64,000 nucleotides of DNA from contig JBFMDQ010000002.1 in assembly GCA_040753955.1 (NCBI GenBank), positions 6,592 to 70,591 on the forward strand, read 5' to 3'. This DNA comes from Nitrospirota bacterium (GTDB lineage: Bacteria; Nitrospirota; Thermodesulfovibrionia; Thermodesulfovibrionales; SM23-35). The position numbers and the translations under genes were made by a program. Positions 1-64,000 of the stretch are shown in pieces. The notes beneath the pieces are model-generated. The model had not been told where the DNA came from. It saw only the letters and a program-made list of their open reading frames with translations, and made no database searches. Positions within the stretch are counted from its first letter, which is position 1. Each line of letters begins with the position of its first letter.

Positions 1-168
1 ACAGTCCTTACCATCTAAAAACTTTAACACGGATTATTGTGTTCTGGCAAGGTTGATCCCCGTGACCTCTTATGTCTCCTTCCCCAGGGTTTAACGGACC
101 TATCCCGGTGGTGATACCCTAACAAAATAGAGCGGTGAGCCTGACAATACTAAAATGGGTCTGATCAA

Positions 169-1146
169 TTATAGGTTCTCAAGTCCCATATTTTCAAAAA
201 TCGGTTTAAGTATAATCTTTGCTTCCTTCTGATGGGTCTTAACTGCCTCTTGAAATTTAAACCAGTGGCTCTCTTGATAATTTTCCTTCCATTCATAATT
301 CCATTTTAAAAAGCCAATCTTCTTGCGGACAGCTTCATTGAACCAGGCATCTTTCTTATAATCTATAAAGTTTTCCCCAATTGAAGCTTTATACCGCGCT
401 ATTCGGTCTTCTCTCTGTTCGTTGGTGCCATCATAGTCTCCAATAGCCTTGTCTATCTCCAAAACGAGATTGTCTCTATCTTGAGTTGCTACGCTGCTAA
501 TATAAGTTGTGTTAAGGTAACGACGGTATTCTTCAAACAGGCGTCCAGCAGCCTCAAGAAAACGACTTTTGTTATTGACCTTGGAATGACTCGGGACGAG
601 GCGTTTGTCTTCCCATAGCAGAGCCGGCCAATCAGGTTTATATTTAGCATCAGCATGTCCAATATCAGGTGTAGTCACCTCGAGAAGTCCTCGCATAGAG
701 TTAAAAGAATCGTAGTAACCCACAAAGTTTTGGTGTGCAAATGTATCTGAATATATATGAGTTGCTATCCCTATACGGTACAGGTTGTTTGAATTAAAAG
801 ATGCTTGAAGGATCTCCTGTGCATTGCGATTATCAGGTATGGTATTCAGCAGATGAAGTTTTCCGTCACAGCGGCGGGCAGAGTCAGTTTCAATATCATC
901 TATAATTCCGGGCATAAAGTGAAAAATCGGATAGATACGCATAAGCTCCTTCTTTGGTTTTACAATATTAAGTGTCTGACTTATGTAGTTGCTGTATGCA
1001 TTAGCAGTACCTGGGCTGATTTCGAATATTTTACTGTTATCATCTACATATTGAGAAGAATACGCTACTACATAGGCATCATCTGGTTTGAATCCTGCCC
1101 TGAGGGCAATGATATAAGTTATGTAATAATGGAATTCAATATTCAT
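169..1146 (-). CDS. hypothetical His-rich protein; function unknown, possibly a zinc phospholipase C / P1-nuclease-like fold
   Basis: Uninterrupted 325-aa ORF. It sits where pheT would normally follow pheS. It has His/Asp-rich motifs (FHYY, THIYSDTFAHQNF, GHADAKY), but I do not recognise a family with confidence. Confidence 0.5.
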   Translation of the reverse strand: MNIEFHYYITYIIALRAGFKPDDAYVVAYSSQYVDDNSKIFEISPGTANAYSNYISQTLNIVKPKKELMRIYPIFHFMPGIIDDIETDSARRCDGKLHLLNTIPDNRNAQEILQASFNSNNLYRIGIATHIYSDTFAHQNFVGYYDSFNSMRGLLEVTTPDIGHADAKYKPDWPALLWEDKRLVPSHSKVNNKSRFLEAAGRLFEEYRRYLNTTYISSVATQDRDNLVLEIDKAIGDYDGTNEQREDRIARYKASIGENFIDYKKDAWFNEAVRKKIGFLKWNYEWKENYQESHWFKFQEAVKTHQKEAKIILKPIFENMGLENL

Positions 1147-1179
1147 TTTGTAGAACCTTCAAATTTGAGCTCCCTACAA

Positions 1180-2193
1180 TCAAAATTGTCTCAAAAATCT
1201 CATATCGTTCTCAAAGAACAGCCTTATATCATCTATCGAATATTTGAGCATAGCCAACCTTTCTACTCCCATACCAAATGCAAACCCCGTGTATAAATCA
1301 ACATCGTATCCAACCATTTCGAATACCCTTGGATTTATCATACCTGCACCTAATATCTCGATCCATCCCGTATTCTTACACACCCTGCATCCTTTTCTGG
1401 AACAGAAGGTGCATCCGATATCCACCTCAGCGCTCGGCTCTGTAAAGGGGAAAAAACTCGGCCTGAATCTTACAGGTGTCTCCACATTAAAAAAGCTGTG
1501 GATAAAGGATTCCAGCACCCCTTTAAGATCGCTGAAGGCAACATCGGTATCGACCATGAATCCTTCTACCTGATGGAACATCGGAGTGTGGGATATATCC
1601 GCATCGCATCTGTAAACCTTGCCCGGAGCAATAATCTTCAAGGGCGGCCTTCTCCTTTCCATAACCCTAATCTGAACTGGTGAGGTATGAGTCCTGAGGA
1701 CGACATCTTCAGAGATGTAAAACGTATCCTGCATATCCCTTGCAGGGTGGTCCTTCGGCATGTTCAGTGCTTCAAAATTATAATAGTCGAGTTCCACCTC
1801 AGGTCCTTCTTCAACCTCAAAACCCATTGAAACAAATATCCCGATTATTTCAGAAAGCACCTTATTTACAGGATGCTCCCTACCAAAAGGCGTGAACTTT
1901 CCTGGTAGGGTTATATCTATAGCCTCTGAGAGGACGAGCCTTTTATGTTCTTCTTCTTTCAGGAGAGTTTCTCTCTTTCTTAGCTCCTCAGTTATATATC
2001 TTTTAACCTCGTTTACTGCCCTGCCGCATGCTGGCCTTAACTCAGGGGATATTGTAGAAAGGGTTTTGAGTTTTGAGGTAACAAGACCCCTTTTACCCAG
2101 GTATTTTACCCTTAACTGCTGAAGCTCAGCCAGAGATTTTGCTGATTTTGATTCTTTTAGAAATGACTTCTTTAGAGAGAGGATCTCCTCCAC
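1180..2193 (-). CDS. pheS: phenylalanine--tRNA ligase alpha subunit
   Basis: Class II aaRS motifs FRPSFFPFTEPSAEVD and GFAFGMGVERLAML, plus N-terminal LRVKYLGKRG. The ORF runs to 2226, but I prefer the GTG at 2193 (VEEILSLKK) because 2196-2243 forms an intergenic stem-loop. Confidence 0.9.
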   Translation of the reverse strand: MEEILSLKKSFLKESKSAKSLAELQQLRVKYLGKRGLVTSKLKTLSTISPELRPACGRAVNEVKRYITEELRKRETLLKEEEHKRLVLSEAIDITLPGKFTPFGREHPVNKVLSEIIGIFVSMGFEVEEGPEVELDYYNFEALNMPKDHPARDMQDTFYISEDVVLRTHTSPVQIRVMERRRPPLKIIAPGKVYRCDADISHTPMFHQVEGFMVDTDVAFSDLKGVLESFIHSFFNVETPVRFRPSFFPFTEPSAEVDIGCTFCSRKGCRVCKNTGWIEILGAGMINPRVFEMVGYDVDLYTGFAFGMGVERLAMLKYSIDDIRLFFENDMRFLRQF

Positions 2194-2195
2194 TT

Positions 2196-2243
2196 TTTCC
2201 CCGCACCACAGAAAGCCACCCCGCACCTTGCAAAATGCGGGGT
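2196..2243 (-). promoter_or_regulatory. stem-loop abutting the rplT stop codon, with an alternative pairing partner next to the pheS start
   Basis: Minus strand reads TAA-ACCCCGCA-TTTTGCAAGG-TGCGGGGT-GGCTTTCTGTGG-TGCGGGG-AAAAA-GTG. CCCCGCA can pair with either TGCGGGG copy, and the second copy lies just 5' of the pheS GTG. Confidence 0.35.
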
Positions 2244-2597
2244 TTACTTCTCATTTCTCACTTTCTCTACCAGCTGACTGAAAGCAGATGGGTCGTTGTA
2301 GGCCATATCCGCAAGGACCTTTCTATTTAATGTAATATTTGCCTTCTTCAGCCCTGACATAAACTGGCTGTAAGTTAACCCAAGGGCACGTACAGCAGCA
2401 TTTATCCTGATAATCCAGAGAGCCCTGAATTCTCGCTTCTTTGCCTTGCGATCCCTGTATGCATATCGCAGTGACCGGTCGACGGCTTGCGTTGCAATCT
2501 TATAGAGACGGCTTTTAGCTCCGTAATAGCCCTTAGCCCTCTCCACTATCTTCTTTCTTCTCCTCCTCGTCTTAAATCCACCTTTTGCCCTCGGCAT
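2244..2597 (-). CDS. rplT: 50S ribosomal protein L20
   Basis: 117 aa starting [16 protein letters not shown] and containing [14 protein letters not shown], the typical L20 sequence. It sits in the infC-rpmI-rplT order. Confidence 0.95.
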
Positions 2598-2631
2598 CCA
2601 TTCCTCCTTAATAAAAGTGAAAAGTCAGAAG

Positions 2632-2832
2632 TTAAAAGTTGAAAGGTAAAAGTCTTTTAATGTTGCTATATTCGATATTTGAAACCAAGGTCGTTTTCCT
2701 GAGCCCCCTTGTCCTCTTTGCAGATTTGCCAGTAAGAAGATGGCTCTTATAAGCCTTTCTTCTCTTTATCTTCCCTCTGCCTGAAACCTTAAATCTTTTT
2801 GCTGCCCCTCTATGGGTCTTAAGCTTCGGCAT
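2632..2832 (-). CDS. rpmI: 50S ribosomal protein L35
   Basis: [15 protein letters not shown] is the canonical L35 N-terminus. The ORF extends 5 codons upstream to 2847, but the ATG at 2832 matches the family start. Confidence 0.95.
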
Positions 2833-2916
2833 CCTATCACCCTCCATAAAAGTGAAAAGTTAAAAGTTTTCGAAAAATCCTCCACTTATGACTCATAACG
2901 TTTAACTTATAGCTTA

Positions 2917-3408
2917 TTATTTTGGCGTTATAACCATGGTTATGCGGTTACCCTCAAGTTTGGGTGACTGCTCAACATTAAATTTACCTGTCAATGTCTT
3001 TAATATCTTCTCAAATACCTTCATGCCGAACTCGGGCCTGACAATCTCCCTTCCCCTAAAAAACATCGTCACCTTTGCCTTATTACCCTCATCAAGGAAA
3101 CGCCTGATATTCTTCACCTTTAAACCAAGGTCGTGCCCTGTTATTTGAGGCCTGATCTTGACCTCCTTAATCTCTGCAGCCTTCCTCTGCGTCTGCCTCT
3201 TGCTCAACTGGTACCTGTACTTCCCAAAATCGAGTATCTTGCAGACCGGAGGCTTAACATTTGCTGCCACTTCTACAAGATCCAGTCCTCTATCGCTCGC
3301 AATCTTCAATGCATCACCGAGAGGCATAATGCCAAGCTGTTTTCCATCAACATCTACCAGTCTAACCTCCTTAGCCCTTATCTGTTCGTTGGCCCTTATT
3401 TCCTTAAT
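2917..3408 (-). CDS. infC: translation initiation factor IF-3, likely with an ATT start codon
   Basis: IF-3 sequence (IRANEQIRAKEVRLVDVDGKQLGIMPLGDALKIA, then the C-terminal domain). The frame stays open upstream of the first ATG (3327) with no ATG/GTG/TTG. AGGAGGTG (3424-3417) is followed by ATA (3411) and ATT (3408). Confidence 0.9.
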   Translation of the reverse strand: MKEIRANEQIRAKEVRLVDVDGKQLGIMPLGDALKIASDRGLDLVEVAANVKPPVCKILDFGKYRYQLSKRQTQRKAAEIKEVKIRPQITGHDLGLKVKNIRRFLDEGNKAKVTMFFRGREIVRPEFGMKVFEKILKTLTGKFNVEQSPKLEGNRITMVITPK

Positions 3409-3428
3409 TATACTTTCACCTCCTGAAT

Positions 3429-5180
3429 TTAAAGTTCAAGACTTTTATCTCTTATTTTATCTTTTGTTATCCCTATAAATTTTTCTATTGTGAAGGGCCC
3501 GATGTTTTCGCCACTGCGCTTCCTGACGGTTACCCTCTGTTCAGAAACTTCCCTATCGCCTATTATAACCAGATATGGCACCTTCCTCAAGGTGGCGTTT
3601 CTAATCTTATAGCCGATCTTTTCATTTTCAATATTTAATTCAGTCCTTATACCCTCTGATTTTAATCTTCTCGAAAGGGCCGCTGCATAATCTGAATGCC
3701 TTTCGGAGATTGTAAGGATCTCAACCTGCACAGGTGCAAGCCACAGAGGAAAGGCTCCTGCATAGTGCTCTATGAGTATCCCAAAGAACCTTTCTAAAGA
3801 ACCCATTAAGGCCCTGTGTATCATTATCGACCTGTGATCCTTACCATCACTCCCCCTGTAGGTCAAATCAAATCTCTCGGGAATATTGAAATCAACCTGA
3901 ATGGTGCTACACTGCCATGGCCTATTAAGTGAGTCTTTGACCTTTATATCTATCTTAGGGCCATAGAAGACACCCTCCCCTATATCTACCTCATAAGAAA
4001 GCCCTTTTATCTCGAGTGCCCTTTTAAGGGCAGCCGTGGACCTTTCCCAGTTTTCAAGGCTCCCAACGTATTTTTCGGGTCTTGTAGAAAGGCAGATTTC
4101 ATAATTCTCAAAACCAAAGATTCTCAGTATGTAAAGGGTAAACTCAAGCACACCCAGTATCTCATCCTCTGTCTGGTCCTCCCTGCAGAATATATGCGCA
4201 TCATCCTGCGTAAAACCCCTGACACGCAGAAGGCCATGAAGCACGCCCGAACGTTCATATCTGTAAACAGTTCCCAACTCGGCATACCTGATCGGCAAGT
4301 CTCTGTAACTTCTCAATGAAGTTTTATAGACATGGATATGAAAGGGACAATTCATGGGCTTAATTTCGTAGTCCATCCCCTCAACTTCCATAGGGGAATA
4401 CATGTACTCACTGTAAAAGTCAAGGTGGCCACTTTTCTGCCATAACTGGAGCTTTGCTATATGGGGCGTATAAAGGATTTTATAACCTGCCCTGTAATGT
4501 TCATCTGACCAGAAATCTTCTATAGTCCTCCTTATCACCGCGCCGTTTGGGTGCCAGAGGATAAGGCCGGGCCCTATCTCTTCGTTGATGCTGAAAAGAT
4601 CAAGTTCCCTTCCGAGCCTCCTGTGGTCACTCTTCTTAACCTTTTCTAAGAAATGAAGATATTCCTCCAAATCCTTCTCATCTGTAAAGGATGTCCCATA
4701 AATCCTCTGAAGCATCTTGTTTTTCTCACTTCCACGCCAATAAGCACCCGCAATACTAAGCAATTTAAAGGCTGTGACCCGGCCCGTTGATTCTATATGC
4801 GGTCCTTTACAGAGGTCTATAAATCCTCCTTCCTCATAGAGGGTTACCTCATGCTCCTCCATCTCTTCGAGAAGCTCAACCTTATAATCCTCGCCCATTT
4901 TTTTAAACAGCTCTATCGCCTCTTGCCTTGAAATGATTTTGCGCACAAAGGGATTGTCCTGTTTTGTTATCTCCGACATCTTTTTTTCTATCAAGGCGAG
5001 GTCTTCTGGTGTAAAGGATCTGTCTATATCAAAATCATAATAGAAACCCTCATCCGTAGCAGGACCTATTGCGAGTTTTGCATCAGGAAAGAGCTCTTTC
5101 ACAGCGTGAGCCATTATGTGGGATGTGCTGTGTCTGTAAATCTCCCTCTCTTCCTTGAAATTAAAATTAATAACCCTTAT
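3429..5180 (-). CDS. thrS: threonine--tRNA ligase lacking the N-terminal TGS domain; start codon uncertain
   Basis: Editing-domain motif RHSTSHIMAHAV, class II motifs (YRYERSGVLHGLLRVRGFTQDDAHIF, GSLERFFGILIEHYAG) and an anticodon-binding C-terminus. The first ATG (5114) lies inside the HxxxH motif. The frame is open only up to the TGA at 5183-5181. Confidence 0.9.
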   Translation of the reverse strand: MRVINFNFKEEREIYRHSTSHIMAHAVKELFPDAKLAIGPATDEGFYYDFDIDRSFTPEDLALIEKKMSEITKQDNPFVRKIISRQEAIELFKKMGEDYKVELLEEMEEHEVTLYEEGGFIDLCKGPHIESTGRVTAFKLLSIAGAYWRGSEKNKMLQRIYGTSFTDEKDLEEYLHFLEKVKKSDHRRLGRELDLFSINEEIGPGLILWHPNGAVIRRTIEDFWSDEHYRAGYKILYTPHIAKLQLWQKSGHLDFYSEYMYSPMEVEGMDYEIKPMNCPFHIHVYKTSLRSYRDLPIRYAELGTVYRYERSGVLHGLLRVRGFTQDDAHIFCREDQTEDEILGVLEFTLYILRIFGFENYEICLSTRPEKYVGSLENWERSTAALKRALEIKGLSYEVDIGEGVFYGPKIDIKVKDSLNRPWQCSTIQVDFNIPERFDLTYRGSDGKDHRSIMIHRALMGSLERFFGILIEHYAGAFPLWLAPVQVEILTISERHSDYAAALSRRLKSEGIRTELNIENEKIGYKIRNATLRKVPYLVIIGDREVSEQRVTVRKRSGENIGPFTIEKFIGITKDKIRDKSLEL

Positions 5181-5237
5181 TCAAAACCTCCAGATGGAAA
5201 TTGTGTGGGCAGTATTTCTCACCCTCAAGATGCATAT

Positions 5238-5266
5238 ATAATACATAACTCATTCTTACATTTCAA
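5238..5266 (-). promoter_or_regulatory. putative sigma70-type promoter for thrS
   Basis: Minus strand has TTGAAA (5266-5261), a 17-nt spacer, then TATTAT (5243-5238). This is about 50 nt upstream of the GGAGG at 5191-5187. Confidence 0.35.
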
Positions 5267-5326
5267 TGAGTTAAAATCCTTGATAGCTCCTTTCTCCTTA
5301 TCTTTTTGATAGTAACGAGGATGATA

Positions 5327-5356
5327 CAGACATACATCGCTGAAATGTTCTATAAT
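5327..5356 (+). promoter_or_regulatory. putative promoter for def that predicts a leaderless or near-leaderless mRNA
   Basis: CAGACA (5327-5332), an 18-nt spacer, then TATAAT (5351-5356). The def ATG is at 5362, only 5 nt after the -10 box, and there is no Shine-Dalgarno sequence. Confidence 0.35.
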
Positions 5357-5361
5357 TATAC

Positions 5362-5883
5362 ATGGCCTTGCTCGAGATAAAAAAATATCCAGAAAAGATT
5401 TTAAAAGAAAAGGCTGCCTATGTAGAAATTATGGACGGTGACCTTCAGGGTCTTATTGACGATATGGTTGAGACGATGTATGCTGCAAGAGGTGTAGGGC
5501 TCGCAGCAAATCAGGTGGGCGTCTTGAAGAGATTATGTGTGATAGATACAAGTACAAGGGAAGAAGAAAAAAGACTTCCCATAGTCCTTATAAACCCCGT
5601 CATTATTGGAAAAGAAGATACCGTAGAGGCTGAAGAGGGATGTCTGAGCATCCCTGGATATATCCCGATCGTGAAAAGGTCAGCAAAGGTCTATGTAAAG
5701 GGTCTCAATAGAGAAGGCAAGCCAATAGAGATAGAAGCTACAGGCCTTCTCGCCAGAGTCTTACAACACGAGATAGACCACCTCGACGGACTTCTCATTA
5801 TTGACAGGATAAGCCCTATCAAAAGAGAGTTTTTTAAAAAGCGATACAAAAAATCCCTGAAGGCAGCAGTGAGTGGCAAATGA
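5362..5883 (+). CDS. def: peptide deformylase
   Basis: All three deformylase motifs are present: GVGLAANQVG, EGCLSIPG and QHEIDHLDG. Confidence 0.95.
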   Translation: MALLEIKKYPEKILKEKAAYVEIMDGDLQGLIDDMVETMYAARGVGLAANQVGVLKRLCVIDTSTREEEKRLPIVLINPVIIGKEDTVEAEEGCLSIPGYIPIVKRSAKVYVKGLNREGKPIEIEATGLLARVLQHEIDHLDGLLIIDRISPIKREFFKKRYKKSLKAAVSGK

Positions 5884-5892
5884 CAAATCTGG

Positions 5893-6030
5893 GGTTATAG
5901 GACTGTTCTTGAGCGGTTTCTTTTGCCGATATTCAGATAGAATATCTAAAAATCAAGGGGCAAAGGCCTCGGAGTCCCGCACCATATCATGGTACAGGAC
6001 GAGAATGAGCGAGAGAGCAGTCCTATAACC
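5893..6030 (+). repeat. modular two-hairpin repeat element, copy A (diverged termini)
   Basis: Termini GGTTATAGGACTG ... CAGTCCTATAACC are inverted. The internal layout GAGCGG - TTTTGCC/GGCAAAG hairpin - CCTCGGAG - GTCC..GGAC hairpin - CGAGAATGAGCG is shared with copies at 29888 and 31596. Confidence 0.75.
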
Positions 6031-6057
6031 TTTTTTAAAAAATACTTGTAACATAAA

Positions 6058-6984
6058 ATGCGTATAGTATTCTTTGGCACCCCTGAATTCGCTATCCCTT
6101 CAGTTAAGGCGCTGTTGCAGTCAGAAGAAGAACTCGCTGCAGTGGTGACACAGACTGATAAAAGAACGGGAAGAGGTCGCATAGCCTCCCCTCCTCCTGT
6201 CAAGGAATTCGCTATGCAGCGGGGGATCAAGATTTTACAGCCGACAAGTATGAAAGACCCTGCCTTTCTCAATGAGCTTTCAGTTATGGAACCTGAAATC
6301 ATCGTTGTTGTTGCATATGGGAAGATATTGCCTACCCAGATTCTCAACCTTCCCCCTCACGGCTGTATAAACGTACATGCATCCCTCCTTCCAAAATACA
6401 GGGGGGCTGCCCCAATTCAGTGGGCGATAATTAATGGTGAAAAGAAGACAGGGATAACCACAATGCTCATGGATGAAGGACTTGACACAGGTAATATCCT
6501 CCTACAGGAAGAAACAGAGATATCTAACGAAGATAATGCAGAGACCCTCGGAAAAAGGCTATCCGAGATAGGCGCATCTTTATTGATTAAAACAATAAAA
6601 GACATAAAGGATGGTTCTATCAAACCCATCCCACAGGTGGGGACCCCAAGTTATGCCCCTCCCTTTAAAAAAGGAGATGGAAGGATTGATTGGTCAAAAA
6701 GTGCAACAGAAATATTTAACTTTGTCAGAGGTATGTATCCATGGCCCTGTGCCTATTGTTATTTAAATAAAGGGAGGATTAAAATTACTAAGGTAAAGGT
6801 TCTCGAAGGTTTAGGCATTCCCCGCAGGGTAGAGAAGGTGAGCAAAGGAGAACTTGTAGTTGGTGCAGGTAATGGATTAGTCTCAATAATCGAACTTCAG
6901 CCTGAGGGTAAAAGGTCGATGTCTGCCGCAGCCTTCTTACAGGGGAGGAGATTAGAAAAGGGGATCTTTTTTGATGAGCCGTAG
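6058..6984 (+). CDS. fmt: methionyl-tRNA formyltransferase
   Basis: MRIVFFGTPEFA N-terminus and HASLLPKYRGAAPIQWAIING motif. It follows def. Confidence 0.95.
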   Translation: MRIVFFGTPEFAIPSVKALLQSEEELAAVVTQTDKRTGRGRIASPPPVKEFAMQRGIKILQPTSMKDPAFLNELSVMEPEIIVVVAYGKILPTQILNLPPHGCINVHASLLPKYRGAAPIQWAIINGEKKTGITTMLMDEGLDTGNILLQEETEISNEDNAETLGKRLSEIGASLLIKTIKDIKDGSIKPIPQVGTPSYAPPFKKGDGRIDWSKSATEIFNFVRGMYPWPCAYCYLNKGRIKITKVKVLEGLGIPRRVEKVSKGELVVGAGNGLVSIIELQPEGKRSMSAAAFLQGRRLEKGIFFDEP

Positions 6985-7552
6985 ATGGGTTAGAGGTCTT
7001 ACTCTTAAAATTTTATATCCCTTCCTTATGCTTGCTGGCTCTTTTTCGAAGAACAGAAAAGAGGCCTTTCAGAGGTTAATTGTTAATCTTAATAATAAAC
7101 TTGTTAGAAGAGAAAAACCCAAGGCGAAGAGTATACTCCTCCTTTTACCACACTGTCTCCAGGTGAATGAATGCAATATCAGGCTTACACATAACATCTA
7201 TAACTGTGAAAGATGTGGCAGATGTGAGATTAGAGACTTGATCGAGATTGCCGATGATAATCACCTAAGCCTTTTCGTTGCAACAGGTGGCTCTCTCGCA
7301 AGGAGAATTGTAAATGAAGTGAAGCCGGAGGCAGTTGTTGCCGTTGCATGTGAGAACGAACTGAGTAGCGGAATCGCTGATACATATCCTCTTCCAGTAC
7401 TGGGCATACCAAATGAACGCCCCTTCGGACCATGCCTTAATACAAGCGTCGATTTAGAAAAAGTTAAAGAAGCGATAGATTTCTTCAGTAAACCCCGTCG
7501 GAATTCATTCCCATGGGTAAAAGCCCTTACTATTAAGAATTTTAAGGGATAG
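6971..7552 (+). CDS. DUF116-like Cys-rich protein
   Basis: LLLPHCLQ ... CERCGRCEI ... VAVACENEL pattern, as I recall it for DUF116. It overlaps the fmt stop by 14 nt, which suggests an operon. Confidence 0.5.
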   Translation: MMSRRWVRGLTLKILYPFLMLAGSFSKNRKEAFQRLIVNLNNKLVRREKPKAKSILLLLPHCLQVNECNIRLTHNIYNCERCGRCEIRDLIEIADDNHLSLFVATGGSLARRIVNEVKPEAVVAVACENELSSGIADTYPLPVLGIPNERPFGPCLNTSVDLEKVKEAIDFFSKPRRNSFPWVKALTIKNFKG

Positions 7553-7557
7553 GGAAA

Positions 7558-8319
7558 ATGGAAAAATCAAGGGTCGAAAAGAGAAAGTTTTCTATACAGA
7601 AGGAGATAAGCAACCTAATAAAGGTTCCTATTTATATACTTGCCTTCACACTGCTCGGTCTAATCTTTGGCTATCTCACTTTCAAGATTTTGAGTTTCAG
7701 CAGAACTGTCGAAGTGCCTGACCTATATGGAAAAAGCTCGGTGGAGGCAACTAAACTTCTCAGAGAGAGGGAACTTAATCTAAAGATTGAAGGTGAAGAT
7801 TACGATCCTACTGTACTACCCGGGCACATACTCAAACAGGATGTGCCAGCCGGGAAAAAGATTAAAGAAGGGAGGGGGATAAAGGTCATCCTCAGTAAAG
7901 GGCCGAGGGTGCAGTCAATCCCGATGCTCGTCAATGAAACGCTCTCAAATGCTGAATACCTACTCCTTCAAAAAGGTTTAAAGATAGCAAAGGTAATGAG
8001 GGTACACTCGGACACAGTTGAAAAGGACAGAATTATAGCTCAAAAGCCAGAACCCAGTGAAAAAGTGGGTGACTACATCACTGTACTTGTTAGTCTAGGT
8101 CCTCATGAGGTAATCTATTATTGCCCTGACTTTAAAGACATGACTGCTGAGGAGGCAAAAGAGCTTATGGGAAGGCTAAACCTAAAAATAGAAATGGGAG
8201 GCTATGGCAATAATGTAAGGGCACAAAAACCAAAGCCCGGGACATATATAAAAACAGGAGATACAGTCTTTCTGCAACTTGGATCTCCCCTCTCCCCTCC
8301 TTACCAAGGAGGGGAATAA
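7558..8319 (+). CDS. membrane-anchored PASTA-repeat protein with no kinase domain
   Basis: Short cytoplasmic N-terminus, one TM segment (VPIYILAFTLLGLIFGYLTF), then about three PASTA-like repeats (VEVPDLYGKS..., VQSIPMLVNET..., YYCPDFKDMT...). The last ~11 codons (SPLSPPYQGGE) come from a C-run/G-run hairpin repeat. Confidence 0.7.
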   Translation: MEKSRVEKRKFSIQKEISNLIKVPIYILAFTLLGLIFGYLTFKILSFSRTVEVPDLYGKSSVEATKLLRERELNLKIEGEDYDPTVLPGHILKQDVPAGKKIKEGRGIKVILSKGPRVQSIPMLVNETLSNAEYLLLQKGLKIAKVMRVHSDTVEKDRIIAQKPEPSEKVGDYITVLVSLGPHEVIYYCPDFKDMTAEEAKELMGRLNLKIEMGGYGNNVRAQKPKPGTYIKTGDTVFLQLGSPLSPPYQGGE

Positions 8320-8326
8320 GGGGAGG
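8294..8326. repeat. C-run/G-run hairpin repeat (CCCCTCC-TTACCAA-GGAGGGG, then AATAAGGGGAGG)
   Basis: Perfect 7-bp stem. It resembles TCCCCCCTTATCAAGGGGGGA...AGGGG at 58410-58440 inside priA. Confidence 0.6.
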
Positions 8327-8341
8327 TTAAGAGAAACCTCT

Positions 8342-9001
8342 ATGGTTAAGATAGCACCTTCGATACTTTCTGCCAATTTTCTGAAACTCGGGGAGGAGAT
8401 AAAGACTGCCGAGGATGCAGGTGCAGACATGCTTCACATTGACATTATGGACGGCCACTTCGTTCCTAATATAACCATTGGTCCCTTTATAGTAGAGTCG
8501 ATCCGTAAGATTACATCTCTGCCGCTCGATGTCCACCTAATGATCGAGGAACCAGATAAATATCTGAGAGATTTCATAAAAGCAGGTGCGGATTACCTGA
8601 CAGTCCATTATGAGGCTTCGGTACACCTTCATAGGACAGTACATTGGATAAAGGAAAGCGGAGTAAAGGCTGGCGTTTCGCTTAATCCTGCAACACCTGT
8701 CTGGAATCTTGAGCATATAATATCGGATGTTGATATTGCCCTCCTGATGTCTGTAAATCCAGGCTTTGGTGGACAGGACTTTATTCCACAGATCCTCGAC
8801 AAGATAAAGATTTTAAAAAAGCTCCTAAGGGAGAAAGGGCTTTCAACTCTTATAGAGGTAGACGGTGGTGTAAAACTCGAGAATGCTGGGGAGATTATAT
8901 CTGCAGGGGCAGACATTCTTGTAATGGGTTCCGCCTTTTTTAATTCTAAAGACTACGGGAAAACCATCAAACAATTTAGAGAAGTCCTTGGAAACAGATA
9001 G
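8342..9001 (+). CDS. rpe: ribulose-phosphate 3-epimerase
   Basis: MVKIAPSILSANF start, plus HIDIMDGHFVPN and MSVNPGFGGQ motifs. The ORF's upstream extension to 8279 is derived from the hairpin repeat. Confidence 0.95.
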   Translation: MVKIAPSILSANFLKLGEEIKTAEDAGADMLHIDIMDGHFVPNITIGPFIVESIRKITSLPLDVHLMIEEPDKYLRDFIKAGADYLTVHYEASVHLHRTVHWIKESGVKAGVSLNPATPVWNLEHIISDVDIALLMSVNPGFGGQDFIPQILDKIKILKKLLREKGLSTLIEVDGGVKLENAGEIISAGADILVMGSAFFNSKDYGKTIKQFREVLGNR

Positions 9002-10064
9002 AGTTCTTCATCATGCAGAAAAGCTAAAAGAAAAATCTCTATATCTACAATCGCTAAAGCTATTTAAAAAGGCATTTCAGAGATACACAAAGATATGTGA
9101 CCTGGAAGGCATGCTCCATTGCATACTTTCTCGGGGCGATATTTACAGGATGATAGGAAATTTTGACCTCGCTGCAAAAAGCTATTCAGAAGCAATAGGG
9201 CTTGCCAGAAAACACAGGGAAACGATCTGGGCTGCTGATGCAAGGGTTGGGCTCGGTCTCTCCTTGAGGGCACAGGGCAAATGGAAGAAGGCGATAAAAC
9301 TCGTCCGTGAATCGAAGAGGACATACCATAAAAAAGGCGACAGAGAGGGTCTTGCCTTTTCGCTCTGGGCAGAGGCAGGAGCCTTAAGGATAAAAGGTGC
9401 AATCATGGAGGCAATCAGGACATTCAAGGCCTCCCTTAAGATATTTAAAACCCTCAAGGACACACAGGGTATTGGTTTTTGCCTTTGTAGCCTTGGGGGT
9501 GCATCCAGGGTTGCAGGGCTTTACAGCAATTCTCTCAAATACTATACTGCTGCAAACAGATTATTTTCTAATATCAAGGATATATTCGGAATAGCGTATT
9601 CCCACTGTGGTATCGGAAACGCCTACAGGATGAAGAAGGATTATAAAAGTGCCCTTAATAATTTCAAGAAGGCAATCAGACTCTATAAAAAGATTGGTGA
9701 CAGGGTAAGTTACTCCTATACTCTATGGAGTCTCGGGACAACTTACAAGATGATGGGGAACTTCAAAAAGGCACGTGATAATTTCATCAGGGCTATGCTA
9801 CTATTTGAGAAGACAAAAGACCCGAGGGGTATGATCTACTGCAAACTTGGTCTCGGAGAGATCGATTTTCTCGAAGGCAGAAAGGCCAATGCAAAGAGAC
9901 AGTTGAAAACAGCCTTCTACGAAGCAACTGCAAATAGCTTTGCTGTCGAGAAGTGCCATGCTGGAACGATTATATCCTTTACTAACGGAAAATTAGATGA
10001 TAGATGTTACAATAGTCTTGGATTGAAACTTAAGTTTCAAGGGCTACCTTTTAATATCCCATAA
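8988..10064 (+). CDS. TPR-repeat protein
   Basis: 358 aa with repeated A-x-x-Y-x-x-A-(I/L) periodicity (e.g. GNFDLAAKSYSEAIGLAR, KDYKSALNNFKKAIRLYKKIGD). Confidence 0.65.
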   Translation: METDRVLHHAEKLKEKSLYLQSLKLFKKAFQRYTKICDLEGMLHCILSRGDIYRMIGNFDLAAKSYSEAIGLARKHRETIWAADARVGLGLSLRAQGKWKKAIKLVRESKRTYHKKGDREGLAFSLWAEAGALRIKGAIMEAIRTFKASLKIFKTLKDTQGIGFCLCSLGGASRVAGLYSNSLKYYTAANRLFSNIKDIFGIAYSHCGIGNAYRMKKDYKSALNNFKKAIRLYKKIGDRVSYSYTLWSLGTTYKMMGNFKKARDNFIRAMLLFEKTKDPRGMIYCKLGLGEIDFLEGRKANAKRQLKTAFYEATANSFAVEKCHAGTIISFTNGKLDDRCYNSLGLKLKFQGLPFNIP

Positions 10065-10087
10065 TCTTTTCCCTATTTAGTGGAGGT

Positions 10088-10633
10088 TTGAAAGTGCAAC
10101 CTTTGAATATCCCAAACACACTTACAATAACGAGAATAATCATCATCCCTGTATTCGTAACCACAGTAGTATATAAACGCTATGACTATGCCCTCTACCT
10201 CTTCGTGATTGCAGCACTTACAGACATATTTGACGGTCTCTTTGCACGTCTTAAAAATCAGAAGACTGCATTGGGCACATTTCTCGACCCTGTCGCTGAT
10301 AAATTCCTTCTTGTCACATCATTTGTCATTTTATCAACCTATGGTTGGATACCCAAATGGATTGCGATTACAGTTATAAGCAGGGACATTATAGTTATTA
10401 CAGGCTGGTTTCTGCTTTATCTTGTCACAGGTGCAGCAACGGTTGAACCATCAGTACTCGGAAGGGCCACAATATGGATGCAAAGTGTATTTATCGCTTT
10501 TGTGCTTATGGATATGAATCTTCCCTCTATGCCAGGAATACACAGTATACTTCAGTGGACAACCGCAGGTATCACAATAACCTCCGGGCTACACTATATT
10601 TATAGGGGATTGAAACTAACACATGCAATTTGA
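10088..10633 (+). CDS. pgsA: CDP-alcohol phosphatidyltransferase (phosphatidylglycerophosphate synthase-like)
   Basis: D-G-x2-A-R-x8-G-x3-D-x3-D motif (DIFDGLFARLKNQKTALGTFLDPVADK). Multi-TM protein with a TTG start. Confidence 0.8.
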   Translation: MKVQPLNIPNTLTITRIIIIPVFVTTVVYKRYDYALYLFVIAALTDIFDGLFARLKNQKTALGTFLDPVADKFLLVTSFVILSTYGWIPKWIAITVISRDIIVITGWFLLYLVTGAATVEPSVLGRATIWMQSVFIAFVLMDMNLPSMPGIHSILQWTTAGITITSGLHYIYRGLKLTHAI

Positions 10634-11921
10634 AAACGGCCTAGAGATAGATCGTATCCATCCCGGAAGTCAGGCCGAAAAACTGGGCCTTCTTCCTGAC
10701 GATATAGTAGTATCCGTAAATTCACACAAACTTAGGGATCCTATTGACTTCATGTTTTACAGCACTGATGATTCCATCGAGATAGAAGTAAAGAGGGATG
10801 AAGAAAAGATTAACCTTCATGCAGTAAGGAAAGAGGGCAGGGAATTTGGCACATATTTTAAACCCTTTAAGGTCATGACATGCAAAAATAACTGTATATT
10901 CTGTTTCGTCAAACAGCTTCCAAAAGGGCTCCGAAAAACACTGTACATAAAAGATGATGACTACAGGATGTCTTTTCTTTATGGGAATTATGTCAGCCTT
11001 GCGAATCTAAGAAAAGAAGACAGAAGGCGCATTATTGAACAAAGGTTAAGTCCACTCTATATTTCCGTGCATTCAACAAATAAGGCCCTGAGGAATAGAC
11101 TCCTCGGAAATGCAAAGGGTCCTGACATCCTCCAAGAACTAAAATTCTTCACAGACAATAAGATAAAACTCCACACACAGATTGTCCTCTGCCCTGGCTA
11201 TAATGATGGTAAAGAACTTTATAAGACAATAAGTGACCTCCACAGATTTTATCCTTATGTCTCATCCATTGCAGTCGTCCCTGTCGGGCTTACCATGTAC
11301 AGGAGGTATACCATCCGGTCTGTCGAGAAAGAAGAAGCCAGAGATGCACTGAAGATAATCGAGTCTTTCCAGAAGAGGTTTAAAAAGAAACACGGTGACC
11401 CTATTGTATATGGGGCAGATGAACTCTATATTAAGGCAGAAATCCCTTTTCCACCGCTTAAAGACTATAGGGATTTTCCCCAGATAGAAAATGGTGTAGG
11501 AATGGTACCACTCTTCATGAAGCGTGTAAGGAAACTCAAGTTACCAAAGTCGCTTCCTCGCAAAAAGAAGTTCCTTACATTTACAGGGCAGTCGTTTTAT
11601 CCTTTTCTAAAAAAGTTTGTAAGACTCCTTGAGATAGAGGGTATGGATATAGATCTAATTCCTGTTGAGAATAGATTTTTCGGGGCATCCATTACTGTTA
11701 CAGGACTGCTAATAGGCAGGGATGTAATAAGAACACTATTAGATAAAATAGATGGCAAGGAAGTGGTACTTGTACCCGACGTAGTCCTGAAGGATAGGGA
11801 GGACATGTTTCTCGATGACATCACTCTAAGGGATATGGAAGAGGCACTCGGTATACCCGTAAAAAAGATCGAATCAATTCCGGAGGGGCTGATACGGGGT
11901 ATTGCGGGAGAAGGAGAATGA
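10623..11921 (+). CDS. PDZ-domain / DUF512-type putative radical SAM protein
   Basis: N-terminal PDZ-like segment (GSQAEKLGLLPDDIVVSVN), a Cys cluster CKNNCIFCF, and the length typical of the family (~430 aa). Confidence 0.65.
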   Translation: MQFENGLEIDRIHPGSQAEKLGLLPDDIVVSVNSHKLRDPIDFMFYSTDDSIEIEVKRDEEKINLHAVRKEGREFGTYFKPFKVMTCKNNCIFCFVKQLPKGLRKTLYIKDDDYRMSFLYGNYVSLANLRKEDRRRIIEQRLSPLYISVHSTNKALRNRLLGNAKGPDILQELKFFTDNKIKLHTQIVLCPGYNDGKELYKTISDLHRFYPYVSSIAVVPVGLTMYRRYTIRSVEKEEARDALKIIESFQKRFKKKHGDPIVYGADELYIKAEIPFPPLKDYRDFPQIENGVGMVPLFMKRVRKLKLPKSLPRKKKFLTFTGQSFYPFLKKFVRLLEIEGMDIDLIPVENRFFGASITVTGLLIGRDVIRTLLDKIDGKEVVLVPDVVLKDREDMFLDDITLRDMEEALGIPVKKIESIPEGLIRGIAGEGE

Positions 11922-12742
11922 AACTTAGCGGCAGGACAAAAATAACAGGACTCTTTGGATATCCCGTCGAACATACCCTATCCCCTGCAATGCATAATGC
12001 TGCATTTGAAGCACTTGGCCTTGATTACTGCTATGTTGCCTTTCCGGTACATCCTGATTACATAAAAGATGCGGTAATGGCAATAAGGGCACTTAATATA
12101 GCCGGGGTAAATGTTACTATTCCACACAAGGAAAGGGTAATCCCTTTCCTTGATGACATTGATGAGGAGGCATCTTTCATCGGCGCAGTAAATACTATAG
12201 TAAATTCAAGTGGCAGGTTAAAGGGTTATAATACTGACGGGAGGGGATTTACGCAATCACTTTCCGAGCGTGGTATCCCTGCGGAAGGCAAGGATATATT
12301 AATAATAGGTGCAGGAGGTGCATCAAGGTCAATAAGCTACTATCTGGGCCAGAGGGCGGAAGGATTATTTTTGTACGACATTGACGAAGAAAAGGCGGAA
12401 AGACTCGTACAGGATTTGAAAAAGATTCTTAGTAATATATCGGCCGTTGATGATATTACCAGAACTGAAAGATTCCATATAATAATAAACGCTACACCTT
12501 TAGGGTTAAAAGGGGAAGACCCCTTACCCTTTGATACAACTCTCCTCAGGCCAGACCAGACTGTTTGCGATCTTATCTATAAAAAGACTAGGCTCCTCGA
12601 AGAGGCATCAAAAAAGGGATGTGTAACCTTGAATGGTCTGGGCATGCTTCTATGGCAGGGAGTTTTCGCATTCGAGCTCTGGACAGGTAGGAAACCACCC
12701 GTTGATGTCATGCGAGATGCCTTGTACAAGAGCCTGAAATAG
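11918..12742 (+). CDS. aroE: shikimate dehydrogenase
   Basis: GYPVEHTLSPAMHNAAF, GVNVTIPHK and GAGGASRS motifs. Confidence 0.9.
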   Translation: MKLSGRTKITGLFGYPVEHTLSPAMHNAAFEALGLDYCYVAFPVHPDYIKDAVMAIRALNIAGVNVTIPHKERVIPFLDDIDEEASFIGAVNTIVNSSGRLKGYNTDGRGFTQSLSERGIPAEGKDILIIGAGGASRSISYYLGQRAEGLFLYDIDEEKAERLVQDLKKILSNISAVDDITRTERFHIIINATPLGLKGEDPLPFDTTLLRPDQTVCDLIYKKTRLLEEASKKGCVTLNGLGMLLWQGVFAFELWTGRKPPVDVMRDALYKSLK

Positions 12743-12746
12743 AAAG

Positions 12747-13205
12747 CTATGAAACCTCGAAGATAAACTCTATCTCCAGAGGTGAATTAAGGGGGAGGAC
12801 ATTTACGCCAACTGCAGCTCTTACGTGTCTACCTCTCTCGCCAAAGATTTCGAAGAGTAAATCGGAGGCTGCATTCAATACCTTTGACTGTTCCGTAAAA
12901 TCAGGTTCTGAGGCAACGTAACCCGTAATCTTAACGCATCTTCTAACTTTGTCGAGACTCCCCATATAGGCCTTCAAGACTGATAGGGCATTTATAGTGG
13001 CCACTCTTGCTTCTTCCCTCGCCTCATCAGGGCTTATATCTTTCCCTACCCTACCCTCCCTTGTGAGTCTCCCCTGTCTTAAGGGCAAAATCCCACTGAG
13101 AAAAACGAGGTTCCCCGTTCTTACAACAGGAATATATGAGCCGAGGGGAGTCGGTACCTCTGGAAGTTTTATACCGAGTTCTTTAAGCCTTTCCTCTGGC
13201 GACAT
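12747..13205 (-). CDS. RidA/YjgF family protein
   Basis: 152 aa with LVFLSGILP ... GRHVRAAVGV ... IEIEFIFEV, the typical RidA-family pattern. Its start overlaps the upstream stop (TAATG). Confidence 0.75.
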   Translation of the reverse strand: MSPEERLKELGIKLPEVPTPLGSYIPVVRTGNLVFLSGILPLRQGRLTREGRVGKDISPDEAREEARVATINALSVLKAYMGSLDKVRRCVKITGYVASEPDFTEQSKVLNAASDLLFEIFGERGRHVRAAVGVNVLPLNSPLEIEFIFEVS

Positions 13206-14464
13206 TATAATCCCAGTTCTTCAGGGGTCCCTATCCTCCCGAGAACTGCAGATGCAGCTGCAACAGCCGGGTTGGATAGATAGACCTCACTTTCTGGATG
13301 GCCCATTCTACCTATAAAATTTCTGTTAGTAGTTGCAATCGCCTTCTCGCCCTTGGCCAGTATGCCCATATGACCACCGAGACAGGGGCCACATGTTGGA
13401 GTAGATACTGCTGCCTCTGCTTCAACAAATATATCAATCAAACCCTCTCTCATTGCTTCTCTATAAATCTTCTGTGTAGCAGGGATGATAATCATTCTCA
13501 CGTTAGGGTTAACCTTCCTGCCTTTAATGACCATTGCTGCCTCCCTCAGATCCTCAAGGTGTCCATTTGTGCAGGAGCCTATGACAACCTGGTCAATAGT
13601 GACCTCAAAGAGTTCTGCCGCAGGTCTTACATTTGATGGAAGGTGAGGGCAGGAAACAGTGGGAGGAATCTTCGAACAATTATATTCCCTGACCTCTACA
13701 TAATTTGAGTCCACATCCGAGGCATAAAACTTATAATGCCTTTTTGCCCTTTCCTTCACGTAAGCCTCTGTAATTGAATCAGGTACAATTATTCCGCTCT
13801 TCCCTCCAGCCTCAATAGCCATATTGCACATCGTCAGCCTTCCATGCATTGGGAGAGACCTTATCGTTTCACCATCGAACTCCATTGCCCTGTAGAGTGC
13901 TCCATCCACTCCTATATCTCCAATTGTATGAAGTATTAAGTCTTTGGCCCCAACCCATTTATTGAGTTTACCGTAATAAATGAACTTCATTGATTCAGGA
14001 ACCTTGAACCAGCACTCTCCTGTTGCCATTGCAGCAGCCACATCTGTGGAGCCTACACCCGTTGCGAATGCCCCTAATGCACCATAGGTGCATGTATGGC
14101 TATCAGCTCCGATGACCAAGTCCCCTGGCACAACAAGCCCTTCTTCAGGTAGGAGCGCATGCTCAATCCCCATCCTGCCTACCTCAAAATAGAGGCTGAT
14201 TTTATATTCCCTCGAAAAATCCCTCACTATCTTGCACTGCTCTGCTGCATTTATGTCTTTTTGCGGTGTGAAGTGGTCAGGGATCAAGGCAATTCTATCC
14301 CTATCAAAGACATCCTTTGATCCAATTTTTTTAAATTCTGATATCGCTATGGGTGCAGTTACATCATTTGCGAGTATAAGGTCTACCTTTGCATTTGTTA
14401 ATTCCTCAGGCGATACCTCCTTTCTACCTGAATGGGCTGCAAGAATCTTCTCAGTAATTGTCAT
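13205..14464 (-). CDS. leuC: aconitase-family dehydratase large subunit (3-isopropylmalate / homoaconitate hydratase type)
   Basis: 419 aa. Fe-S ligand context GADSHTCTYGA, GSCTNG and TCGPCLG. No small-subunit gene lies next to it. Confidence 0.85.
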   Translation of the reverse strand: MTITEKILAAHSGRKEVSPEELTNAKVDLILANDVTAPIAISEFKKIGSKDVFDRDRIALIPDHFTPQKDINAAEQCKIVRDFSREYKISLYFEVGRMGIEHALLPEEGLVVPGDLVIGADSHTCTYGALGAFATGVGSTDVAAAMATGECWFKVPESMKFIYYGKLNKWVGAKDLILHTIGDIGVDGALYRAMEFDGETIRSLPMHGRLTMCNMAIEAGGKSGIIVPDSITEAYVKERAKRHYKFYASDVDSNYVEVREYNCSKIPPTVSCPHLPSNVRPAAELFEVTIDQVVIGSCTNGHLEDLREAAMVIKGRKVNPNVRMIIIPATQKIYREAMREGLIDIFVEAEAAVSTPTCGPCLGGHMGILAKGEKAIATTNRNFIGRMGHPESEVYLSNPAVAAASAVLGRIGTPEELGL

Positions 14465-14470
14465 ATCCTT

Positions 14471-15235
14471 CTATCCTTTCTTCTCGAAGACCTTACCAGC
14501 TATTAGAACAAAGATAATAGAGGTAATAATGATCACTGATATATCTATTATAAACGGAAAATCGGGACTCATCTTGCCTTTCTCAAAAGGGAAGAGTATG
14601 TGCTTCATGGCATCGACACCATAAGTGAGGGGATTTATCTTTGAAGCGATCTTCAAGATTTCTGGTAGAAGCTTAACAGGATACATTGCACCGGAAAGAA
14701 AAAACATCGGCATGATTATAAAGTTCATTATTACGCTGAAGCTTTCATAACTCTCATAGAATGTGGCAAGGACTATACCAAAAGCGGATATAGAAAATGA
14801 TATAGAGGCACATATAAGAATGACACCTATGATCTGGAATAGGCCGAGCTTAAAACCTATAAAAGGAAAAAGGGCAAGGATAATTACTGCCTGGATGGTG
14901 GATACAACCGTACCGCTTAATGCCTTCCCAATAACTATGGAGAACCTCGATACAGGAGCAACAAGAATCTCCTTCATGAAGCCGAATTCTTTATCCCATA
15001 TTATGGATATGGATGAAAACATGGAACTGAAGAGGATTGTCATTCCAAGTATCCCTGGGAAAATAAACTGGATATATGGCACTCCTACATCCGGTGATAC
15101 GAGTCGGGATATTCCGGCACCAACGATGAATAACCACAATAGTGGCCTTGCGATTGTCGAAAAGAGGCGGCTCCTCTCCCTTATGAATTTCTTGAATTCC
15201 CTCGCTACTATCACATAAATCGCATTTATTTCCAC
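14471..15235 (-). CDS. ABC-2 type transporter permease
   Basis: 254 aa with about 6 TM segments. It lies downstream of a DrrA-like ATPase on the same strand. Confidence 0.8.
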   Translation of the reverse strand: MEINAIYVIVAREFKKFIRERSRLFSTIARPLLWLFIVGAGISRLVSPDVGVPYIQFIFPGILGMTILFSSMFSSISIIWDKEFGFMKEILVAPVSRFSIVIGKALSGTVVSTIQAVIILALFPFIGFKLGLFQIIGVILICASISFSISAFGIVLATFYESYESFSVIMNFIIMPMFFLSGAMYPVKLLPEILKIASKINPLTYGVDAMKHILFPFEKGKMSPDFPFIIDISVIIITSIIFVLIAGKVFEKKG

Positions 15236-15285
15236 TAAGGCTCTCCTTTAAACTTTCAGCATAAATGACCAATAACCAAATTCCA

Positions 15286-15440
15286 AATAACAAATAAATC
15301 TCAATTACCAATAACCAGTCACCAAAAACTCAAGTCAAAATTATCAATGAGTAATTGTCAAGTTAAATGTTCACTGATAATTTTGCATTGATAATTGATA
15401 ATTTTGTTTGGTTATTGTAATTTGGTCATTGGTTATTGTT
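15286..15440. repeat. AT-rich long imperfect palindrome inserted between the ABC ATPase and permease genes
   Basis: Left arm ATGACCAATAACCAAATTCCAAATAACAAA. Right arm TTTGTTTGGTTATTGTAATTTGGTCATTGGTTATTG is its approximate reverse complement. CCAATAACC / GGTTATTG words recur. Confidence 0.6.
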
Positions 15441-15444
15441 TTTA

Positions 15445-16419
15445 TCAGTGTCTTCTCCTGTATGCACGAACATACTCCTTAATACCTTTTTCAGAAGGGG
15501 CCTCTTCTTCTCTTATAGCCTTACCAGTGAGTTTCAAGAAGACATCATTCAGGGTTGGCCTCTGAAGCCTTACAGAGAGGACCCTTTCTCCTATCGTCCT
15601 CATCATTTCGGGTATACAGGTATCACCCATATTGCAAGTCAGGTAGAGTTCGTCCTCTTTTTCTGAAACGGCAAGCCCTAATAATCTTTCTATCTCTTCC
15701 TTCGTGTTCACATTGTCAGTAGTCTTTATATAAACAATATCTCCACCTACTGTCCTTTTTAATTCACCAGGGGTTCCCATAGCAATTATCTTTCCTCTGT
15801 CTATGATTGCAATCTTGTCACAAACTTCTGCCTCTTCCATGTAATGAGTGGTCATAAAGACAGTAACATAATGTTTTTCAGGTAGTTTTGTTATGAATTC
15901 CCAGAGGTTAGCCCTGCTCTGCGGGTCAAGCCCAAGTGTTGGCTCATCGAGGAACAGGACTCTCGGTCTATGTATCAGCCCCCTCGCAACCTCAAGCCTG
16001 CGTTTCATGCCACCTGAAAATTTCTTGACGAGGTCATCCTTCCTTTCATATAAGTCCACAAACCTCAGGGCATCATATACACGTCCCCGCATCTCGTCTT
16101 TTGGAACATTATATAAATAAGCATGAAAGACAAGGTTTTCATAAGCAGTCAGGTCCTTATCGAGGGTTGTATCCTGAAAGACTATGCCAATGGCCTTTCT
16201 GACATCTGCAGGCTCTTTCACGCAATCGTGTCCTGCAACGAAGGCCGTGCCTGAAGTGGGAGAAAGGAGTGTGCAGAGGATATTTATCGTAGTTGTCTTA
16301 CCCGCGCCATTTGGCCCGAGAAAGCCAAAGATTGTGCCTTCTTCCACCTCAAAGGAGATGTCATCAACAGCAGTGATACTATCAAATCTCTTTGTTAGAT
16401 TTTCTACCTTTATTATCAT
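15445..16419 (-). CDS. ABC transporter ATP-binding protein (DrrA-like)
   Basis: Walker A GPNGAGKTT, signature FSGGMKRRL and Walker B VLFLDEPT. Confidence 0.9.
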   Translation of the reverse strand: MIIKVENLTKRFDSITAVDDISFEVEEGTIFGFLGPNGAGKTTTINILCTLLSPTSGTAFVAGHDCVKEPADVRKAIGIVFQDTTLDKDLTAYENLVFHAYLYNVPKDEMRGRVYDALRFVDLYERKDDLVKKFSGGMKRRLEVARGLIHRPRVLFLDEPTLGLDPQSRANLWEFITKLPEKHYVTVFMTTHYMEEAEVCDKIAIIDRGKIIAMGTPGELKRTVGGDIVYIKTTDNVNTKEEIERLLGLAVSEKEDELYLTCNMGDTCIPEMMRTIGERVLSVRLQRPTLNDVFLKLTGKAIREEEAPSEKGIKEYVRAYRRRH

Positions 16420-16475
16420 TTATTTAAGTTTAACATGTATTTTGTGTTCTCTTCAAAACAGAAAAGAATAGCTTA

Positions 16476-16504
16476 TTGACCCATTCAGTTATAACTTTTA
16501 CAAT
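16476..16504 (+). promoter_or_regulatory. putative sigma70 promoter for the sixA-like gene
   Basis: TTGACC (16476-16481), a 17-nt spacer, then TACAAT (16499-16504). Confidence 0.45.
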
Positions 16505-16521
16505 ATCTCAATGCTCCTTAT

Positions 16522-16573
16522 CTAACGGAGCGGGATAAAAAATAAGCCGTTAGAGATATCTCTTCTAACGGGG
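16522..16573 (+). promoter_or_regulatory. 5'-leader with three CTAACGG/CCGTTAG motif copies able to form mutually exclusive hairpins
   Basis: CTAACGG (16522-16528), CCGTTAG (16547-16553) and CTAACGGGG (16565-16573). The middle copy is complementary to both flanking copies. It lies between the predicted promoter and the GTG at 16589. Confidence 0.45.
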
Positions 16574-16588
16574 TACGAAGGGGGTAAC

Positions 16589-17062
16589 GTGCTCCTCTAC
16601 CTTGTACAACATGGAGAGGCAAAAAGGGAAGAAGAAGATCCATCAAGACCACTCTCTGATAAAGGCACAGAGGATGTTAACAGGGCAGCATCCTATATAT
16701 CCAAGTTAAACATGGAGGTAGATGAAGTCCTTCATAGCGGTAAATTAAGGGCAAAACAGACAGCGGAGATGCTGGCTGGAAACCTGAAGATAGCAAGGGG
16801 TGTTTCAGAAACAGATGGTCTGGCACCTTTAGATGATCCAGGGCTATGGGCGGAAAGGCTGGAAGCCAGAACTAATCCCCTCATGCTTGTAGGACACCTC
16901 CCAAACCTTGGAAGGCTCGCATCTTTACTCCTCTGCGGTGATGTGGAAAAAAATATTATTGCCTTCAAGATGGGCGGTATTGTTTGCCTTAAGAGGGATG
17001 TTGAGGGGAAATGGTCTCTACAATGGATAATAACACCCGAGATTTTGGCATCTCATACATAG
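16589..17062 (+). CDS. sixA: phosphohistidine phosphatase SixA-like (histidine phosphatase superfamily)
   Basis: LYLVQHGEA (RHG-type motif) and LMLVGHLPNLG motifs; 157 aa. Confidence 0.7.
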   Translation: MLLYLVQHGEAKREEEDPSRPLSDKGTEDVNRAASYISKLNMEVDEVLHSGKLRAKQTAEMLAGNLKIARGVSETDGLAPLDDPGLWAERLEARTNPLMLVGHLPNLGRLASLLLCGDVEKNIIAFKMGGIVCLKRDVEGKWSLQWIITPEILASHT

Positions 17063-17119
17063 TCTCCCAGTCTCATAATCTCGTAGTCTCATTCTCTCGT
17101 TGTCTCATCATCTCATAAT
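17063..17119. repeat. degenerate ~8-nt tandem tract (NNNNTCTC units)
   Basis: AGTCTCCC AGTCTCAT AATCTCGT AGTCTCAT TCTCTCGT TGTCTCAT CATCTCAT AATC, lying between convergent genes. Confidence 0.6.
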
Positions 17120-18124
17120 CTATTTCTTTGCCGCTGCCATCTCTTCAAGTATTTTCAGTTTTGATACCTCACCAAGGACTATTAATGTATCACCAGGCTC
17201 TATGATGGTACGAAATGTGGGATTGAAACTCATATCACCAGAAGCTCTCTTAATAGCTACAATAATAATACCCAACTCCCTTCCAATGCCACACTGATCC
17301 AAGGTAAGCCCTGCAAGGCCTGAACCTCCTGGAACGGGTATTTCCTCCATCTGTAGATCAATATTACCACTCTTCGTAGCAAACTCTATGAAATCAACAA
17401 CAGCAGGTTTCAAGACAGTATGTGCAATTTTCAGACCCCCCGTGTGATAGGGCGAAATAACCCTATCAGCACCTGCCCTGAGCAGCTTCTGTTCTGAGCC
17501 TTCTTCTCCTGCACGTGCAACAATAAAGAGGTCTGGATTTATTCCTTTTGCGCTCAGAACCACATAGAGATTCTCAGCATCACTAGGAAGCACTGATATC
17601 AAACCTTTTGCCCTCTCCATGCCTGCCGCCTTCAGGCTCTCATCGAGCGTGGCATCACCTTCAAGGATAAGGAAATCTTCCTTTACATGCTCATGAATTA
17701 CAGGGTTCTTCTCGATTACAACAAACTTCACATCCTTATCTTTTAGTTCCCTCGCAATTATTTTCCCCATTCTTCCGTAGCCACAGATAATATAATGGTC
17801 TCTTATCTCTTTAATTTTCTTTTCCAATCTCCTCCTCCCGAAAATTTCTCGAAGTTCGCCTTCTAACAGGACTCTGGCACCTATGCTCAAAGCATAGAGC
17901 ATGGTACCTACCCCACTTATTATAAGGATAATGGTAAACCACATTCCAGCAGTGGAGGGCGTTCCAACCTCTCTATAGCCTACCGTCGCAAGGGTAATTA
18001 CTGTCATATAGAGAGAATCAAGAAAATTCCATCCTTCTATGATCATGTAACCTGCAGTTCCAAAGGCGACAACAAGAAACACAAGCGGCAACACGGGTAT
18101 CAATCTTTTGGTAAGCTCTTGCAA
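17120..18124 (-). CDS. two-TM potassium-channel-like protein with RCK (TrkA-N/TrkA-C) domains and a non-canonical filter
   Basis: Pore region TLATVGYREVG (canonical is TVGYGD). Rossmann motif IICGYGRMG and a C-terminal TrkA-C-like segment. Confidence 0.8.
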   Translation of the reverse strand: MQELTKRLIPVLPLVFLVVAFGTAGYMIIEGWNFLDSLYMTVITLATVGYREVGTPSTAGMWFTIILIISGVGTMLYALSIGARVLLEGELREIFGRRRLEKKIKEIRDHYIICGYGRMGKIIARELKDKDVKFVVIEKNPVIHEHVKEDFLILEGDATLDESLKAAGMERAKGLISVLPSDAENLYVVLSAKGINPDLFIVARAGEEGSEQKLLRAGADRVISPYHTGGLKIAHTVLKPAVVDFIEFATKSGNIDLQMEEIPVPGGSGLAGLTLDQCGIGRELGIIIVAIKRASGDMSFNPTFRTIIEPGDTLIVLGEVSKLKILEEMAAAKK

Positions 18125-18231
18125 TGATCCTCCTTATGTCTGTTTACCTGAGAATTCTTTCAGTAAACTTAAATAACTTACCATAATTATATTCTATATT
18201 CACCCAGACCCAGTGATAACGACTGGATGCC

Positions 18232-18470
18232 TTAATCCCAGCTATAATGGCTTATCACTGGATTTGGGTAGTTCTTTCTTTTCCGACAGGGATGTACAGA
18301 TGCACCGAAGAGCACACGCTTATTCTTTTTTGCGACATCGATTATGTAATCATTAGGGTTACAAGATGAGATTCTAACTCGATGTATTTGCCATTTTTAT
18401 GTACACTATCGAGAGCGAGTAGAGGGTCTCCCTCTGTCTCTCCTTCGCACTCCTGAATAATCTCGGCAAG
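18232..18470 (-). pseudogene. possible decayed gene fragment (amidohydrolase-like)
   Basis: Minus-strand frame reads DYIIDVAKKNKRVLFGASVHPCRK..., preceded in another frame by ...PLLALDSVHKNGKYIELES. There is no ORF of 60 aa or more. The family assignment is a guess from local similarity. Confidence 0.25.
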
Positions 18471-18533
18471 GGGGGCATCTCGCTATTTACCAGCCTGCCT
18501 ACGGCAATAAGCCTTCTAAGAAAAAGGGTATAC

Positions 18534-20228
18534 TCAAGGTATTCTTTCATAGGTGTGCCCCTTTAACAGTTTACGCTTTTCCCTCAGCAATGAATTCAGA
18601 AGTGCAATATCGCCCGATTCCTCTGCCAGTCTCCTTCTCTCATCGAACCTTTTCTGTGCCAGTGTCTGTAGACAATCATCAATATTTCTGTCAACATGCT
18701 CTAAGTCAAACCCCGGGTTAAGAGAGAGTCCCGTAATCAGTGTCCTCTCTTGATCACCAGCCTCATCGAGGAGAGACCTCATATTTAACTTATCGCCAAG
18801 TGCCTCAATTTTCTTCAGTAAAGACTTTATGATTTCATCCTTCAGGTCTTCAATATTGAGTCTTGAAAGCACGTATTCAGCCTTTTCAGGGAATGCAATT
18901 ATCGCACTTGCCAGAAGATATTCTTCCTTGTTCTTTGCTGCCCTAACCAGACCGAACCCTTCTAAGCTATTGGGCCCTGCCTTTTTCTTTATCTTTTTAA
19001 GCTCACCTCTCAGGACCGATTCGTTGATCTTCGATCTTTCAGCAAGTTCACGTAACATTTCTTCTGCCACAATCAGGTCTCTTATGAGTGCAATCATTCC
19101 AAGGGCCTCTTTTACAGTCTCTATCCTGTCTCCCTTTGATGTATCGAGGATAAAATCTATCATTGATAGGGCACCAGAGAGAATCTTTTTAAAAGACTCA
19201 CTGCCATTTTTTCTCAGAAAACTGTCGGGGTCTTCACCCTCAGGGAGAAGCAAGACCCTTGCTCTAAAGTCACTCTCACAGAGGGTTGCCAGAGACCTTC
19301 TTGCGGCAGCAATACCTGCTTCATCACTATCAAAGACGAGTACCACCTTTCCAGTCAGTGATTTGAGCCTCTGTAATTGCCTTGATGTCAAGGCTGTCCC
19401 TAATGGTGCAACTGTGTTTTTAAAATCATATTGGTGGCATACTATAGCATCAAAATAACCCTCAACGATAATAGCATAACCTTTTTTCCTTATCTCTTCT
19501 TTTGCGATATTCAAGGCAAAGAGCGCCTCGCCCTTCTTAAATATCTCTGTCTCTGGAGAGTTAAGATATTTTGGCAGAGAGTCATCCATAACCCTTCCAC
19601 CAAATGCGATAACATCATTCTGATAGTTGAATAGGGGGAAGATGATACGTTTCCTGAACACATCCCTGTAACCTCTTTCATCAGATATAGCAAGTCCCGC
19701 ATCTTTGATAAGTGAATCGCTGAAGCCCATCTTCTTCAGATGCTTTAAAAGTGCGTCTCTTCCATCAGTAGCGTAGCCTATAAAGAAACTCTGAAGGGAT
19801 GACTCCTCAATACCCCTTTTTTTGAGATACGCCTTTGCTAAATCTGAATCGTTGAGGTTCTTTATAAAGAATTTCATGGCCTCTCTGTTTGTCTGCAATA
19901 TCCTATCACGCTTTTCAGAAAGGTCTTTATCGAACCGGAATTCCGTTATCTTGATATTGGCCTTTTTCGCAATATACCGTATTGCTTCACCGAATGAGAG
20001 GTTTTCGTGTTTCATAAGAAAACTAACCACATCACCACCGATACCACATCCAAAACAGTGAAATATCTGTTTGGATTGGCTGACCATAAAAGAAGGGGTT
20101 TTTTCAGAATGGAAAGGACAGAGGCCTTTGTAGTTCTGTCCAGACTTTTTTAATTGGACATAATCAGAAATGAACTCAACAATATCGATTCTGGATTTAA
20201 TTTCCTCAAGGAGCCTATCAGCTTTCAT
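18534..20228 (-). CDS. dnaG: DNA primase
   Basis: Zinc finger CPFHSEKTPSFMVSQSKQIFHCFGCGIGGD and TOPRIM motifs EGYFD and DSDEAG. Confidence 0.9.
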   Translation of the reverse strand: MKADRLLEEIKSRIDIVEFISDYVQLKKSGQNYKGLCPFHSEKTPSFMVSQSKQIFHCFGCGIGGDVVSFLMKHENLSFGEAIRYIAKKANIKITEFRFDKDLSEKRDRILQTNREAMKFFIKNLNDSDLAKAYLKKRGIEESSLQSFFIGYATDGRDALLKHLKKMGFSDSLIKDAGLAISDERGYRDVFRKRIIFPLFNYQNDVIAFGGRVMDDSLPKYLNSPETEIFKKGEALFALNIAKEEIRKKGYAIIVEGYFDAIVCHQYDFKNTVAPLGTALTSRQLQRLKSLTGKVVLVFDSDEAGIAAARRSLATLCESDFRARVLLLPEGEDPDSFLRKNGSESFKKILSGALSMIDFILDTSKGDRIETVKEALGMIALIRDLIVAEEMLRELAERSKINESVLRGELKKIKKKAGPNSLEGFGLVRAAKNKEEYLLASAIIAFPEKAEYVLSRLNIEDLKDEIIKSLLKKIEALGDKLNMRSLLDEAGDQERTLITGLSLNPGFDLEHVDRNIDDCLQTLAQKRFDERRRLAEESGDIALLNSLLREKRKLLKGHTYERIP

Positions 20229-20233
20229 TAAGC

Positions 20234-21199
20234 CTACTCTACGAGTCGCCGACTGAATCTCTTAAACCCGGAGCACTCGAGGATCTCCAAGGAATCACCT
20301 CTCGTGAGCTCATCGAGGAGTAAGTTCAGGCCAAGGTTATCGCTTGAAATATGTCCTGCAATGACAACATTCAGGTGGTTCTTTTCTGCCTCCTTACGGT
20401 GGTCCTCGCTGAGGTGCATCGCTACTATTGTGCTCACTCCACTCGTTGTAAGGCTTTCAAATATCTCCTTTGCCCCCTCTGTGCCACCTGTCATGTCCAC
20501 AAAGATCTTTCCTGCCTTCCTATTCTTTAAACCAAGAATGATCTTTGGACCAACACCGTTAAACCCTGCCTCTTTGTATTCAGGAATGCCTTTAAGTATA
20601 CAGAGTACATCATCCACAAGATAGGGTTTCTTTTCATCGAATAGCCTCTGTAGATAACTCGTGACCATGTTGTCAGAAGGCGTATGAACACACAGAAAGG
20701 GAATACCGAGAAGCCTTGCCGCATCCACCGCCCTTGTATGGTTAACTGGCATCAGCTTTCTCTCTACTTCTTTTATCCTCCCATCCATGAGCCCCTCTGC
20801 AATATTAATAGGGACGCCAAATCTGTTTAATATATCCGATTGCATCTGCATCACAGTGTAAAGGTTTGCATACGCCCTTCCCTCAGGGTGATGCGACAGG
20901 AGGAGGTCAACCCGCCTGCCCTTTGACCGCAGGCTATCGGCAAGCAATATCTCCCCAACTTCGATATCTATACCGACAAGAATACTTTTAATCTCCTCAT
21001 CACCCGTCCCGTAGAGAATCCTTGAATCAGAATACGGGTTCTGGAGAGACTCCTGGTCGAAAAAGTCCTTCTCATTTGGTTTGAGCTCATCAAAATCCTT
21101 CTTCCTTCGCTCCAGATCCTTCAGGACAATGTCTCTGCCCCGAGGGTCATTTTCCATCCCGGTTTCGATGGCCTTTCTGTAAATATCCCTTAATTTCAT
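20234..21199 (-). CDS. NIF3 (DUF34)-like dinuclear metal centre protein
   Basis: LLLSHHPEG, CVHTPSDN and VIAGHISSDNLG are consistent with NIF3 metal ligands. It sits between yqeY and dnaG, as in many bacteria. Confidence 0.5.
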   Translation of the reverse strand: MKLRDIYRKAIETGMENDPRGRDIVLKDLERRKKDFDELKPNEKDFFDQESLQNPYSDSRILYGTGDEEIKSILVGIDIEVGEILLADSLRSKGRRVDLLLSHHPEGRAYANLYTVMQMQSDILNRFGVPINIAEGLMDGRIKEVERKLMPVNHTRAVDAARLLGIPFLCVHTPSDNMVTSYLQRLFDEKKPYLVDDVLCILKGIPEYKEAGFNGVGPKIILGLKNRKAGKIFVDMTGGTEGAKEIFESLTTSGVSTIVAMHLSEDHRKEAEKNHLNVVIAGHISSDNLGLNLLLDELTRGDSLEILECSGFKRFSRRLVE

Positions 21200-21645
21200 A
21201 TCTTTTCTAATAGTTCTCTTACCCGCTGATTTACAATCCTTCCATCTGCAGCACCCTTCACTCGGGGCATAAGGATACGCATTACTTTACCCATATCTTT
21301 TATACCTTCCGCTGAAGATTCCTTTATCGCCTCAATGATTAACCTGTCAAGCTCTTCCGGAGTTAGCTGACGTGGCAGGTATGATTGGAGGATTTCGAGT
21401 TCCTGTCTTTCTTTTTCTGCAAGGTCTTCTCTTCCTCCCTTTGAAAACAGCTCGATTGATTCTCGCCTTTGTTTTGAGAGCATAGAAACAACAGAGATTA
21501 TGTCCTCCTCGAACAACTCTCCCCTCTTCTCTATTTGCTTATTCTTGATGGCTGCCTTAACCATCCTTAAAACAGAAGTCCTAAGACTGTCAGATTTCTT
21601 CATTGCTACCTTTAAATCATCATCGAGTCTCTGCAGAAGGGACAT
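21196..21645 (-). CDS. GatB/YqeY domain protein
   Basis: LKVAMKKSDSLRTSVLRMVKAAIKNKQIE ... LQSYLPRQLTPEEL, the typical YqeY sequence. Confidence 0.85.
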   Translation of the reverse strand: MSLLQRLDDDLKVAMKKSDSLRTSVLRMVKAAIKNKQIEKRGELFEEDIISVVSMLSKQRRESIELFSKGGREDLAEKERQELEILQSYLPRQLTPEELDRLIIEAIKESSAEGIKDMGKVMRILMPRVKGAADGRIVNQRVRELLEKI

Positions 21646-21842
21646 TACCTCACCGCCAGCTTCGTTCTTCTGAAGGCCTTCTTACGAGCAGCAAGGGCTT
21701 TCTTCTTCCTTTTCACACTCGGCTTTTCGTAGTGCTCCCTCTTCTTTACCTCGGAGAGGATTCCTTCTCTTTCACACTGCCTTTTGAACTTTTTAAGCGC
21801 ATTTTCGAAAGATTCACTCTCCCCTACCTTTACAATGGGCAT
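21645..21842 (-). CDS. rpsU: 30S ribosomal protein S21
   Basis: [42 protein letters not shown]. Confidence 0.95.
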
Positions 21843-22081
21843 CCATATACCCCTCCTCTCTATTTAAAACTTGAGAATAATCTTACCAATTTGCAAATTC
21901 CCCTGTCAATGTTGTATTGTACCGAATTGAACCATTCCAGGTGTTTTAGTAAATTGCCAAGCCCTCCTTGCAACCCTTTTTGCCCTGTCAGAAAGAAAGC
22001 CCTGCCCTTTTGGGTGAGGTAAAAAATACATAGGCGAGGGCGTGGTTAATGTCTCAATCGAGCTTTCTAACGAGGTTTATA

Positions 22082-22110
22082 TTGATAAATAAAGAAAATC
22101 CTTGTATATT
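22082..22110 (+). promoter_or_regulatory. putative sigma70 promoter for the USP / P-type ATPase genes
   Basis: TTGATA (22082-22087), a 17-nt spacer, then TATATT (22105-22110). A GAGCTTTCTAACGAGG motif copy lies just upstream (22060-22075). Confidence 0.4.
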
Positions 22111-22130
22111 TGCGTGATTTGGGCTTAACT

Positions 22131-22973
22131 GTGTATACAAAGATATTTGCAGCAGTTAATGAACACCTGAATTCAGAAATCTCCGCAAGATATGCTCTGA
22201 ACCTTGCGAGAGCATGCGGGGCAAAACTTTACATCTGCTTTATCGCTGAGAAAGGTATGTCCAGACTTAGCTTTGAGAGGGCTGAGGATGCTATAAAAAG
22301 GCTATTTATTAAGGCAGAGGAGATGGATATTCAGGTGGAGAGCATTATCGAGACCGGAGAACCTGTAAAAGAGATACATAAGATTGTTAGACACGAAGGA
22401 ATAGACATCGTTTTCGCATCCACGCGAAGAGAAGACATTGAGAGGAGATTCTATGCAGGCACCATTGCACGGAGCCTGTCTCTGGCGCTTCCATGCTCTG
22501 TAGCTCTGGTGAGAGTTGTGCATATGGGGAGGATACATCCAAGAAATATCCTCGTTCCGATAAAGGCAAAAATTGATCATATAAAGGAAAGGGCATATTT
22601 TACTGCAAAGATGGCAGAGAGTTTTGGTTCAAAGGTCTTTGTCTTTCACGCTACGAAACCTATAACCAAATTTTTCCATGGTGAAATACATCTCACACCT
22701 GTTGAATGGGAAAAGAGATTGCCCAAGGATACATCAATTTTTATGGAATACCTCCGTAAGTACCAGATTGAGTTTGAAGGCAGAGTTTTACCAGGTACCA
22801 CAGCAAGGAGCATAACCATTGAGGCTGCTTCAAAAAGACATGACCTCATAATAATGGGCGCAAGTGAAAGGAGCCTTCTGAGTTCTATATTTAAAGGCAA
22901 TCCTGTAGAGGAACTCTTAAGGGAGACCCCGTGCGATCTGATAGTCCTGAAACCGAGGCATGAAGATAAATAG
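22131..22973 (+). CDS. tandem universal stress protein (UspA family)
   Basis: Two USP-like halves (e.g. the second half's ...IIMGASERS). I prefer the GTG at 22131 (VYTKIFAAVNEH) because the TTG at 22110 overlaps the predicted -10 box. Confidence 0.75.
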   Translation: MYTKIFAAVNEHLNSEISARYALNLARACGAKLYICFIAEKGMSRLSFERAEDAIKRLFIKAEEMDIQVESIIETGEPVKEIHKIVRHEGIDIVFASTRREDIERRFYAGTIARSLSLALPCSVALVRVVHMGRIHPRNILVPIKAKIDHIKERAYFTAKMAESFGSKVFVFHATKPITKFFHGEIHLTPVEWEKRLPKDTSIFMEYLRKYQIEFEGRVLPGTTARSITIEAASKRHDLIIMGASERSLLSSIFKGNPVEELLRETPCDLIVLKPRHEDK

Positions 22974-25611
22974 CCTTACAGTAAAGGAAGTCTTTCACAG
23001 TCTCGTTACATTAGAGGAGGGACTCACAGAGGATGAGGCGAAGAGGAGACTTAAAGAATTTGGCTATAATGAGATTGAAGAGGTAAAGAAAAAACCCCTC
23101 ACCTTCAGGTTCTTAGGTCAGTTCACGCATTTCCTTGCTGTTTTACTCTGGATAGCTGCCCTGCTTTCATTCCTCTCTGAGTACCTTCATCCAGGCGAGG
23201 GCATGCTTACCCTCGGCTTCGCAATCACAGCCGTTGTATTCATCAATGCCATATTCACTTTTATTCAGGAATACCGTGCAGAAAAGGCACTGGAGGAAAT
23301 GAAGAGGCTCCTCCCCTTTTATGTGAAGGTTATAAGAGAAGGAAAAGAAAGGGAGATTTACGCAAAGGAGGTTGTGCCCGGTGACGTGATACTCCTTTCA
23401 GAGGGTGACAAGGTTTCTGCTGATACGAGGCTCATAGAGTCAAATGATATAAGGGTAAACAATGCCCCCCTGACAGGTGAATCAGAGCCTGTAACGAGGG
23501 TTATAGAGCCTTTTACAGGAGAGATCATAAACAGCCCTAACATAGCCTTTGCAGGGACAACGGTCGTCAGTGGCTCAGGAAAGGGAGTAGTCTTTGCAAC
23601 GGGAATGAGGACAGAGTTCGGGAGAATCGCTCACCTCACAGGCACAGTTACTTCAGGTCTCAGCCCTCTTCAGAAAGAGATAATAAAGATAACGAGAGTC
23701 ATTGCAGCTATAGCCACAATTATGGGTGTTATATTCTTTGCAACAGGGCACTTCATTGGCAGAACATTCTGGGAAAACTTCCTCTTTGCAGTAGGAATAA
23801 TCGTTGCCAATGTCCCGGAGGGATTACTTCCAACAGTGACCCTTTCACTCGCTATGGGCAGCCAGAGGATGGCAAAGAGAATGGCATTGATAAAGACCCT
23901 AACATCTGTAGAGACTCTTGGCTCTGTCTCTGTCATCTGCACGGACAAAACAGGGACACTGACCCAGAACAAGATGGCTGTAAAAAGGATAGCCTATATT
24001 GGTGAGGGTATAAAGACAGAAGGACAAGGGCCTTCCTTGCTTACTGTTGCCCTGCTCTGCAACAACACAAAGGAGGTCGAAGGAAATCTAAAGGGTGAGC
24101 CAACAGAAGTCGCACTCTACAGGGCAGCGCTCGAGTCCATAGGTCATGTGGAAAGTAGAAGGATAAAGGAGTTCCCCTTTGACTCTGATAGGAAGAGGAT
24201 GAGCACAATAAATTCTATCAATGGCAGCATCTATGCCATGACAAAGGGTGCACCTGAAAATATATTCACAATATGCAGTCATTGCCTCAGAGATGGTGAA
24301 ATATTGTATTTTGATGAGGCCCTCAGGGATAAGTCAGTTTCCCTTTACTATTCAATGATGGATGAGGGGTTAAGGGTCCTTGCCTTTGCATATAGAGAGG
24401 TTAAAAGTGGCGAGGATATAAAGAGTAAGGAAGATGTAGAGAGGGATATGGTTTTTTTGGGTCTGGTAGGGCTTGAAGACCCTCCAAGACCAGAGGTACC
24501 GGAGGCAATAAAGAAATGCAGGGAGGCTGGAATAAAAATAATAATGATCACAGGTGATGGCTCGAGAACAGCCCTCGCTATTGCAAGGGAGATTGGCCTT
24601 GTAAAAGGAAACTCCTCGATAGTGGAAGGAAGTGATTTTTTAAGGATGTCTGATGACGAACTCCGCATGGTCCTCTCAAAAGAGGAGGTCATATTTTCAA
24701 GGATGACGCCAAAGCATAAGCTGAGGGTTGTAAATATCCTAAAGGAAGAAGGTGAAAGAGTCGCGGTTACAGGTGATGGAGTCAACGACGCCCCTGCTTT
24801 GAAAAGAGCAGACATAGGTATTGCCATGGGTATTATGGGAACTGATGTTGCGAAAGAGGCAGCTGATATAATACTCCTTGATGATAACTTCGCCACTATT
24901 GTAAATGCTATAGAAGAAGGCAGGGCTGTTTATGAGAATATCAGAAAGTTCATAAGCTATATCTTTTCTTCCAATATCCCCGAAATAGTCCCTTATCTTA
25001 CATATGTCCTATTGAGGATACCCCTTCCCCTTACAATTATGCAAATACTCGCCGTTGACCTGGGCACAGACATGTTTCCTGCCCTCGCACTTGGTGCGGA
25101 GAAACCCTCACCGGCTGTTATGAAAATACCTCCAAGAAGCCCAAAGGAAAGGCTCTTGAACTTTCCGTTACTCACAAGGGCATACCTGTTCCTTGGCCCT
25201 ATTGAGGCAGTAGCAGGGCTATTTGGGTACTTCTATGTATTGAATAAAGGTGGCTGGCAGTGGGGTGAAATGCTTGCATCTAACAATATCCTTTATCTAC
25301 AGGCAACAACTGCCTGCCTTACAGCAATAATCGTTACACAGATCGCTAATGTCTTTGCATGCAGGTCTTTTAAGGAATCTGTTTTTCGCCTCGGCATTTT
25401 CACAAACAGGTTAATCTTTGCAGGTATAGCATTCGAAATCCTCCTGCAATTATTCATCGTCTATCATCCCTTTGGCAACAAAATATTCTCAACTCACCCT
25501 ATTTCAGTGGAGATATGGCTCATCCTCATTCCTTTTGCCCTTCTACTCTTTTCTGCTGAAGAACTGAGGAAGCTTATTGTAAGGAGAGTTTGGAAAAAGT
25601 CTTTACCATAA
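22960..25611 (+). CDS. cation-transporting P-type ATPase (type II, Ca2+/Na+-like)
   Basis: TGES, ICTDKTGTLT, MITGD and TGDGVNDAPAL motifs; 883 aa with 10 predicted TM segments. Confidence 0.9.
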   Translation: MKINSLTVKEVFHSLVTLEEGLTEDEAKRRLKEFGYNEIEEVKKKPLTFRFLGQFTHFLAVLLWIAALLSFLSEYLHPGEGMLTLGFAITAVVFINAIFTFIQEYRAEKALEEMKRLLPFYVKVIREGKEREIYAKEVVPGDVILLSEGDKVSADTRLIESNDIRVNNAPLTGESEPVTRVIEPFTGEIINSPNIAFAGTTVVSGSGKGVVFATGMRTEFGRIAHLTGTVTSGLSPLQKEIIKITRVIAAIATIMGVIFFATGHFIGRTFWENFLFAVGIIVANVPEGLLPTVTLSLAMGSQRMAKRMALIKTLTSVETLGSVSVICTDKTGTLTQNKMAVKRIAYIGEGIKTEGQGPSLLTVALLCNNTKEVEGNLKGEPTEVALYRAALESIGHVESRRIKEFPFDSDRKRMSTINSINGSIYAMTKGAPENIFTICSHCLRDGEILYFDEALRDKSVSLYYSMMDEGLRVLAFAYREVKSGEDIKSKEDVERDMVFLGLVGLEDPPRPEVPEAIKKCREAGIKIIMITGDGSRTALAIAREIGLVKGNSSIVEGSDFLRMSDDELRMVLSKEEVIFSRMTPKHKLRVVNILKEEGERVAVTGDGVNDAPALKRADIGIAMGIMGTDVAKEAADIILLDDNFATIVNAIEEGRAVYENIRKFISYIFSSNIPEIVPYLTYVLLRIPLPLTIMQILAVDLGTDMFPALALGAEKPSPAVMKIPPRSPKERLLNFPLLTRAYLFLGPIEAVAGLFGYFYVLNKGGWQWGEMLASNNILYLQATTACLTAIIVTQIANVFACRSFKESVFRLGIFTNRLIFAGIAFEILLQLFIVYHPFGNKIFSTHPISVEIWLILIPFALLLFSAEELRKLIVRRVWKKSLP

Positions 25612-25628
25612 GGACGAAAAAATTATAC

Positions 25629-27095
25629 TTACATCTCAACCCTTGTGATCACTCCATGAAGTTTGTGTGCAAGGGCGGTTCCCTTAATCCTGCTTATGCT
25701 CTTATATGCAAGGTTGTATCTTTCAAGAAAGACATCTAAATACATAGGCTTAAGCGACCTGTAAAGTTTCTTTTGTCCAGAGGTATATATCATGATTATG
25801 CATAAAGGAATGGAAGCTATTATGATTGACCAGTAACCACCGTGAGGGATCTTATAGGAGTTTGACAACAGGAAAACAATATCAACAAAGGTTACAAGCA
25901 AGGAGATAATCATGAAAATAATTTTTCCTCTTAAATAAAATATCCATGTCATCATGACACCTGTAAGAGTCATTGTCCCGGTGACTGCCAGGCCATAGGC
26001 AGCAGCGAGGCGATGTGATTCCTTGAATTCAAACATAATAAATACAACAGCAATGAGCAGAAACCAGTTAACAAAGCCGATGTATATCTGAGACCTAAGT
26101 TCAGCAGATGTGTAATCAATCTTGAACATCGGTACAATATGTGTTGTTATCCCTTGGTAGACTATGGAGAACATCCCACTAATCAGTGCCTGGGATGCTA
26201 TGACAGTGGCAATGATACTTAGAAAGAGAAATGGGACATAAAGCATCTGTGCCTGATTAAATATCATCTCAAAAAGCACATTTTTTGTTTGTGGATACTA
26301 AATAAGAAAGGCACCCTGCCCGAGGTAATTGAGCAAAAGGGCTACAAACACTAAATACCACGCATCGACAATGGGTTTGCGGCCCAAGTGTCCCATATCA
26401 GCATATAAAGCCTCCCCTCCGGTAGCACAGAGAATAACCTCTGAAAGTACAAAAAATCCAGCGATTCCATTTTCATAAAGAAATTGAAAAGCATAATAGG
26501 GATTTACGGACTTAAGTACCGATGGGACATAAAGTATCGAAACAATACCTGAAATAGTCAGCGATAAAAACCACAAAAGCATTAAAGGGCCGAACGCCCC
26601 CGCAACTTTTTCAGTTCCCTTTTTCTGGAAGACAAATAGAAGTATTGCAATTACACTTGCAATAAGAATAATTGTCTCCTGTCCTGTATTCTCGAAACCA
26701 GGGATCAAAAGGGAACCCTCAACAGCGCTGAGTATGCTTATTGCCGGGGTGATCACCCCATCACCAATAAAGAGGGATATACCAATGAAGGAGAGAAACG
26801 TAACAAATGCTGCCTTCCTGCTTGATCTTAACCAAGAGATGAGCAACTCCTTCAGAACGATAGTACCTCCTTCACCTTTCTTACCAAGGCTCATGGCAAG
26901 CCATGCGTACTCAACAGTTACAAGTATTATGAGAGTCCAGATAATAAGGGAAAGAACACCTATTACATGATCTTCAGTAGGTCTTGTGAGAAGAAAGATA
27001 ACTGTAAGAGTGTATATAGGGCTTGTTCCAATATCTCCAAAGACAAGGCCTAAGGATTTTATTATCCCTTTCAGGTGAAACTTTTTATAAAACAC
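25629..27095 (-). pseudogene. kup: Kup/HAK/KT potassium uptake gene, disrupted by an in-frame TAG and truncated at the 3' end
   Basis: GLVFGDIGTSPIY is in the upstream ORF. The two ORFs are in the same frame, separated by TAG at 26298-26300 (...GQGAFLI * YPQTKNVLFEM...). The gene ends shortly after RIKGTAL, so the ~130-aa cytosolic C-terminal domain is missing. Confidence 0.75.
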
Positions 27096-27126
27096 AGCCC
27101 CTTTTTTGAGGGCAAAGGAGGGATAC

Positions 27127-27152
27127 TAAAAAACCGCTATCAATGTAACGGT
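27127..27152 (-). terminator. weak candidate terminator / expression platform of the riboswitch
   Basis: Minus strand ACCGTTACATTGATAGCGGT followed by TTTTT. The stem is short, so this is uncertain. Confidence 0.3.
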
Positions 27153-27159
27153 AAAAATC

Positions 27160-27305
27160 TCTATCCATTGCCCTTCCAAGTGCCTACGAGGTTAGCTGTC
27201 GGGCTCGGGCTTGGAAGTGCCCTATTCCCGGTTATCCGGGAAACACGCCCCAATATTGGTTCCCCCGTATCCATCTCTAAATGGATTTCGGCTGCTATCC
27301 AGTCA
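27160..27305 (-). ncRNA. c-di-AMP riboswitch (ydaO/kimA class) in the kup leader
   Basis: Minus strand contains ACGGGGGAACCA ... GGGGCG ... CCCGAGCCCGACAGCUAACCUCGUAGGC. This closely matches the conserved ACGGGGGACCCA and CCCGAAUCCGUCAGCUAACCUCGUAAGCG blocks of the B. subtilis ydaO element as I recall them. It lies upstream of a K+ transporter gene, the usual context. Confidence 0.8.
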
Positions 27306-27373
27306 TAACTCTACTCCCAAAGGCTAAAATTGTCAATACTTTTATAACTCATGATGGGTCGTAATATAGAAAT

Positions 27374-28336
27374 TTATTTTAGATGTTCAAGGGCTTGGAT
27401 AATCTCGTCAGCACCTGTGAAGTTCTTTTTCTCTCCATTGGATATTACGCACATGGGCGTTGCATTGATTTTATCTTCTTTAAAATAACTATTCAAAAGG
27501 CTGAAGGTTGACGCCACTTCAAAAGGTCTGAATCCTATATTCCTTTTCTTCAAAAACTCTTCTAATTTCTCCTTTTTAGTTATTTTGTTTTTTGCAGCCT
27601 CAAAAAGGGCAGCCCTTGCCTCAAGGGCGTGGTTAAGCTTCTTATTTTCATTTAAGACATAAAGAAAATATCTTGCATAGAGATTGGTTTGGGGATGGAT
27701 TGGCGTGTCCACAAACGTAATATTTATGATGTTCTTTTTAACTAAATCGGTAATTATCTCTTCTAATCTCGGCTCCAGAGACCTGCAGGGGCCACAAAAA
27801 TAATCGGTATATAGTCTCACCTTTATCTTGCCGGTTCCGAAGGAAGGCAGAAGAACCTCTTCTGCATAGAGTGGAGTAACTATGCCTTGGAAGAAAATCA
27901 AAAAGAGGATAAAGCCGAGAATCAGAGAGGCAGTCATGAGGATCTTTTTAGACATATCGAAGTTTAATAAAAAGAGGATTATAATAATGGCTCCAAAGGC
28001 TAAACAGTAATAACATTGAATAAGGTTCCTTATCTGAAATCCTAAAAGGTATATCTCTGCCCCTAAGCCAAAGGAGAGGAGAAATAGGAAGATGAAACTT
28101 CTTCTCAGGGGATTAAAAAGTATTAACATTCCCATATAAAGGACTCCCAGGTATTTCAGATCGATAGAGAAAATGCTACCCCTCGGGTATGAACACGACT
28201 CTCCACATATGCCATATGGCAAGACAATGCCTATACCTATAAGTGAAATTATGGTACTGATCCAGTATTTCTTGGAACTAATCTTTTCAAATAACTTTCT
28301 CATGGACATAAAAATATCAGTCAAGATCCATGCCAA
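27374..28336 (-). CDS. VKOR-like membrane domain fused to a thioredoxin/DsbA-like domain
   Basis: Loop cysteines CGESC, a TM CxxC (CYYC), then a periplasmic Trx-fold CxxC (YTDYFCGPCRSLEP). This matches the bacterial VKOR-Trx fusion architecture. Confidence 0.6.
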   Translation of the reverse strand: MAWILTDIFMSMRKLFEKISSKKYWISTIISLIGIGIVLPYGICGESCSYPRGSIFSIDLKYLGVLYMGMLILFNPLRRSFIFLFLLSFGLGAEIYLLGFQIRNLIQCYYCLAFGAIIIILFLLNFDMSKKILMTASLILGFILFLIFFQGIVTPLYAEEVLLPSFGTGKIKVRLYTDYFCGPCRSLEPRLEEIITDLVKKNIINITFVDTPIHPQTNLYARYFLYVLNENKKLNHALEARAALFEAAKNKITKKEKLEEFLKKRNIGFRPFEVASTFSLLNSYFKEDKINATPMCVISNGEKKNFTGADEIIQALEHLK

Positions 28337-29193
28337 AAAATGTAATCTAGTAATGTAAAAACGAAGACTGTTATGCTTATATATCCGTTCATATTAAAAA
28401 ATGCTATATCGAGCCTGCTCAGGTCGTCTTCCTTGAGGAGGGAATGCTCATAGATAAAGAGCCCCGCAACAACCATCATCCCGAGCCAGTAAAAAATGCC
28501 CATCCTGAATAAAATACCTATAAATACGAGCAAAAGGAATGTTATTAGATGGAATATCCTTGCCAAAAACAAGGCCTTTTTTATTCCAAACCTCTGGGGA
28601 ATAGAATAAATGCCATGGGATTTATCAAACTCGATGTCCTGAAGGGCATAGAGTGTATCAAAACCTGCAAGCCAGAACACAACAGCAATCCCCATTGGTA
28701 TTATCTCTAAATCAAATGTACCCTTTACTGCTATCCATGCCCCGAGAGGTGCGACAGATAGTGCTATCCCCAAAACAAAATGGGTAGCCCATGTAAACCT
28801 TTTCGTATAAGAGTAAATAAAAAGTACGGCAATGGCAATCGGAGAAAGTTTCAGGCATAAAGGATTCAACATATAGGCTGCTAAGATAAAGATTACAAAG
28901 GATGCTACCGTAAATAAAACTGCCTCAGACAATTTAATAATCCCGGTTGGCAGTTCTCTGTTCCTGGTTCTTGGGTTTGCCTGATCAATCTTCCTGTCAA
29001 TTATTCTGTTAAGCCCCATGGCGCCTGATCTTGCTCCTATCATGGCAATGGTTATCCACACTATCTTTCTCATGGAAGGGATTCCGCCTGCGGCAATGAT
29101 TGCTCCGGTGAATGCAAAGGGAAGAGCGAAGATAGAATGAGGAAATTTTATCATCCTCAGATAAAGAACTATCTTTTGTGCTATGGAGTTCAC
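28321..29193 (-). CDS. UbiA-family aromatic prenyltransferase
   Basis: NRIIDRKIDQANPRTRNRELPTG and a second Asp-rich motif YALQDIEFD; about 8-9 TM segments. Confidence 0.85.
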   Translation of the reverse strand: MNSIAQKIVLYLRMIKFPHSIFALPFAFTGAIIAAGGIPSMRKIVWITIAMIGARSGAMGLNRIIDRKIDQANPRTRNRELPTGIIKLSEAVLFTVASFVIFILAAYMLNPLCLKLSPIAIAVLFIYSYTKRFTWATHFVLGIALSVAPLGAWIAVKGTFDLEIIPMGIAVVFWLAGFDTLYALQDIEFDKSHGIYSIPQRFGIKKALFLARIFHLITFLLLVFIGILFRMGIFYWLGMMVVAGLFIYEHSLLKEDDLSRLDIAFFNMNGYISITVFVFTLLDYIFWHGS

Positions 29194-29861
29194 AGGGGTA
29201 TGAGTTCACTAAAATCAAGGATAGTCGCAAATTCTGAAGAGAGCAATGGCTTGACCGTTGAATTTGACCTTGCTTTGTAAATCAGATACCTTATACCGAA
29301 TTTTTTTGCTGTTTTTAATACCTCAAGGGTGTCATCCACGAGCAGTGTTTTTCCCTTACCAAAACTGAGCCTCTGCTCAGCCCTGCGCCAGAATTCAATC
29401 TTCTCCTTTGGGAATCCGATCTCAAAAGATGTTATCGCACCTGTCAGATACTTACCGAGGTCAGTCTTTTTTAGCTTCATGTCAAGCACCTTGTAGTGAG
29501 CGTTTGTAACGATAAAGGTCTTAATTCTCCGAGCCTTAAGCATTTTAAGAAAATCCTCAACATGAGGATGAACCTCTATGAGGTGCCTTATCTGTTCTTT
29601 TAATGCTAAGATGTCGAGGTCAAGCTCCTTTGACCAGAAATCAATATCTGTCCAGTTGAGGGTCCCTTCATGTGCCTTGTATCTCTTGAATAGTTCTTCC
29701 CTTGCCTTTCCGAATGTAATTTTATGCTTCTCAGCATATCTTTCAGGCACTAAATGTTCCCAGAAATAATCATCAAAATATCTGTCCAGAAGAGTCCCAT
29801 CCATGTCGAGGAGGACATATTTAATCTCTTCGAAAGGAATTAAAGACATAAGAAAACTCAT
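29190..29861 (-). CDS. HAD-superfamily hydrolase
   Basis: DxDxT motif (LLDMDGTLLD), TNA (motif II) and VDD (motif IV). Confidence 0.8.
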   Translation of the reverse strand: MSFLMSLIPFEEIKYVLLDMDGTLLDRYFDDYFWEHLVPERYAEKHKITFGKAREELFKRYKAHEGTLNWTDIDFWSKELDLDILALKEQIRHLIEVHPHVEDFLKMLKARRIKTFIVTNAHYKVLDMKLKKTDLGKYLTGAITSFEIGFPKEKIEFWRRAEQRLSFGKGKTLLVDDTLEVLKTAKKFGIRYLIYKARSNSTVKPLLSSEFATILDFSELIPL

Positions 29862-29887
29862 AATGCAAGACCCTCTAATTTTGTATT

Positions 29888-30019
29888 TGCAGGATATAGT
29901 ATTTGAGCGGTTTCTTTTGCCGATAGTCCGATAAAAAATATTTTAAAAATCTTAAATAATAAAGAGGCAAAAGCCTCGGAGGGCGATAGCCCGAGAATGA
30001 GCGAAAATACTATATCCTG
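29888..30019 (+). repeat. modular two-hairpin repeat element, copy B
   Basis: Termini GCAGGATATAGTATTT ... AAATACTATATCCTGC. Internal layout GAGCGG - TTTTGCC..GGCAAAA hairpin - CCTCGGAG - GGGC-GATA-GCCC hairpin - CGAGAATGAGCGAAAATAC. Confidence 0.8.
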
Positions 30020-30075
30020 CATAATCATATTAATTAGTGATTAATCCCCATCACGATAAAAAAGAAGACTTCCAC

Positions 30076-30663
30076 TCATAATTTCCCCTTTGTCGTCGGA
30101 ATACCCTTTATCCTCGGATCAATAGATACGGCATTTCTCAGTGCCCTTCCCAAGGCCTTGAATATCGCCTCAATTATGTGATGTGTGTTTCTTCCATACT
30201 GGGATTCAACATGAAGGGTTATGCCACTATTGCTAACAAATGCTTGAAGAAAGTCCTCAATAAGGTCGGGGTCAAAATTTTTTATCTTACTTTTCTTCGG
30301 GAATTCAACCTTATAGACAAGATAGGGCCTTCCACTGATATCAAGACTCACCGACGCAAGGGCCTCATCCATCGGAACTGTTGCCTGCCCAAAGCGTGAT
30401 ATCCCTCTCATATCTCCAAGGGCCTGTTTAACAGCCTTTCCGAGGACAATACCAATATCCTCTACCGTGTGATGAAAATCTATATGGATGTCTCCTTTTG
30501 CCTTCATCTTCATATCAAAAATACCGTGTTTACACATTAAGGACAGCATATGGTCAAGAAAGGGTATAGATGTATCAATAGAGTATTGCCCCTTCCCATC
30601 AAGATTGATAGTAAGCTTGATATCCGTCTCCTTCGTCTTCCTTTCAACTTTAGCCGTTCTCAT
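30076..30663 (-). CDS. hisB: imidazoleglycerol-phosphate dehydratase
   Basis: [11 protein letters not shown] and [12 protein letters not shown] motifs; 195 aa. Confidence 0.95.
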
Positions 30664-30804
30664 TTTGCCTCTCCATTGATAGAATTATAACAGATTAGAG
30701 TCCTACAGAGGAGACTGTATGCAAATCTTCTGAAGCGTTGAGACATTTATCCTTTCCTCCTCCAATCTCTCATCTATAATAGGTAGTGGCGAAAAAATCT
30801 TCGA

Positions 30805-31551
30805 TTAATATTTAAAAATGGGAACAGAGCGCTTTTTGATATTGTCCAATACAAAGGGATAGGCTTCGAGATATTCGATTTCAAGCTCCTCGGTAGAGAT
30901 TCCGAGTCCTTTTAATTTTCTGCTCAGCTCTTCGATTCCCTTGGAGCCAAAGATCTCGAGCATAATAGCAGGCCATGCATTCACCCCTGCATCAAGAAGA
31001 TACTTCAAGGCCCTGAGGGGAAATTCAAAATACCCCCCTTCTGCTCCCGAAATTTTCTCAAAGCTCTGTTCATCCCATCCTTTGACGGAAATACGAACAA
31101 AGAGCCTCTTGAAAGGAGAGAGCCTCTGGGCAAGATTCGGACGATATCCCAAGATGAAGCCATTGGTCTCAAGGATGAAATCGAGCGTTGGCTTCTCTGA
31201 AAGAACTCCCTCGATTATCTTGATGATATGTTCAAAAGATTTCTCACCCAGAATGGGTTCTGCGCCGCTCAACCTTACCTTGTTGAAATCTCTCCTCTTA
31301 CAGATATCCAGAAGCCTTCTTACCACTTGCTCAGAGGAACAAAACTCCTCTTTGCACTCCTCGGGTTTCATATTCCTTTCATAATTCCAGCAGTAGGCAC
31401 AGAGAAAGCAACATCCCACCATATCAGCGGTGGCAATGCCTCCATAATATCTTGCTCCCCTGAAACGATAATACTTCCTTTTCTGATCTCTCATAACGAG
31501 GTTTTCGACCTCTTCTGCCCGTTTTACAGGATCGAAAGGAAGTTTAAGCAT
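30805..31551 (-). CDS. small radical SAM protein of unknown function
   Basis: CxxxCxxC cluster in GCCFLCAYCWN, preceded by YYRFRGARYYGGIATAD; 248 aa. I cannot tell the substrate. Confidence 0.7.
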   Translation of the reverse strand: MLKLPFDPVKRAEEVENLVMRDQKRKYYRFRGARYYGGIATADMVGCCFLCAYCWNYERNMKPEECKEEFCSSEQVVRRLLDICKRRDFNKVRLSGAEPILGEKSFEHIIKIIEGVLSEKPTLDFILETNGFILGYRPNLAQRLSPFKRLFVRISVKGWDEQSFEKISGAEGGYFEFPLRALKYLLDAGVNAWPAIMLEIFGSKGIEELSRKLKGLGISTEELEIEYLEAYPFVLDNIKKRSVPIFKY

Positions 31552-31595
31552 TTTATACCTTAGCCCAATTATTCATAAATTAATTAAAAAGTCGG

Positions 31596-31706
31596 TAGGA
31601 CATAGTATTTGAGCGGGTTTAAATTCTTTCAAAGAAAGAATTTACCTCGGAGCCCCGCACTATAACATAGTGCGGGGCGAGAATGAGCGAAAATACTATA
31701 TCCTGC
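31596..31706 (+). repeat. modular two-hairpin repeat element, copy C
   Basis: AGGACATAGTATTT-GAGCGG - TAAATTCTTTC-aaa-GAAAGAATTTA hairpin - CCTCGGAG - CCCCGCACTAT-aac-ATAGTGCGGGG hairpin - CGAGAATGAGCGAAAATACTATATCCTGC. Confidence 0.8.
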
Positions 31707-32270
31707 CTGATTCGCTATAGTTTATGTTAGAGCATATTTCCTTTATCCTACATTCATCACAATATCTTCTGCGACAAAAAGCCTATCCAGAATGTAGGAG
31801 ACAGTTTGAACCCATCCAGCGAGTATTCTTAGTTTTTCTCTTGCGAGGAGACAGAGACATCTTTCTCTCTGTGGACACTCTGGACAGGTATAAATCCTGC
31901 AGAACCTTGGATCCCAGGGGATTTCCCACTAAAAGAGGCTGAGCTTTTTCGTCATCCTCTGGAAATGTATATCTGATCTCCTTTCCTTTCAACTTCACTA
32001 TCATGAGGCAAAGCCTTTGCTAAACCTTATTGAAATTTGGCTTAAAACTTAAGTCCAATCCTAAATTTCGGAAGCTTTTTCATATTCTTTCTTGTGTACA
32101 GCAGTTTTCTCTAAGAAAAGCAATTATAGTAGATGTGTTGAATACCTGGGGTAAGGTGAAGATAAAGATGAGGAGAAACTGAGGCAAAAAGAGGATCAAG
32201 GAGTAGTAACTCCGATGCTGGCACAAAAGGCATTCCATTTAGTCTTTCTCATCTGTTGTCTTCTCCTTGC

Positions 32271-34163
32271 TCATTTTTGAAAGACTATTATATCTTCAAC
32301 CCCAATCTTACCTTTATCCGCCTTTGACAATCCATGCTCGATAACATCAACAACTTTGAATCCGGCAGATTTCCCTATGTCTGCTAATATTGAAGATGTT
32401 TCTATGACCTCTTCCTTACCATGGATAAGCCATGAGTGATATTTACTGATAACCATAAGATAGTATTTATTCCTTTTCAAAACTCGATAACACTCCTCAA
32501 ACGAAAGGGTCATCATCTTGAGATAATTTTCAACTATTTTAGATTTATAGACCCTTCGAGATTCATTCAGCAGTTTTATAAGATTTAAACTTGATGGTGG
32601 TAATTGGATTGAAAAATATTTATCACTGACCATAAGCGGTAACTGCTCCATATATTCTGTTTCATCCCTGTGCTTTGATTCATAGAACATCTTTGTGGAC
32701 TGCCACATTAAATCCTCATCAAACCCAAGAACCAAAATAGAAGGTTTATTATTCCCAATGTAATCCAGTGCATCAAAATAGGGAGGAGAAGTAAGGATGC
32801 CGTCTATGGAATTATCAGGAATCATTGACATATTAGTTGAGTCACCTTTAATGATCGTTACTTTAGTTTTTGTAAAATCAACTCCCAAAATTTCTCCTAA
32901 CTTTCTTGTGGCATAAAGTGTCAAGTATCTATCTTCCACGTAACTTTTAAAAGCTGTCATTATGTCATAAACCTTTTTCTTTTCTGAAAACTCTATAACT
33001 TGCTGGCTTAAAAGGATATGGAGGAACTTTTTTATAGAAGGGTTTTGAAAGCGGTCTATCTCTTTCTTAATAAATAAAATTTTTGGAAGGTGTTGTGCAA
33101 TATTCTCATATGCCTTACCATTTCCAGATTTCATTTTAGCCTTTATATTTTGCAATTCATCAGTTATGACATCTTTTTCATAGCGATCTATTGACTCAAA
33201 TAATTTAATGACATGGTTTTTAAGCTCAGGTAATGAAATACCTAAATTGCATTTTACTTCAGTAATGGTTTTCCCAATACTTAATATTTCTATACCAATA
33301 GCATTTATCCCCATAGTTGGGGCATCAGCGATAAATGCCCCAGAACCTACAAAAGGGTCTAATATTGTATCCCCCTCTTTAACATTGAGTAGATTTATCA
33401 AAGCACGAGATATCCTCGGGTCTCCTTTCCCTTTATATTTGTGGAGGTAATGAAGAAAAGGCTTTCTCAGGTCTGTAGATGCCCAGTCAACAAAGTCTCC
33501 TATGTGGTTTTTCCCTAGTCCAAAGTGAGGTGAACGATGCTCTCCTCCCTGCATATGAACAAGCAATTCATTAATCCCTTTTTCAATACCTGCCTCTTTT
33601 TCATCAAAATAAGCCCTCCAATCTACACTATTTTTAGGACGGAATACAGCAGCAGGCAGTTTTTTAACTTCTGTAGCATATTCAAAGAGTGTGTGAAATG
33701 GAAGAAATCTAATAGTAGCAAGTACTTTATCATCTTTAAGAGGCTTTAAGAATAGTTGGGAGTACGGATTTATATTTAAGGATTCATGTTGCAAATTAAT
33801 ATCGCTTACTTTTAATCCAATCTCAAAAAGTATAGATTTGATCTCATCCACAGTTTTGACTTCAAAAATAATATATATTTCTCTTAAAAATGTTGCTTTC
33901 TTGACAATGCCTATAATCTCACGGACGGGTATTTTCGCAAACAGGCCCTGTCCTTCCCCAAGATAAGGCAATCGAGATATTAAATGAATTACATTGTCAT
34001 CAAGCAAACTAAATGGCTTTTCTCTCATCAAAGCAGCAATTGTTTTTATAAAGGCCGTCTTTACTTCTAATAATGCATCAAATTCCTTCTGAGCAAAATA
34101 GACTTCATCAGGGTCCCTTAAATCAAACTTTATTTTTCCTAACCAAAGTAGCTTGTTCACCAT
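32271..34163 (-). CDS. 630-aa amino-methyltransferase with a Trm11/THUMP-like N-terminal region and widely separated catalytic motifs
   Basis: SAM-binding motif I ILDPFVGSGAF (aa 267-277, nt 33333-33365) and catalytic TSPPY (aa 458-462, nt 32778-32792) lie ~190 aa apart. The segment RISRALINLLNVKEGDTILDPFVGSGAFIADA resembles UPF0020/Trm11-type MTases. Its start overlaps the upstream MTase gene by 41 nt. Confidence 0.75.
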   Translation of the reverse strand: MVNKLLWLGKIKFDLRDPDEVYFAQKEFDALLEVKTAFIKTIAALMREKPFSLLDDNVIHLISRLPYLGEGQGLFAKIPVREIIGIVKKATFLREIYIIFEVKTVDEIKSILFEIGLKVSDINLQHESLNINPYSQLFLKPLKDDKVLATIRFLPFHTLFEYATEVKKLPAAVFRPKNSVDWRAYFDEKEAGIEKGINELLVHMQGGEHRSPHFGLGKNHIGDFVDWASTDLRKPFLHYLHKYKGKGDPRISRALINLLNVKEGDTILDPFVGSGAFIADAPTMGINAIGIEILSIGKTITEVKCNLGISLPELKNHVIKLFESIDRYEKDVITDELQNIKAKMKSGNGKAYENIAQHLPKILFIKKEIDRFQNPSIKKFLHILLSQQVIEFSEKKKVYDIMTAFKSYVEDRYLTLYATRKLGEILGVDFTKTKVTIIKGDSTNMSMIPDNSIDGILTSPPYFDALDYIGNNKPSILVLGFDEDLMWQSTKMFYESKHRDETEYMEQLPLMVSDKYFSIQLPPSSLNLIKLLNESRRVYKSKIVENYLKMMTLSFEECYRVLKRNKYYLMVISKYHSWLIHGKEEVIETSSILADIGKSAGFKVVDVIEHGLSKADKGKIGVEDIIVFQK

Positions 34164-35076
34164 TTATGTATAGCTCTTGTTGATCTAAAGTTAATAAAAA
34201 CTCCTCGATCCGCCTTTCTGCTAACCTTACATACTCTTCATTTATGTCGTATCCAACATAATGACGCTTTGTTTTTTTTGCTGCGATAGCAGCTTGCCCA
34301 CTTCCTATAAATGGGTCTAAAACAACTTCTCCTTCAAAGGTATAAAGTTGAATTAGTCTGTAAGGCAATTCCACTGGAAAAGGAGCAGGATGTCCCACTT
34401 TTGTTGCTGGTTCAGCAGAAAATATCCAGACACTTTTTGTAAATTCAAGAAATTCATCTTTTGAAATTGTGCTTTTTCTTTTTAAACACTCTCTTGTAAA
34501 TGTGCCTTTAGAGAAAACCAAAATATATTCATGAATGTCTCTTAACGTTGGATTTTTAGCAGAAAGCCAGCTCCCCCAGGCAGTTGAAGGACTGCCGCTT
34601 GAGGCTTTGTTCCAGATGATCTCACCTCTCATTAAAAATCCTAAATCGAGCATGTCCTCAATGATAAAAGTATGAAGTGGAATATATGGCTTTCTTCCTA
34701 AATTAGCAATATTAATACATGCCCTTCCACCGGGGACGAGAACTCTTTTAACTTCGCTCCATACCTTTTTTAAAAATGCTCTATACTCATTAAGAGTAAG
34801 ATTCTCGTCGTATTCCTTTCCAACATTGTATGGGGGAGAAGTAACCATCAAATGGATGCTACTGTCAGGTAATTCCTTCATCCGTTCACTTGATTTGCAA
34901 AAGATTCTATCCAGAAATTCAGATGGGATAGGATTTTCTATATACCTTACAACCTCCTCCTTAGGTAATTCATCATATAATCTGCTCGTATAAAAGGAAG
35001 TAGAGTCGTGGTTAATTCTTCCTGGTGATCCAAAAGCACTTGTTTTGGTACCTCTTTTCCTTTGAATAAACCCCAT
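34123..35076 (-). CDS. beta-class N4-cytosine/N6-adenine DNA methyltransferase
   Basis: Motif IV MVTSPPYNVGKEY precedes motif I VLDPFIGSGQAAIAAKK, which is the beta-class order. ATG at 35076 lies 1 nt after the upstream TAA and has a GGAGGGAGG SD; the ORF track starts at 35100. Confidence 0.85.
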   Translation of the reverse strand: MGFIQRKRGTKTSAFGSPGRINHDSTSFYTSRLYDELPKEEVVRYIENPIPSEFLDRIFCKSSERMKELPDSSIHLMVTSPPYNVGKEYDENLTLNEYRAFLKKVWSEVKRVLVPGGRACINIANLGRKPYIPLHTFIIEDMLDLGFLMRGEIIWNKASSGSPSTAWGSWLSAKNPTLRDIHEYILVFSKGTFTRECLKRKSTISKDEFLEFTKSVWIFSAEPATKVGHPAPFPVELPYRLIQLYTFEGEVVLDPFIGSGQAAIAAKKTKRHYVGYDINEEYVRLAERRIEEFLLTLDQQELYINGEQATLVRKNKV

Positions 35077-35077
35077 T

Positions 35078-35710
35078 TTAATCCTCCCTCCAGAGGTCAA
35101 CCCATCTTTTGTAGGAATTGAATGTTATGCTTGTTCTTTTCCAGTGTATTGGAATTTTGAAAGAATCTTTTTCGGTAACCAACCTTGATAAGGCTTCTTT
35201 ACTGAATTCAATGCCTCTCGGATTTGTACCTGGCTTCGGTAGCTTGATATAACCCTCTCGTCCCATTTCCTCAAACACCTTTCTCTGGACATCAAGGGGT
35301 ATCCAATAAAAACCACCTTCATCATCTTTATTTATCTGAATAAGCAGGATGTCACAGCGAGGATAATATTTTTCTCTAAATTCTTTTGCTGATTTAGCAT
35401 CAACAGTCCATGCTATTTTAACACTGCTAAAAGTTTTCCCAGTAAATGTTTTTATTGATATAGGCTCTCCAAACAATTTTACATCAACCTCCGACTTGGT
35501 AATTGGAATCTCTGCTTCTACATTTGCCTCATCAAATTTATACATAAGCAGGGCAACTATTATCCTTTCACGGACAGAACCCACTTCCATCCCCATTCTT
35601 CCAGCCCTTGAACTCTCTAATTCAGCAAGTTGAAATAAATAAGGTAGACGTCTTTTAATCTTCTCAACAAGTTTTTCATCTTCAAACAGTTCTATTAAAC
35701 GGCTACTCAT
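35078..35710 (-). CDS. putative restriction endonuclease partner; family not recognised
   Basis: 210 aa, translationally coupled to the MTase. A possible PD-(D/E)xK-like arrangement is FDEANVEAEIPITKSEVDVK. The call rests mainly on gene context. Confidence 0.45.
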   Translation of the reverse strand: MSSRLIELFEDEKLVEKIKRRLPYLFQLAELESSRAGRMGMEVGSVRERIIVALLMYKFDEANVEAEIPITKSEVDVKLFGEPISIKTFTGKTFSSVKIAWTVDAKSAKEFREKYYPRCDILLIQINKDDEGGFYWIPLDVQRKVFEEMGREGYIKLPKPGTNPRGIEFSKEALSRLVTEKDSFKIPIHWKRTSITFNSYKRWVDLWRED

Positions 35711-35743
35711 AATCCCCTTTTAGGTATTGCTTTTTCAAAGGGT

Positions 35744-36007
35744 TCAAGGAAAAAGAACGTGTAACCCTTTACCTGCTTTGACATAAACCTCCCAAGTGGA
35801 TTTCTCACCAGTTTCAGGTGTAGAAATGTGTTTTACCAGACGTATGTCGGCATCGGTCAAGCTGTAGGTTTGTTTAAGTTCTATCACTCGATCTTTAGCC
35901 CACTCCTGTTTCTCAAAGACGGTTTCCAATACAAAGCCTTCCTTCTGATAACGTTCCCGAAGGGCACGGTCTTCACTAAAACCCTTGGTAACTTCTTGTA
36001 TATCCAT
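35744..36007 (-). CDS. hypothetical 87-aa protein at the head of the MTase operon
   Basis: Intact ORF 33 nt upstream of the putative nuclease gene on the same strand. No HTH or other motif recognised. Confidence 0.45.
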   Translation of the reverse strand: MDIQEVTKGFSEDRALRERYQKEGFVLETVFEKQEWAKDRVIELKQTYSLTDADIRLVKHISTPETGEKSTWEVYVKAGKGLHVLFP

Positions 36008-36102
36008 ATAACCTTAAAAACTCCACGAGGAAACAGTAAATTTCAAAATTACTGCCAAGGTAACTTAGGCCGATGAGTATTCAGGCAGTTTAAATTCTAT
36101 TT

Positions 36103-36273
36103 TTAACCCATGATTTTAGATGCCTCTATCACCTCGATGCCGATAAGTTCCCCTTCCCTATCAAAATCTGCATGTGCACCTGGGGTGATTGTAATAGTTT
36201 CTGCTGCCTTTGTTTCAAGTTCTGAAAAATATATATACAGGAGGTCTCTTTCATGATCGTATTCAATCCTCAT
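36103..36273 (-). CDS. DUF2283-like small protein
   Basis: MRIEYDHERDLLYIYFSE...GELIGIEVIEASK is the pattern I associate with DUF2283. ATG at 36273 has an AAAGGAGAAAG SD; the ORF track starts at 36303. Confidence 0.6.
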   Translation of the reverse strand: MRIEYDHERDLLYIYFSELETKAAETITITPGAHADFDREGELIGIEVIEASKIMG

Positions 36274-36438
36274 TATTCTTTCTCCTTTCTCAAAACTTTT
36301 CATATCTTGCTTTAGCAGTTAATAATATAAGCTTTTCAGCTTTATATTTATGATACACTGTAACCTCTTTTTCTTCAAAGAATTTCCCTTCCCATTCTGC
36401 TTTATTCTCAGGTTCATGGTCTAACTAACAGAAATCTA

Positions 36439-37524
36439 TCATTCCTCCTCACCCTGCCATCTCCCATTGCTCACTTCTTTCAAGGCCCTCAGAAAAATCC
36501 TATTCTCTTCAGGCGTCCCAACCGTAACCCTCAGGCAACCATTTACAACACCCTTCATATTCCTCACGAGGACCCCTTTCCTTAGAAGACCTTTATATAT
36601 CCTATCAGGGTCTTTCACTCTGAATAAGATAAAGTTTGCCTCTGATGGATAGGGCTTTATTCCATCTATCTTTGACAACTCATGAAAAAGTCTTTTCCTT
36701 TCTGAAACGATTAATTGTATGTTCCTCTGCATCGCTTTTCTATCTTTCAAAACTTCGATCGCTATTGCCTGAGAAAGAGAATTTAGATTAAAAGGAAGTC
36801 TTACCTTATTCACCTCTCTGACTATTTCTTCATCAGCTATCAGGAACCCAACCCTCAAGCCTGCGAGCCCGATCTTACTCAGTGTTCTCATTATCACGAG
36901 GTTTTTGTAATCTTTTAAAAAAGGCAGAAATCCCTTTCTACTCGAAAAAGGCTGATATGCCTCATCAACTACTACGATAGAGAGTGACAAGGTTGACTCG
37001 ATTATCCTTAAAATCCTTTCTGAGGAAAAACAGTTACCTGTTGGGTTATTCGGTGAGTCTAAGAAGATTAATCTGGGTTTTTCTTTGCGTATTGTCTTAA
37101 GTATCCTGCTAATATCGAGGTCAAATTCTTCATCAAGTGGAATCTCTATTTTCTTCTCTCCAATGGCCTGTGCAATAATTCCGTACATAGAGAAGGTAGG
37201 GACTGGATAAAGAACAGGACCACCAAAAGTCGTAATGAGATAATAAATCAGCTCATCCGATCCATTTCCATGGAGTATATTTCCTGGCCTCACCTCAAAG
37301 TACCTTGAGATGAGTTTCTTTAGAGACTTTGCCTCCGGATCTGGATATCTGTTCAGCCCCCCGAAAAGTCTTCGACTTTTTGGGGACCTCAAACTTGTCA
37401 ATACCTTTGGAGATAATCCATAAGGGGCCTCATTTGCATCGAGCTTAACCTTGCACGTGATCTCCTTTGCCTCATAGGCTTGCAGAGAACATATATTGGG
37501 CCTTACGAGTTTCTTAATATCCAT
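36439..37524 (-). CDS. hisC: histidinol-phosphate aminotransferase
   Basis: DSPNNPTG and the PLP-lysine context TLSKIGLAGLRVGF. Confidence 0.9.
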   Translation of the reverse strand: MDIKKLVRPNICSLQAYEAKEITCKVKLDANEAPYGLSPKVLTSLRSPKSRRLFGGLNRYPDPEAKSLKKLISRYFEVRPGNILHGNGSDELIYYLITTFGGPVLYPVPTFSMYGIIAQAIGEKKIEIPLDEEFDLDISRILKTIRKEKPRLIFLDSPNNPTGNCFSSERILRIIESTLSLSIVVVDEAYQPFSSRKGFLPFLKDYKNLVIMRTLSKIGLAGLRVGFLIADEEIVREVNKVRLPFNLNSLSQAIAIEVLKDRKAMQRNIQLIVSERKRLFHELSKIDGIKPYPSEANFILFRVKDPDRIYKGLLRKGVLVRNMKGVVNGCLRVTVGTPEENRIFLRALKEVSNGRWQGEEE

Positions 37525-37634
37525 TTGTGAACGAATTATAACACAACCTCTGAACCTTACCCCGAATAAATCTCAATGACTTTTTTAGACTTCTCTGATA
37601 AACTTTCCATGGGACTGGAGAAGGTAAAAGGGAA

Positions 37635-37856
37635 ATGAATAAAGAATGGGTTGAGGTCTTTGTCACTTACGATTCTCTTGAGGCAGAGATGATTAGAGAC
37701 CTGCTGGAAAGCGGAGGAATATCAGTGGTAGTAAGGTCATCAAAGGTGAGTCCCTATCCTGTTAGTGTCGGTAAAATGGGCGAAATAAAAATATTGGTCA
37801 GAGAAGAGGATAAAGAGGCGGCAGAGAAGGTTATAAAGGGAGAGGAGGAAGCTTGA
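37635..37856 (+). CDS. DUF2007-like small protein (putative signal-transducing fold)
   Basis: 73 aa. VEVFVTYDSLEAEMIRDLLESGGISVVVRS ... ILVREEDKEAAEKVI fits the DUF2007 pattern. Confidence 0.6.
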   Translation: MNKEWVEVFVTYDSLEAEMIRDLLESGGISVVVRSSKVSPYPVSVGKMGEIKILVREEDKEAAEKVIKGEEEA

Positions 37857-37860
37857 GTAT

Positions 37861-38655
37861 ATGCCTTTCGAAACTAAGGGAAGATTAGCCATCATTCCGC
37901 CTTTTGCGGATCCAGAAGAAAGACTTATAGTTGTTGGTGATATTCATGGTGATTCACATAGTTTTAATGCAATCAAAAAAATATTTATCCCCGACAAAGA
38001 TCTTTTAATCTTTTTAGGAGATTATGCAGACAGAGGGCCTAATAGCGTCGAAGTTATAGAAGGAGTTCAAGAATTAATCAAAAGTCATCCTGAAAGGATA
38101 ATTCCTCTCAAAGGTAACCATGAGGATTACACACCAGAAGGAAGACCAATGTTTACTCCTTGCACGCTCATAAGAGAGGTCGAAACAAAGAGAGGAAGCT
38201 GGAGATTATACTTTAAAGAACTTAGAAAAAATTTTCTGGATGGGCTTTACCTATCAGCTACAATTCCCGGGAAAGTTCTTTTTGTTCACGGTGGCATTTC
38301 TAATGTAATTAAGAGTAAAGAAGATTTGGTTAATCCAAACGAATTAGTAGAAGAAGGTATTCTGTGGAGTGACCCCTATGAAATAAAAGGTGAGTATGGA
38401 AATCCACGCGGTGCCGGGGTACTGTTTGGTCCAGATATAAGCAAAGAAGTTACGAAGAGATTAAACGTTAAATACATTATAAGAAGCCACGAACCAGGAA
38501 AAGCTCCACGCGGCCCTTTTATCGAGCACGAAGGTAGAATGGTAACTATTAGTTCTACCAGAGTGTACGGTGGAAGGTCTTTCGTTTTAATTTTGCCTTT
38601 TGAAGATCTCCCGAAAACTGGGAATGAAATAGAAAAGTATATATTCTTCCTTTAG
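37861..38655 (+). CDS. PPP-family (PP1/PP2A-like) serine/threonine phosphatase
   Basis: GDIHGD, GDYADRG, GNHE, HGG, LWSDP, RGAG and RSHE motifs in the canonical PPP order. Confidence 0.85.
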   Translation: MPFETKGRLAIIPPFADPEERLIVVGDIHGDSHSFNAIKKIFIPDKDLLIFLGDYADRGPNSVEVIEGVQELIKSHPERIIPLKGNHEDYTPEGRPMFTPCTLIREVETKRGSWRLYFKELRKNFLDGLYLSATIPGKVLFVHGGISNVIKSKEDLVNPNELVEEGILWSDPYEIKGEYGNPRGAGVLFGPDISKEVTKRLNVKYIIRSHEPGKAPRGPFIEHEGRMVTISSTRVYGGRSFVLILPFEDLPKTGNEIEKYIFFL

Positions 38656-38705
38656 TTCTTTAAAACTGCAAAGCTTACTCGGAGGTATCTAAAATTCGAG
38701 CTTAT

Positions 38706-39875
38706 CTATACAATCTCAGAAAGTGACGGTATCTGCTTGAACTCCTCAGAGAGCTCTTCAGAAACTATAAAAGGTATTATTCCTCGCTTTACGGCACCTT
38801 CCAAATCTTCCTCACCAGTAGCCCGGGCCACAAGATGCTTTTTATCTTTCAGACCTAAAGCCTCAAGCATGGCGTTAAGAATGCCTTTTGGAAAGGCATA
38901 AACGAAAAGGTGCCCTTCAAAGATGCTGAATATGGGTCGGAATTCTATGACCACTCCGGCGCCAAGCTTTTTTGTGGTGAGCATCTTTGAATCGAGTAGT
39001 TTCTCTGTTAGCTTTTTTCTCGCATTCGCAGATGCGCTGAATATCTTTGCAGCCTCTTCAAACAGTTTTGGCACAGAATAGGTCATTAGAGTTCGAGAGA
39101 CGTCGAGCCTGAACCACCATAGGTCATAGCTTAGAAGGGATCTTCGCCGTGCGACATCGCTCAAATTGCCAATAAACATGTTTCGTATGTATAAGAGATC
39201 GGGATAATCGTAGAGAGCTGATGGCTTCTCGTATGCGCACTCTTCTAAAGTCGAGTAAATCTCGGCAATCTTCTTGCCCACCAAGTCCCTGTTGTAAAAA
39301 GAGACCATCCTGTTCAACATGTGATCGTCGATGCTGAAGCCATAAAGCAGTATCTCGGTCCCTTCGACTTCCCTATTAGCCTTGCCCATGAGCACAAATA
39401 TGCGCGGATTATCTGAACCCTTTGGGATTGCAAAGAATTTAAAGACATGATGCCTTGCGAATACATAAACAGGAACATCCTTCAGTGCAAAATGGGAAGC
39501 TGCGAGCTTTAAACCTTCGCCATAGTAGCCTCTCATCCAGCACTCCTTGTCCGTTCCTCCTATGGAGAGAGCCTCAACTTTCAGCCCCCTACCCCTGTCA
39601 ATGATCCACGTGCCTATGCTATCCTTTTTAACGTTAACTTCGGGCTTTCCAGTGATAAGCTCAGCTTCATCCAGTGCATTTTGAACCAGCTCTCTGAGTG
39701 ATTTGAACACGTCGAACCCACGCCTTTCAATATAATCTTTTGTAATACCCAAAGGAACTACAGCATCGTAACGGTCTATAAATTCTTTCAGCTCCTCTGT
39801 TTCCTTTGTCGCCTCCTGTGCTGACAGCTCATCAACCTTTTTTAAGCTATCTATGGATAGCACAGAGGCACGCAT
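38706..39875 (-). CDS. orphan GHKL (Bergerat-fold) ATPase-like protein; start uncertain (ORF extends to 40052)
   Basis: N-box RELVQNALDEAE (nt ~39669-39692), G1 IIDRGRGL and G2 GYYGEGLKLA. The first ~55 codons of the 448-aa ORF are made of CCCCGTTAGAAA-family repeat DNA, so I prefer the ATG at 39875 (MRASVLS). Confidence 0.6.
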   Translation of the reverse strand: MRASVLSIDSLKKVDELSAQEATKETEELKEFIDRYDAVVPLGITKDYIERRGFDVFKSLRELVQNALDEAELITGKPEVNVKKDSIGTWIIDRGRGLKVEALSIGGTDKECWMRGYYGEGLKLAASHFALKDVPVYVFARHHVFKFFAIPKGSDNPRIFVLMGKANREVEGTEILLYGFSIDDHMLNRMVSFYNRDLVGKKIAEIYSTLEECAYEKPSALYDYPDLLYIRNMFIGNLSDVARRRSLLSYDLWWFRLDVSRTLMTYSVPKLFEEAAKIFSASANARKKLTEKLLDSKMLTTKKLGAGVVIEFRPIFSIFEGHLFVYAFPKGILNAMLEALGLKDKKHLVARATGEEDLEGAVKRGIIPFIVSEELSEEFKQIPSLSEIV

Positions 39876-39904
39876 GACAGAAGGAATTTCATATTCTGAA
39901 TAAG

Positions 39905-40023
39905 CCCCGTTAGAAAGCTCGGGTGGGGCTTTAAACCCCATTTTGTATTTTTTACCCCGCCCCGTTAGATGCTTCCTATCTAATAGGGCCCGCCTTTTTG
40001 TCGGAGCTTTCTTTCTAACGGGG
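39905..40023 (-). repeat. CCCCGTTAGAAA/TTTCTAACGGGG repeat element, long copy
   Basis: Minus strand reads TTTACCCCGTTAGAAAGAAAGCTCCG ... TCTAACGGGG ... GAGCTTTCTAACGGGG. The first ~25 nt are nearly identical to the copy at 45187. Confidence 0.7.
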
Positions 40024-40220
40024 TAAATATCGTCCATAGGGTAGTATATCATGCAGCGATAGTAGAAATGTCTTCAGTGCTTCCTTTACAGACTGTCCTT
40101 TTGAGTTTCTGGGATCGACTTCAAATAGAGTTCTATTCTCAATGATATTTTTGATTAGAGTCGAGAGAAAAAATACTCAATGACTTATGACTGATGACTG
40201 ATGAATTTTTACTCTGACTA

Positions 40221-40341
40221 TATAACCTTGTTAAGCTGATACTCCACAATCCCTGATGCACCTGCCATCTTGAGCTTCGGTATGATGTCACGCACAACCC
40301 TCTCATCAATCATTACCTCAAGGGCATACCATCCCTTATCA
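40221..40341 (-). pseudogene. relic duplicate of the hisG 3' end
   Basis: 121 bp that align with 40877-40997 (the last ~40 codons of hisG) with about 7 mismatches by eye. Confidence 0.8.
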
Positions 40342-40390
40342 AATCTTTATTTCTCATAGATTCTTTTAGGCCATTGAGTAAACTATTTGC

Positions 40391-40806
40391 ATGATACGGT
40401 ACAAACTGATTCCAGAAGATATTCATCAAAAAATCAACTCCCTAAAAGGTCTCTTTACAAGTGATTCTAACATCGTCTTTGCCTATCTCTTTGGCGGACT
40501 ATTAAAAGACAAACCAAACCCTTTAAGTGATGTTGACGTGGCTGTATATGTAAAGAATATAAAGAAATTAGACTATCTTGAGTTATTTGGTAATATTGCC
40601 AATGTCCTCGCACAGATGAGATTGACCTTGTAATTTTAAATACCGCTCAACTCAGTCTTACAGGAAGAATCCTGCAAAACAGAGAGGTCCTTGTTGATAA
40701 AGATCCCTTTTTAAGGCACAAATATGAATCAATTATCTTGAGGGAATTTTTTGACTTTACAATAAAGGAAAGAGACATCCTGAAAAGGAGGTACGGAATT
40801 GGTTGA
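40391..40806 (+). pseudogene. MNT-type nucleotidyltransferase antitoxin gene, frameshifted
   Basis: LFGGLLKDKPNPLSDVDVAVYV (GG...DxD). The frame breaks near 40610 and continues in another frame as TDEIDLVILNTAQLSLTGRILQNREVLVDKDPF...RRYGIG. Confidence 0.7.
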
Positions 40807-40876
40807 TAAACTTTTGTTAGGAAGAAAGATTGCACAGATGGAGACCTATTTGGGTCAGATTAAAGAGTATTTACGG
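40802..40876 (+). pseudogene. possible 5' stub of the partner HepT (DUF86) toxin gene, truncated at the hisG duplication junction
   Basis: [24 protein letters not shown] overlaps the MNT stop, as in MNT-HepT operons. Only ~25 codons remain before hisG-derived sequence begins. Confidence 0.3.
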
Positions 40877-41746
40877 TATAACCTTGTTAAGCTGATACTC
40901 CACAATCCCTGATGCACCTGCCATCTTGAGTTTCGGAATAATGTCTCGCACAATCTTCTCATCAATCATTACCTCAAGGGCATACCATCCCTTATCAGAA
41001 AGGGATGATATTGTAGGCGAGTGCATGGCAGAAAGAAGGCTCATTACCCTTTTAAGAGAGCCTTCAGGAACATTCATCTTGAGCCCAACCTTCTCCTCTG
41101 CTGCGAGAGCCCCCCTGAGGAGCATCACAATATTCTCCATCTTCCGTCTCTTCCACCTGTCACGCCATGACTTCTTGTTCGCAATAAACCTCGTGCTCGA
41201 CTCAAGGATGGTCTCAATGACCCTCAGATTATTCGCCTTTAAGGATGCTCCTGTCTCTGTAAGCTCAACTATCGCATCTGCAAGGTGCGGTGGTTTTACC
41301 TCTGTTGCACCCCATGAAAAATCCACTTCAGCTTTTATACCCCTGGATTTGAGATACTTCTTTGTAAATCCTACAAGCTCAGTCGCAATGCGCTTTCCTT
41401 CCAGGTCCTTTAAAATCCTTATCTTAGAATCATTCGGAACTGCGATTACCCACTTTACAGGCCTGAGACCTTCCTTTGCATAGATAAGCTCAGCGACCTC
41501 ATGGACATCTGCATTCTGCTCCATTATCCAATCTTTCCCTGTAAGACCACAGTCGAGTATTCCATTCTCCACATACCTCGCCATCTCCTGTGCCCTGATT
41601 AACATGGCCCCAATCTCAGGGTCATCAAGGGAAGGATAATAAGAACGGTCCGATAAAGTTATGTGATATCCTGCCTTTCTAAAGAGCTTTAATGTTGATT
41701 CTTGGAGACTTCCCTTCGGAAGACCAAGCTTTAATATTTTATTCAT
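40871..41746 (-). CDS. hisG: ATP phosphoribosyltransferase (long form)
   Basis: [15 protein letters not shown] start and a C-terminal regulatory domain; 291 aa from the ATG at 41746. The ORF extends to 41764. Confidence 0.9.
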
Positions 41747-41849
41747 TGTGATATAATTTATCATATTGTTGATGTTGTTACAACTAACTATTAAACGGCG
41801 ATAGTATCTAAGAATTTTAGCTTAATATTTCAATCTCAATTATTACAGA

Positions 41850-42031
41850 CTGAAAAATTGCTCTTGGAGCGAACATTACGAAATTTTTGGGTTACCAGCC
41901 TTAGTGAAGGGAGCATTCCCACAGGGGCGAATTTACACTGTTCGAGGCTGAAGGCCGAGTTTGCAAATTCGAGCGACCGAGCTTTAGACTGGTCAAAAAT
42001 TTCGTTCAGGGAGCGAAAGAGCATTTTTCAG
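41850..42031. repeat. 182-bp long imperfect palindrome with direct GGAGCGAA cores
   Basis: Arms CTGAAAAATTGCTCTT-GGAGCGAA-CATTACGAAATTTTTGGGTTACCAG and CTGGTCAAAAATTTCGTTCAG-GGAGCGAA-AGAGCATTTTTCAG. There is also an inner CGAATTTACA / TGCAAATTCG pairing. Confidence 0.65.
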
Positions 42032-42060
42032 CAACAACTGACTCTTTCACTTCAGAGCGG

Positions 42061-45000
42061 ATGCCGATTGACTTTACATATTTAACTTTAACAAATATCA
42101 TTGATGAAGGCTTAAAAGCCTCGCGCCTTTACAACCTTACGGGCTCATCTTCAGCCCTTCTTCTTGCCCTTTATGATAAGCCCTATCTCGCTGTTGAAGT
42201 AACGGAAGAACTTGCAGAGGAGTTATGGAAAGATATTAATTTCTTCAGAGAGGTTTTAAGGAAAGACAATGTCCTCTTTCTTCCCGAACCTGATGGATCT
42301 TCCCTTTCAGGTGAAAGGGCAAAGACGATCTACTCCCTTAAAAAAACCGATTCTCTCGTCTGTTCTTTCAAAACCCTTAGATCACCTATATGGTCTCAGA
42401 GAGAAATAGGGGGGATCGTTCTAAACCTCAAAAAAGGGACGGAGATAGAGAGGACAGAAATAGATAAAAGACTTAAGGAAATCGGTTACAGGAAGGTCTC
42501 CCTTGTTTCTGAAAAAGGGGAATACAGCCAGCGTGGTTGGCTCTTCGACATCTTTCCCTCGACATCAGAAAACCCCTTGAGAGTTGAGTTTTTCGGTGAT
42601 GAGATTGAAACCATAAAGACATTTGATGTCGAAACACAGATATCAAGGGAGGAGGTTTTTGAATCTTCGATCTTCCCCGCAGAGGAGCCTTCTTCAGGCA
42701 AGACAATTATGGAGATAATGGGTAATGTGAAATACTTCTTTTCTGATTCCATTCAGGAAAGAAGCGGACTTGCCGGGGATATTATTTTTCTTTCGAGGTA
42801 TTCTTTAAAAGGCCCTGGTTATGAAGTCGGGATGTTCTCTCTCAAGGGTCTTGGGATAATGCCTGAGGAAAGGAAAAATATTGAGGAATTAACACAAAAG
42901 ATTAAGCTACTTCAGAAAGAAAACAGGATAGCCCTCATCTCTTCATCAAGAGGCCAGGCAGAGAGGCTTAAAGAGATAATAAGAGAAGGGAGCATAATTG
43001 CGCCTCTCATTGATAAAACAGACCTTCTTGATTATGAAGGCAGTATCTCGATTACAATTGGCGACCTTTCGTCAGGTCTCTTCTTCCCAGGCCTCTTAAT
43101 CCTGACGGAAAAAGAGATCTTCGGTGGAAGGCCTGCCTACAGACCTATCAAGAGGTCTAAGGTATCAAGGCTCCTTACATCCCTCGATGACCTCCTGCCA
43201 GGCGACTTTGTTGTCCACAAAGATCATGGCATAGGAAGATTTCATGGACTTGTACGCCAGAGTGTCGAAGGCATCGAAGAAGATCTCTTAGTAATCGATT
43301 ACGAAGGCGGAAGACTATACTTACCTCTTCACGGTATTAACAGTATCCATAAATATCATTCTGAAGAAGGGGCTATACCAAAGATCGACAGGCTTGGGGG
43401 AAAGACCTGGCAGAGAACAAAGGAGAAGGTGAGAAGAAAGGTACAAGAGATGGCAGAGAGGCTTATTGCCCTTTATGCAGAAAGAGAAGTCTATAAGGGT
43501 TTCTCCTTCAGCCCAGATACAGAACTCCACAGGGAATTTGATAGCTTCTTTCCTTACGAGGAGACGCCTGACCAGACAGTGGCCATAGAGGATATCAAAA
43601 AAGACATGGAATCAGAAAGACCAATGGAAAGGCTCATCTGCGGAGATGTCGGATATGGGAAGACAGAGGTCGCAATGAGGGCAGCCTTCAAGGCAGTGTA
43701 TAACGGGATGCAGGTAGCTCTGCTTGTGCCTACGACAATATTGTGTGAACAGCACTACAGGACTTTCAAGATAAGGTTTTCTGCCTTTCCTGTAAGGATA
43801 GATTATCTGAGCAGGTTCAAATCAAATAGGAAGCAGCAGGAGACAATCAGGGCCCTCTCAAATGGAGATATAGACATAATCATAGGGACGCATAGCCTTC
43901 TCAACAAGGATATAAGCTTTCATAAACTCGGACTTCTTATTATTGATGATGAGCACAGGTTTGGAGTCAGACAGAAGGAGAGGATAAAAGAACTGAAAAG
44001 GGGTATCGATGTTCTCACCCTTTCTGCAACGCCTATACCGAGAACACTTTATATGGCAATCTCGGATATAAGAGATATGAGCATAATCGAAACACCACCT
44101 GAGGAAAGGCTCGCTGTCAGAAGTACTGTCTCTGTATTTAATGGGGAACTTATAAAAGAGACTATAGATAGGGAACTCGAGAGAAAGGGACAGGTCTTTT
44201 TCATTCATAACAGGATAAAGGACATACATAAGATTGCCGAATATCTGGTAAGACTCCTACCTACAGCTCGGAACGTTGATTATTCAATCTACGTTCCGAG
44301 GATATCGATTGCACATGGGCAGATGCCTGAAAGGGAACTCGAAAAAATCATGCTCCAGTTCTATGAAGGCAAAATAGATGTCCTTGTGGCTACTGCCATA
44401 GTTGGCTCAGGACTTGACATTCCAACGGCTAATACCATCATCATCAACAGGGCAGACATGATGGGGCTTGCTGAACTCTATCAACTCAGGGGCCGCGTTG
44501 GGAGGAGCAGTGTGAGGGCCTATTCCTATTTTCTTATTCCTGGTGAGGATATCATCACTGAAGAAGCCAGAAGGAGGCTACAGGCAATACAGGAGATGAG
44601 CTATCTTGGAGCTGGCCTCAGGCTTGCTATGAAGGACCTCGAGATCAGGGGCGCAGGAAACCTCCTGGGTCCTGAACAATCAGGACATATCTATGCCGTC
44701 GGCTTTGACCTTTATATAGAGATGTTAGAAAAGGCGGTGGCTGAACTAAAAGGCGTGAAGGTAGAAGAGGAGTTTGAACCATCAATAAGTTTAAAGGTTA
44801 ATGCCTTTATACCAGAAGAATATGTAGATGACATAACGCTCAGGCTCAGCCTGTATAGAAGGATTGCATCATCAAAGACGCATGAAATCCTAAAGGCTCT
44901 TGAATTAGAGATGGAGGACAGGTTTGGAAGACCACCAGAAGAGGTAAAAAACCTCCTCGATATAATGAGGCTTAAAATAATGGCTAAGGAACTCCTCGTT

Positions 45001-45222
45001 ACAAAGATCCAAGATGTACATGGAAGGATCCGGGTAATCTTCTCTCCTGATACAAAGGTAGAGCCCCGGGACATCTTCGAACTTCATAAAAAAAGAGATG
45101 GAAAGATTAAATTCTTACCGGACGGTTTTGAGCTTGACCTCAGAGGACTTCCATGGGAGGGAGTCTATGAAGAAGTCTCTTCTCTCTTTACCCCGTTAGA
45201 AAGAAAGTTCCGCCCCAAATAA
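42061..45222 (+). CDS. mfd: transcription-repair coupling factor
   Basis: 1053 aa. Helicase motifs GDVGYGKTEVAMRAAF and IIDDEHRFG, the TRG motif region, and a CarD-like domain GDFVVHKDHGIGRF. The last ~10 codons lie in a repeat element. Confidence 0.95.
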   Translation: MPIDFTYLTLTNIIDEGLKASRLYNLTGSSSALLLALYDKPYLAVEVTEELAEELWKDINFFREVLRKDNVLFLPEPDGSSLSGERAKTIYSLKKTDSLVCSFKTLRSPIWSQREIGGIVLNLKKGTEIERTEIDKRLKEIGYRKVSLVSEKGEYSQRGWLFDIFPSTSENPLRVEFFGDEIETIKTFDVETQISREEVFESSIFPAEEPSSGKTIMEIMGNVKYFFSDSIQERSGLAGDIIFLSRYSLKGPGYEVGMFSLKGLGIMPEERKNIEELTQKIKLLQKENRIALISSSRGQAERLKEIIREGSIIAPLIDKTDLLDYEGSISITIGDLSSGLFFPGLLILTEKEIFGGRPAYRPIKRSKVSRLLTSLDDLLPGDFVVHKDHGIGRFHGLVRQSVEGIEEDLLVIDYEGGRLYLPLHGINSIHKYHSEEGAIPKIDRLGGKTWQRTKEKVRRKVQEMAERLIALYAEREVYKGFSFSPDTELHREFDSFFPYEETPDQTVAIEDIKKDMESERPMERLICGDVGYGKTEVAMRAAFKAVYNGMQVALLVPTTILCEQHYRTFKIRFSAFPVRIDYLSRFKSNRKQQETIRALSNGDIDIIIGTHSLLNKDISFHKLGLLIIDDEHRFGVRQKERIKELKRGIDVLTLSATPIPRTLYMAISDIRDMSIIETPPEERLAVRSTVSVFNGELIKETIDRELERKGQVFFIHNRIKDIHKIAEYLVRLLPTARNVDYSIYVPRISIAHGQMPERELEKIMLQFYEGKIDVLVATAIVGSGLDIPTANTIIINRADMMGLAELYQLRGRVGRSSVRAYSYFLIPGEDIITEEARRRLQAIQEMSYLGAGLRLAMKDLEIRGAGNLLGPEQSGHIYAVGFDLYIEMLEKAVAELKGVKVEEEFEPSISLKVNAFIPEEYVDDITLRLSLYRRIASSKTHEILKALELEMEDRFGRPPEEVKNLLDIMRLKIMAKELLVTKIQDVHGRIRVIFSPDTKVEPRDIFELHKKRDGKIKFLPDGFELDLRGLPWEGVYEEVSSLFTPLERKFRPK

Positions 45223-45251
45223 TTTCTAACGGGTTGAGCTTTCTAACGGGG
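45187..45251 (+). repeat. CCCCGTTAGAAA/TTTCTAACGGGG repeat element, short copy
   Basis: TTTACCCCGTTAGAAAGAAAGTTCCG ... TTTCTAACGGG ... GAGCTTTCTAACGGGG. One copy is complementary to two downstream copies. Confidence 0.7.
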
Positions 45252-45315
45252 TTTACTTATCTGACCGTTTCTGATAGTTTTAATAAAGGCCAATAACCTT
45301 ATAGGAGAGTTGGCA

Positions 45316-46014
45316 ATGACAAGAAGCATTCTTATTTTTATCATATTCTTTCTCGGTTCTTGTGCAACCGGGAGGGAAAACATCGAGAGGGCAAACGCCC
45401 ACTACAGGATAGGGCTCTCTTATTTTAATGAAGATAAGATACAGATGGCCTATGTTGAGTTTCAAAAGGCACTCGAACTTAACCCGAACGATAAGGAAGT
45501 GCTTAATGCGCTCGGTGTAGTCTATCTCAGATTTGAGGATTTTCAGAAGGCAAGGGAATCATTTTTAAAAGCAATTACTTTAGACCCTGATTTTTCAGAG
45601 GCTCATAATAACCTCGGTGTTACCTATGGGAAAATGGGCAGGTGGTCTGATACGTTAAATTCATTCAAGGCAGCACTTAAAAACCCTGTATATCAAAAAC
45701 CCGAGATCGCATATACTGGCCTTGGTGAAGCCTATTATAGATTGGGACGCATTGATGAGGCAATCAATGCCTACAGAGAGGCAATAAAGCGCGCACAGGA
45801 TTTTTACCGTCCCTATTACGGTCTGGCCCTCTGTTACAATGCTAAAGGCCAGTATGGTGATGCCGCTACTGTAATTATGCGAGCAATAGATCTCGACCCC
45901 ATTTTTAGAGGAGATAGGAAAAAATTAATAGATGACCTCAAGAACAAAAGTCCAATAGCAAAGGGTGAAGAAAAAAAAGACATTATTGATTATCTTGAGA
46001 TACTGAGGTATTGA
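45316..46014 (+). CDS. TPR-repeat lipoprotein (PilW/PilF-like)
   Basis: Signal peptide plus lipobox FFLGSC, followed by TPR repeats. AGGAGAG SD lies 6 nt before the ATG at 45316. Confidence 0.75.
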   Translation: MTRSILIFIIFFLGSCATGRENIERANAHYRIGLSYFNEDKIQMAYVEFQKALELNPNDKEVLNALGVVYLRFEDFQKARESFLKAITLDPDFSEAHNNLGVTYGKMGRWSDTLNSFKAALKNPVYQKPEIAYTGLGEAYYRLGRIDEAINAYREAIKRAQDFYRPYYGLALCYNAKGQYGDAATVIMRAIDLDPIFRGDRKKLIDDLKNKSPIAKGEEKKDIIDYLEILRY

Positions 46015-46051
46015 GAGGTCTCCAAAAAGTCAAAGACTTTCCGGAGCTGTT

Positions 46052-46983
<932 letters not shown>

Positions 46984-46984
<1 letters not shown>

Positions 46985-47475
46985 CAGAGCTTGCTTAGTA
47001 TCTTCTTTGTTGCCTTCTCTTTCTTTGAGAGTCTCTTTGGATTACCTTTCCTACTGGTCACACTGTATTCTTCATTGTCATCTTCATATAAAACTTCTTT
47101 TTCAGTCTGCTTTTTCTCTATAGCTTTCAGAAAATCTTCTGAAGGTATCGGCACAGAACCTGATGCCCATGCATGTGATGCTATATCCCTGTCTGATGTC
47201 ACCACAACCCACTGACGCCTGTCAGAGGAGATTATATGCTTAATGGCAGAATCAGCCTTCTCGCCGAGTCTCGAATAGATGACCTTTATCCCACCAATTA
47301 TGGATTGACTCTCCTGGCCCACTCCTGCCTTCCATCCATCAAAGACAACAGTTATATTGTGACCTTTTTTCTTCCTGTATTCAATGAGGGACTCAATCAG
47401 TATCTTCCTCTGCTTTTCGAGGTCCTTATGATAGATACCAATCAAGTTGTAACCATCAATGATTATCGAAGAAAT
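46984..47475 (-). CDS. NYN-domain (YacP/Rae1-like) ribonuclease, probable ATT start
   Basis: IIIDGYNLIG ... VVFDG ... VVTSDRD. The conserved DGYN lies upstream of the first TTG (47445). AAAGGAGG is followed 7 nt later by an in-frame ATT at 47475. Confidence 0.7.
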
Positions 47476-47532
47476 AGCAAAACCTCCTTTAATATTATAT
47501 TATAATTCTCTATATCATCAAAAATTGGGAAT

Positions 47533-49152
47533 ATGAACGGTATTCATTATAAGAAGAGATTTCTGAAAGGGCTTTTGATTGCCCTGAGAATCATTGTTTC
47601 CTACAGGCTCTTTAACCTTTTGAGCATTTTCATGACCTCTTATAGAAAAGAGGAGAGACTTAAGAAACTGCACAGGAAGAATGCCATCTTTTTCAGGGGA
47701 AAGGCTCTTGAGATGAAAGGTATTATGATAAAGGTTGGACAGTTCCTCAGCTCGAGGGTTGACTTCCTGCCTGATGAATACACTTCGGAGCTCTCACTTC
47801 TTCAGGACAGTGTTCCGCCCCATGACTACAATAAGATAAAGAAAAGGATAATAAAGGAGCTTGGGGCCCCTCCTGAGGATATCTTCTTGAAGTTCAACAC
47901 AGAACCTATAGCAGCAGCATCTTTAGGCCAGGTACACGAGGCGGTCTTAAGGGATGGTCGCAAGGTCGCAGTAAAGATACAGTATCCTGACATCGAGAAA
48001 ATAATCGAAACAGATATCAGAACACTTAAGGCTGTCATAAAGTTAATCAGAGGTAGATTCGGGCGTATAAACTTCGATATGTTACATGATGAATTTTCGA
48101 GGATTTTAAGGGCAGAGCTCAACTATCTTGAGGAAGGCAAAAATGCTGAAAGGTTCAGAGGTAACTTCGGAGGGGTTGATAGGGTTATCTTCCCTGAGGT
48201 TTACTGGGAATACACCACCAAGCATGTGTTAACGCTGGAGTTTGTTGAAGGTATAAAGATCACAGAATATGAAACCCTGAGGGCATCGGGCATAAATAAC
48301 AAAGATGTAGCTACCCTCCTTGGAGAGGTATACTCAAGGATGATATATCTGCATGGTTTCTTCCATGGAGACCCCCATCCAGGTAACATATTTGTGAAAC
48401 ATGGTCCAAGGCTTGTATTTGTTGATTTCGGGATCGTTCAGGCGATCCCTGAGAGAATAAGAAGAGAATTGCGAAGGTTTGCGAATGCTGTTGTAGAGAG
48501 GAATCCAGAAAATGCGGTAGATTCACTGGGGAAAATGGGTTTTATACTCGAGGGTGCAGACTACAGGTCTATAATCGATCTTGCACAATCTCTGATGGAT
48601 AAATACAGGGATATAACTCCCAGAGAATTGAAGGAACTTACGATCGACGATATCTGGAAAGAGATTGAAAGTGTTATAAATGTTCTTGACTTCATACAGA
48701 TACCCAACAACTTTATTCTCCTCGGCAGAACAATAGGCATTTTAAACGGGATATCCTACAGGTTGAATCCCGAGATCAATATTATAGAGATAGGCACACC
48801 CTTTATAAAGGAGTTCTTAAGAGGCGGAAAAAGAGAACAAGTTGAAACAATTCTAAGGGAATTGAAAGATACGAGTATAAAGCTCTGGAGGATACCATCT
48901 TTGCTTGATGAATTTTTACATAGGGCAAACAGGGGTGATTTGGTAGTCAGGATGTCCCATTCCGACATTGAAAAAACAACAGATCAGTTTACATCTACAA
49001 CCAGGATAATGATGCTGGTTATTCTCACTGTTACTCTGGCTGTAGCAGCACTCTTTTTTGAGATGATTCATCAAAGGGTTTTCGCAGTAGCTGCTGCCGC
49101 CTCATCCGTAACCCTCGGGATCGTATCCGTATTCAGGTTGATGAGAAAATAA
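47533..49152 (+). CDS. ubiB: ABC1/UbiB-family atypical kinase
   Basis: AAASLGQVHEA, VAVKIQYP and FFHGDPHPGNIFV motifs, plus C-terminal TM segments. Confidence 0.85.
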   Translation: MNGIHYKKRFLKGLLIALRIIVSYRLFNLLSIFMTSYRKEERLKKLHRKNAIFFRGKALEMKGIMIKVGQFLSSRVDFLPDEYTSELSLLQDSVPPHDYNKIKKRIIKELGAPPEDIFLKFNTEPIAAASLGQVHEAVLRDGRKVAVKIQYPDIEKIIETDIRTLKAVIKLIRGRFGRINFDMLHDEFSRILRAELNYLEEGKNAERFRGNFGGVDRVIFPEVYWEYTTKHVLTLEFVEGIKITEYETLRASGINNKDVATLLGEVYSRMIYLHGFFHGDPHPGNIFVKHGPRLVFVDFGIVQAIPERIRRELRRFANAVVERNPENAVDSLGKMGFILEGADYRSIIDLAQSLMDKYRDITPRELKELTIDDIWKEIESVINVLDFIQIPNNFILLGRTIGILNGISYRLNPEINIIEIGTPFIKEFLRGGKREQVETILRELKDTSIKLWRIPSLLDEFLHRANRGDLVVRMSHSDIEKTTDQFTSTTRIMMLVILTVTLAVAALFFEMIHQRVFAVAAAASSVTLGIVSVFRLMRK

Positions 49153-49907
49153 TGATAAATCCACATGTCCATATCCCCTATCACAGAATGGGGGATTATC
49201 TTCACTTCATAAAAGAGAAACGCCTAAACCTCGAGATATATTTTACATCAAATTCCCTCGACATTATAAACGATTCTGACATCATAAGGCTTAAAGAAGG
49301 GCTCGATTATCAGCCATCTTTAACCTTTCATGCGCCATTTATGGACCTATCACCAGGGGCAGTGGATTCAAAAGTCAGGGCTGTCACTATCGAGCAGTTT
49401 TCACATATCTTTGATATAGCAGAAACCATAAAGCCCGAGGCAGTAGTCTTTCATTCAGGCTATGAAAAATGGAAATATGCACATAGGGTTGATATCTGGC
49501 TTGAGGGTAGCCTGATAACGTGGAAGAAACTTTTACCCAGGGCTATAGAGATGGGTCTAAAGATAGTCATAGAAAATATCTTTGAGGATGACTCAACAAA
49601 CCTGAGGCTTCTTATGGAGGAGATGGGTTCTAAATATTTTGGTATATGTTTTGACACAGGACATTTTAATCTCTTCTCAAAGACCCCTCTTGAAGAATGG
49701 TTGAGGCAGCTAAAGCCTTACATAATCGAACTCCATCTGCATGACAACAACAGGGGTGCTGATACCCATAACGCAATCGGGGACGGGACTTTTGATTTTG
49801 ATACCTTATTCTCTATGCTTAAAGATAAAGACCTTATCTATACGATTGAGGCACATACACCGAATGATGTCTTAAAAAGTTTTGAAAGGCTCAAGGCTTA
49901 CCTATAG
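49152..49907 (+). CDS. sugar phosphate isomerase/epimerase (xylose isomerase-like TIM barrel)
   Basis: HAPF..., VVFHSG, IVIENI, CFDTGH and ELHLHDN form the typical metal-ligand pattern of this fold. Confidence 0.7.
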   Translation: MINPHVHIPYHRMGDYLHFIKEKRLNLEIYFTSNSLDIINDSDIIRLKEGLDYQPSLTFHAPFMDLSPGAVDSKVRAVTIEQFSHIFDIAETIKPEAVVFHSGYEKWKYAHRVDIWLEGSLITWKKLLPRAIEMGLKIVIENIFEDDSTNLRLLMEEMGSKYFGICFDTGHFNLFSKTPLEEWLRQLKPYIIELHLHDNNRGADTHNAIGDGTFDFDTLFSMLKDKDLIYTIEAHTPNDVLKSFERLKAYL

Positions 49908-51020
49908 CCTGTCTACCTGATTCTTTATCGAAAATCCCTTGGGTTCTGGTAAACCTCTCCCCTTATATTGGACGATAACCTTGTGAGTTTCACCCATGGT
50001 ACCAGGTAAAATTAATCCCTTTATCTTTGCAACCTCAAAAAGATAATCAGGGGAACTTTCATGAAGTTCATTAATTATCTCATCGATCCCGAGGGCAATA
50101 AGGAAGACTCCTTGCTGGCAGAATCCAAGGGTCTTCAATCCGATATCTTCTCCCCATTTCTTTACAGACGAGAAATTAACATGTGCTGTAATGTCCTGCT
50201 CTCCTATGTTCTTGTAAGGGTCTTCATTTATCTGGTGTTTGTAATAACAGAGAAGGGTACCCCTGTTTCTATCATCGCTGTAATAATCCTGTGCAGAATA
50301 ACCATAATCTATTGCCAAAATAAATCCTTCTGACAGTACTTCGTCAACAGATCTGAGCCAGTCTTTTATCCTGAGGTTAATCTCTGTCCTGTATCCTTTT
50401 GGGAGTTCTATGGAAAATTCATTTAAGTAATCAGCTATAGCGCCCGTACTCACGTCTCCTTTTATCTCAAACAGTGTGCCTCTATCAGCATCGACATAAA
50501 CCTCTCTCAGCTCGTCTTCCATCTCAATTAGATGGACGGGAAAGGCATCGAGGAGTTCATTCGAGAGGATACAGCCCCTTATGCTTCCTGCTTCTTTTAA
50601 TGAAGAACACCACTTCACTCTATGCAGAAAACCCTCAAGCAGTTTCTCCTGTTTATGCTGCATAAAGGGGCTGTGCTCAACTATTACATAGGTCAGTAAA
50701 TTAAAAAAATCCCTTTTTGTGAGGTAATTGAGGATATCTTTGCACATATATCCTGCGCCTGCGCCGATCTCAATAACATGGAAGTCTGTAGGCCTTTTCA
50801 TTACCTCCCACATCTCTTCAACCTGCCTTCCTATCATTGCCCCGAATGCAGGGTGAAGATGCGAACTCGTATAGAAATCCCCTGCCTTTCCTATCTCTGT
50901 CTTTTCAGATGCGTAATAACCCAACCCGGGCTCATAAAGAGCCATTTCCATAAAGGTTTCGAAGGTGATAGGACCTTCTCTCTTGATTTTCTCTATAATC
51001 TTTTGCGTAAGGAGGTTCAT
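49902..51020 (-). CDS. SAM-dependent methyltransferase, DUF185 / NDUFAF7 (MidA)-like
   Basis: GPITFETFMEMALYEPGLGYY N-terminus and IEIGAGAGYM motif I. Confidence 0.75.
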   Translation of the reverse strand: MNLLTQKIIEKIKREGPITFETFMEMALYEPGLGYYASEKTEIGKAGDFYTSSHLHPAFGAMIGRQVEEMWEVMKRPTDFHVIEIGAGAGYMCKDILNYLTKRDFFNLLTYVIVEHSPFMQHKQEKLLEGFLHRVKWCSSLKEAGSIRGCILSNELLDAFPVHLIEMEDELREVYVDADRGTLFEIKGDVSTGAIADYLNEFSIELPKGYRTEINLRIKDWLRSVDEVLSEGFILAIDYGYSAQDYYSDDRNRGTLLCYYKHQINEDPYKNIGEQDITAHVNFSSVKKWGEDIGLKTLGFCQQGVFLIALGIDEIINELHESSPDYLFEVAKIKGLILPGTMGETHKVIVQYKGRGLPEPKGFSIKNQVDRL

Positions 51021-51043
51021 GTTAGGTTAAAAGAAAATCGGGA

Positions 51044-51118
51044 TGGTAGGCGCGAGGGGGATTGAACCCCTGACTTCTTCCGCGTCAAGGAAGCGCTCTC
51101 CCACTGAGCTACGCGCCT
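51044..51118 (-). tRNA. tRNA-Val (anticodon GAC), CCA encoded
   Basis: Minus strand: AGGCGCG-TA-GCTC-AGTGGGA-GAGC-G-CTTCC-TTGACGC-GGAAG-AAGTC-AGGGG-TTCAATC-CCCCT-CGCGCCT-A-CCA. Confidence 0.9.
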
Positions 51119-51236
51119 AAAGATGTATAATTTAAACATGAAACCGACGAGATTTGTCAAGAATAGGGCCTGAGGCATCCCATGCTCTTTGGAGGGAGCC
51201 CTATGCCCAGCTTGATTATGATACCATGAAAATGAA

Positions 51237-51818
51237 ATGGGAAAAGAGTTAGTTTTACCTTTTGAAACTATTTTCATGCAGGAGATTTGCCTGACAGATG
51301 AAAAAATCAGAGAGCTAATCAAAAAAGGTCGGCTCTTCTGGAATAAAGGATTGGCGCCTGGTGCAAGTGGTAATCTAAGCTTCAGGAAAGAAAACGGTTT
51401 TGTTATTACCTCCACCAGAGCTAAACTTTCAACCCTTTCTTTGGAAGATTTTGTCGAGGTGGTGAGATTAGAGAACCGCAAAGTTTGGGTCAGAGGGAAA
51501 AAACTTCCCTCCTCGGAAACCCTGCTTCATTGGGAAATTTATAAAATGAGAAAAGATATTAATGCGATTTTCCATCTCCACGATGCCGAGGTCCTCGGGA
51601 AAGGAGAAAAATTTCAAATTCCTTGTACTTTTGAAGAGAAACCTGAAGGAAGCTATGAGCTGGCTCAAGAAGTAGTGAAGCTCCTTAAGATAGAACCAGA
51701 AATATCTTACTTCATCCTCAGAGGTCATGGCATAGTCTCTTTAGGAAAAAGCATTGGGGAGGCAAATAGATTGGTTCTGACTTATCATAATATCGTAAAG
51801 GGGGCTAAAAAAGTCTGA
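51237..51818 (+). CDS. class II aldolase/adducin-family protein
   Basis: APGASGNLSFR, ITSTRAKL and HLHD motifs; 193 aa. Confidence 0.75.
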   Translation: MGKELVLPFETIFMQEICLTDEKIRELIKKGRLFWNKGLAPGASGNLSFRKENGFVITSTRAKLSTLSLEDFVEVVRLENRKVWVRGKKLPSSETLLHWEIYKMRKDINAIFHLHDAEVLGKGEKFQIPCTFEEKPEGSYELAQEVVKLLKIEPEISYFILRGHGIVSLGKSIGEANRLVLTYHNIVKGAKKV

Positions 51819-53058
51819 TCTCAACAATCTCGCCTTCCTCCACCCCGAGTTTTCTGAGAGGTATGACGGCTGTTCCGTCTGCTTTTACCAGTGTTGTAAT
51901 GAGGCCTGATTTTCCGAGGAGAGGCACAGCCCATAGCTCCCCTCCCCTTTCCTCCAGATATACTCCTATATGCTCTTCTCTACCAGGGCTTGAGGAGATG
52001 TTCCTCGCAATCCTTGCTTTAATTGTTCGCTTCACCTTCTCTACTCTATTGTCACTTAATCCTGAGAGGCTTTCTAATACAGGCCTCACGAATATCTCGA
52101 AACACACTGTAATAGCTGCTGGATGCCCTGGGAGACCAAATACAGGGACACTATCTACAATGCCGCCTATCAATGGTTTGCCAGGCTTCAGTGAAACACC
52201 ATGGAAGAGGACACCGGGCCTTCCAAGCTCATCTATAACCTTTGCCGTGACATCTTTTACACCAACGGAACTACCGCCCGAAATCAAGACCATGTCCGAG
52301 TCCTTTAAGGAATCTCTAACAACCCCTTTTATGCTCTCGTAATCATCTTTGAAAATACCTTTTATGAGAGGCAGGGCTCCTGCCATAAAGAGAAGTCCTG
52401 CAAGGTTATAAGAATTTATATCCCTTACCTGCCCCGGCTTTATTGGCTTTTCGGGAGGAACTATCTCATCACCTGTTGATATTGTAGATACCTTTGGCTT
52501 TTCATAGACCCAGATGCAGCTTATCCCAAGCCCTGCAAGTGCTCCTACATCCTGTGGCTTCAGTTTATGGCCCTTCTCGAGGACACATTCACCCCTCCTT
52601 ACATCCTCTCCCCCCTGTATAACATTTTCGCCAGGTGCAACGGATTTCACAACCTCTATCATTTTCTCATCGATCTGCTGAGTATGCTCGAGCATCACCA
52701 CGGCATCTGCACCCTTTGGAAGCATCCCGCCCGTTGCAATGGCCGCAACCTCATTTTTTCTCAGTTCAAAGTCAGGCTCTTCTCCCATTACTATCTCGTA
52801 TCTTACATTCAGATATGCAGGCATCGTTTCTGTCGCACCGAAGGTATCAGATGCGGAAATCGCATATCCATCCACTGTAGAACGGGAAAAGCCTGGGAGG
52901 TCCTCTGGAGAAATGATATCCCTCGATAATACCCTTCCATAGGATTCTTCGATTCTCAGCAATATCTCAGGAGGAAGTTTAGGAGAAAGGTTGCTGAAGA
53001 TGAGCTCGAGGGCACTCTCTACAGTTATTACCTCTTCTCTGCCAAGCATGTCCCGCAT
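51805..53058 (-). CDS. moeA: molybdopterin molybdotransferase
   Basis: MoeA/gephyrin-E architecture (SRSTVDGYA..., STGDEI, ISGGSSVG, GLPGHPAA). Confidence 0.85.
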   Translation of the reverse strand: MRDMLGREEVITVESALELIFSNLSPKLPPEILLRIEESYGRVLSRDIISPEDLPGFSRSTVDGYAISASDTFGATETMPAYLNVRYEIVMGEEPDFELRKNEVAAIATGGMLPKGADAVVMLEHTQQIDEKMIEVVKSVAPGENVIQGGEDVRRGECVLEKGHKLKPQDVGALAGLGISCIWVYEKPKVSTISTGDEIVPPEKPIKPGQVRDINSYNLAGLLFMAGALPLIKGIFKDDYESIKGVVRDSLKDSDMVLISGGSSVGVKDVTAKVIDELGRPGVLFHGVSLKPGKPLIGGIVDSVPVFGLPGHPAAITVCFEIFVRPVLESLSGLSDNRVEKVKRTIKARIARNISSSPGREEHIGVYLEERGGELWAVPLLGKSGLITTLVKADGTAVIPLRKLGVEEGEIVEIRLF

Positions 53059-53066
53059 TGCTTTCC

Positions 53067-53624
53067 CTAATCTCTATTAAATCTATTCATTGCTTTACCC
53101 AGCCCATCTAATAGGATTGAGGTGACAGCGTCCGACGCTCTTTCGATAGCCTTTTTTATTAAAAAGACCTCACCCCTTCTGAACCTGGTCAGGACATAAT
53201 CCTCCGCTGAAATACTCGCATCTCTTCCTATCCCTATCTTTAACCGAGTAAACTCCTTTGATCCGATACCCTGTATTATTGACTCAACTCCTTTGTGACC
53301 TCCTGATGAACCCTTTATCCTGATCCGGAGTTTTCCTATCTCCATATCGAGGTCGTCATGAATGACTATAAGTCTCTCCAGAGGGATGTTAAATCTGCTT
53401 ATTATGTCTTTTACGGCGAGACCGCTCCTGTTCATATAAAGAAGGGGCTCTATAAGCAGGAATTTCTCTCCATCTATAGAGCCCCTCCCTATCCTGTATT
53501 TCTCCTCCTCTTTGAGGTCTATTTTATATCTTCTTGCAATTTCTTCAGCAACCATAAAGCCAATATTGTGTCTTGTTCTGGAATATTTTTTCCCAGGGTT
53601 TCCAAGGCCCACCACCATCCACAA
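53067..53624 (-). CDS. pth: peptidyl-tRNA hydrolase
   Basis: VVGLGNPGKKYSRTRHNIGF, HDDLD and GGHKG motifs. Confidence 0.95.
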   Translation of the reverse strand: MWMVVGLGNPGKKYSRTRHNIGFMVAEEIARRYKIDLKEEEKYRIGRGSIDGEKFLLIEPLLYMNRSGLAVKDIISRFNIPLERLIVIHDDLDMEIGKLRIRIKGSSGGHKGVESIIQGIGSKEFTRLKIGIGRDASISAEDYVLTRFRRGEVFLIKKAIERASDAVTSILLDGLGKAMNRFNRD

Positions 53625-54269
53625 CTAACCCTCCTCCTCCCTCTTTCCTTTCTTTATCACCTCTGGCTCTTTAATCTCGGGTGCAACAACCTCGGCAGGT
53701 GCAACCTCCTCAACTACAGGAGCTACAACATTAACTATAACCTCATCAGGGTCAGTGAGAACCTTTATGCCCTCTTCGAGTTTCAGGTCCCTGACATGAA
53801 GAGACTGGCCTATTTCAAGACCTGATATATCTATTTCGATGTGTCCTGGAATACTGTCTGGAAGACATTCCACCTCTATCTCCCTGAGCAGGTACTGCAA
53901 TACCCCTCCATTCCTCCTAACACCTATTGGTTCCCCAATAATAGTTATATGTACGGTGACCCTCACTTCTTCTGTAAGGGAGACCTCAAAAAAATCTGCA
54001 TGGAGTAACCCCCCTTTGGTGGGGTCAACCTGATAATCTTTCATCAATGCGAGTCTGCTCGAGCCATCCCCAAATTTAAGGTTCACCATAACCTGCTCAC
54101 CTGCGGTTGTATTAATAAACTGTGATAGCTCCTTCTCAGGAAATTTTATAGAGAGAGAATCTCCACCCCTATAAAGGATTGCTGGAATCATATTCTTCCT
54201 TCTCAGGGCACGAGCTGCACCCTTTCCAACTTCCTCCCTCTTTTCTACATTAAGAGTCATCCTCTCCAT
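53625..54269 (-). CDS. rplY: 50S ribosomal protein L25 / general stress protein Ctc
   Basis: GKGAARALRRKNMIPAILYRGG N-terminus, and a long form with an acidic C-terminal tail. Confidence 0.9.
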   Translation of the reverse strand: MERMTLNVEKREEVGKGAARALRRKNMIPAILYRGGDSLSIKFPEKELSQFINTTAGEQVMVNLKFGDGSSRLALMKDYQVDPTKGGLLHADFFEVSLTEEVRVTVHITIIGEPIGVRRNGGVLQYLLREIEVECLPDSIPGHIEIDISGLEIGQSLHVRDLKLEEGIKVLTDPDEVIVNVVAPVVEEVAPAEVVAPEIKEPEVIKKGKREEEG

Positions 54270-54282
54270 CTCTCCTCCTTTA

Positions 54283-54309
54283 CCCAGTTAGAAAGAATTT
54301 CTAACGGGG
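54283..54309. repeat. CCCAGTTAGAAA-gaa-TTTCTAACGGGG hairpin, immediately upstream of the rplY SD
   Basis: Near-perfect 12-bp inverted repeat with a 3-nt loop, in the prs-rplY spacer. It belongs to the same motif family as 45187, 39905 and 16522. Confidence 0.7.
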
Positions 54310-54310
54310 C

Positions 54311-55255
54311 TTACGCAAAAAGCGAACTTATTGAAGATTCCTCATGAATCCTCCTGATTGCCTCTCCTATAAGAGGCGCAATATTCAAAACAGTGAGCTT
54401 CCTGCACTGCTCTCTTTTGCTATCAAAGGGTATCGTATTTGTGACAATGAGTTCCTCTATAACCGAGTTATTCACCCTCTCAATAGCAGAACCAGAAAGC
54501 ACAGCATGTGTACACGCCGCAACAACTCGCCTCGCACCTTTCTCCTCCAGGGCACCGGCAGCCTGAGTAATTGTACCACCGGTATCAATCATGTCATCGA
54601 GTATGAAGGTGTCCATATTTTCGACTTCACCTATCACATTCATCACCTCTGAAACATTCATCATCTCCCGCCTCTTATCAATGATCGCGATGGAGCACTG
54701 GAGTCTTTTCGCAAAGGCCCTGGCCCTCTCGACACCGCCTGCATCAGGAGAGACGATTACGAGGTCTTCGAGATTATAATTCCTTCGTACATAGTCGAGA
54801 AGGACAGGTGCTGCATAGAGATTGTCAACAGGGATATTAAAAAATCCCTGAATCTGGGCTGCATGAAGATCCACAGTAAGGACCCTGTTCGTACCTGCCG
54901 CTGTTATCAGGTCAGCGACAAGCTTTGCCGATATAGGTACTCTCGGCTGGACCTTCCTATCTTGCCTTGCATATCCATAGTATGGCATAACAGCCGTTAT
55001 TCTCCTCGCAGATGCCCTCTTAAGGGCATCTACTACCAGAAGCAGCTCCATGATATTATGATTTACTGGCATACAGGTGGGCTGTAACACAAAGACATCA
55101 GCCCCCCTTACATTCTCATTTATACGAACCATTATCTCACTATCACTGAATGTCGTTACAGTGGCATCTCCGACAGGTATGTCGAGATAGTCTGCAACAT
55201 CCTGTACAAGCTCCCTATGGGCATTACCAGTAAAAAGTTTCATCCCTTCCGGCAT
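54311..55255 (-). CDS. prs: ribose-phosphate pyrophosphokinase
   Basis: DLHAAQIQGFF, VSPDAGGVERAR and DDMIDTGGT motifs. Confidence 0.95.
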   Translation of the reverse strand: MPEGMKLFTGNAHRELVQDVADYLDIPVGDATVTTFSDSEIMVRINENVRGADVFVLQPTCMPVNHNIMELLLVVDALKRASARRITAVMPYYGYARQDRKVQPRVPISAKLVADLITAAGTNRVLTVDLHAAQIQGFFNIPVDNLYAAPVLLDYVRRNYNLEDLVIVSPDAGGVERARAFAKRLQCSIAIIDKRREMMNVSEVMNVIGEVENMDTFILDDMIDTGGTITQAAGALEEKGARRVVAACTHAVLSGSAIERVNNSVIEELIVTNTIPFDSKREQCRKLTVLNIAPLIGEAIRRIHEESSISSLFA

Positions 55256-55275
55256 TGGTCCCTCCTTTTATCCGC

Positions 55276-55350
55276 TGGCTGGGGCGGGAGGATTCGAACC
55301 TCCAGATGGGAGATCCAAAGTCTCCTGACTTGCCATTTGTCTACGCCCCA
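55276..55350 (-). tRNA. tRNA-Gln (anticodon TTG), CCA encoded
   Basis: Minus strand: TGGGGCG ... GGAGA-CTTTGGA-TCTCC ... GGAGG-TTCGAAT-CCTCC-CGCCCCA-G-CCA. Confidence 0.9.
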
Positions 55351-55458
55351 ACAATAAAAGTTTAAAGTTGAAAGTTTAAAGTAAAAAGTTAAGAATGAAA
55401 AACATACTTCTAAAAAAATTGTTATTTCACTTTTAACTTTTAACTTCTCACTTCTTAC
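55351..55458. repeat. degenerate (A/G)AAAGTN heptamer tracts forming an imperfect inverted pair
   Basis: AAAAGTT TAAAGTT GAAAGTT TAAAGTA AAAAGTT ... then TTTCACTTTTAACTTTTAACTTCTCACTT. The same word family occurs at 2613-2654 and 2848-2875. Confidence 0.55.
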
Positions 55459-56319
55459 TCAAATAAGTGTCTCGACAACTTTACACCAGTTAGCAGAACC
55501 CATCTCTCTGGCTGCAGAAAGGGCTCTTTCCTTTGACCCAAAAACACCAAAGACCGTAGGGCCACTACCACTCATCGCAGAAATTACTGCCCCCCTCTCT
55601 AACAACCTCTCCTTAATTTCGCCAACTATGGGGTATCTTTTAACGACAGCCCTTTCGAGGTCGTTATTAAGCATGGTGTTGAGACAGGTAAAATCCCTTT
55701 TCCTTAGGACTTGACAAAAAAGTTTAATATCAACTGTTGTCTTTGTCAATGGTTCGGCAGGCTCACCATATATCCTGAGCTTGTCGAAGGATTCATAAGC
55801 CCATGCCGTAGAAACAGAGACAGGAGGTTTCACAAGAAGAAATACAATGGAGGAGTTAATTTTAAGAGGAGTTACCTTTTCGCCCCTACCTTCCACAAAG
55901 GCAGAAGGACCATTCAGAAAAAAAGGGACATCTGAACCTATTTCTAAACCTATTAAGCTTAATTCCCTATTATTTAATCCAAGATTCCATAGCTTGTTAA
56001 GCCCTAAAAGTGTATACGCAGCATCGCTACTTCCCCCCCCAAGCCCGGCCCCAACAGGTATGTTTTTACGCAAGATTATCTTTGCCCCCTTCTTGCAGGA
56101 GGTATGTCTCTTGAGCAGAGATGCGGCCCTATAAACGAGATTATCCTCAAGAGGTATATCTAAATCACTTATCACCTCTATAGTATTTTCATGATTAAAG
56201 AGCAGATCATCATAAAGCCTTATGCACTGCATCAGGCTCCTAATATCATGGTAGCCATTATCCCTCTTTCTGAGAACTGTAAGAAACCAGTTTATTTTTG
56301 CAGGGGCCCTCAATCTCAT
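55459..56319 (-). CDS. ispE: 4-diphosphocytidyl-2-C-methyl-D-erythritol kinase
   Basis: APAKINWFL and the GHMP kinase motif PVGAGLGGGSSDAA. Confidence 0.9.
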   Translation of the reverse strand: MRLRAPAKINWFLTVLRKRDNGYHDIRSLMQCIRLYDDLLFNHENTIEVISDLDIPLEDNLVYRAASLLKRHTSCKKGAKIILRKNIPVGAGLGGGSSDAAYTLLGLNKLWNLGLNNRELSLIGLEIGSDVPFFLNGPSAFVEGRGEKVTPLKINSSIVFLLVKPPVSVSTAWAYESFDKLRIYGEPAEPLTKTTVDIKLFCQVLRKRDFTCLNTMLNNDLERAVVKRYPIVGEIKERLLERGAVISAMSGSGPTVFGVFGSKERALSAAREMGSANWCKVVETLI

Positions 56320-57998
56320 TTTAGACTTTGAATCTTCTTCTCAATCCTCTCTTTAAGTCCTTCCTCTTTTTCATGAAACTCGATCGCCCTTTTCCAGAAT
56401 TCCCTAGCCTTATCATTAAGACCTTTCGAGTTATATACATCTCCTATATGTTCGAGTATAACGGGGTCATCCTTTACCATTTCGGCAGCCCTGAGAAGAA
56501 TCTTCAGCGCCTCATCATATTGCCCTAATTTGTAATAAACCCATCCCAGGCTATCTATGATATAGCCACTGTCAGGCTTGAGCTCAAGCGCCCTGCTGAT
56601 AAGTGAATGTGCCTCTTCAAGGTTTATACCTCTTTCAGTATAGCTATAACCGAGATAATTGAGGGCATCTGCATGTTTTGGATTAATCTCTATCACCTTC
56701 TTGAGGTATTTCACCATCTCATCATGTCTATTTGTTTTATCAAATACTATGGCAAGATTAAAGTTTAATTCATCATTGTCTTCAAAACGGCTAAGTGCAT
56801 CCTTCAGGACCGCCTCTGCCTTTGCATAATCCTTTTTATGGAGATGAGTTACTGCGAGGTACAGATAAACCTCAGGCTTCTCTTTCTCAAAGCTCAGTAT
56901 CTCTTCATAAACAGCAATCGCATCATCATCCCTCTCCAGCTTTGAATATACATATCCGAGATGAAGGAAGACACCCAGATTTCTCGGCTCCTGCAGAATT
57001 ATCTTTTTTAACTCTGAAATAGCCTCTTCATTTCTCCCTATTTCCCCAAGGGATAGTGCAAGATAGTATCGTATAGGGGTATCTTCAGGTCTTGCCTCAA
57101 GTACGATCCTGAATTCTTCAATAGCCCTATCATACTGCCTGTCCTCAAAATAAAGTATTCCAAGCCTTACATGAATATCAATGTTTGTAGGCACCTGGGC
57201 ACTCATCTCTTCGAACTGCCTTATTGCCTTATCCATTGTCTTCTGTTTGATATAGATCTGTGCAAGCCTTTCCCTGGCCTGGAGGTTGTGTGGGTTTATA
57301 GCGATTGCCTTACTGTAATACTCCTCCGCCTCTTTAAGGTTGCCTCTGATCTCACTGATAAGCCCCAGGTTGAGATATGCTGCATCAAAATTGGGTCTCT
57401 GCTCTATTGCCCTCTTGAAATATTCTGAGGCCTTTTCAAGATCATTTTTATCGATATATATTAAACCGAGATAATAAAGTGCAATCAGGTTATCAGGGTA
57501 CCTTTCGATAAGTTTCTCAAGAATTTCGATAGCCTTATCATATTCCTGCCTGTTAGTATAGAGAGCACTCAGAAAAATGGCTGCTTCCTGATTATCTGGC
57601 TGTATCTTAAGAACCTTCTCGTATATATTTATTGACTCTTCAGACCTCCTCTTACTGTTATAAAGCTCGCCTAAAAGCATAAGTGCTGGAATATAGTCAG
57701 GTTCTGTCTTAATGATATTCTCAGCAAGTGATATGGCCTCCATCACCTTTCCAGTCCTGAGAAGGACATAACTAATCTGTGTCTTGAGATAAGGAGATGA
57801 GGGATCCAGGTTAAGGGCTTCATTATAATGCTTAAGGGCATCCTCCCACCTCCCCTGCCTTTCTGCATTATAGCCGAGGATATAAAAATAGTAAGCATCC
57901 CCTGGGGGAAGGGGCTTTTCTTCATGCAGCCTGGCCTCTTTTGCTGTGCATGAAACCAGCAGGACAAGTAAAAAGAGCAGTACTATCTTGAATCTCAT
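56316..57998 (-). CDS. TPR-repeat lipoprotein
   Basis: Lipobox LLVSC followed by more than 10 TPR repeats. Confidence 0.8.
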   Translation of the reverse strand: MRFKIVLLFLLVLLVSCTAKEARLHEEKPLPPGDAYYFYILGYNAERQGRWEDALKHYNEALNLDPSSPYLKTQISYVLLRTGKVMEAISLAENIIKTEPDYIPALMLLGELYNSKRRSEESINIYEKVLKIQPDNQEAAIFLSALYTNRQEYDKAIEILEKLIERYPDNLIALYYLGLIYIDKNDLEKASEYFKRAIEQRPNFDAAYLNLGLISEIRGNLKEAEEYYSKAIAINPHNLQARERLAQIYIKQKTMDKAIRQFEEMSAQVPTNIDIHVRLGILYFEDRQYDRAIEEFRIVLEARPEDTPIRYYLALSLGEIGRNEEAISELKKIILQEPRNLGVFLHLGYVYSKLERDDDAIAVYEEILSFEKEKPEVYLYLAVTHLHKKDYAKAEAVLKDALSRFEDNDELNFNLAIVFDKTNRHDEMVKYLKKVIEINPKHADALNYLGYSYTERGINLEEAHSLISRALELKPDSGYIIDSLGWVYYKLGQYDEALKILLRAAEMVKDDPVILEHIGDVYNSKGLNDKAREFWKRAIEFHEKEEGLKERIEKKIQSLK

Positions 57999-58007
57999 GG
58001 TTAATTA

Positions 58008-60020
58008 TTGCACAAAGATAAGATTGATAACAATATGATAAAATCCTCTATGGAGTTTCTCGATATCCTCTTTCCCATAAACCTCGGCCCTTTTACCTAT
58101 AGATGCCCTGATGAACTCTCAGGAGATGCAGAACCTGGCATGATTGTAAGTGCACCCTTTAGAAACAGAATCGCAAAAGGGATTATCACAGGAAAGTCTT
58201 TAACAGTCCCATCTGGTGATGTAAAGGATATTCATGAGGTCTATGGTGATGCCCCGGTATTAAGCAGTAAGATGATTAACCTCCTCAGATGGATGTCGGA
58301 ATACTACCTGACAGAAAAGGGTGCCGTGCTAAAAACCATGCTCCCAAAAGAGGCATTTACAAGGGTAAGACCGAGAAAGGCAAAAATCCCCCCTTACACC
58401 CCTTCGATTCCCCCCTTATCAAGGGGGGACACAGAGGGGTCAAGGGGGGGCTGGGGGGATTATGTTATCGCTGTTGATGACAGGAGTGCATCTACAATTG
58501 TAGATTCAATAAATAAGAAAGATTATGAAGCCTTTCTTCTTCATGCCCCATCCTCTGCATATGAATACTCTTTTATATTGAAAATACTTACCAAAACTGA
58601 GAATGTAATCATCCTCATTCCTGAGGTCTCTCAGATCGATCCCTTTTATGACCTCTTAAAAGAAAGGTTTGGAGAAAGGGTATGCCTTCTACACAGTGGG
58701 CTGAGTAGGGGCAAAAGGTCTGAGGCGATAGAGAGGATTCTGTCAGGCAGTTCTGACATCGTGCTCGGCACAAGGTCTGCTGTCTTCGCACCTCTGAAAA
58801 AAGCCTCCTTCATTGCCGTACTCCATGAACATAGCAGCTCTTATAAACAAGGAGAGGGCCTCCGTTACAGCGGAAGGGATGTTGCAGTAATGAGAGGCTA
58901 TCTTGAAAGGGCAACCGTACTTCTTTCATCCATCTGTCCCTCCATCGAATCTCTCTATAATTGTAGATCGGGTAAATACAATTTAGTAAAACCAGAAGGA
59001 GATATTAAAAAACCCAGGGTGAGGGTGATAGATATGAAACATGAAAAACTTCTCAAGCCATATCTATCGAAGAGAGTTATTGATGCCTCTATGAGATATA
59101 TTAAAAATGATAAAAAAGTAATGTTCTTGATAAACAGAAGGGGATACTCACTCCTGCAGTGCACTGAATGTAATTACATACAAGAATGTCCCGACTGCAG
59201 AATTCCCCTGGTCTTCCATAAACATGACTCCTCTCTAAAGTGCCATTATTGCGGATATATATCTAATGTGCCTGAGGGTTGCCCCAGATGTAAAGGCTAT
59301 AGCATAAAGCTCCTCGGTACAGGCACCCAGAGGGTCCGGGAAGACATCGAAGAACTCCTGGGGATGGAAACCCTCAGGCTTGACAGTGACGTGTCCAGGA
59401 AAAGATCAGAGGTAGAAGGATTGATTGGGGCTATGTATAAAGACGATGTGAGGATAATCGTCGGGACAAAATTCATGACAAGGAGGCTGGTTCCTGAATC
59501 AAGTTCAGGATCTGGAGGATTCTCCGTGGCAGCTATTCTGAATACAGACCTTTTCCTTAATCTCCCTGATTTCAGATCTGTTGAAAAGGCATATCAGGAA
59601 ATCTCATCCATAATAGATAAAATCGAGCCCCAGGGAGAAATATTCATCCAGACAAGGATGCCACAGAACTACCTGTTTAAATACTTGAAAGATTATAATT
59701 ATGATTCATTCTTTAGAGAAGAACTAAGCAGACGCGAGTCCCTCCGTTATCCTCCATATTCAAGGCTTTTACTCATTAAATTTATAAGTAAGAGAGACCT
59801 GTCTAAGAAGCTATCAGGTATTATTGAAAGGACAGATAAAGACGTAGAAATCCTCGGTCCATCTCTATCAAAAGATACCCATGGCAGACAGGAGTTCAGG
59901 CTGCTCCTGAAGTCCCATCTTCGGTGGGAGCTTCATGCTGCTGCAAAAACCTTTATGGAGACATTCAAAGAGTCAAAGGGTGTGAAGATAAAAATTGATG
60001 TTGATCCTATATCAATTTAG
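58008..60020 (+). CDS. priA: primosomal protein N' (PriA) homologue with degenerate ATPase motifs
   Basis: PriA scaffold: LHSGLSRGKRSEA, GTRSAVF, SSSYKQ, and Cys-rich zinc region CTECNYIQECPDCRIPLVFHKHDSSLKCHYCGY...CPRCKG. However, Walker A reads HAPSSAYEYS and the DEEH box reads VLHEH. The likely true start is the ATG at 58035 or 58050. Confidence 0.8.
   Translation: MHKDKIDNNMIKSSMEFLDILFPINLGPFTYRCPDELSGDAEPGMIVSAPFRNRIAKGIITGKSLTVPSGDVKDIHEVYGDAPVLSSKMINLLRWMSEYYLTEKGAVLKTMLPKEAFTRVRPRKAKIPPYTPSIPPLSRGDTEGSRGGWGDYVIAVDDRSASTIVDSINKKDYEAFLLHAPSSAYEYSFILKILTKTENVIILIPEVSQIDPFYDLLKERFGERVCLLHSGLSRGKRSEAIERILSGSSDIVLGTRSAVFAPLKKASFIAVLHEHSSSYKQGEGLRYSGRDVAVMRGYLERATVLLSSICPSIESLYNCRSGKYNLVKPEGDIKKPRVRVIDMKHEKLLKPYLSKRVIDASMRYIKNDKKVMFLINRRGYSLLQCTECNYIQECPDCRIPLVFHKHDSSLKCHYCGYISNVPEGCPRCKGYSIKLLGTGTQRVREDIEELLGMETLRLDSDVSRKRSEVEGLIGAMYKDDVRIIVGTKFMTRRLVPESSSGSGGFSVAAILNTDLFLNLPDFRSVEKAYQEISSIIDKIEPQGEIFIQTRMPQNYLFKYLKDYNYDSFFREELSRRESLRYPPYSRLLLIKFISKRDLSKKLSGIIERTDKDVEILGPSLSKDTHGRQEFRLLLKSHLRWELHAAAKTFMETFKESKGVKIKIDVDPISI
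58387..58460. repeat. C-run/G-run hairpin repeat inserted in frame in priA
   Basis: TCCCCCCTTACACCCC...TTCCCCCCTT-ATC-AAGGGGGGA-CACAGAGGGGTCAAGGGGGGGCTGGGGGGA encodes IPPYTPSIPPLSRGDTEGSRGGWGD. It is related to 8294-8326. Confidence 0.6.
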
Positions 60021-60951
60021 GATTCTTGCTGCTCAGGATTTCCTTAGCATGTTCAATATCATTCCTAATTTGTGTTTCGAGGCTGAAGACACCAGGGAAG
60101 AACCTTTCGCTCCTTATCCAATCTATAAAATATATCCTTATATCCTCTCCCAGAAGGTCACCTGAAAAATTGAATAAATGGACCTCGTAACTCATAACAG
60201 AACCACCGAATGTCGGTCTTCGCCCGATATTTGCAACCCCGTCGAAGAATTTGCCCTTAAAGCCAACCCTCACAGCATATACACCTTCCTTTGGAACAAG
60301 CTCATCAGGAGTAGTTATATTTGCTGTAGGGACGTTCAAGAACTTGCTGCCCCTGCCAGTGCCTCGTATAACTTCTCCCTCTATTGAATACGCTCTTCCA
60401 AGAAAGGCTGATACCTCGTGGACCTTCCCTTTTTGGAGGAGCATTCTGATCTTGCTGCTGCTCACAATATCCCCGTCAAGCTCCACACTCCTCACCACCT
60501 TGACTCTAAACCCTAACTCCCTTCCCCTTTTCCTTAAAAGCTCTGTCGTTCCTTTTCTGTTCTTGCCAAAGGCACAATCAGGACCTACAACAATCTCCAC
60601 GGCATTTATTTTCTTTACAAGCACATCTTCAATAAACGCATCAGGAGAAAGATTTGCAAAGGCTCTGTTGAACTCTATGCACAACAGGACATCAATGCCG
60701 ATTGCCTCCAATATTCTCGCCTTCTCTTTGAAGGTCATGAGCATCTTTAATTCCTTTTCAGGCGCAAGAACCTTTAATGGATGAGGTTCGAAGGTGACAG
60801 CCATTGATGTCCCTTCAATCTCCTCAGCCCTTTTGATTACCCAGAGGAGTATCCTCTGATGGCCAAGGTGGATACCATCAAAATTGCCTATTGTGAGAAC
60901 TGTATTGGGGTAGTTCTCTCGCAAGGCTTCAAGACCTCTGATTACTTCCAT
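60007..60951 (-). CDS. ribF: bifunctional riboflavin kinase / FMN adenylyltransferase
   Basis: IGNFDGIHLGHQ in the N-terminal FAD synthetase part, and PTANI...GVYA...GRRPTF in the kinase part. Confidence 0.9.
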   Translation of the reverse strand: MEVIRGLEALRENYPNTVLTIGNFDGIHLGHQRILLWVIKRAEEIEGTSMAVTFEPHPLKVLAPEKELKMLMTFKEKARILEAIGIDVLLCIEFNRAFANLSPDAFIEDVLVKKINAVEIVVGPDCAFGKNRKGTTELLRKRGRELGFRVKVVRSVELDGDIVSSSKIRMLLQKGKVHEVSAFLGRAYSIEGEVIRGTGRGSKFLNVPTANITTPDELVPKEGVYAVRVGFKGKFFDGVANIGRRPTFGGSVMSYEVHLFNFSGDLLGEDIRIYFIDWIRSERFFPGVFSLETQIRNDIEHAKEILSSKNPKLI

Positions 60952-61549
60952 CTCCTGCCTCTTCTAAAAGCTTTTTATATGCTACCTTTACCTGTGCCAT
61001 TGTCTCTTCAATAGTTCCATTGTTGTCTATTAAAAAATCAGCCCGCTTTAACTTCTCTTCTATCGGAAGCTGGGCGTTCAACCTTAGAAGCGCTTCTTCT
61101 CTCGAAATACCATGTTTTTCCAGACGATCTATTGCGTTCTCCTCCTTCGTATGCACAACAACCGTCCTGTCAAACTTGCTTTCGTATCCCCTCTCATATA
61201 TGAGAGGTGCTGCGATTATTAAGACCTTATCTTTATCTTTCGCGCGTATATCATCAGAGAAATACTTTATTTTTTCGAATACAAGGGGGTGAAGAATATC
61301 CTCGAGGGAATGCCTTAAGAGATCATTTCTAAAGATTATATCTGCAACCTTTTTCTTGTTCAGGCTATCATTTTTATCGAATACTTTGTCACCCAGGAGT
61401 TTCCGTATTTTTCTGAGGACATCATTTTCTCTAAGTAGCGCCTCAACAATCTTATCTGTATTGAGAGTAATTGCGCCGAGATCTCTGAACATATGGAGAA
61501 CCGTACTCTTTCCCATCCCGTAATTCCCTGTTAGTGCAACAAGAAGCAT
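60929..61549 (-). CDS. coaE: dephospho-CoA kinase
   Basis: P-loop LTGNYGMGKST; 206 aa. Confidence 0.9.
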   Translation of the reverse strand: MLLVALTGNYGMGKSTVLHMFRDLGAITLNTDKIVEALLRENDVLRKIRKLLGDKVFDKNDSLNKKKVADIIFRNDLLRHSLEDILHPLVFEKIKYFSDDIRAKDKDKVLIIAAPLIYERGYESKFDRTVVVHTKEENAIDRLEKHGISREEALLRLNAQLPIEEKLKRADFLIDNNGTIEETMAQVKVAYKKLLEEAGDGSNQRS

Positions 61550-61557
61550 GGAGATTA

Positions 61558-62361
61558 TTATACACCAGCCAAAACAACCCCTACCTTTTCGCCAATACTT
61601 ATGCCAAAATTTGATGAAGTACTACCCCTGTACACAAAAAGCTCGAGATAGCCAAAGCTGTTTATTAGTGAATAAAGCCCCTCGTCTTCAGCCTCGGAAT
61701 AGTGATTCTTGAGAGGCACCTCTATGCCTTTCACTAACGCTCTGGGTTTTCCCTCCGGAGTGCTACAGAGTTCATCAATATTTTTAGTCTTTATATTCGT
61801 TATTGCATTTCCGAATCGGTCTATATAAATAACCTCACCTTCAAGTATATTCTTTTCTACCAAAACCGGAGCTGGTACGGGTATTGTTGCATAATCAGTA
61901 ATTGGGTCACCGAATTTTGAAATATCGATACCCTTCGAGAACCAGGCGGCTACAGGGGCAAATATGTCCCTGCCATGGAAGGTTGAGCTCCTCTGGGGCA
62001 AGAAATAATGTTCTGCTGTAATATGTATAACATTAAGGCTTTCACTTAAGTTATAAATCAGAGAAAAAACACCATTATCAGGTCCTACAAAGTAATAGTA
62101 GTCCGTTGTTACGAGAATAGGCCTACGGGCAGAACCCACACCAGGGTCAACAACAACGACATGTATTGACTCGGGAGGAAAAGATTTAAAGCTCATCTCG
62201 ATTGCGATGGCTGCTTCCATGATGTTCTGGGGACCTATATCGTGGGTGATATCTACGATAGTGGCAGCAGGATTTATATCCAGAATTACCCCTTTCATAA
62301 TTCCCACAAAAGGGTCTCTGTAACCGAAATCAGTTGTTAAGGTTATTATAGGATTATGCAT
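61558..62361 (-). CDS. SAM hydrolase / SAM-dependent halogenase family protein (DUF62)
   Basis: ITLTTDFGYRDPFVGIMKGVI N-terminus and VVVDPGVG motif. Confidence 0.8.
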   Translation of the reverse strand: MHNPIITLTTDFGYRDPFVGIMKGVILDINPAATIVDITHDIGPQNIMEAAIAIEMSFKSFPPESIHVVVVDPGVGSARRPILVTTDYYYFVGPDNGVFSLIYNLSESLNVIHITAEHYFLPQRSSTFHGRDIFAPVAAWFSKGIDISKFGDPITDYATIPVPAPVLVEKNILEGEVIYIDRFGNAITNIKTKNIDELCSTPEGKPRALVKGIEVPLKNHYSEAEDEGLYSLINSFGYLELFVYRGSTSSNFGISIGEKVGVVLAGV

Positions 62362-63265
62362 TATTCATACCCCCGATGATTTCTTTCACACCCCTCATGC
62401 CTTTTTTCCCCAAATATCCCTCAATCCCACTGATAATAGCAACAGTTGCCTCAGGGTTCACAAAATTGGCAGTTCCCACCGCCACAGCAGTGGCACCGGC
62501 GAGCATAAATTCAATAGCATCCTCGGCACTCATAATACCACCCATACCAATTATCGGAATCTTTACAGCATTGTAAGTCTCCCAGACCATCCTCACAGCT
62601 ATCGGTTTGATTGCAGGGCCTGACAGACCACCTGTAATATTTGCGAGTTTTGGCCTCCATGTCTCAATATCGATAGCCATTCCGGGTATGGTATTAATGA
62701 GAGATACAGCATCACTACCAGAGTCTTCTGCTATCTTTGAAAATTCCTGAATATTCGATACGCTCGGAGATAATTTTGTAATCAGAACCGCCCTTTTTAC
62801 CGATTGCCTCACCTTTGATATAAGCATTGCAAGTGTCTTCTTATCGGTGCCGAAGATCATTTCTGCCTTTTTCACATTCGGACATGAGACATTAAGTTCT
62901 ATTCCGTCCACACCTGCATTATCCAAGGCCTCCGAAAGCCTCACATACTCCTGCACAGTGTTGCCGAGGATATTGACTATCACTGGCGTGTCGAATCTTC
63001 TCAGATAAGGCAGCTTCTCTTTCAAAAATCTTCTCAGCCCGACATTCTGGAGGCCAATTGTATTCAGCATTCCACATGGTGTTTCGCATATCCTCGGAGG
63101 TGGATTGCCCTCCCTTGGCTCTAATGATATGCCCTTAACCACAACAGCACCGAGCCTATTCAGGTCAACAAATTCCGAATATTCCTCGCCGTATCCAAAG
63201 GTTCCAGAGGCGGTCATAACAGGGTTTTTGAGTTTAAGATGACCTATGGAAACACTCAAATCCAT
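62354..63265 (-). CDS. pyrD: dihydroorotate dehydrogenase (class 1B) catalytic subunit
   Basis: MTASGTFGYG, NVSCPN and GGI...A motifs. I prefer the ATG at 63265 (MDLSVSIG), because the upstream 32 codons of the ORF are hairpin-repeat DNA. Confidence 0.9.
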   Translation of the reverse strand: MDLSVSIGHLKLKNPVMTASGTFGYGEEYSEFVDLNRLGAVVVKGISLEPREGNPPPRICETPCGMLNTIGLQNVGLRRFLKEKLPYLRRFDTPVIVNILGNTVQEYVRLSEALDNAGVDGIELNVSCPNVKKAEMIFGTDKKTLAMLISKVRQSVKRAVLITKLSPSVSNIQEFSKIAEDSGSDAVSLINTIPGMAIDIETWRPKLANITGGLSGPAIKPIAVRMVWETYNAVKIPIIGMGGIMSAEDAIEFMLAGATAVAVGTANFVNPEATVAIISGIEGYLGKKGMRGVKEIIGGMNNA

Positions 63266-63283
63266 AGTATTCTCTCTGTTTCT

Positions 63284-63342
63284 GTCATTTCGGCTTGTCC
63301 GAAATCCTTCTTCAAGAAAGATTCCCGACAAGCGGGAATGAC
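63284..63342. repeat. double-hairpin palindromic element in the pyrK-pyrD spacer
   Basis: GTCATTTCGG-CTTGT-CCGAAAT ... ATTCCCG-ACAAG-CGGGAATGAC. It forms two 7-bp hairpins with complementary outer ends. Confidence 0.65.
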
Positions 63343-63354
63343 GTAAGTGGCTCC

Positions 63355-64000
63355 TCACCATACAATCTCTTCAATCGGAAATACTGGCCCATCCTTACAC
63401 ACCATTTTATAAATTTGACTTTTGACTTTTGACTTTTGACTTTTGACTTTTATTGCACATCCCAGGCATGCACCAACCCCACATGCCATGTTCTCCTCAG
63501 CAGAGATATAGCCCTTTATCCCTCTTCCAAGAGCAATTCTGGATACAGCCTCAAGCATTGGTTTAGGACCACAAGCATAAATTAAGTGAGAAGTGAGAAG
63601 TGAGAAGTGAGAAGTGAGAAAATTATTTAAAACGTCAACAATTGTTCCTTTTTCCCCAAAAGAGCCATCGTCGGTGCTTATAATCAGTTCGCCTGCTAAT
63701 TCTTCCAATCCATCGAGCATCAGAAGCCCTTCTTTATCCTTTGCACCGTAAAATACGTATGCCCTTTTTGCAAAGGCCTCCACGAGAGAAAAGACAGACG
63801 CGATACCCATACCACCTGCGATAAGTAAAGGCGTCTTATCACCTCCTGGTTCTGGGTATCCCTTACCGAGGGGGCCAAGGATATTTATAACCTCACCATC
63901 TCTGAAGCCCTTCATCATCATGGTACCCTTGCCTCTCACCTCGTATAAAAACTGAATTCCCTCTGATGTTTTTCTGAAAAAGCTAAAAGGTCTCTTGAGA
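63355..64000 (-). CDS. pyrK: dihydroorotate dehydrogenase electron-transfer subunit (5' partial; continues beyond the window)
   Basis: GPLGKGYP, and 2Fe-2S ligands CGVGACLGC...C in the context MACGVGACLGCAI...MVCKDGPVF. The frame is open to the window edge. Confidence 0.85.
   Translation of the reverse strand, partial: LKRPFSFFRKTSEGIQFLYEVRGKGTMMMKGFRDGEVINILGPLGKGYPEPGGDKTPLLIAGGMGIASVFSLVEAFAKRAYVFYGAKDKEGLLMLDGLEELAGELIISTDDGSFGEKGTIVDVLNNFLTSHFSLLTSHLIYACGPKPMLEAVSRIALGRGIKGYISAEENMACGVGACLGCAIKVKSQKSKVKSQIYKMVCKDGPVFPIEEIVW
63427..63461. repeat. perfect 5 x 7-nt tandem array (GACTTTT) inside pyrK
   Basis: Read directly from the sequence. It encodes KVKSQKSKVKSQ between the third and fourth Fe-S cysteines. 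Confidence 0.95.
63584..63618. repeat. perfect 5 x 7-nt tandem array (AAGTGAG) inside pyrK
   Basis: Read directly from the sequence. It encodes LTSHFSLLTSH just before the conserved IYACGP. Confidence 0.95.

Follow-up and report, generated by a model that had tools for sequence, protein, structure and literature searches.

A structure-defined family of small intergenic repeats, probably of mobile type, built around a conserved three-way junction

The pneumococcal BOX, enterobacterial ERIC/IRU and neisserial Correia/NEMIS elements are small MITE-like repeats of modular build that fold when transcribed; their ends are complementary over a long stretch, and they are tolerated in intergenic positions and can influence the processing of mRNA. 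The family described here shares this modular, intergenic design with long complementary ends; however, BOX, ERIC, REP and Correia-type repeats normally stay within one genus or family and keep their sequence over the full element, and neither is true here. We know of no cross-phylum, invariant three-way-junction core with hypervariable, covarying arms among BOX, ERIC/IRU and Correia/NEMIS.

In integron attC sites and in the ends of IS200/IS605 elements (IS608), one strand folds, structure is conserved over sequence, bulged or extrahelical bases are recognised, and the functional strand is oriented in a fixed way with respect to genes or replication. The present copies differ from attC in that their ends, read directly, carry no R'/R'' boxes (RYYYAAC ... 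GTTRRRY) and in being dispersed, with no cassette array. IS200/IS605 ends flank tnpA/tnpB and have no long closing stem, whereas no such gene lies in or beside the elements here. In retrons, an end-to-end stem (a1/a2) closes the multi-hairpin msr-msd RNA, with a conserved G-containing motif at the inner end of that stem; retrons, however, are single-copy and adjoin a reverse transcriptase, whereas these repeats are dispersed in many copies with no recurrent neighbour gene.

For REPINs, the proposed mobiliser is a single-copy enzyme that acts in trans and recognises their hairpins (PMC3116915). Like the REPIN/REP-RAYT repeats, the present family is short, extragenic, high-copy and non-autonomous, with single-strand hairpins and compensatory changes. 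A REPIN, however, is made of a pair of REP palindromes in inverted orientation, conserved at the ends and variable in the spacer between them, whereas here the ends vary, the asymmetric centre is invariant and GAGCG is repeated directly; and REPIN families are lineage-specific, whereas this core is common to several phyla. TwoAYGGAY RNAs (RF01731), multi-copy in Pseudomonas, have been proposed to bind Csr/Rsm proteins (bioRxiv 10.64898/2026.09.22.753630). They too have two hairpins rising from a basal stem, occur in multiple copies in some genomes and carry GGA loops, as do the GC-rich members of the family. They differ in that the invariant part here is the junction and not the loops, that copies of the type seen in the window lack GGA loops, and that RF01731 was not matched even at permissive thresholds.

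Three copies in the window and the fold they share

The window, the whole 64-kb stretch of DNA analysed, contains exactly three copies of the family (A, B and C), all on the same strand and each of ~110-140 bases (Table 1). A first-pass annotation had described three modular copies in one orientation, and its account of the sequence is confirmed; with filters off, a covariance model matched only these three in the entire 64 kb, the next-best match having E = 0.19. A candidate decayed fourth copy at 63266-63354, orthologous to the L082/L043/L004 site, was set aside because the similarity is too weak.

The layout common to the three copies is P1 arm, GAGCGG, hairpin P2, CCTCGGAG, hairpin P3, CGAGAATGAGCG and second P1 arm. 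A dinucleotide-shuffle test of the folds gave z-scores of -6.6 to -9.8, and a repeat finder, run independently, identified as shared modules P3 in A and C, P2 in A and B, and the P1 arms in B and C. Copy A is sense to both adjoining ORFs, with a T run after the element; copy B is antisense to both of its neighbours; copy C sits just past the start codon of the radical SAM gene and is antisense to it.

Several details of the first-pass annotation required adjustment. The termini said to be shared by all three copies are shared by B and C, but A has no GCAGGATATAGTATTT; its outer stem is formed by GGTTATAGGACTGTTCT and AGAGCAGTCCTATAACC, which are self-complementary and unrelated in sequence to P1 of B and C, and therefore the outer stem covaries too. 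The hairpins do differ between copies with pairing kept, but "perfectly paired" does not hold for P3 of A; P1 of C contains one C.A and one G.U. The direct repeat of GAGCG inside inverted arms is present, and the two repeats pair antiparallel with each other, forming central G-C and C-G pairs between flanking G.A and A.G, which explains a direct repeat in this position. The stated span 29888-31706 contains two ordinary minus-strand genes, hisB (IGPD) and a radical SAM gene, which do not belong to the element. The placement of B and C around these genes had been noted but has no evident meaning; copies occupy many short intergenic gaps, and the position looks incidental.

Table 1. Positions of the three copies, their sub-parts and adjoining genes in the window
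Feature	Position	Strand	Remarks
Peptide-deformylase-like ORF	5362-5883	+	On one side of A
Copy A, whole element	5891-6032	+	Covariance model 49.2 bits, E = 6e-14; fold -63.7 kcal/mol, z = -7.0
A, P1 5' arm	5893-5910	+	Partner 6013-6030; 18 bp including 2 G.U
A, 5' core GAGCGG	5911-5916	+	
A, P2	5920-5966	+	Long "GCCGATA...GGCAAA" module, also in B (repeat finder)
A, central core CCTCGGAG	5967-5974	+	
A, P3 hairpin	5974-6000	+	"CCCGCAC..." module, also in C (repeat finder); two C.A mismatches on + strand
A, 3' core CGAGAATGAGCG	6000-6011	+	
A, P1 3' arm	6013-6030	+	Partner of 5893-5910
fmt-like ORF	6058-6984	+	On other side of A
HAD-type hydrolase gene	29190-29861	-	On one side of B
Copy B, whole element	29889-30020	+	Covariance model 54.9 bits, E = 7e-16
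B, P1	29889-29904 with 30005-30020	+	
B, GAGCGG	29905-29910	+	
B, P2	29914-29973	+	
B, CCTCGGAG	29974-29981	+	
B, P3	29981-29992	+	
B, CGAGAATGAGCG	29992-30003	+	
hisB (IGPD)	30076-30663	-	On other side of B
Radical SAM gene	30805-31551	-	Beside C
Outer motif TTAGCCCAATTATTCATAAAT	31560-31582	+	Upstream of C
Copy C, whole element	31595-31706	+	Covariance model 90.7 bits, E = 6e-28
C, P1	31595-31610 with 31691-31706	+	
C, GAGCGG	31611-31616	+	
C, P2	31620-31644	+	
C, CCTCGGAG	31645-31652	+	
C, P3	31652-31678	+	
C, CGAGAATGAGCG (3' core)	31678-31689	+	

The junction comprises ~26 nearly invariant nucleotides (GAGCGG / CCUCGGAG / CGAGAAUGAGCG), folded as a GC/GC mini-helix flanked by tandem G.A pairs and two 3-nt bulges (NUU and GGA). 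The closing stem P1, of about 18-23 bp, joins both ends of the element, and from the junction extend two variable hairpins, P2 and P3; conservation is lowest at the termini (P1) and highest at the centre. Of the modelled positions in 113 model-aligned copies, 94.7% were paired, with heavy compensatory change. The count of distinct forms was 96 for P3, 113 for P2 and 95 for P1 arms. The covariation score was 0.539, compared with 0.166 +/- 0.007 for shuffled alignments and at most 0.084 when partners were slid. Double-sided changes were found in 15 of 22 pairs (498 cells vs 137 shuffled), the covariation-supported conserved pairing that characterises structured non-coding RNAs in general. Covariation, a check suggested by the annotation, was very strong in P1 and P3 and likewise in P2. 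A closing run of at least 4 bp was found in 104/120 P3 and 112/120 P2 hairpins, compared with 20% and 35%, respectively, in chimeric controls. The 26-nt junction and the three-helix fold are found in Thermodesulfovibrionia and in groups as far away as Planctomycetota and Gemmatimonadota, although nearly all helix positions have undergone compensated replacement.

When isolated mismatches were counted in a strand-symmetric fold that excludes G.U pairs, G.T outnumbered A.C by 87 to 19, and by 75 to 12 in P1 alone; the excess (45 vs 12) persisted where a copy lies antisense to the genes on both sides. This indicates that the GAGCGG strand folds as a single strand, either RNA or ssDNA, and the pairing constraint is specific to that strand whatever the direction of the neighbouring genes. 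These results, together with the discovery of more than 130 further copies in other genomes, bear out the earlier suggestion of a structured RNA or a protein-recognised DNA hairpin in place of random decay.

The hairpin loops are minimal, 3-4 nt, with no enrichment of GNRA (5/32) or UNCG (0/32) tetraloops; such loops are typical of palindromic DNA elements. In GC-rich lineages, CAGGGAUG / ACGGAU-type loops, which resemble CsrA/Rsm sites, are found at both hairpin tips (17/29 P3 and 13/29 P2). Thermodesulfovibrionia copies have loops with neither a conserved motif nor tetraloop enrichment. Comparison by eye with consensus sequences of ribozyme cores (hammerhead, twister and others) gave no match. 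A small ORF starting from a conserved AUG was considered and rejected: it would have 15, 15 and 7 codons in the window copies, with unrelated tails.

Distribution, genomic setting and rearrangement of the family

The core pattern was searched in one genome per species and was found in at least 120 loci across several phyla. The elements are about 80-170 nt long, L112 being a minimal member of 80 nt. Among the loci listed, the carriers are mostly Thermodesulfovibrionia MAGs, the others belonging to Desulfobacterota, Planctomycetota, Gemmatimonadota and Latescibacterota; some phylum assignments reflect binning errors, as for L028 and L083, which match a Thermodesulfovibrionales MAG from the same site. 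The covariance model gave 113 matches in 100 loci, with up to 3 per 8 kb; the density in the window is 3 copies per 64 kb. A metagenome search with a 5'-anchored pattern returned 120 loci, ~100 of which were judged to be chance matches, and added ~20 real members. The exact 3' core is kept in 15/19 of these and the others differ at one position, so that conservation of the core survives a change of ascertainment.

The family is new relative to Rfam 15 and to the literature searched by core sequence and by topic, in which no description of it was found; the nearest parallels were TwoAYGGAY and UG27 arrays, both of them different. The Rfam comparison proposed in the annotation, which should also cover the self-cleaving ribozyme families, matched no relevant family, either for the window copies or for GC-rich relatives. 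At gathering thresholds the window yielded only a c-di-AMP riboswitch and three tRNAs; copies B, C and L077 gave only chance-level matches at E <= 10, and eight GC-rich loci gave nothing at E <= 1. The best relevant match was a local one to CsrB (RF00018), of 11.5 bits (E = 0.15) against a gathering score of 71. No match to the exact core pattern was found in 2.9 million viral contigs, nor by BLAST with copy C in PLSDB plasmids and INPHARED phages.

Searches for exact matches to the proteins of hisB, fmt and the HAD gene gave either nothing or short contigs from a single sample that end at the repeats, and no closely related strain with an empty site. The Logan contigs of this sample, the sole one found with these genes, terminate at copies B and C, indicating that these repeats break short-read assemblies. 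Near-identical copies occur in "Elusimicrobiales" and "Nitrososphaerales" bins from one site, an example of mis-binning seeded by repeats. A covariance model of the family would improve the annotation of many uncultivated genomes.

The copies fill whole short intergenic gaps. With genes called as crude longest ORFs, copies between co-directional neighbours were antisense in 50 cases and sense in 19 (about 72% antisense, p = 2e-4), and the bias was equal for the two P2 types (18 vs 5 for short P2 and 21 vs 4 for long P2). The gene on the 3' side of the element points towards it in 71/102 cases, which places the antisense strand just beyond a stop codon. Neighbouring copies within 8 kb have the same orientation in 8/16 cases; any replication-strand bias is therefore weak. 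Promoter and terminator scans around the copies remained at background level, with no conserved signal.

The elements are dispersed, present or absent at orthologous sites, flip, decay and exchange P2 and P3 modules. L008 and L101 are filled where the orthologous L064 is empty. At another site, L079 differs from L117/L120 in its P2 module and L042 retains only an inverted 29-nt 5' remnant; at a third, L004 is flipped relative to L082/L043. Truncated and nested copies also exist, every combination of P2 and P3 modules occurs, and subfamilies within a genome have identical long P1 arms in common. No direct repeat is evident in the flanks; filled and empty orthologous sites share only 70-80% identity, too little to define the insertion boundaries.

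Candidate mechanisms and the search for a partner

Taken together, the copies quite probably constitute a structure-defined repeat family of mobile type. The best overall explanation, to which we assign a probability of roughly 0.55, is a non-autonomous intergenic family, REPIN/MITE-like in lifestyle and absent from Rfam, which is recognised in trans via its folded junction. An enzyme encoded elsewhere would copy or move the element, recognising the folded junction in a single-stranded intermediate. We favour ssDNA for this intermediate, with recognition of the HUH/Y1 or attC type, an RNA intermediate or an RNA function being nearly as likely; a ssDNA mechanism with a trans-acting enzyme is accordingly proposed only tentatively. 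Recombination within the three conserved stretches of the junction may account for the mixing of modules. The deficit of operon-sense copies might be due to selection against the active strand in mRNAs or to survivorship with respect to replication strand.

No recurrent neighbour protein was found among 1,128 clustered flanking ORFs, the largest cluster, a 679-aa protein, being present at 9/120 loci; no invertase gene is linked to the copies, and no protein recurs beside them as a reverse transcriptase does beside a retron. Unverified seed sequences of IS200 TnpA and E. coli RAYT were used in a phmmer search of 4,238 ORFs from loci L001-L122 and the window. The single match, at 3073-3567 of L098, scored 20.6 bits with Pfam Y1_Tnp, below the cut-off of 23. 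As partner this gene was rejected: it is flanked not by the element but by its own GTAGCC-GCAGGC...GCCTGCG hairpins, a GTAG-type REP, whereas a RAYT gene is flanked by the repeat it serves. The specific REP/RAYT link suggested by the annotation is thus not upheld, the architecture also being unlike that of a REPIN. A search for an autonomous parent started from 26 orphan 3' halves; in the loci examined, none of these had a matching 5' half farther away or a longer version.

Several points weigh against the explanation by recognition in trans, among them that no mobilising enzyme, parent element or target-site duplication was found, and that a junction with bulges and tandem G.A pairs, kept in several phyla, is no less typical of a functional RNA.

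The copies could instead encode a structured RNA with a function of its own, for example as a scaffold or decoy for proteins, as a signal for processing or as a ribozyme not yet recognised. Its active part would be the three-way junction formed in RNA, and copies would have spread by duplication or hitch-hiking. An invariant junction across phyla with covarying helices is the classical signature of non-coding RNA, and the tolerance of G.U on one strand only, the tandem G.A motif and the 3-nt bulges agree with it. P1, at about two helical turns, has the size of an RNase III substrate; the two hairpins on a basal stem parallel TwoAYGGAY RNAs, GC-rich lineages have CsrA/Rsm-like tip loops, and there is a weak local CsrB match. 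This reading is nevertheless rather unlikely, since in 50/69 cases with co-directional neighbours the strand that folds is the antisense one, copies fill the entire gap, the promoter and terminator scans and reading of the flanks revealed no conserved signal, the Thermodesulfovibrionia loops are featureless in motif and tetraloop content, copies are truncated, nested, flipped and variable in site occupancy, and no Rfam family matches.

It is a more speculative idea, and an improbable one, that the invariant junction acts, as active centre or as docking site, in a mechanism so far undescribed in bacteria. This could take the form of a new self-processing RNA or of a new class of structure-guided mobile element, borne by RNA or ssDNA. 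Such a mobile class would be spread over at least five phyla and would carry interchangeable hairpins as "cargo" modules, among them, in some lineages, CsrA-site-like loops. The family offers a natural experiment in structure-based recognition of a selfish or regulatory element and a strong lead towards a partner enzyme or RNA activity.

The copies are very unlikely to be a classical double-stranded MITE that a DDE transposase excises and reinserts by binding the P1 inverted repeats, with the internal hairpins incidental. In favour of a MITE are the element size, terminal inverted repeats of 16-23 bp, the multi-copy intergenic spread and the subfamilies with identical long P1 arms. In classical MITEs, however, the inverted termini are conserved and shared with a parent insertion sequence, whereas here P1 is most variable and the centre most conserved, the reverse pattern, and no longer element with the same ends was found in the loci examined. 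Moreover, the G.T excess in P1 is unexpected for two protein-binding sites on duplex DNA, and no direct target duplication is evident in the flanks.

Least probable of all is an invertible or host-domesticated cis element, for example a terminator or mRNA-end stabiliser that works on the antisense strand, or a DNA switch inverted by way of the P1 arms. Copies are indeed flipped at orthologous sites, the 3'-side gene usually faces the element, and in long-P2 copies the antisense strand has a U-rich run after a small GC hairpin (GAGGCUUUUGCCUC-UUUAUUAUUU in B). That hairpin, however, has only 5 bp, and short-P2 copies, which lack it, show the same orientation bias; the pairing constraint lies on the opposite (sense) strand even in the antisense copies, and no invertase gene is linked.

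The outer motif upstream of copy C (Table 1), with its inverted partner TTTATGAAT..TGGGCTAA, adjoins ~20% of the copies in other genomes, and may be an outer module or a preferred target.

Copies in the window and their modules

Reading of the sequence identified three same-strand copies (A, B and C) of an intergenic repeat with a single layout: a long P1 arm, (T)GAGCGG-NTT, hairpin P2, CCTCGGAG, hairpin P3, CGAGAATGAGCG-RRR and a second P1 arm that pairs with the first to form the closing stem. The whole window was scanned, with filters off, using a covariance model derived from 16 relatives. The three copies only were retrieved (E = 6e-28, 7e-16 and 6e-14), the following match having E = 0.19. 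Both approaches thus confirmed the three-copy repeat described in the first-pass annotation, which belongs to a family far larger than could be seen there (at least 120 loci). The span proposed for it, 29888-31706, includes copies B and C but also two ordinary genes, and the significance given to B and C flanking hisB does not hold.

An independent repeat finder revealed a mosaic of modules: P2 is common to A and B, P3 to A and C, and P1 to B and C. The outer stem of copy A has another sequence and still pairs; hence all three helices vary between copies with pairing retained. The earlier description of the hairpins as variable was correct, but not that of perfect pairing: two C.A mismatches were found in P3 of copy A. 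A further one occurs in P1 of copy C.

Features of the window
Feature	Position	Strand	Remarks
Copy A	5891-6032	+	between deformylase-like and fmt-like ORFs (presumed from motifs seen in translation), both +
Copy B	29889-30020	+	between HAD-type hydrolase gene and hisB, both -
Copy C	31595-31706	+	adjoins radical-SAM gene on -
Antisense GC hairpin and U-rich run	29964-29977; 5954-5971	-	
Outer inverted motif	31560-31582		
Intergenic gap	63266-63354		possible decayed copy
c-di-AMP riboswitch (ydaO/yuaA type)	27166-27303	-	87.2 bits, full length
tRNA gene	46052-46127	+	Rfam
tRNA gene	51047-51118	-	Rfam
tRNA gene	55279-55350	-	Rfam
Direct repeat, 121 nt	40221-40341; 40877-40997		95% identical, 656 nt apart
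Short purine-rich repeats (AAGTnAAAAGT type), small tandem clusters	2591-2868; 55358-55396		

In three other loci (L082, L043 and L004) the element fills the site orthologous to the intergenic gap; in the window the gap holds about 89 nt with faint resemblance only, a AATCCTTCTTCAAGAAAGATT hairpin and GCGGGAATGACG. The 121-nt direct repeat is unrelated to the three-stem element. The purine-rich clusters lie at two distant places, the second adjoining a tRNA gene. The sole public contigs found to encode the exact hisB and HAD proteins of the window (Logan contigs L121 and L122, SRR29635779) terminate at copies B and C, indicating that the repeats break short-read assemblies.

Family size, covariation and fold

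The pattern CCTCGGAG-N6-36-CGAGAATGAGCG, scanned against one genome per species, matched at least 120 loci. The majority of the matches listed were in Thermodesulfovibrionia/Nitrospirota MAGs, and the element was also present on long contigs of Desulfobacterota, Planctomycetota, Gemmatimonadota and Latescibacterota. A few taxon assignments (L028, L083, L073 and L119) clearly result from mis-binning or from matches by chance. The short contigs L028 (Elusimicrobiales bin) and L083 (Nitrososphaerales bin) look mis-binned: a Thermodesulfovibrionales MAG (L027, L102) carries near-identical elements with near-identical flanks, and all four come from one set of Kamchatka samples.

In the first 100 loci the covariance model found 113 copies, with at most three per 8 kb. 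In these copies 94.7% of the modelled positions were paired, double-sided changes occurred at 15 of 22 pairs, and the covariation score was 0.539, compared with 0.166 after shuffling and at most 0.084 with partners slid. The general interpretation proposed initially, a structured RNA or hairpin element, is upheld by this covariation. A separate anchor-based test, taking in P2 and full-length P3, yielded 113 distinct P2 and 96 distinct P3 sequences, nearly all helix-closed from first to last base, against 35% (P2) and 20% (P3) of chimeric controls.

Single-sequence folds (z = -6.6 to -9.8) and the alignment fold concur in a three-way junction of approximately 26 nt, near-invariant in sequence. 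In the predicted fold, P1 continues via tandem G.A / A.G pairs into a GC/GC mini-helix of the two direct GAGCG repeats, whose pairing with each other would explain a direct repeat inside inverted arms. P2 may be closed by GG...CC over a 3-nt NUU bulge and P3 by CUC...GAG over a GGA bulge, and AAUGA is predicted to join P3 to P1 again. Since the junction pairs are invariant, their status is predicted, not proven. The exact 3' core was present in 15 of 19 members gathered through the 5' half alone, so the conservation of the junction is not solely a product of how copies were found. The universal part comprises the junction and three helices, and the hairpin tips look like exchangeable modules.

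Folding strand, placement and proposed mode of dispersal

Elements were folded with G-U pairing forbidden, making the test strand-symmetric, and isolated mismatches flanked by Watson-Crick pairs were counted. G.T exceeded A.C mismatches overall (87 versus 19), in P1 alone (75 versus 12) and whatever the gene context, even in copies that run antisense to both flanking genes (45 versus 12). This indicates that the GAGCGG-bearing (sense) strand is selected to pair, as RNA or single-stranded DNA, and that the source of the constraint is the element rather than the host mRNA around it. The asymmetry argues against P1 being a mere pair of duplex protein-binding sites.

Copies occupy short gaps between genes and fill them, the median distances to the flanking ORFs being about 30-110 nt. 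Between co-directional genes, antisense copies outnumber sense copies by 50 to 19 (p = 2e-4), a bias that resides in AT-rich Thermodesulfovibrionia-type copies (45 versus 14) and is independent of P2 type. An orthologous site filled in L008 and L101 is empty in L064; another carries different P2 modules in L079 and in L117/L120, with an inverted 29-nt remnant kept by L042; and the element of L004 is flipped relative to L082 and L043, with identical flanks. Every combination of the main P2 and P3 classes of module was observed, and mini-palindromes are nested at the hairpin tips or within the core of some copies. In subfamilies within one genome the long P1 arms are identical, and P1 thus belongs to the copied unit. 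The repeat family is structure-defined, strand-specific, dispersed and recombining. No recurrent protein family was found beside the copies, nor a longer version with the same ends.

The repeat is probably a non-autonomous element whose folded junction would be the platform recognised by a trans-acting enzyme on a single-stranded intermediate, with P1 keeping both ends within one complex. We lean towards ssDNA as the intermediate, because the bacterial precedents for structure-guided movement known to us are all ssDNA-based, the hairpins resemble palindromes and have minimal loops, no promoter was found and the constraint does not depend on host transcription. The antisense bias might then stem from better survival of copies with the active strand off the lagging-strand template or, alternatively, selection against the active fold within operon mRNAs.

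A role as RNA (decoy/scaffold, processing signal or ribozyme) is nearly as likely, being favoured by the invariant junction with non-canonical pairs and by CsrA-like loops in some lineages. In GC-rich lineages, CAGGGAUG, ACGGAU or similar loops, which resemble those of CsrA/Rsm binding hairpins, often occur at both tips (17 of 29 P3, 13 of 29 P2), and a weak local CsrB match was obtained. In window-type copies the loops are minimal (3-4 nt), and neither GNRA nor UNCG is enriched.

A classical MITE is a poor fit, given the variable termini, the strand-asymmetric P1 and the parent element not having been found. The specific REP/RAYT suggestion of the first-pass annotation does not hold: the conservation pattern is the inverse of that of a REPIN, and the lone RAYT-like gene nearby has its own REP. 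attC sites and retrons were also rejected. No Rfam 15 family matched, the element was absent from IMG/VR viral contigs, PLSDB plasmids and INPHARED phages, and the literature searched contained no description of it. The family belongs among the small, structured repeats of bacteria and is unusual in having a junction conserved across phyla.

Neighbouring and nested motifs

An outer inverted motif, TTAGCCCAnATTATTCATAAA ... TTTATGAATnAnnTGGGCTAA, was present on one or both sides of 23 of 116 elements, compared with 9 in the reversed-orientation control; besides the window, it adjoins copies in L005, L009, L025, L027, L040, L044, L094, L101 and L102. No solo copy was seen; the motif may be either a preferred target or the outer module of a longer subfamily. 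Long-P2 copies carry on their antisense strand a 5-bp GC hairpin (GAGGC/GCCUC, partly core) followed by a U-rich run, an arrangement that looks like a terminator; on the sense strand, this segment and P2 form competing folds.

In L098 (3040-3600), a RAYT-like gene (Y1_Tnp, weak) lies between its own REP hairpins, GTAGCC-GCAGGCTTTAGCCTGCG; this REP-RAYT system is distinct from the three-stem element present in that Nitrospirota genome. Two copies of a C6/G6 palindromic mini-element, CCCCCC..TTG.....GGGGGG..GGGGGG, lie in L098 (3828-3870 and 4344-4385), both inside a long ORF (3554-4660), and others are nested in the P2 loop of three-stem elements in L008, L015, L036 and L052; the mini-element is another small invasive palindrome. 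In two loci of one Desulfobacterium MAG (L026 2700-3260 and L030 6430-7000), the three-stem element lies within a repeated unit of about 560 nt, 94% identical on one side, with a second long-stem structure, of another kind, after it. A motif of about 25 nt, CACAACGAAGCATGAAACT, precedes both structures.

Follow-up and report, generated by a model that had tools for sequence, protein, structure and literature searches.

A putative composite of two Type II restriction-modification modules in the his gene cluster of a Nitrospirota bacterium

Do four tightly packed genes in the his cluster of a Nitrospirota bacterium form one non-standard modification or defence system, as the original prediction proposed from their sequence, or do they belong to systems that are already known? 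The genes lie at positions 32271-36007 of the window, by which we mean the whole 64-kb stretch of DNA (64,000 nucleotides) that was analysed. We consider it likely that two ordinary Type II restriction-modification (R-M) modules have come to lie side by side here, namely, a complete ThaI pair and an orphaned HinP1I-type methyltransferase (MTase). Contrary to the proposal of a non-standard system, the nuclease belongs to the ThaI family and the matching PADLOC models are, weak matches to motif I apart, those of Type II endonucleases and MTases. The cluster thus represents known Type II R-M biology, has little weight for the discovery of defence systems, and can be taken off lists of candidate novel systems; its modest worth is that of a clean natural case of R-M gene flux.

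The locus and its surroundings

The ORF listing places all four co-directional genes on the minus strand: orf87 (36007-35744; 87 aa), the nuclease gene R (35710-35078; 210 aa), a beta-class SPPY amino-MTase gene, Mbeta (35100-34123, 325 aa, from a TTG start or 35076-34123, 317 aa, from an ATG), and a second MTase gene, M630 (34163-32271; 630 aa), which is intact and overlaps Mbeta by 41 nt (34123-34163). The dense packing, the TAA-A-ATG junction, and the overlap are all present where they had been described, as is the position of the genes, with hisC (36439-37524) on one side and, on the other, a radical SAM gene (30805-31551; 248 aa) followed by hisB. The AT-richness, formerly judged by eye, is borne out by computation: the GC content is 0.362, the mean of the window is 0.420 (sd 0.0186 among segments of equal length), and the region ranks in the lowest 0.9%, with the window minimum inside it. 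The neighbouring genes that were scanned include no integrase or transposase, as had also been noted, and a search for flanking repeats gave none. The view that the cluster is R-M-like and entered the his cluster by horizontal acquisition is upheld. Because promoter and terminator scans of the locus gave nothing beyond chance level, transcription units are deduced from gene spacing alone, by which the genes may be co-transcribed.

Between M630 and hisB lies a segment of ~1.6 kb (30668-32270, minus strand) that, in comparison with the related loci L012 and L047, occurs in the window only. It holds the radical SAM gene, whose product gave generic matches only, and a noncoding stretch of 719 nt with a GC-rich hairpin at 31652-31678.

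A ThaI-family nuclease and its methyltransferase

The 210-aa protein had been said to fit no recognisable nuclease family, but its homology identifies it as a full-length ThaI-family Type IIP endonuclease. It matches Pfam PF15514 (ThaI) over all 203 profile positions (1-203 of 203; E 4.7e-92), the PADLOC model REase_II PDLC03575 (E 2.6e-85), and R.ThaI itself (PDB 3NDH) over residues 2-209 (E 4.8e-83), and its 3,848 homologue clusters go under the NCBI name "ThaI family type II restriction endonuclease." The Type IIP enzyme ThaI of Thermoplasma acidophilum cuts the palindrome CG/CG as a homodimer; Glu54, Asp82, and Lys93 form its active site, Met47 intercalates into the DNA, and Trp107 acts as a wedge (PMC3025569). 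With a numbering offset of -6 relative to R.ThaI, Met47, Glu54, Asp82, Ser91, Lys93, and Trp107 correspond to M41, E48, D76, S85, K87, and W101 of the window protein, which aligns end to end with R.ThaI and conserves all six. We therefore predict a PD-(D/E)XK homodimer that should cut CG/CG to blunt ends, like R.ThaI and its isoschizomers FnuDII, BstUI, and MvnI. CGCG is avoided in the window (observed/expected [O/E] 0.59, z -2.65; GCGC 0.95) and in the pooled ThaI loci (O/E 0.51, z -5.6; GCGC 0.91). Unlike the archaeal system, the one in the window resides in a bacterial host (a Nitrospirota metagenome-assembled genome), and both its cleavage site and its methylated base are predictions.

The start of Mbeta lies 1 nt past the stop of R (TAA-A-ATG at 35080-35074), an arrangement through which the two genes would be translationally coupled. 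Because of this junction, and of a GGAGG sequence 8 nt upstream, the ATG at 35076 is a more likely start than the TTG at 35100. The assignment of the product as a beta-class amino-MTase stands, given full-length matches to Pfam N6_N4_Mtase (E 8.9e-49) and to the PADLOC model MTase_II PDLC03350 (E 1.3e-138); two orphan-MTase (oMTase) models of PADLOC score well below the Type II models. Its best PDB relatives are TTHA0409, the N4-cytosine MTases 8S9M and 8S9N, and M.PvuII. The native partner of ThaI is likewise an N4-cytosine MTase (PMC3025569), and in the window, too, an amino-MTase adjoins the nuclease gene. By this analogy, Mbeta is predicted to produce m4C at CGCG and thereby to protect the sites of the host. 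All 11 loci with sufficient flanking sequence have a homologue of Mbeta (63-86% identity) next to the ThaI homologue, and in eight of these (L047-L049, L051-L054, and L058, of which L048, L054, and L058 stop within the Mbeta gene) the two occur without M630. Judged by this gene content, ThaI and Mbeta constitute a complete, self-sufficient two-gene system. The window version differs from the ThaI system in two respects: Mbeta carries 12 extra C-terminal residues owing to a lost stop codon, and a second, unrelated MTase gene follows in the same orientation.

A second methyltransferase and gene flux between hisC and hisB

What, then, is M630? Motif I (LDPFVGSG, around residue 268) and the SPPY motif (459-462) are separated by a helical insert, the PF01555 match falls into two stretches, and the motifs are preceded by an N-terminal domain of ~240 aa of unassigned fold, for which the structure model (pLDDT 58.5) is too poor for identification. 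In total, 46 PADLOC models match the protein, almost all of them Type II MTases (MTase_II PDLC03224, E 7e-22 over residues 241-607); the non-Type II model mad2 matches motif I only (E 8e-8). The PADLOC analysis suggested with the original prediction returned Type II R-M models and, such weak or secondary matches apart, no model specific for another kind of system. As to close characterised Type II homologues, the nuclease has one, Mbeta has them indirectly, and M630 has none. Homologues of M630 (54-89% identity) come from a wide range of bacterial and archaeal phyla, and more than 30 loci carry the gene without ThaI or Mbeta. Of 37 informative unique loci, 21 have an intact HinP1I-family gene directly upstream of M630; the gene is decayed in six, displaced in one, and either truncated by the end of the contig or possibly frameshifted in three. 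This usual partner is a clear homologue of R.HinP1I of Haemophilus influenzae P1, which cuts G/CGC (PDB 1YNM, E 9e-56; PADLOC REase_II, 8e-68). It retains D62, K83, Q93, K96, and K223, the last three of which read GCGC, and its gene overlaps M630 by 4 nt (ATGA) where examined. From these neighbourhoods, M630 appears to be the cognate MTase of HinP1I-family endonucleases elsewhere and to be solitary in the window, where tblastn with two HinP1I-like partners as queries detected no related sequence in the 64 kb. It probably methylates GCGC (m4C), with no cognate nuclease present. M630 itself remains an uncharacterised family member, and tetramer counts do not settle its specificity, as the HinP1I-like/M630 loci do not discriminate between GCGC (O/E 0.81) and CGCG (0.75).

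Two comparisons put this assignment in context. As in HinP1I systems, the endonuclease gene of the relatives adjoins the MTase gene, but in the window the ThaI pair occupies the spot upstream of M630. Whereas the classical M.HinP1I is a C5-cytosine MTase, M630 is an amino-MTase with an SPPY motif; its 630 aa include an additional N-terminal domain and a helical insert. The second comparison is with the M.Hpy99III GCGC orphans of Helicobacter pylori (PMC8706393), which likewise were kept intact under purifying selection after the nuclease had gone. M630 is 88.9% identical to its L012 homologue with a Ka/Ks of 0.054, and values of 0.05 to 0.15 for all three large genes indicate purifying selection. 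Loci with a frameshifted HinP1I-like gene (L006/7, L031, L037, and L024) resemble an intermediate stage toward an orphan MTase. In contrast to orphans left by decay of an R-M system, however, the nuclease of M630 would have been precisely replaced by another complete R-M module.

The close relatives present three states of one site. In L012, at the same chromosomal site, the order is HinP1I-M630 (89%)-hisB (90%); in the window, it is ThaI-Mbeta-M630; and in L047, hisC is followed, after other genes, by ThaI (94%), Mbeta (85%), a 45-nt remnant of the 3' end of M630 (93% identical), and hisB. In both relatives hisB is close, within ~12 nt of the M630 stop in L012 and within ~20 nt of the remnant in L047. 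A further relative, L058, reads hisC (94%)-toxin-antitoxin pair-orf87-ThaI-Mbeta. Based on these alignments, the hisC-hisB interval appears to be a recombination hot spot, the contents of which differ between close relatives. The junctions suggest how the composite may have been formed. The HinP1I/M630 junction of L012 is ATGA, and the Mbeta stop and the M630 start in L043 overlap in the same way in the alignment; the window reads ATGG at this point, and Mbeta gains 12 codons before the next TGA ends it. We infer that in this lineage the HinP1I-like gene gave way to a ThaI R-M pair, with the exchange falling exactly on the start codon of M630, and that, later, a TGA-to-TGG change removed the Mbeta stop, because of which the 41-nt overlap arose. 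In other words, the nuclease gene would have been swapped with its boundary right on a start codon that is translationally coupled. The methylase of the displaced system would survive alone and is probably read through from the ThaI operon.

Alternative readings and neighbouring small genes

ThaI and Mbeta occur together with M630 in at least three arrangements (window/L043, L050, and L023), and there are scars in L038. A tree of M630 proteins joins the window sequence and the HinP1I-paired L012 as sisters and places the composites L050 and L023 in other clades. Co-location is commoner than would be expected if the modules had nothing to do with each other, which could point to a link in function. 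Conceivably, M630 covers both GCGC and CGCG, or it is kept as a solitary MTase that immunises its host against incoming HinP1I-type systems, but we regard such a functional linkage as improbable. In the first case, M630 would have a short specificity, and either type of nuclease could be exchanged beside it without death of the host. On this improbable reading, M630, with its uncharacterised 240-aa N-terminal domain, would also be the first amino-(m4C) MTase to be described as a partner of HinP1I-family enzymes. A closely related proposal, which we consider about as improbable, is that a relaxed recognition sequence (e.g., GCG/CGC) enables M630 to shield against HinP1I-like and ThaI-like nucleases alike, which would explain the swapping of the two types. 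The recurrent, independently formed association is in line with this, as are the mild depletion of both tetramers in M630 loci and a decayed ThaI homologue in L057 that adjoins a distant (27% identical) MTase of the M630 superfamily. However, Mbeta is still present in every ThaI locus, the conserved recognition residues of the HinP1I-like partner indicate plain GCGC, and shared insertion hot spots account for the co-location equally well.

It is just as doubtful that orf87 encodes a controller or accessory subunit of the ThaI system, in which case the genes would form a genuine three- or four-gene operon. Its end does lie 33 nt upstream of R in both the window and the syntenic L058. Yet no helix-turn-helix (HTH) is evident by Pfam or in the AlphaFold2 fold (pLDDT 88.4; beta-alpha-beta-alpha-beta-beta), the ThaI loci L043 and L047-L054 lack the gene, and elsewhere it resides beside a HinfI R-M system (L061) or VapBC and a DpdB-like gene (L059). 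None of its 57 homologues (57-84% identity) has a Pfam domain, and Foldseek searches of the PDB and viral libraries gave no match at E<=1e-3. We conclude that orf87 is a conserved small alpha/beta protein resident in defence islets and is neither specific for ThaI nor an HTH controller.

The reading of two juxtaposed R-M modules is also to be set against one system of three components, in which protection from the one nuclease takes both MTases, be it in a Type IIS-like manner, as first suggested, strand specifically, or for the two cytosines of CGCG. The tight packing and shared orientation of the genes would fit, and the order ThaI-Mbeta-M630 recurs in L043 and L050. Nevertheless, we deem this very unlikely. 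ThaI recognises its palindromic site as a symmetric homodimer (PMC3025569), the pair does without M630 in eight of 11 loci, and M630 is internally deleted in L043 and deleted in L047 while R and Mbeta stay intact. Moreover, M630 accompanies HinP1I-like enzymes in at least 21 loci, and the composites are polyphyletic.

Least credible of all is a Trm11/Trm14-like RNA MTase that lies beside R-M genes by chance: M630 does match UPF0020 (the Trm11/Trm14/RlmKL family; E 1e-8) and TIGR01177 (E 1.4e-14), has archaeal tRNA m2G10 methyltransferases as its best PDB sequence matches, and has homologues labelled "tRNA G10 N-methylase Trm11" by JGI, but the likeness is limited to ~48 residues (248-295; UPF0020, 249-290) at the SAM-binding motif I, the scores fall far below the cut-offs (TIGR01177, 54 bits versus 316.6; Trm14, 23 versus 280), no THUMP domain is matched, and the SPPY motif, PF01555, the PADLOC models, some of them spanning residues 241-607, and the location of the gene, in different phyla, immediately downstream of one for a DNA endonuclease all argue against the RNA substrate that had been entertained. 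Members of the M630 family occur widely among uncultured bacteria and archaea, and the "Trm11" label of some pipelines is a misannotation.

A small DUF2283 gene (36103-36303, minus strand; Pfam DUF2283, E 2.3e-13) borders the variable islet on its hisC side and, like orf87, has no match in PADLOC. Its position is taken by DUF433 and DUF5615 genes in L058 and by a pair of ORFs encoding RHH and PIN-like proteins in L047; because the contents differ in this way from those of the window, the hisC-proximal segment is variable as well.

The ThaI pair in the hisC-hisB interval

As originally predicted, four minus-strand ORFs are flanked by hisC (36439-37524) and, at the opposite end, by a radical SAM gene (30805-31551) with hisB (30076-30663) beyond it: orf87, encoding an 87-aa protein (36007-35744), a 210-aa ORF (35710-35078), a 325-aa ORF for a beta-class MTase (35100-34123), and the 630-aa ORF of a second MTase, M630 (34163-32271). 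The tight junctions described at the outset are also present. The 210-aa ORF is joined through TAA-A-ATG to an in-frame ATG (35076) with GGAGG ahead of it, so that the beta-MTase most likely starts there and comprises 317 aa; its 41-nt overlap with M630 is real. The AT richness judged by eye holds on computation, with a GC content of 0.362 over 32271-36007 versus a window mean of 0.420 (standard deviation of equal-sized windows, 0.0186), which places the cluster in the lowest 0.9% and the window minimum within it. Nothing resembling an integrase or transposase was found among the neighboring genes, again as predicted, and the cluster is not flanked by direct or inverted repeats of the kind left by transposition or integration. 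Scans for promoter and terminator consensus sequences stayed at chance level, and viral contigs yielded no relatives of orf87 or M630 and hence no candidate phage vector.

These genes had been proposed to form a non-standard modification/defense system. Instead, they represent ordinary Type II restriction-modification (R-M), namely, a nuclease/beta-MTase pair of the ThaI type plus a Type II MTase, M630. From homology, residue conservation, neighborhood statistics, and junction sequences, we infer that, in all probability, the ThaI pair restricts and protects CGCG and that M630 is a solitary GCGC MTase, left over after its HinP1I-like partner was replaced. A ThaI-like dimer would cleave unmethylated CGCG of incoming DNA, while the coupled beta-MTase would keep the CGCG sites of the host N4-methylated. 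M630, expressed by read-through from the same transcript or from its own weak start, would methylate GCGC without a nuclease to oppose. Such a locus is only mildly unusual: HinP1I-like nucleases are partnered by an amino-MTase, CGCG and GCGC modules repeatedly occur together, and cassette turnover between hisC and hisB is well documented.

The 210-aa protein, earlier said to match no recognizable nuclease family, is by its sequence a textbook ThaI-family member. It covers the whole of Pfam profile PF15514 (E 4.7e-92), matches PADLOC REase_II (E 2.6e-85), and aligns end to end with crystallized R.ThaI (PDB 3NDH; E 4.8e-83). Homodimeric R.ThaI belongs to the PD-(D/E)XK enzymes of Type IIP and cuts CG/CG, with Glu54/Asp82/Lys93 as its active site, Met47 intercalating into the DNA and Trp107 acting as a wedge, and it is accompanied in its own host by an N4-cytosine methyltransferase (PMC3025569). 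Once the residue numbering was corrected for the His tag, all catalytic, intercalating, and wedging residues proved to be kept in the window nuclease (M41, E48, D76, S85, K87, and W101). The pair adds one more member to a well-known family. In the protein collection, the nuclease family comprises 3,848 clusters, and NCBI already uses the name "ThaI family type II restriction endonuclease" for it.

The classification of the 325-aa protein as an ordinary beta-class amino-MTase was borne out: it is a full-length N6_N4 MTase with SPPY before FxGxG (Pfam, E 8.9e-49; PADLOC MTase_II PDLC03350, E 1.3e-138), and its nearest solved structures are TTHA0409, N4-cytosine MTases, and M.PvuII. A homologue 63 to 86% identical adjoins the ThaI homologue, in tandem or convergent orientation, in 11 of 11 loci with enough flank (the window, L043, L047-L054, and L058). 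Eight of these show no M630 gene, although L048, L054, and L058 end inside the MTase gene, and the two genes are therefore taken as a self-sufficient R-M pair. Since CGCG contains no adenine, an amino-MTase protecting it would have to make m4C. With 19 observed sites against 32.4 expected, CGCG is rare in the window (O/E 0.59, z -2.65), while GCGC is not underrepresented (O/E 0.95); for the pooled ThaI loci, the values are 0.51 (z -5.6) and 0.91, respectively.

With 57 homologues at 57 to 84% identity, orf87 is a real gene that might be thought to encode a controller of the pair. It precedes ThaI in the window and in the syntenic locus L058 but is missing from the remaining ThaI loci, and its confident model (pLDDT 88.4) shows a small beta-alpha-beta-alpha-beta-beta fold without a helix-turn-helix, so that we regard a controller function as improbable. 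Neither in the PDB nor in the viral libraries did Foldseek return a significant match to this model. Elsewhere, orf87 follows a HinfI-type R-M system (L061) or has VapBC on one side and a DpdB-like gene on the other (L059), and we treat it as a resident of defense islets outside the ThaI system. A further small ORF, the cysteine-rich small82, is found repeatedly next to these R-M modules (L002, 4912-5160; L047, 4662-4769; L056, 4437-4541; L061, 5406-5591; L062, 1353-1556). In L061 and L062 it lies immediately downstream of the orf87 homologue, which suggests a conserved small-gene pair around which R-M cassettes swap.

M630 and its HinP1I-like partner

For 37 unique loci, the upstream sequence was informative enough to sort them by what precedes M630. 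An intact HinP1I-family gene (Pfam PF11463) is directly adjacent in 21, and wherever the gene calls were inspected, its end and the beginning of M630 overlap by 4 nt. The HinP1I-like gene is truncated at a contig end or perhaps frameshifted in three further loci, displaced by an insertion in one, and visibly decayed in six (L006/7, L021, L024, L031, L037, and L038). The ThaI pair takes this place in three (the window, L043, and L050) and something else in another three (L009, L023, and L034). No HinP1I-like sequence was found anywhere in the 64-kb window. The partner matches R.HinP1I (PDB 1YNM; E 9.4e-56) and PADLOC REase_II (E 8e-68) and retains D62, K83, the base-reading Q93, K96, and K223 of R.HinP1I, with an aromatic residue at F91. 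On this basis the HinP1I-like/M630 module is most likely GCGC specific, with M630 making m4C. Literature searches for an m4C GCGC partner of HinP1I-like enzymes gave nothing relevant.

Tetramer avoidance in the HinP1I-like/M630 loci does not tell the two sites apart (GCGC, 0.81; CGCG, 0.75). That M630 has a relaxed specificity covering both CGCG and GCGC appears unlikely next to the residues its partner shares with R.HinP1I. Likewise, alongside a ThaI pair that is self-sufficient, we would give very little credence to a true three-component system, even though M630 follows the pair in the window, L043, and L050.

In M630, motif I lies at about residue 268 and SPPY at 459-462, with a helical insert of ~140 aa between them and an N-terminal domain of ~240 aa ahead. 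The family is clearly one of Type II MTases, PADLOC models for which match residues 241-607 (E 7e-22), and some pipelines misannotate it as Trm11. A Trm11-like module had been taken to hint at an RNA substrate, but Trm11/UPF0020 similarity is limited to the SAM-binding loop (residues 248-295), TIGR01177 reaches 54 bits where the cutoff is 316, and a THUMP domain was not matched, which makes an RNA methyltransferase extremely improbable. Homologues 54 to 89% identical over their full length occur in Nitrospirota, Hydrogenedentota, WOR-3, Marinimicrobia, Planctomycetes, Clostridia, Thermoplasmata, Archaeoglobus, and others, a distribution that marks the gene as horizontally mobile. An exhaustive representative search uncovered a wider superfamily, in which full-length relatives at 25 to 37% identity share the N-terminal domain and many further proteins match in the MTase part only. 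AlphaFold2 (14-sequence alignment) left the catalytic core unmodeled (pLDDT 58.5), and Foldseek of this low-confidence model against the PDB gave nothing at E<=1e-3.

Several relatives show other arrangements. Among Nitrospirota, the HinP1I-M630 module sits in different amino acid biosynthesis clusters: leuD/leuB (L006), prephenate dehydrogenase/EPSP synthase (L009), and upstream of hisB (L012 and the window). The gene overlapping M630 upstream in L009 encodes a 402-aa protein that lacks a Pfam, NCBIfam, or PADLOC match and may be an unrecognized endonuclease. In L057 (1156-2915), a decayed ThaI homologue adjoins a distant M630-superfamily MTase (27% identical), and ThaI-type nucleases may thus sometimes partner with an M630-class MTase.

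History of the site

Three relatives carry the same chromosomal site as the window, which has the ThaI pair plus M630. In L012 (Nitrospiraceae), the HinP1I-like gene is followed by M630 (88.9% identical) and, ~12 nt on, by hisB (90%). L047 reads hisC (76%), an RHH and PIN-like ORF pair, ThaI (94%), beta-MTase (85%), an M630 remnant, and hisB (91%). The remnant comprises 45 nt of the M630 3' end (93% identical), and this lineage, to judge by that stretch, formerly had M630 and later deleted it. L058 (Thermodesulfovibrionales) carries Metallophos, DUF2007, hisC (94%), DUF433/DUF5615, orf87 (83%), ThaI, and beta-MTase up to the contig end. Two small paralogous zinc-ribbon ORFs, of 84 and 92 aa and sharing 59% identity, form direct repeats around the ThaI/beta-MTase cassette of L047 (4775-5029 and 6593-6871); as a general cassette boundary they were rejected, being absent from every other locus fetched.

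Composites, in which the ThaI module and M630 occur together, are also found elsewhere. L043, an Edwardsbacteria MAG, has the same junction as the window, beside trigger factor and ClpP; its M630 lacks residues 141-438, and its R and M genes are intact. There, the stop of the beta-MTase and the start of M630 share an ATGA, resembling the HinP1I/M630 junction, whereas the window reads ATGG, so that the 41-nt overlap would reflect a lost stop codon that added 12 residues. L050 has the same gene order with a different spacer of ~100 nt, in L023 the beta-MTase lies downstream of M630, and L038 retains a decaying HinP1I-M630 pair with scars of the two ThaI-module genes around it. In the M630 protein tree, the window groups with the HinP1I-paired L012, and different HinP1I-paired clades contain L050 and L023, so that composites arose more than once. 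Purifying selection acts on all three genes (Ka/Ks 0.05 to 0.15). Between the window and L047, Ks is far lower for the R genes (0.23) than for the neighboring MTase genes (1.67) or hisB (0.84), which shows recombination even inside the ThaI module.

Neighboring segments and other features of the window

Between M630 and hisB, the window has an extra 1.6 kb (30668-32270) that is absent from L012 and L047 and holds non-coding DNA, the radical SAM gene (30805-31551; 248 aa), and a GC-rich hairpin with a perfect stem, GCCCCGCACTATAACATAGTGCGGGGC (31652-31678). Its GC content of 0.44 exceeds that of the R-M genes and marks it as a separate acquisition. The radical SAM gene was rejected as a part of the system, its matches being generic or weak, including those to viperin models (E ~1e-4 to 1e-5). 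A short non-coding element lies between hisB and a HAD hydrolase gene (29867-30019), with a partial second copy at 31678-31709, beside the hairpin that lies downstream of M630. At 80 to 91% identity, the element matches an intergenic one of L047 (2691-2835) situated upstream of hisC; it gave nothing in Rfam at the gathering threshold, and may be a REP-like or small-RNA element.

In the whole window, CTAG (8 observed, 92 expected; O/E 0.09) and GATC (153 observed, 292 expected; O/E 0.52) are far more depleted than CGCG, and GGCC stands at 0.67; the depletion of GATC and GGCC suggests other active or past restriction pressures in this genome. Just past the Metallophos/DUF2007 genes flanking hisC, a minus-strand 448-aa ORF (38706-40052) has no Pfam match at E<=0.01. 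On the minus strand at 27166-27303, downstream of a minus-strand gene for a 320-aa thioredoxin-like membrane protein, Rfam RF00379 identifies a c-di-AMP riboswitch (87 bits, E 5e-19), and three tRNA genes are located at 46052-46127, 51047-51118, and 55279-55350.

Follow-up and report, generated by a model that had tools for sequence, protein, structure and literature searches.

The 630-aa product of a single open frame at 32271-34163, on the minus strand of a 64,000-nt stretch of Nitrospirota DNA (the window), is likely to be a solitary Type II restriction-modification (R-M) DNA methyltransferase, probably one that forms N4-methylcytosine (m4C) in GCGC. DNA would be its substrate, GCGC its target and m4C its product. 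The best reading is that this protein, here called M2, represents an uncharacterised subfamily of known Type II methyltransferases, ie ordinary biology, and it is the genetic context that decides the function. All the features described below are on the minus strand.

Firstly, the gene is intact. The first-pass annotation had allowed for two fused or frameshifted ORFs, an explanation ruled out by homologues that are colinear with M2 over its full length: more than 120 homologue clusters (66-89% identity) and dozens of more distant homologues (25-37% identity) are all aligned over aa 3-630. DNA homology between the M2 locus and homologous loci is confined to 34159-32271, which is exactly the ORF. 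The dN/dS values obtained with the closest homologues are 0.05-0.09, and M2 is under strong purifying selection. The AF2 model has a pLDDT of 86.8 and a pTM of 0.89.

The motifs ILDPFVGSGAF (aa 267-277, nt 33333-33365) and TSPPY (aa 458-462, nt 32778-32792), their order and their separation of about 190 aa were reproduced exactly as first annotated. In the AF2 model the core is a Rossmann fold. Its strands beta1 (266-269) and beta2 (287-292), together with the AdoMet-binding DPFVGSG loop of motif I (aa 269-275), lie in the segment of motifs X, I and II (aa 248-293, 33285-33422), which is the sole segment resembling Trm11/UPF0020 and includes RISRALINLLNVKEGDTILDPF (aa 250-271). Strands beta3 (435-439) and beta4 (453-458) occupy the segment at aa 435-462 (32778-32861) with the catalytic motif IV, SPPY, which follows beta4 at aa 459-462 and is invariant in 62 aligned homologues. 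The match of M2 to PF01555 (E 2e-11) is split into two blocks whose order is permuted, the motif I block preceding that of SPPY, and profile positions 176-211 are aligned to aa 258-293. PF01170 gives an E-value of 1e-8, and TIGR01177 one of 1e-14, over 46 aa only and scoring 54 bits where the cut-off is 316. The motifs are not chance matches.

The spacing of the motifs had been regarded as atypical, which proved not to be the case. In 285 distant homologues motifs I and IV are separated by 120-240 aa, with a median of 196, and a gap of about 190 aa is normal for the M2 family. Class-alpha DNA methyltransferases have the motif order I-TRD-IV (PMC7544214), and the order in M2, motif I, then a large insert, then motif IV, agrees with that definition. 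The same spacing is found in a known DNA methyltransferase family: the PADLOC MTase_II models PDLC03224, 03377, 03362 and 03322 align in one stretch with aa 236-607 (E 1e-16 to 7e-22), and aa 241-607 are covered by these Type II models. A paralogue of 446 aa in the same genome has a spacing of 157 aa and is clustered with a Type II restriction endonuclease; a small GNAT ORF sits between the two.

The insert between beta2 and beta3 (aa 295-426, 32886-33281), delimited from the AF2 model, conservation and the spacing in homologues, holds the position of the class-alpha target-recognition domain. It had been described as K/E-rich and probably helical. The model gives six helices, as predicted, but the K+E content of 0.20-0.27 is not far above that of the rest of M2, and the first part of the description was overstated. 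A second helical insert (aa 470-560, 32484-32756), drawn from the model and conservation, lies between motif IV and beta5 and contains a low-confidence loop at aa 489-512. The part of the first insert least conserved between subfamilies is aa 321-360. When conservation within subfamilies was compared with that between them, no single stretch stood out as the target-recognition region, aa 321-360 and 501-520 being the most variable. Sequence recognition is probably supplied by the first insert, the second, or both.

A HinP1I-family endonuclease gene is found upstream of the M2 homologue at 25 of the 30 informative genome loci, which come from many bacterial and archaeal phyla, and likewise in L003-L010. 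It is usually directly adjacent to the methylase gene or overlaps it by 4 nt. About 21 of the 25 are intact or nearly so (two are cut by contig ends), one lies 1.7 kb upstream and three are decayed. Over almost the whole of its length the partner resembles R.HinP1I (1ynm), whose site is GCGC, with an E-value of 1e-56 and about 50% identity as judged by eye from the alignment. Homologues about 68% identical to M2 are spread across many bacterial and archaeal phyla. The family appears to be mobile, and it reads as the cognate methylase of HinP1I-like endonucleases.

Other partners do occur. Relatives with 35% identity adjoin PF27324 MjaV-family endonucleases, a relative on a Lactococcus plasmid adjoins an MvaI/BcnI endonuclease, and the more divergent members are found with a 402-aa protein (L001) or a ResIII/TnsA-like protein (L044). 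These divergent members, and the five of the 30 informative loci without a HinP1I-like gene, were counted against GCGC as the target. There is no named enzyme among the approximately 450 M2 homologues. A link to the characterised M.MjaV was not established, there being no M. jannaschii protein or named M.MjaV among these homologues, and a literature search on MJ1498 found nothing.

GCGC is predicted as the target because the family partner is a HinP1I-like endonuclease, the specificity being read from that family only. The predicted product is m4C because SPPY, an amino-methyltransferase motif, is present in 282 of the 285 distant homologues and GCGC contains no adenine. M2 would bind GCGC and flip a cytosine into the SPPY pocket, where the methyl group would pass from AdoMet to N4 of the base to give m4C. 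As the partner endonuclease is gone, M2 would act as a solitary methylase of the roughly 1,400 GCGC sites in the genome. GCGC shows no avoidance in this genome (O/E 0.89), a point weighed against the reading, and the value for CGCG is 0.71; avoidance of either tetranucleotide, taken as a sign of resident restriction, was uninformative.

No match to a HinP1I-like gene (PF11463) was found in this genome, which is 97.8% complete, nor was any HinP1I-like remnant seen in the window, and M2 is here best described as a solitary methylase whose usual HinP1I-type partner has been lost. The start of M2 is overlapped by the last 41 nt of a gene for a beta-class N4/N6 DNA methyltransferase of 325 aa (34123-35100; full PF01555; PDLC03350, E 1e-138). 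The gene at 35078-35710 encodes a ThaI-family Type II restriction endonuclease of 210 aa (PF15514, E 5e-92), of which the 325-aa enzyme is the cognate methylase. The recognition sequence of ThaI is CGCG. At a related Nitrospiraceae locus (L018) the same site carries R.HinP1I-M2-hisB, and homologues of this type, with an intact HinP1I-like partner, are 87-89% identical to M2. Probably the ThaI-type R-M pair took the place of the HinP1I-type endonuclease at this chromosomal site and the older methylase was retained, and the locus would then illustrate cleanly how restriction genes turn over at a single site.

The survival of a solitary gene under strong purifying selection could also indicate that M2 is the same kind of DNA methyltransferase with a target or base other than m4C in GCGC, for example with a specificity changed after loss of the endonuclease and the enzyme kept as an epigenetic regulator. 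A close relative (L007/L008) in which M2 is kept beside a decayed R gene, and the non-HinP1I partners of some family members, point in the same direction. We regard this as unlikely. The identity of 87-89% to the partnered homologues of the L018 type leaves little room for a change of specificity, and the DNA homology covers the whole ORF.

M2 is on the same strand as the ThaI-type pair and overlaps it, and might be a functional second methylase of that system, either required alongside the beta-class enzyme for protection of CGCG or protecting overlapping GCGCG sites. The R.ThaI-M.ThaI-M2 composite recurs with the same junction in an Edwardsbacteria MAG (L048), and a homologue of the ThaI-type methylase is also next to M2 in L026. 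Such a role is nevertheless quite improbable, as CGCG is palindromic, the beta-class methylase is complete and the usual partner of M2 is HinP1I-like. In L048 itself the frames of R.ThaI (210 aa) and M.ThaI (322 codons) are uninterrupted from end to end, but M2 is internally deleted, with aa 141-438 lost, so that M2 is dispensable for the ThaI system there.

The first-pass annotation had placed M2 with tRNA m2G enzymes rather than classical R-M methyltransferases, and for the segment of motifs X and I the resemblance to Trm11 was borne out. The best match of this segment in the PDB by phmmer was an archaeal Trm11 (6zxw, E 3e-10), a profile search against archaeal Trm11 gave an E-value of 6e-13, and hhalign a probability of 99% over 58 columns. 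A Foldseek comparison of the full model, which that annotation had proposed, put Trm11, Trm14, TrmN and RlmKL at the top, in alignments about 660 columns long, the closest being Trm11, Trm14 and TrmN. Among solved structures, those nearest to M2 in both sequence and fold belong to m2G tRNA methyltransferases, and this was counted against the DNA-methyltransferase reading. Many M2 homologues are named 'tRNA G10 N-methylase Trm11' at JGI; at NCBI most are 'hypothetical protein'. The similarity is real but limited to about 50-60 residues in motifs X, I and II.

It does not extend detectably to the N-terminal domain (aa 1-235, 33459-34163), although the first 250 aa or so had been likened to Trm11/UPF0020 enzymes. 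The domain, described here from the AF2 model, Pfam, Foldseek, hhalign and conservation, consists of an alpha/beta core (aa 1-165) and a long helix (aa 182-209), with invariant residues K10, K12, D14, R16, E27, R64, Y67, R94, E95, E161, E165, K168, R210, D223 and D226. A THUMP or Trm11-like N-terminal half was rejected on four grounds. No Pfam family was matched at E<=10 by the N-terminal 235 aa of 10 members of the M2 family. PF02926 (THUMP) gave no match in this genome, compared with matches in 11 of 14 control genomes. Alignment by hhalign with the NFLD+THUMP region of 16 Trm11 N-termini gave probabilities of 0.2-0.5%, the same as the negative controls, and among the 50 best Foldseek matches of the isolated domain (PDB and BFVD) there was no THUMP protein. 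Sequence searches of the PDB with the whole of M2, or with this domain, gave matches at the level of motif I only. The Foldseek alignments of the full model to Trm11 do span the N-terminal region, and there may be a very remote kinship. The probable contribution of this conserved basic domain is DNA binding or clamping of a generic kind. A conserved domain of 235 aa with no family or fold match poses a small structural question.

That M2 is a Trm11/UPF0020-type N2-guanine methyltransferase of tRNA or rRNA, with its N-terminal half a diverged THUMP-like RNA-binding module, would explain the motif X-I match, the Foldseek ranking and the JGI labels, but is very unlikely. The sequence similarity ends after some 58 columns, none of the four methods gave a THUMP signal, and M2 has SPPY, not DPPY. 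The gap of 190 aa in M2 compares with 64-71 aa in 16 Thermoplasmatota Trm11 proteins (D-x-PY), in line with the short gap that had been ascribed to Trm11-type enzymes. M2 is in tight operon linkage with restriction endonucleases at most loci, which contradicts its placement among the tRNA enzymes. Its distribution across domains at about 68% identity is patchy, and at some loci (L048) it is decayed or deleted; Trm11 was detected in 38 of 41 Thermoplasmatota genomes.

The relationship to N2-guanine RNA methyltransferases, the closest solved relatives, together with the guanine that makes up half of GCGC, suggests a further scheme in which the base that M2 methylates in DNA is guanine, at its exocyclic N2, and not cytosine at N4, its N-terminal domain being a new DNA-handling module derived from THUMP or replacing it. 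We know of no R-M chemistry of this kind so far, and the scheme is highly improbable. It is highly unlikely that the 630-aa frame is an artefact of fusion or frameshift, or a Type IIG-like enzyme with an N-terminal nuclease: the N-terminal domain does carry numerous invariant acidic and basic residues and is a separable module, since in P0228 its first 155 aa are joined to an M48/M78 peptidase, a different architecture, but the close and distant homologues are colinear throughout, the pTM indicates a single compact protein, homologous loci normally carry a separate endonuclease gene, and neither Pfam nor Foldseek matched the domain to a nuclease family or fold.

A solitary Type II methylase leaves current concepts of R-M systems unchanged. 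The assignment corrects a recurrent database mislabel, from 'tRNA G10 N-methylase Trm11' to Type II R-M, and places a widespread, cross-domain gene family of uncultured lineages in Type II restriction-modification with a specificity that can be tested. A marine MAG has been reported to carry m4C at GCGC without an assigned REBASE methylase (PMC8919816), and the M2 family is a candidate for that activity.

Compared with archaeal Trm11 (PDB 6zxv, 6zxw, 5e71), Trm14, TrmN and RlmL, which provide the best match to motifs X-I-II, and the best overall Foldseek match with the same order of I then IV, M2 differs in the undetectable THUMP domain, in the longer gap and in SPPY; Trm11 is a housekeeping gene with vertical inheritance, whereas M2 appears to be a mobile R-M gene. 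The beta-class PF01555 methylases (M.PvuII and CcrM type, and the 325-aa neighbour) share with M2 the Pfam family, SPPY as motif IV and DPFxGSG as motif I. Their order is IV-TRD-I, however, and that of M2 is I-insert-IV, circularly permuted, with PF01555 in two separate pieces. M.HinP1I and M.HhaI are m5C enzymes for GCGC; with them M2 would share the predicted target and the protective role beside a HinP1I-type endonuclease, but they methylate cytosine at C5 and have PC as their catalytic motif, and M2 is an amino-methyltransferase with SPPY and m4C as the predicted product. The Type II N4-cytosine/N6-adenine methyltransferases of class-alpha order, of which M.MvaI and M.BcnIB are examples with SPPY, have in common with M2 motif I, a long insert and SPPY on a Rossmann core, as well as Type II endonuclease partners, and three of the PADLOC models (PDLC03224, 03377, 03362) align with aa 236-607 without a break. 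Identity to them is only about 23-30%; the insert of M2 is between beta2 and beta3, and the M2 family has in addition the conserved N-terminal domain of 235 aa and the second insert of about 90 aa after motif IV.

M2 (32271-34163, minus strand) reads as one uninterrupted frame of 630 aa, with a Rossmann AdoMet-dependent amino-methyltransferase core, an SPPY catalytic loop and a class-alpha-like order of motifs. Motif I, ILDPFVGSGAF, is at aa 267-277 (nt 33333-33365, minus strand) and motif IV, TSPPY, at aa 458-462 (nt 32778-32792, minus strand), in exact agreement with the positions and the gap of about 190 aa reported in the first-pass annotation. Both are true methyltransferase motifs, since profile searches match them. 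In Pfam, PF01555 (N6_N4_Mtase) matched in two separate stretches (E 2e-11), its C-terminal, AdoMet-binding portion corresponding to aa 258-293; PF01170 (UPF0020) matched aa 249-290, and the NCBIfam model of the archaeal Trm11 family, TIGR01177, matched aa 248-293 with 54 bits against a cut-off of 316. The AlphaFold2 model, built from 62 homologues, was confident (mean pLDDT 86.8, pTM 0.89). The N-terminal part is an alpha/beta domain (aa 1-165) with a long helix after it (aa 182-209). Of the Rossmann strands, beta1 spans aa 266-269 and beta2 aa 287-292; six helices (aa 295-426) are inserted before beta3 (aa 435-439), and beta4 (aa 453-458) runs into SPPY. Another helical insert, disordered in part, occupies aa 470-560, and the last strands reach aa 629. 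The earlier proposal of a long helical insert is therefore borne out, as the model shows six helices between beta2 and beta3. The stretches most variable between subfamilies are aa 321-360 and 501-520.

When 1.84 billion representative proteins were searched, 2,515 relatives emerged. M2 belongs to a tight group of more than 120 sequence clusters (66-89% identity, full length) from bacteria (Nitrospirota, Hydrogenedentota, WOR-3, Omnitrophota, Marinimicrobia, Caldisericum, Desulfobacterota, Clostridia) and archaea (Methanosarcinales, Thermoplasmata, Pacearchaeota, Nitrosotalea), the close homologues being labelled 'hypothetical', 'Trm11' or 'N4-cytosine DNA methyltransferase' in the databases. 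DNA-level homology between the window and homologous loci starts and stops exactly with the ORF (34159-32271). Thirty-six loci from species-representative genomes were surveyed, and 25 of the 30 with informative upstream sequence carried a HinP1I-family endonuclease gene (PF11463) upstream of the methylase, the two usually lying 0-10 nt apart or overlapping by 4 nt. In about 21 loci, including two where a contig end cuts it off, that gene was intact or almost intact; it lay 1.7 kb upstream in one locus and was decayed in three. The same arrangement was present on metagenome contigs L003-L010. Along almost its entire length the partner protein matches R.HinP1I, for which a crystal structure exists (1ynm; E 1e-56), at about 50% identity as judged by eye from the alignment. 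HinP1I cleaves GCGC. Full-length relatives at about 35% identity, which keep the N-terminal domain and its invariant residues, adjoin MjaV-family endonucleases (PF27324) on archaeal contigs, and more divergent members have other restriction or defence surroundings. Two unrelated MAGs have, directly upstream of the methylase, a Type IV restriction gene (GmrSD_N) and an ORF of 204-206 aa that carries no annotation (L026:42-1733, L031:2323-3999), and in the first a ThaI-type methylase homologue lies just downstream; in a third locus, L044, the methylase start is overlapped by a gene whose 936-aa product combines a ResIII helicase with a TnsA-like nuclease. In a close relative (L007/L008) the methylase is kept beside a fragmented endonuclease gene. 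Apparent frameshifts in MAG copies of M2 (L045, L046, L050) and of the HinP1I-like gene (L035, L039) could be true decay or assembly errors. The family is thus linked to endonucleases, and its context is the pattern expected of a mobile Type II R-M methylase, not of a housekeeping RNA methyltransferase.

No match to PF11463 was obtained in this genome (1.69 Mb, 97.8% complete), and no remnant of a HinP1I-like gene was found within the window. A complete second R-M system, of Type II, lies upstream of M2 on the same strand (34123-35710, minus), comprising a ThaI-family endonuclease (R.ThaI, 210 aa; PF15514, E 5e-92) and a beta-class methylase (M.ThaI, 325 aa; full PF01555; PDLC03350, E 1e-138). 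The ThaI target is CGCG. In a related Nitrospiraceae MAG (L018, 1091-4405) the order is R.HinP1I-like, methylase, hisB, the methylase being 89% and HisB 90% identical to those of the window, where a radical-SAM gene and a repeat copy sit between M2 and hisB. It follows that a HinP1I-type system once occupied this chromosomal site; the endonuclease found there differs between the two lineages. The R.ThaI-M.ThaI-M2 composite recurs with the same junction in an Edwardsbacteria MAG (L048) as one colinear segment, 78.6% identical; an 87-aa ORF (35744-36007) with no family match lies outside it. There M2 (L048:2021-3020) has lost aa 141-438 by an internal deletion and is reduced to a 142-aa and a 194-aa ORF, and the ThaI-type R and M frames are open over their full length. 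M2 is therefore dispensable for the ThaI system, and the deletion shows the decay of a hitch-hiking methylase. In the present genome M2 alone is left of a HinP1I-type system, and its dN/dS of 0.05-0.09, measured against the three closest homologues, shows that purifying selection on it is still strong.

The substrate of M2 would be DNA and, by analogy with the partner endonuclease family, its target is probably GCGC. SPPY is typical of m4C enzymes and GCGC contains no adenine, so the expected product would be N4-methylcytosine. One or both helical inserts may recognise the sequence, while the N-terminal domain would probably have a target-independent role, such as DNA clamping. The genome contains about 1,400 GCGC sites and does not avoid them (O/E 0.89, maximum-order Markov expectation); on the same measure CTAG is extremely rare (0.11), GATC depleted (0.51) and CGCG at 0.71. 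A metaepigenomic study reported GCGC methylated to m4C in a marine MAG for which REBASE offered no matching methylase (PMC8919816), ie the modification occurs in nature; that study drew no link to the M2 family.

The 235-aa N-terminal domain is the unexplained part of M2. It is common to the HinP1I-linked and MjaV-linked subfamilies and has many invariant Lys and Arg. In one metagenomic protein of 389 aa (P0228) its first 155 or so residues are joined not to a methyltransferase but to an M48/M78 IrrE-like metallopeptidase (HExxH); this fusion argues for a separable module and could itself be a rearrangement artefact. The THUMP identity suggested for the N-terminal half was rejected, every test being negative. 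Among ten diverse family members the domain had no Pfam match at E<=10; PF02926 matched nowhere in this genome but did match in 11 of the 14 control genomes; comparison with the NFLD+THUMP region of Trm11 by hhalign gave 0.2-0.5% probability, no better than negative controls; and Foldseek with the domain modelled separately (core pLDDT about 88) found nothing significant in PDB and BFVD (best E 0.02-0.03), with THUMP proteins absent from the top 50.

The likeness to Trm11 is genuine yet narrow. By sequence, the top match in the PDB is Trm11 of Archaeoglobus fulgidus, over aa 248-295 only (E 3e-10; E 6e-13 in a profile search), and hhalign of the family's C-terminal part with the Trm11 methyltransferase domain gave 99% probability over only 58 columns. 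Whole-model Foldseek placed Trm11, Trm14, TrmN and RlmKL at the top (E 5e-9; TM 0.57, normalised to Trm11), and because these Trm11 alignments reach about 660 columns, a very remote kinship of the N-terminal parts is conceivable. The spacing, held to be unusual, is so compared with Trm11 (64-71 aa from motif I to D-x-PY in 16 Thermoplasmatota proteins), but not compared with DNA amino-methyltransferases, whose class alpha has motif I first, the target-recognition domain next and motif IV last (PMC7544214). Equal spacing in a DNA methyltransferase family had been named beforehand as contrary evidence, and it was found. Several PADLOC Type II methyltransferase models (PDLC03224, 03377, 03362, 03322) cover aa 236-607 unbroken (E 1e-16 to 7e-22), and 285 more distant homologues in which motif I precedes motif IV have them 120-240 aa apart (median 196), with SPPY as motif IV in 282. 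Another R-M cluster in the same genome (contig C31; L012:1129-3504) contains a 446-aa paralogue of order I-insert-IV with a 157-aa spacing and a Type II endonuclease of 222 aa (PDLC03511, E 6e-34), a GNAT-like ORF of 128 aa lying between them. Many relatives of about 950 aa (P0322-P0339 and others) are double methylases, a second module (PF03602 / PF01555) being fused N-terminally to the I-insert-IV module. The subfamily itself appears uncharacterised, with no named or studied enzyme among about 450 homologues and no connection found to M.MjaV itself. The first-pass observation was correct and its interpretation largely incorrect. M2 is of an already known kind, a Type II DNA amino-methyltransferase whose motifs run in alpha-like order.
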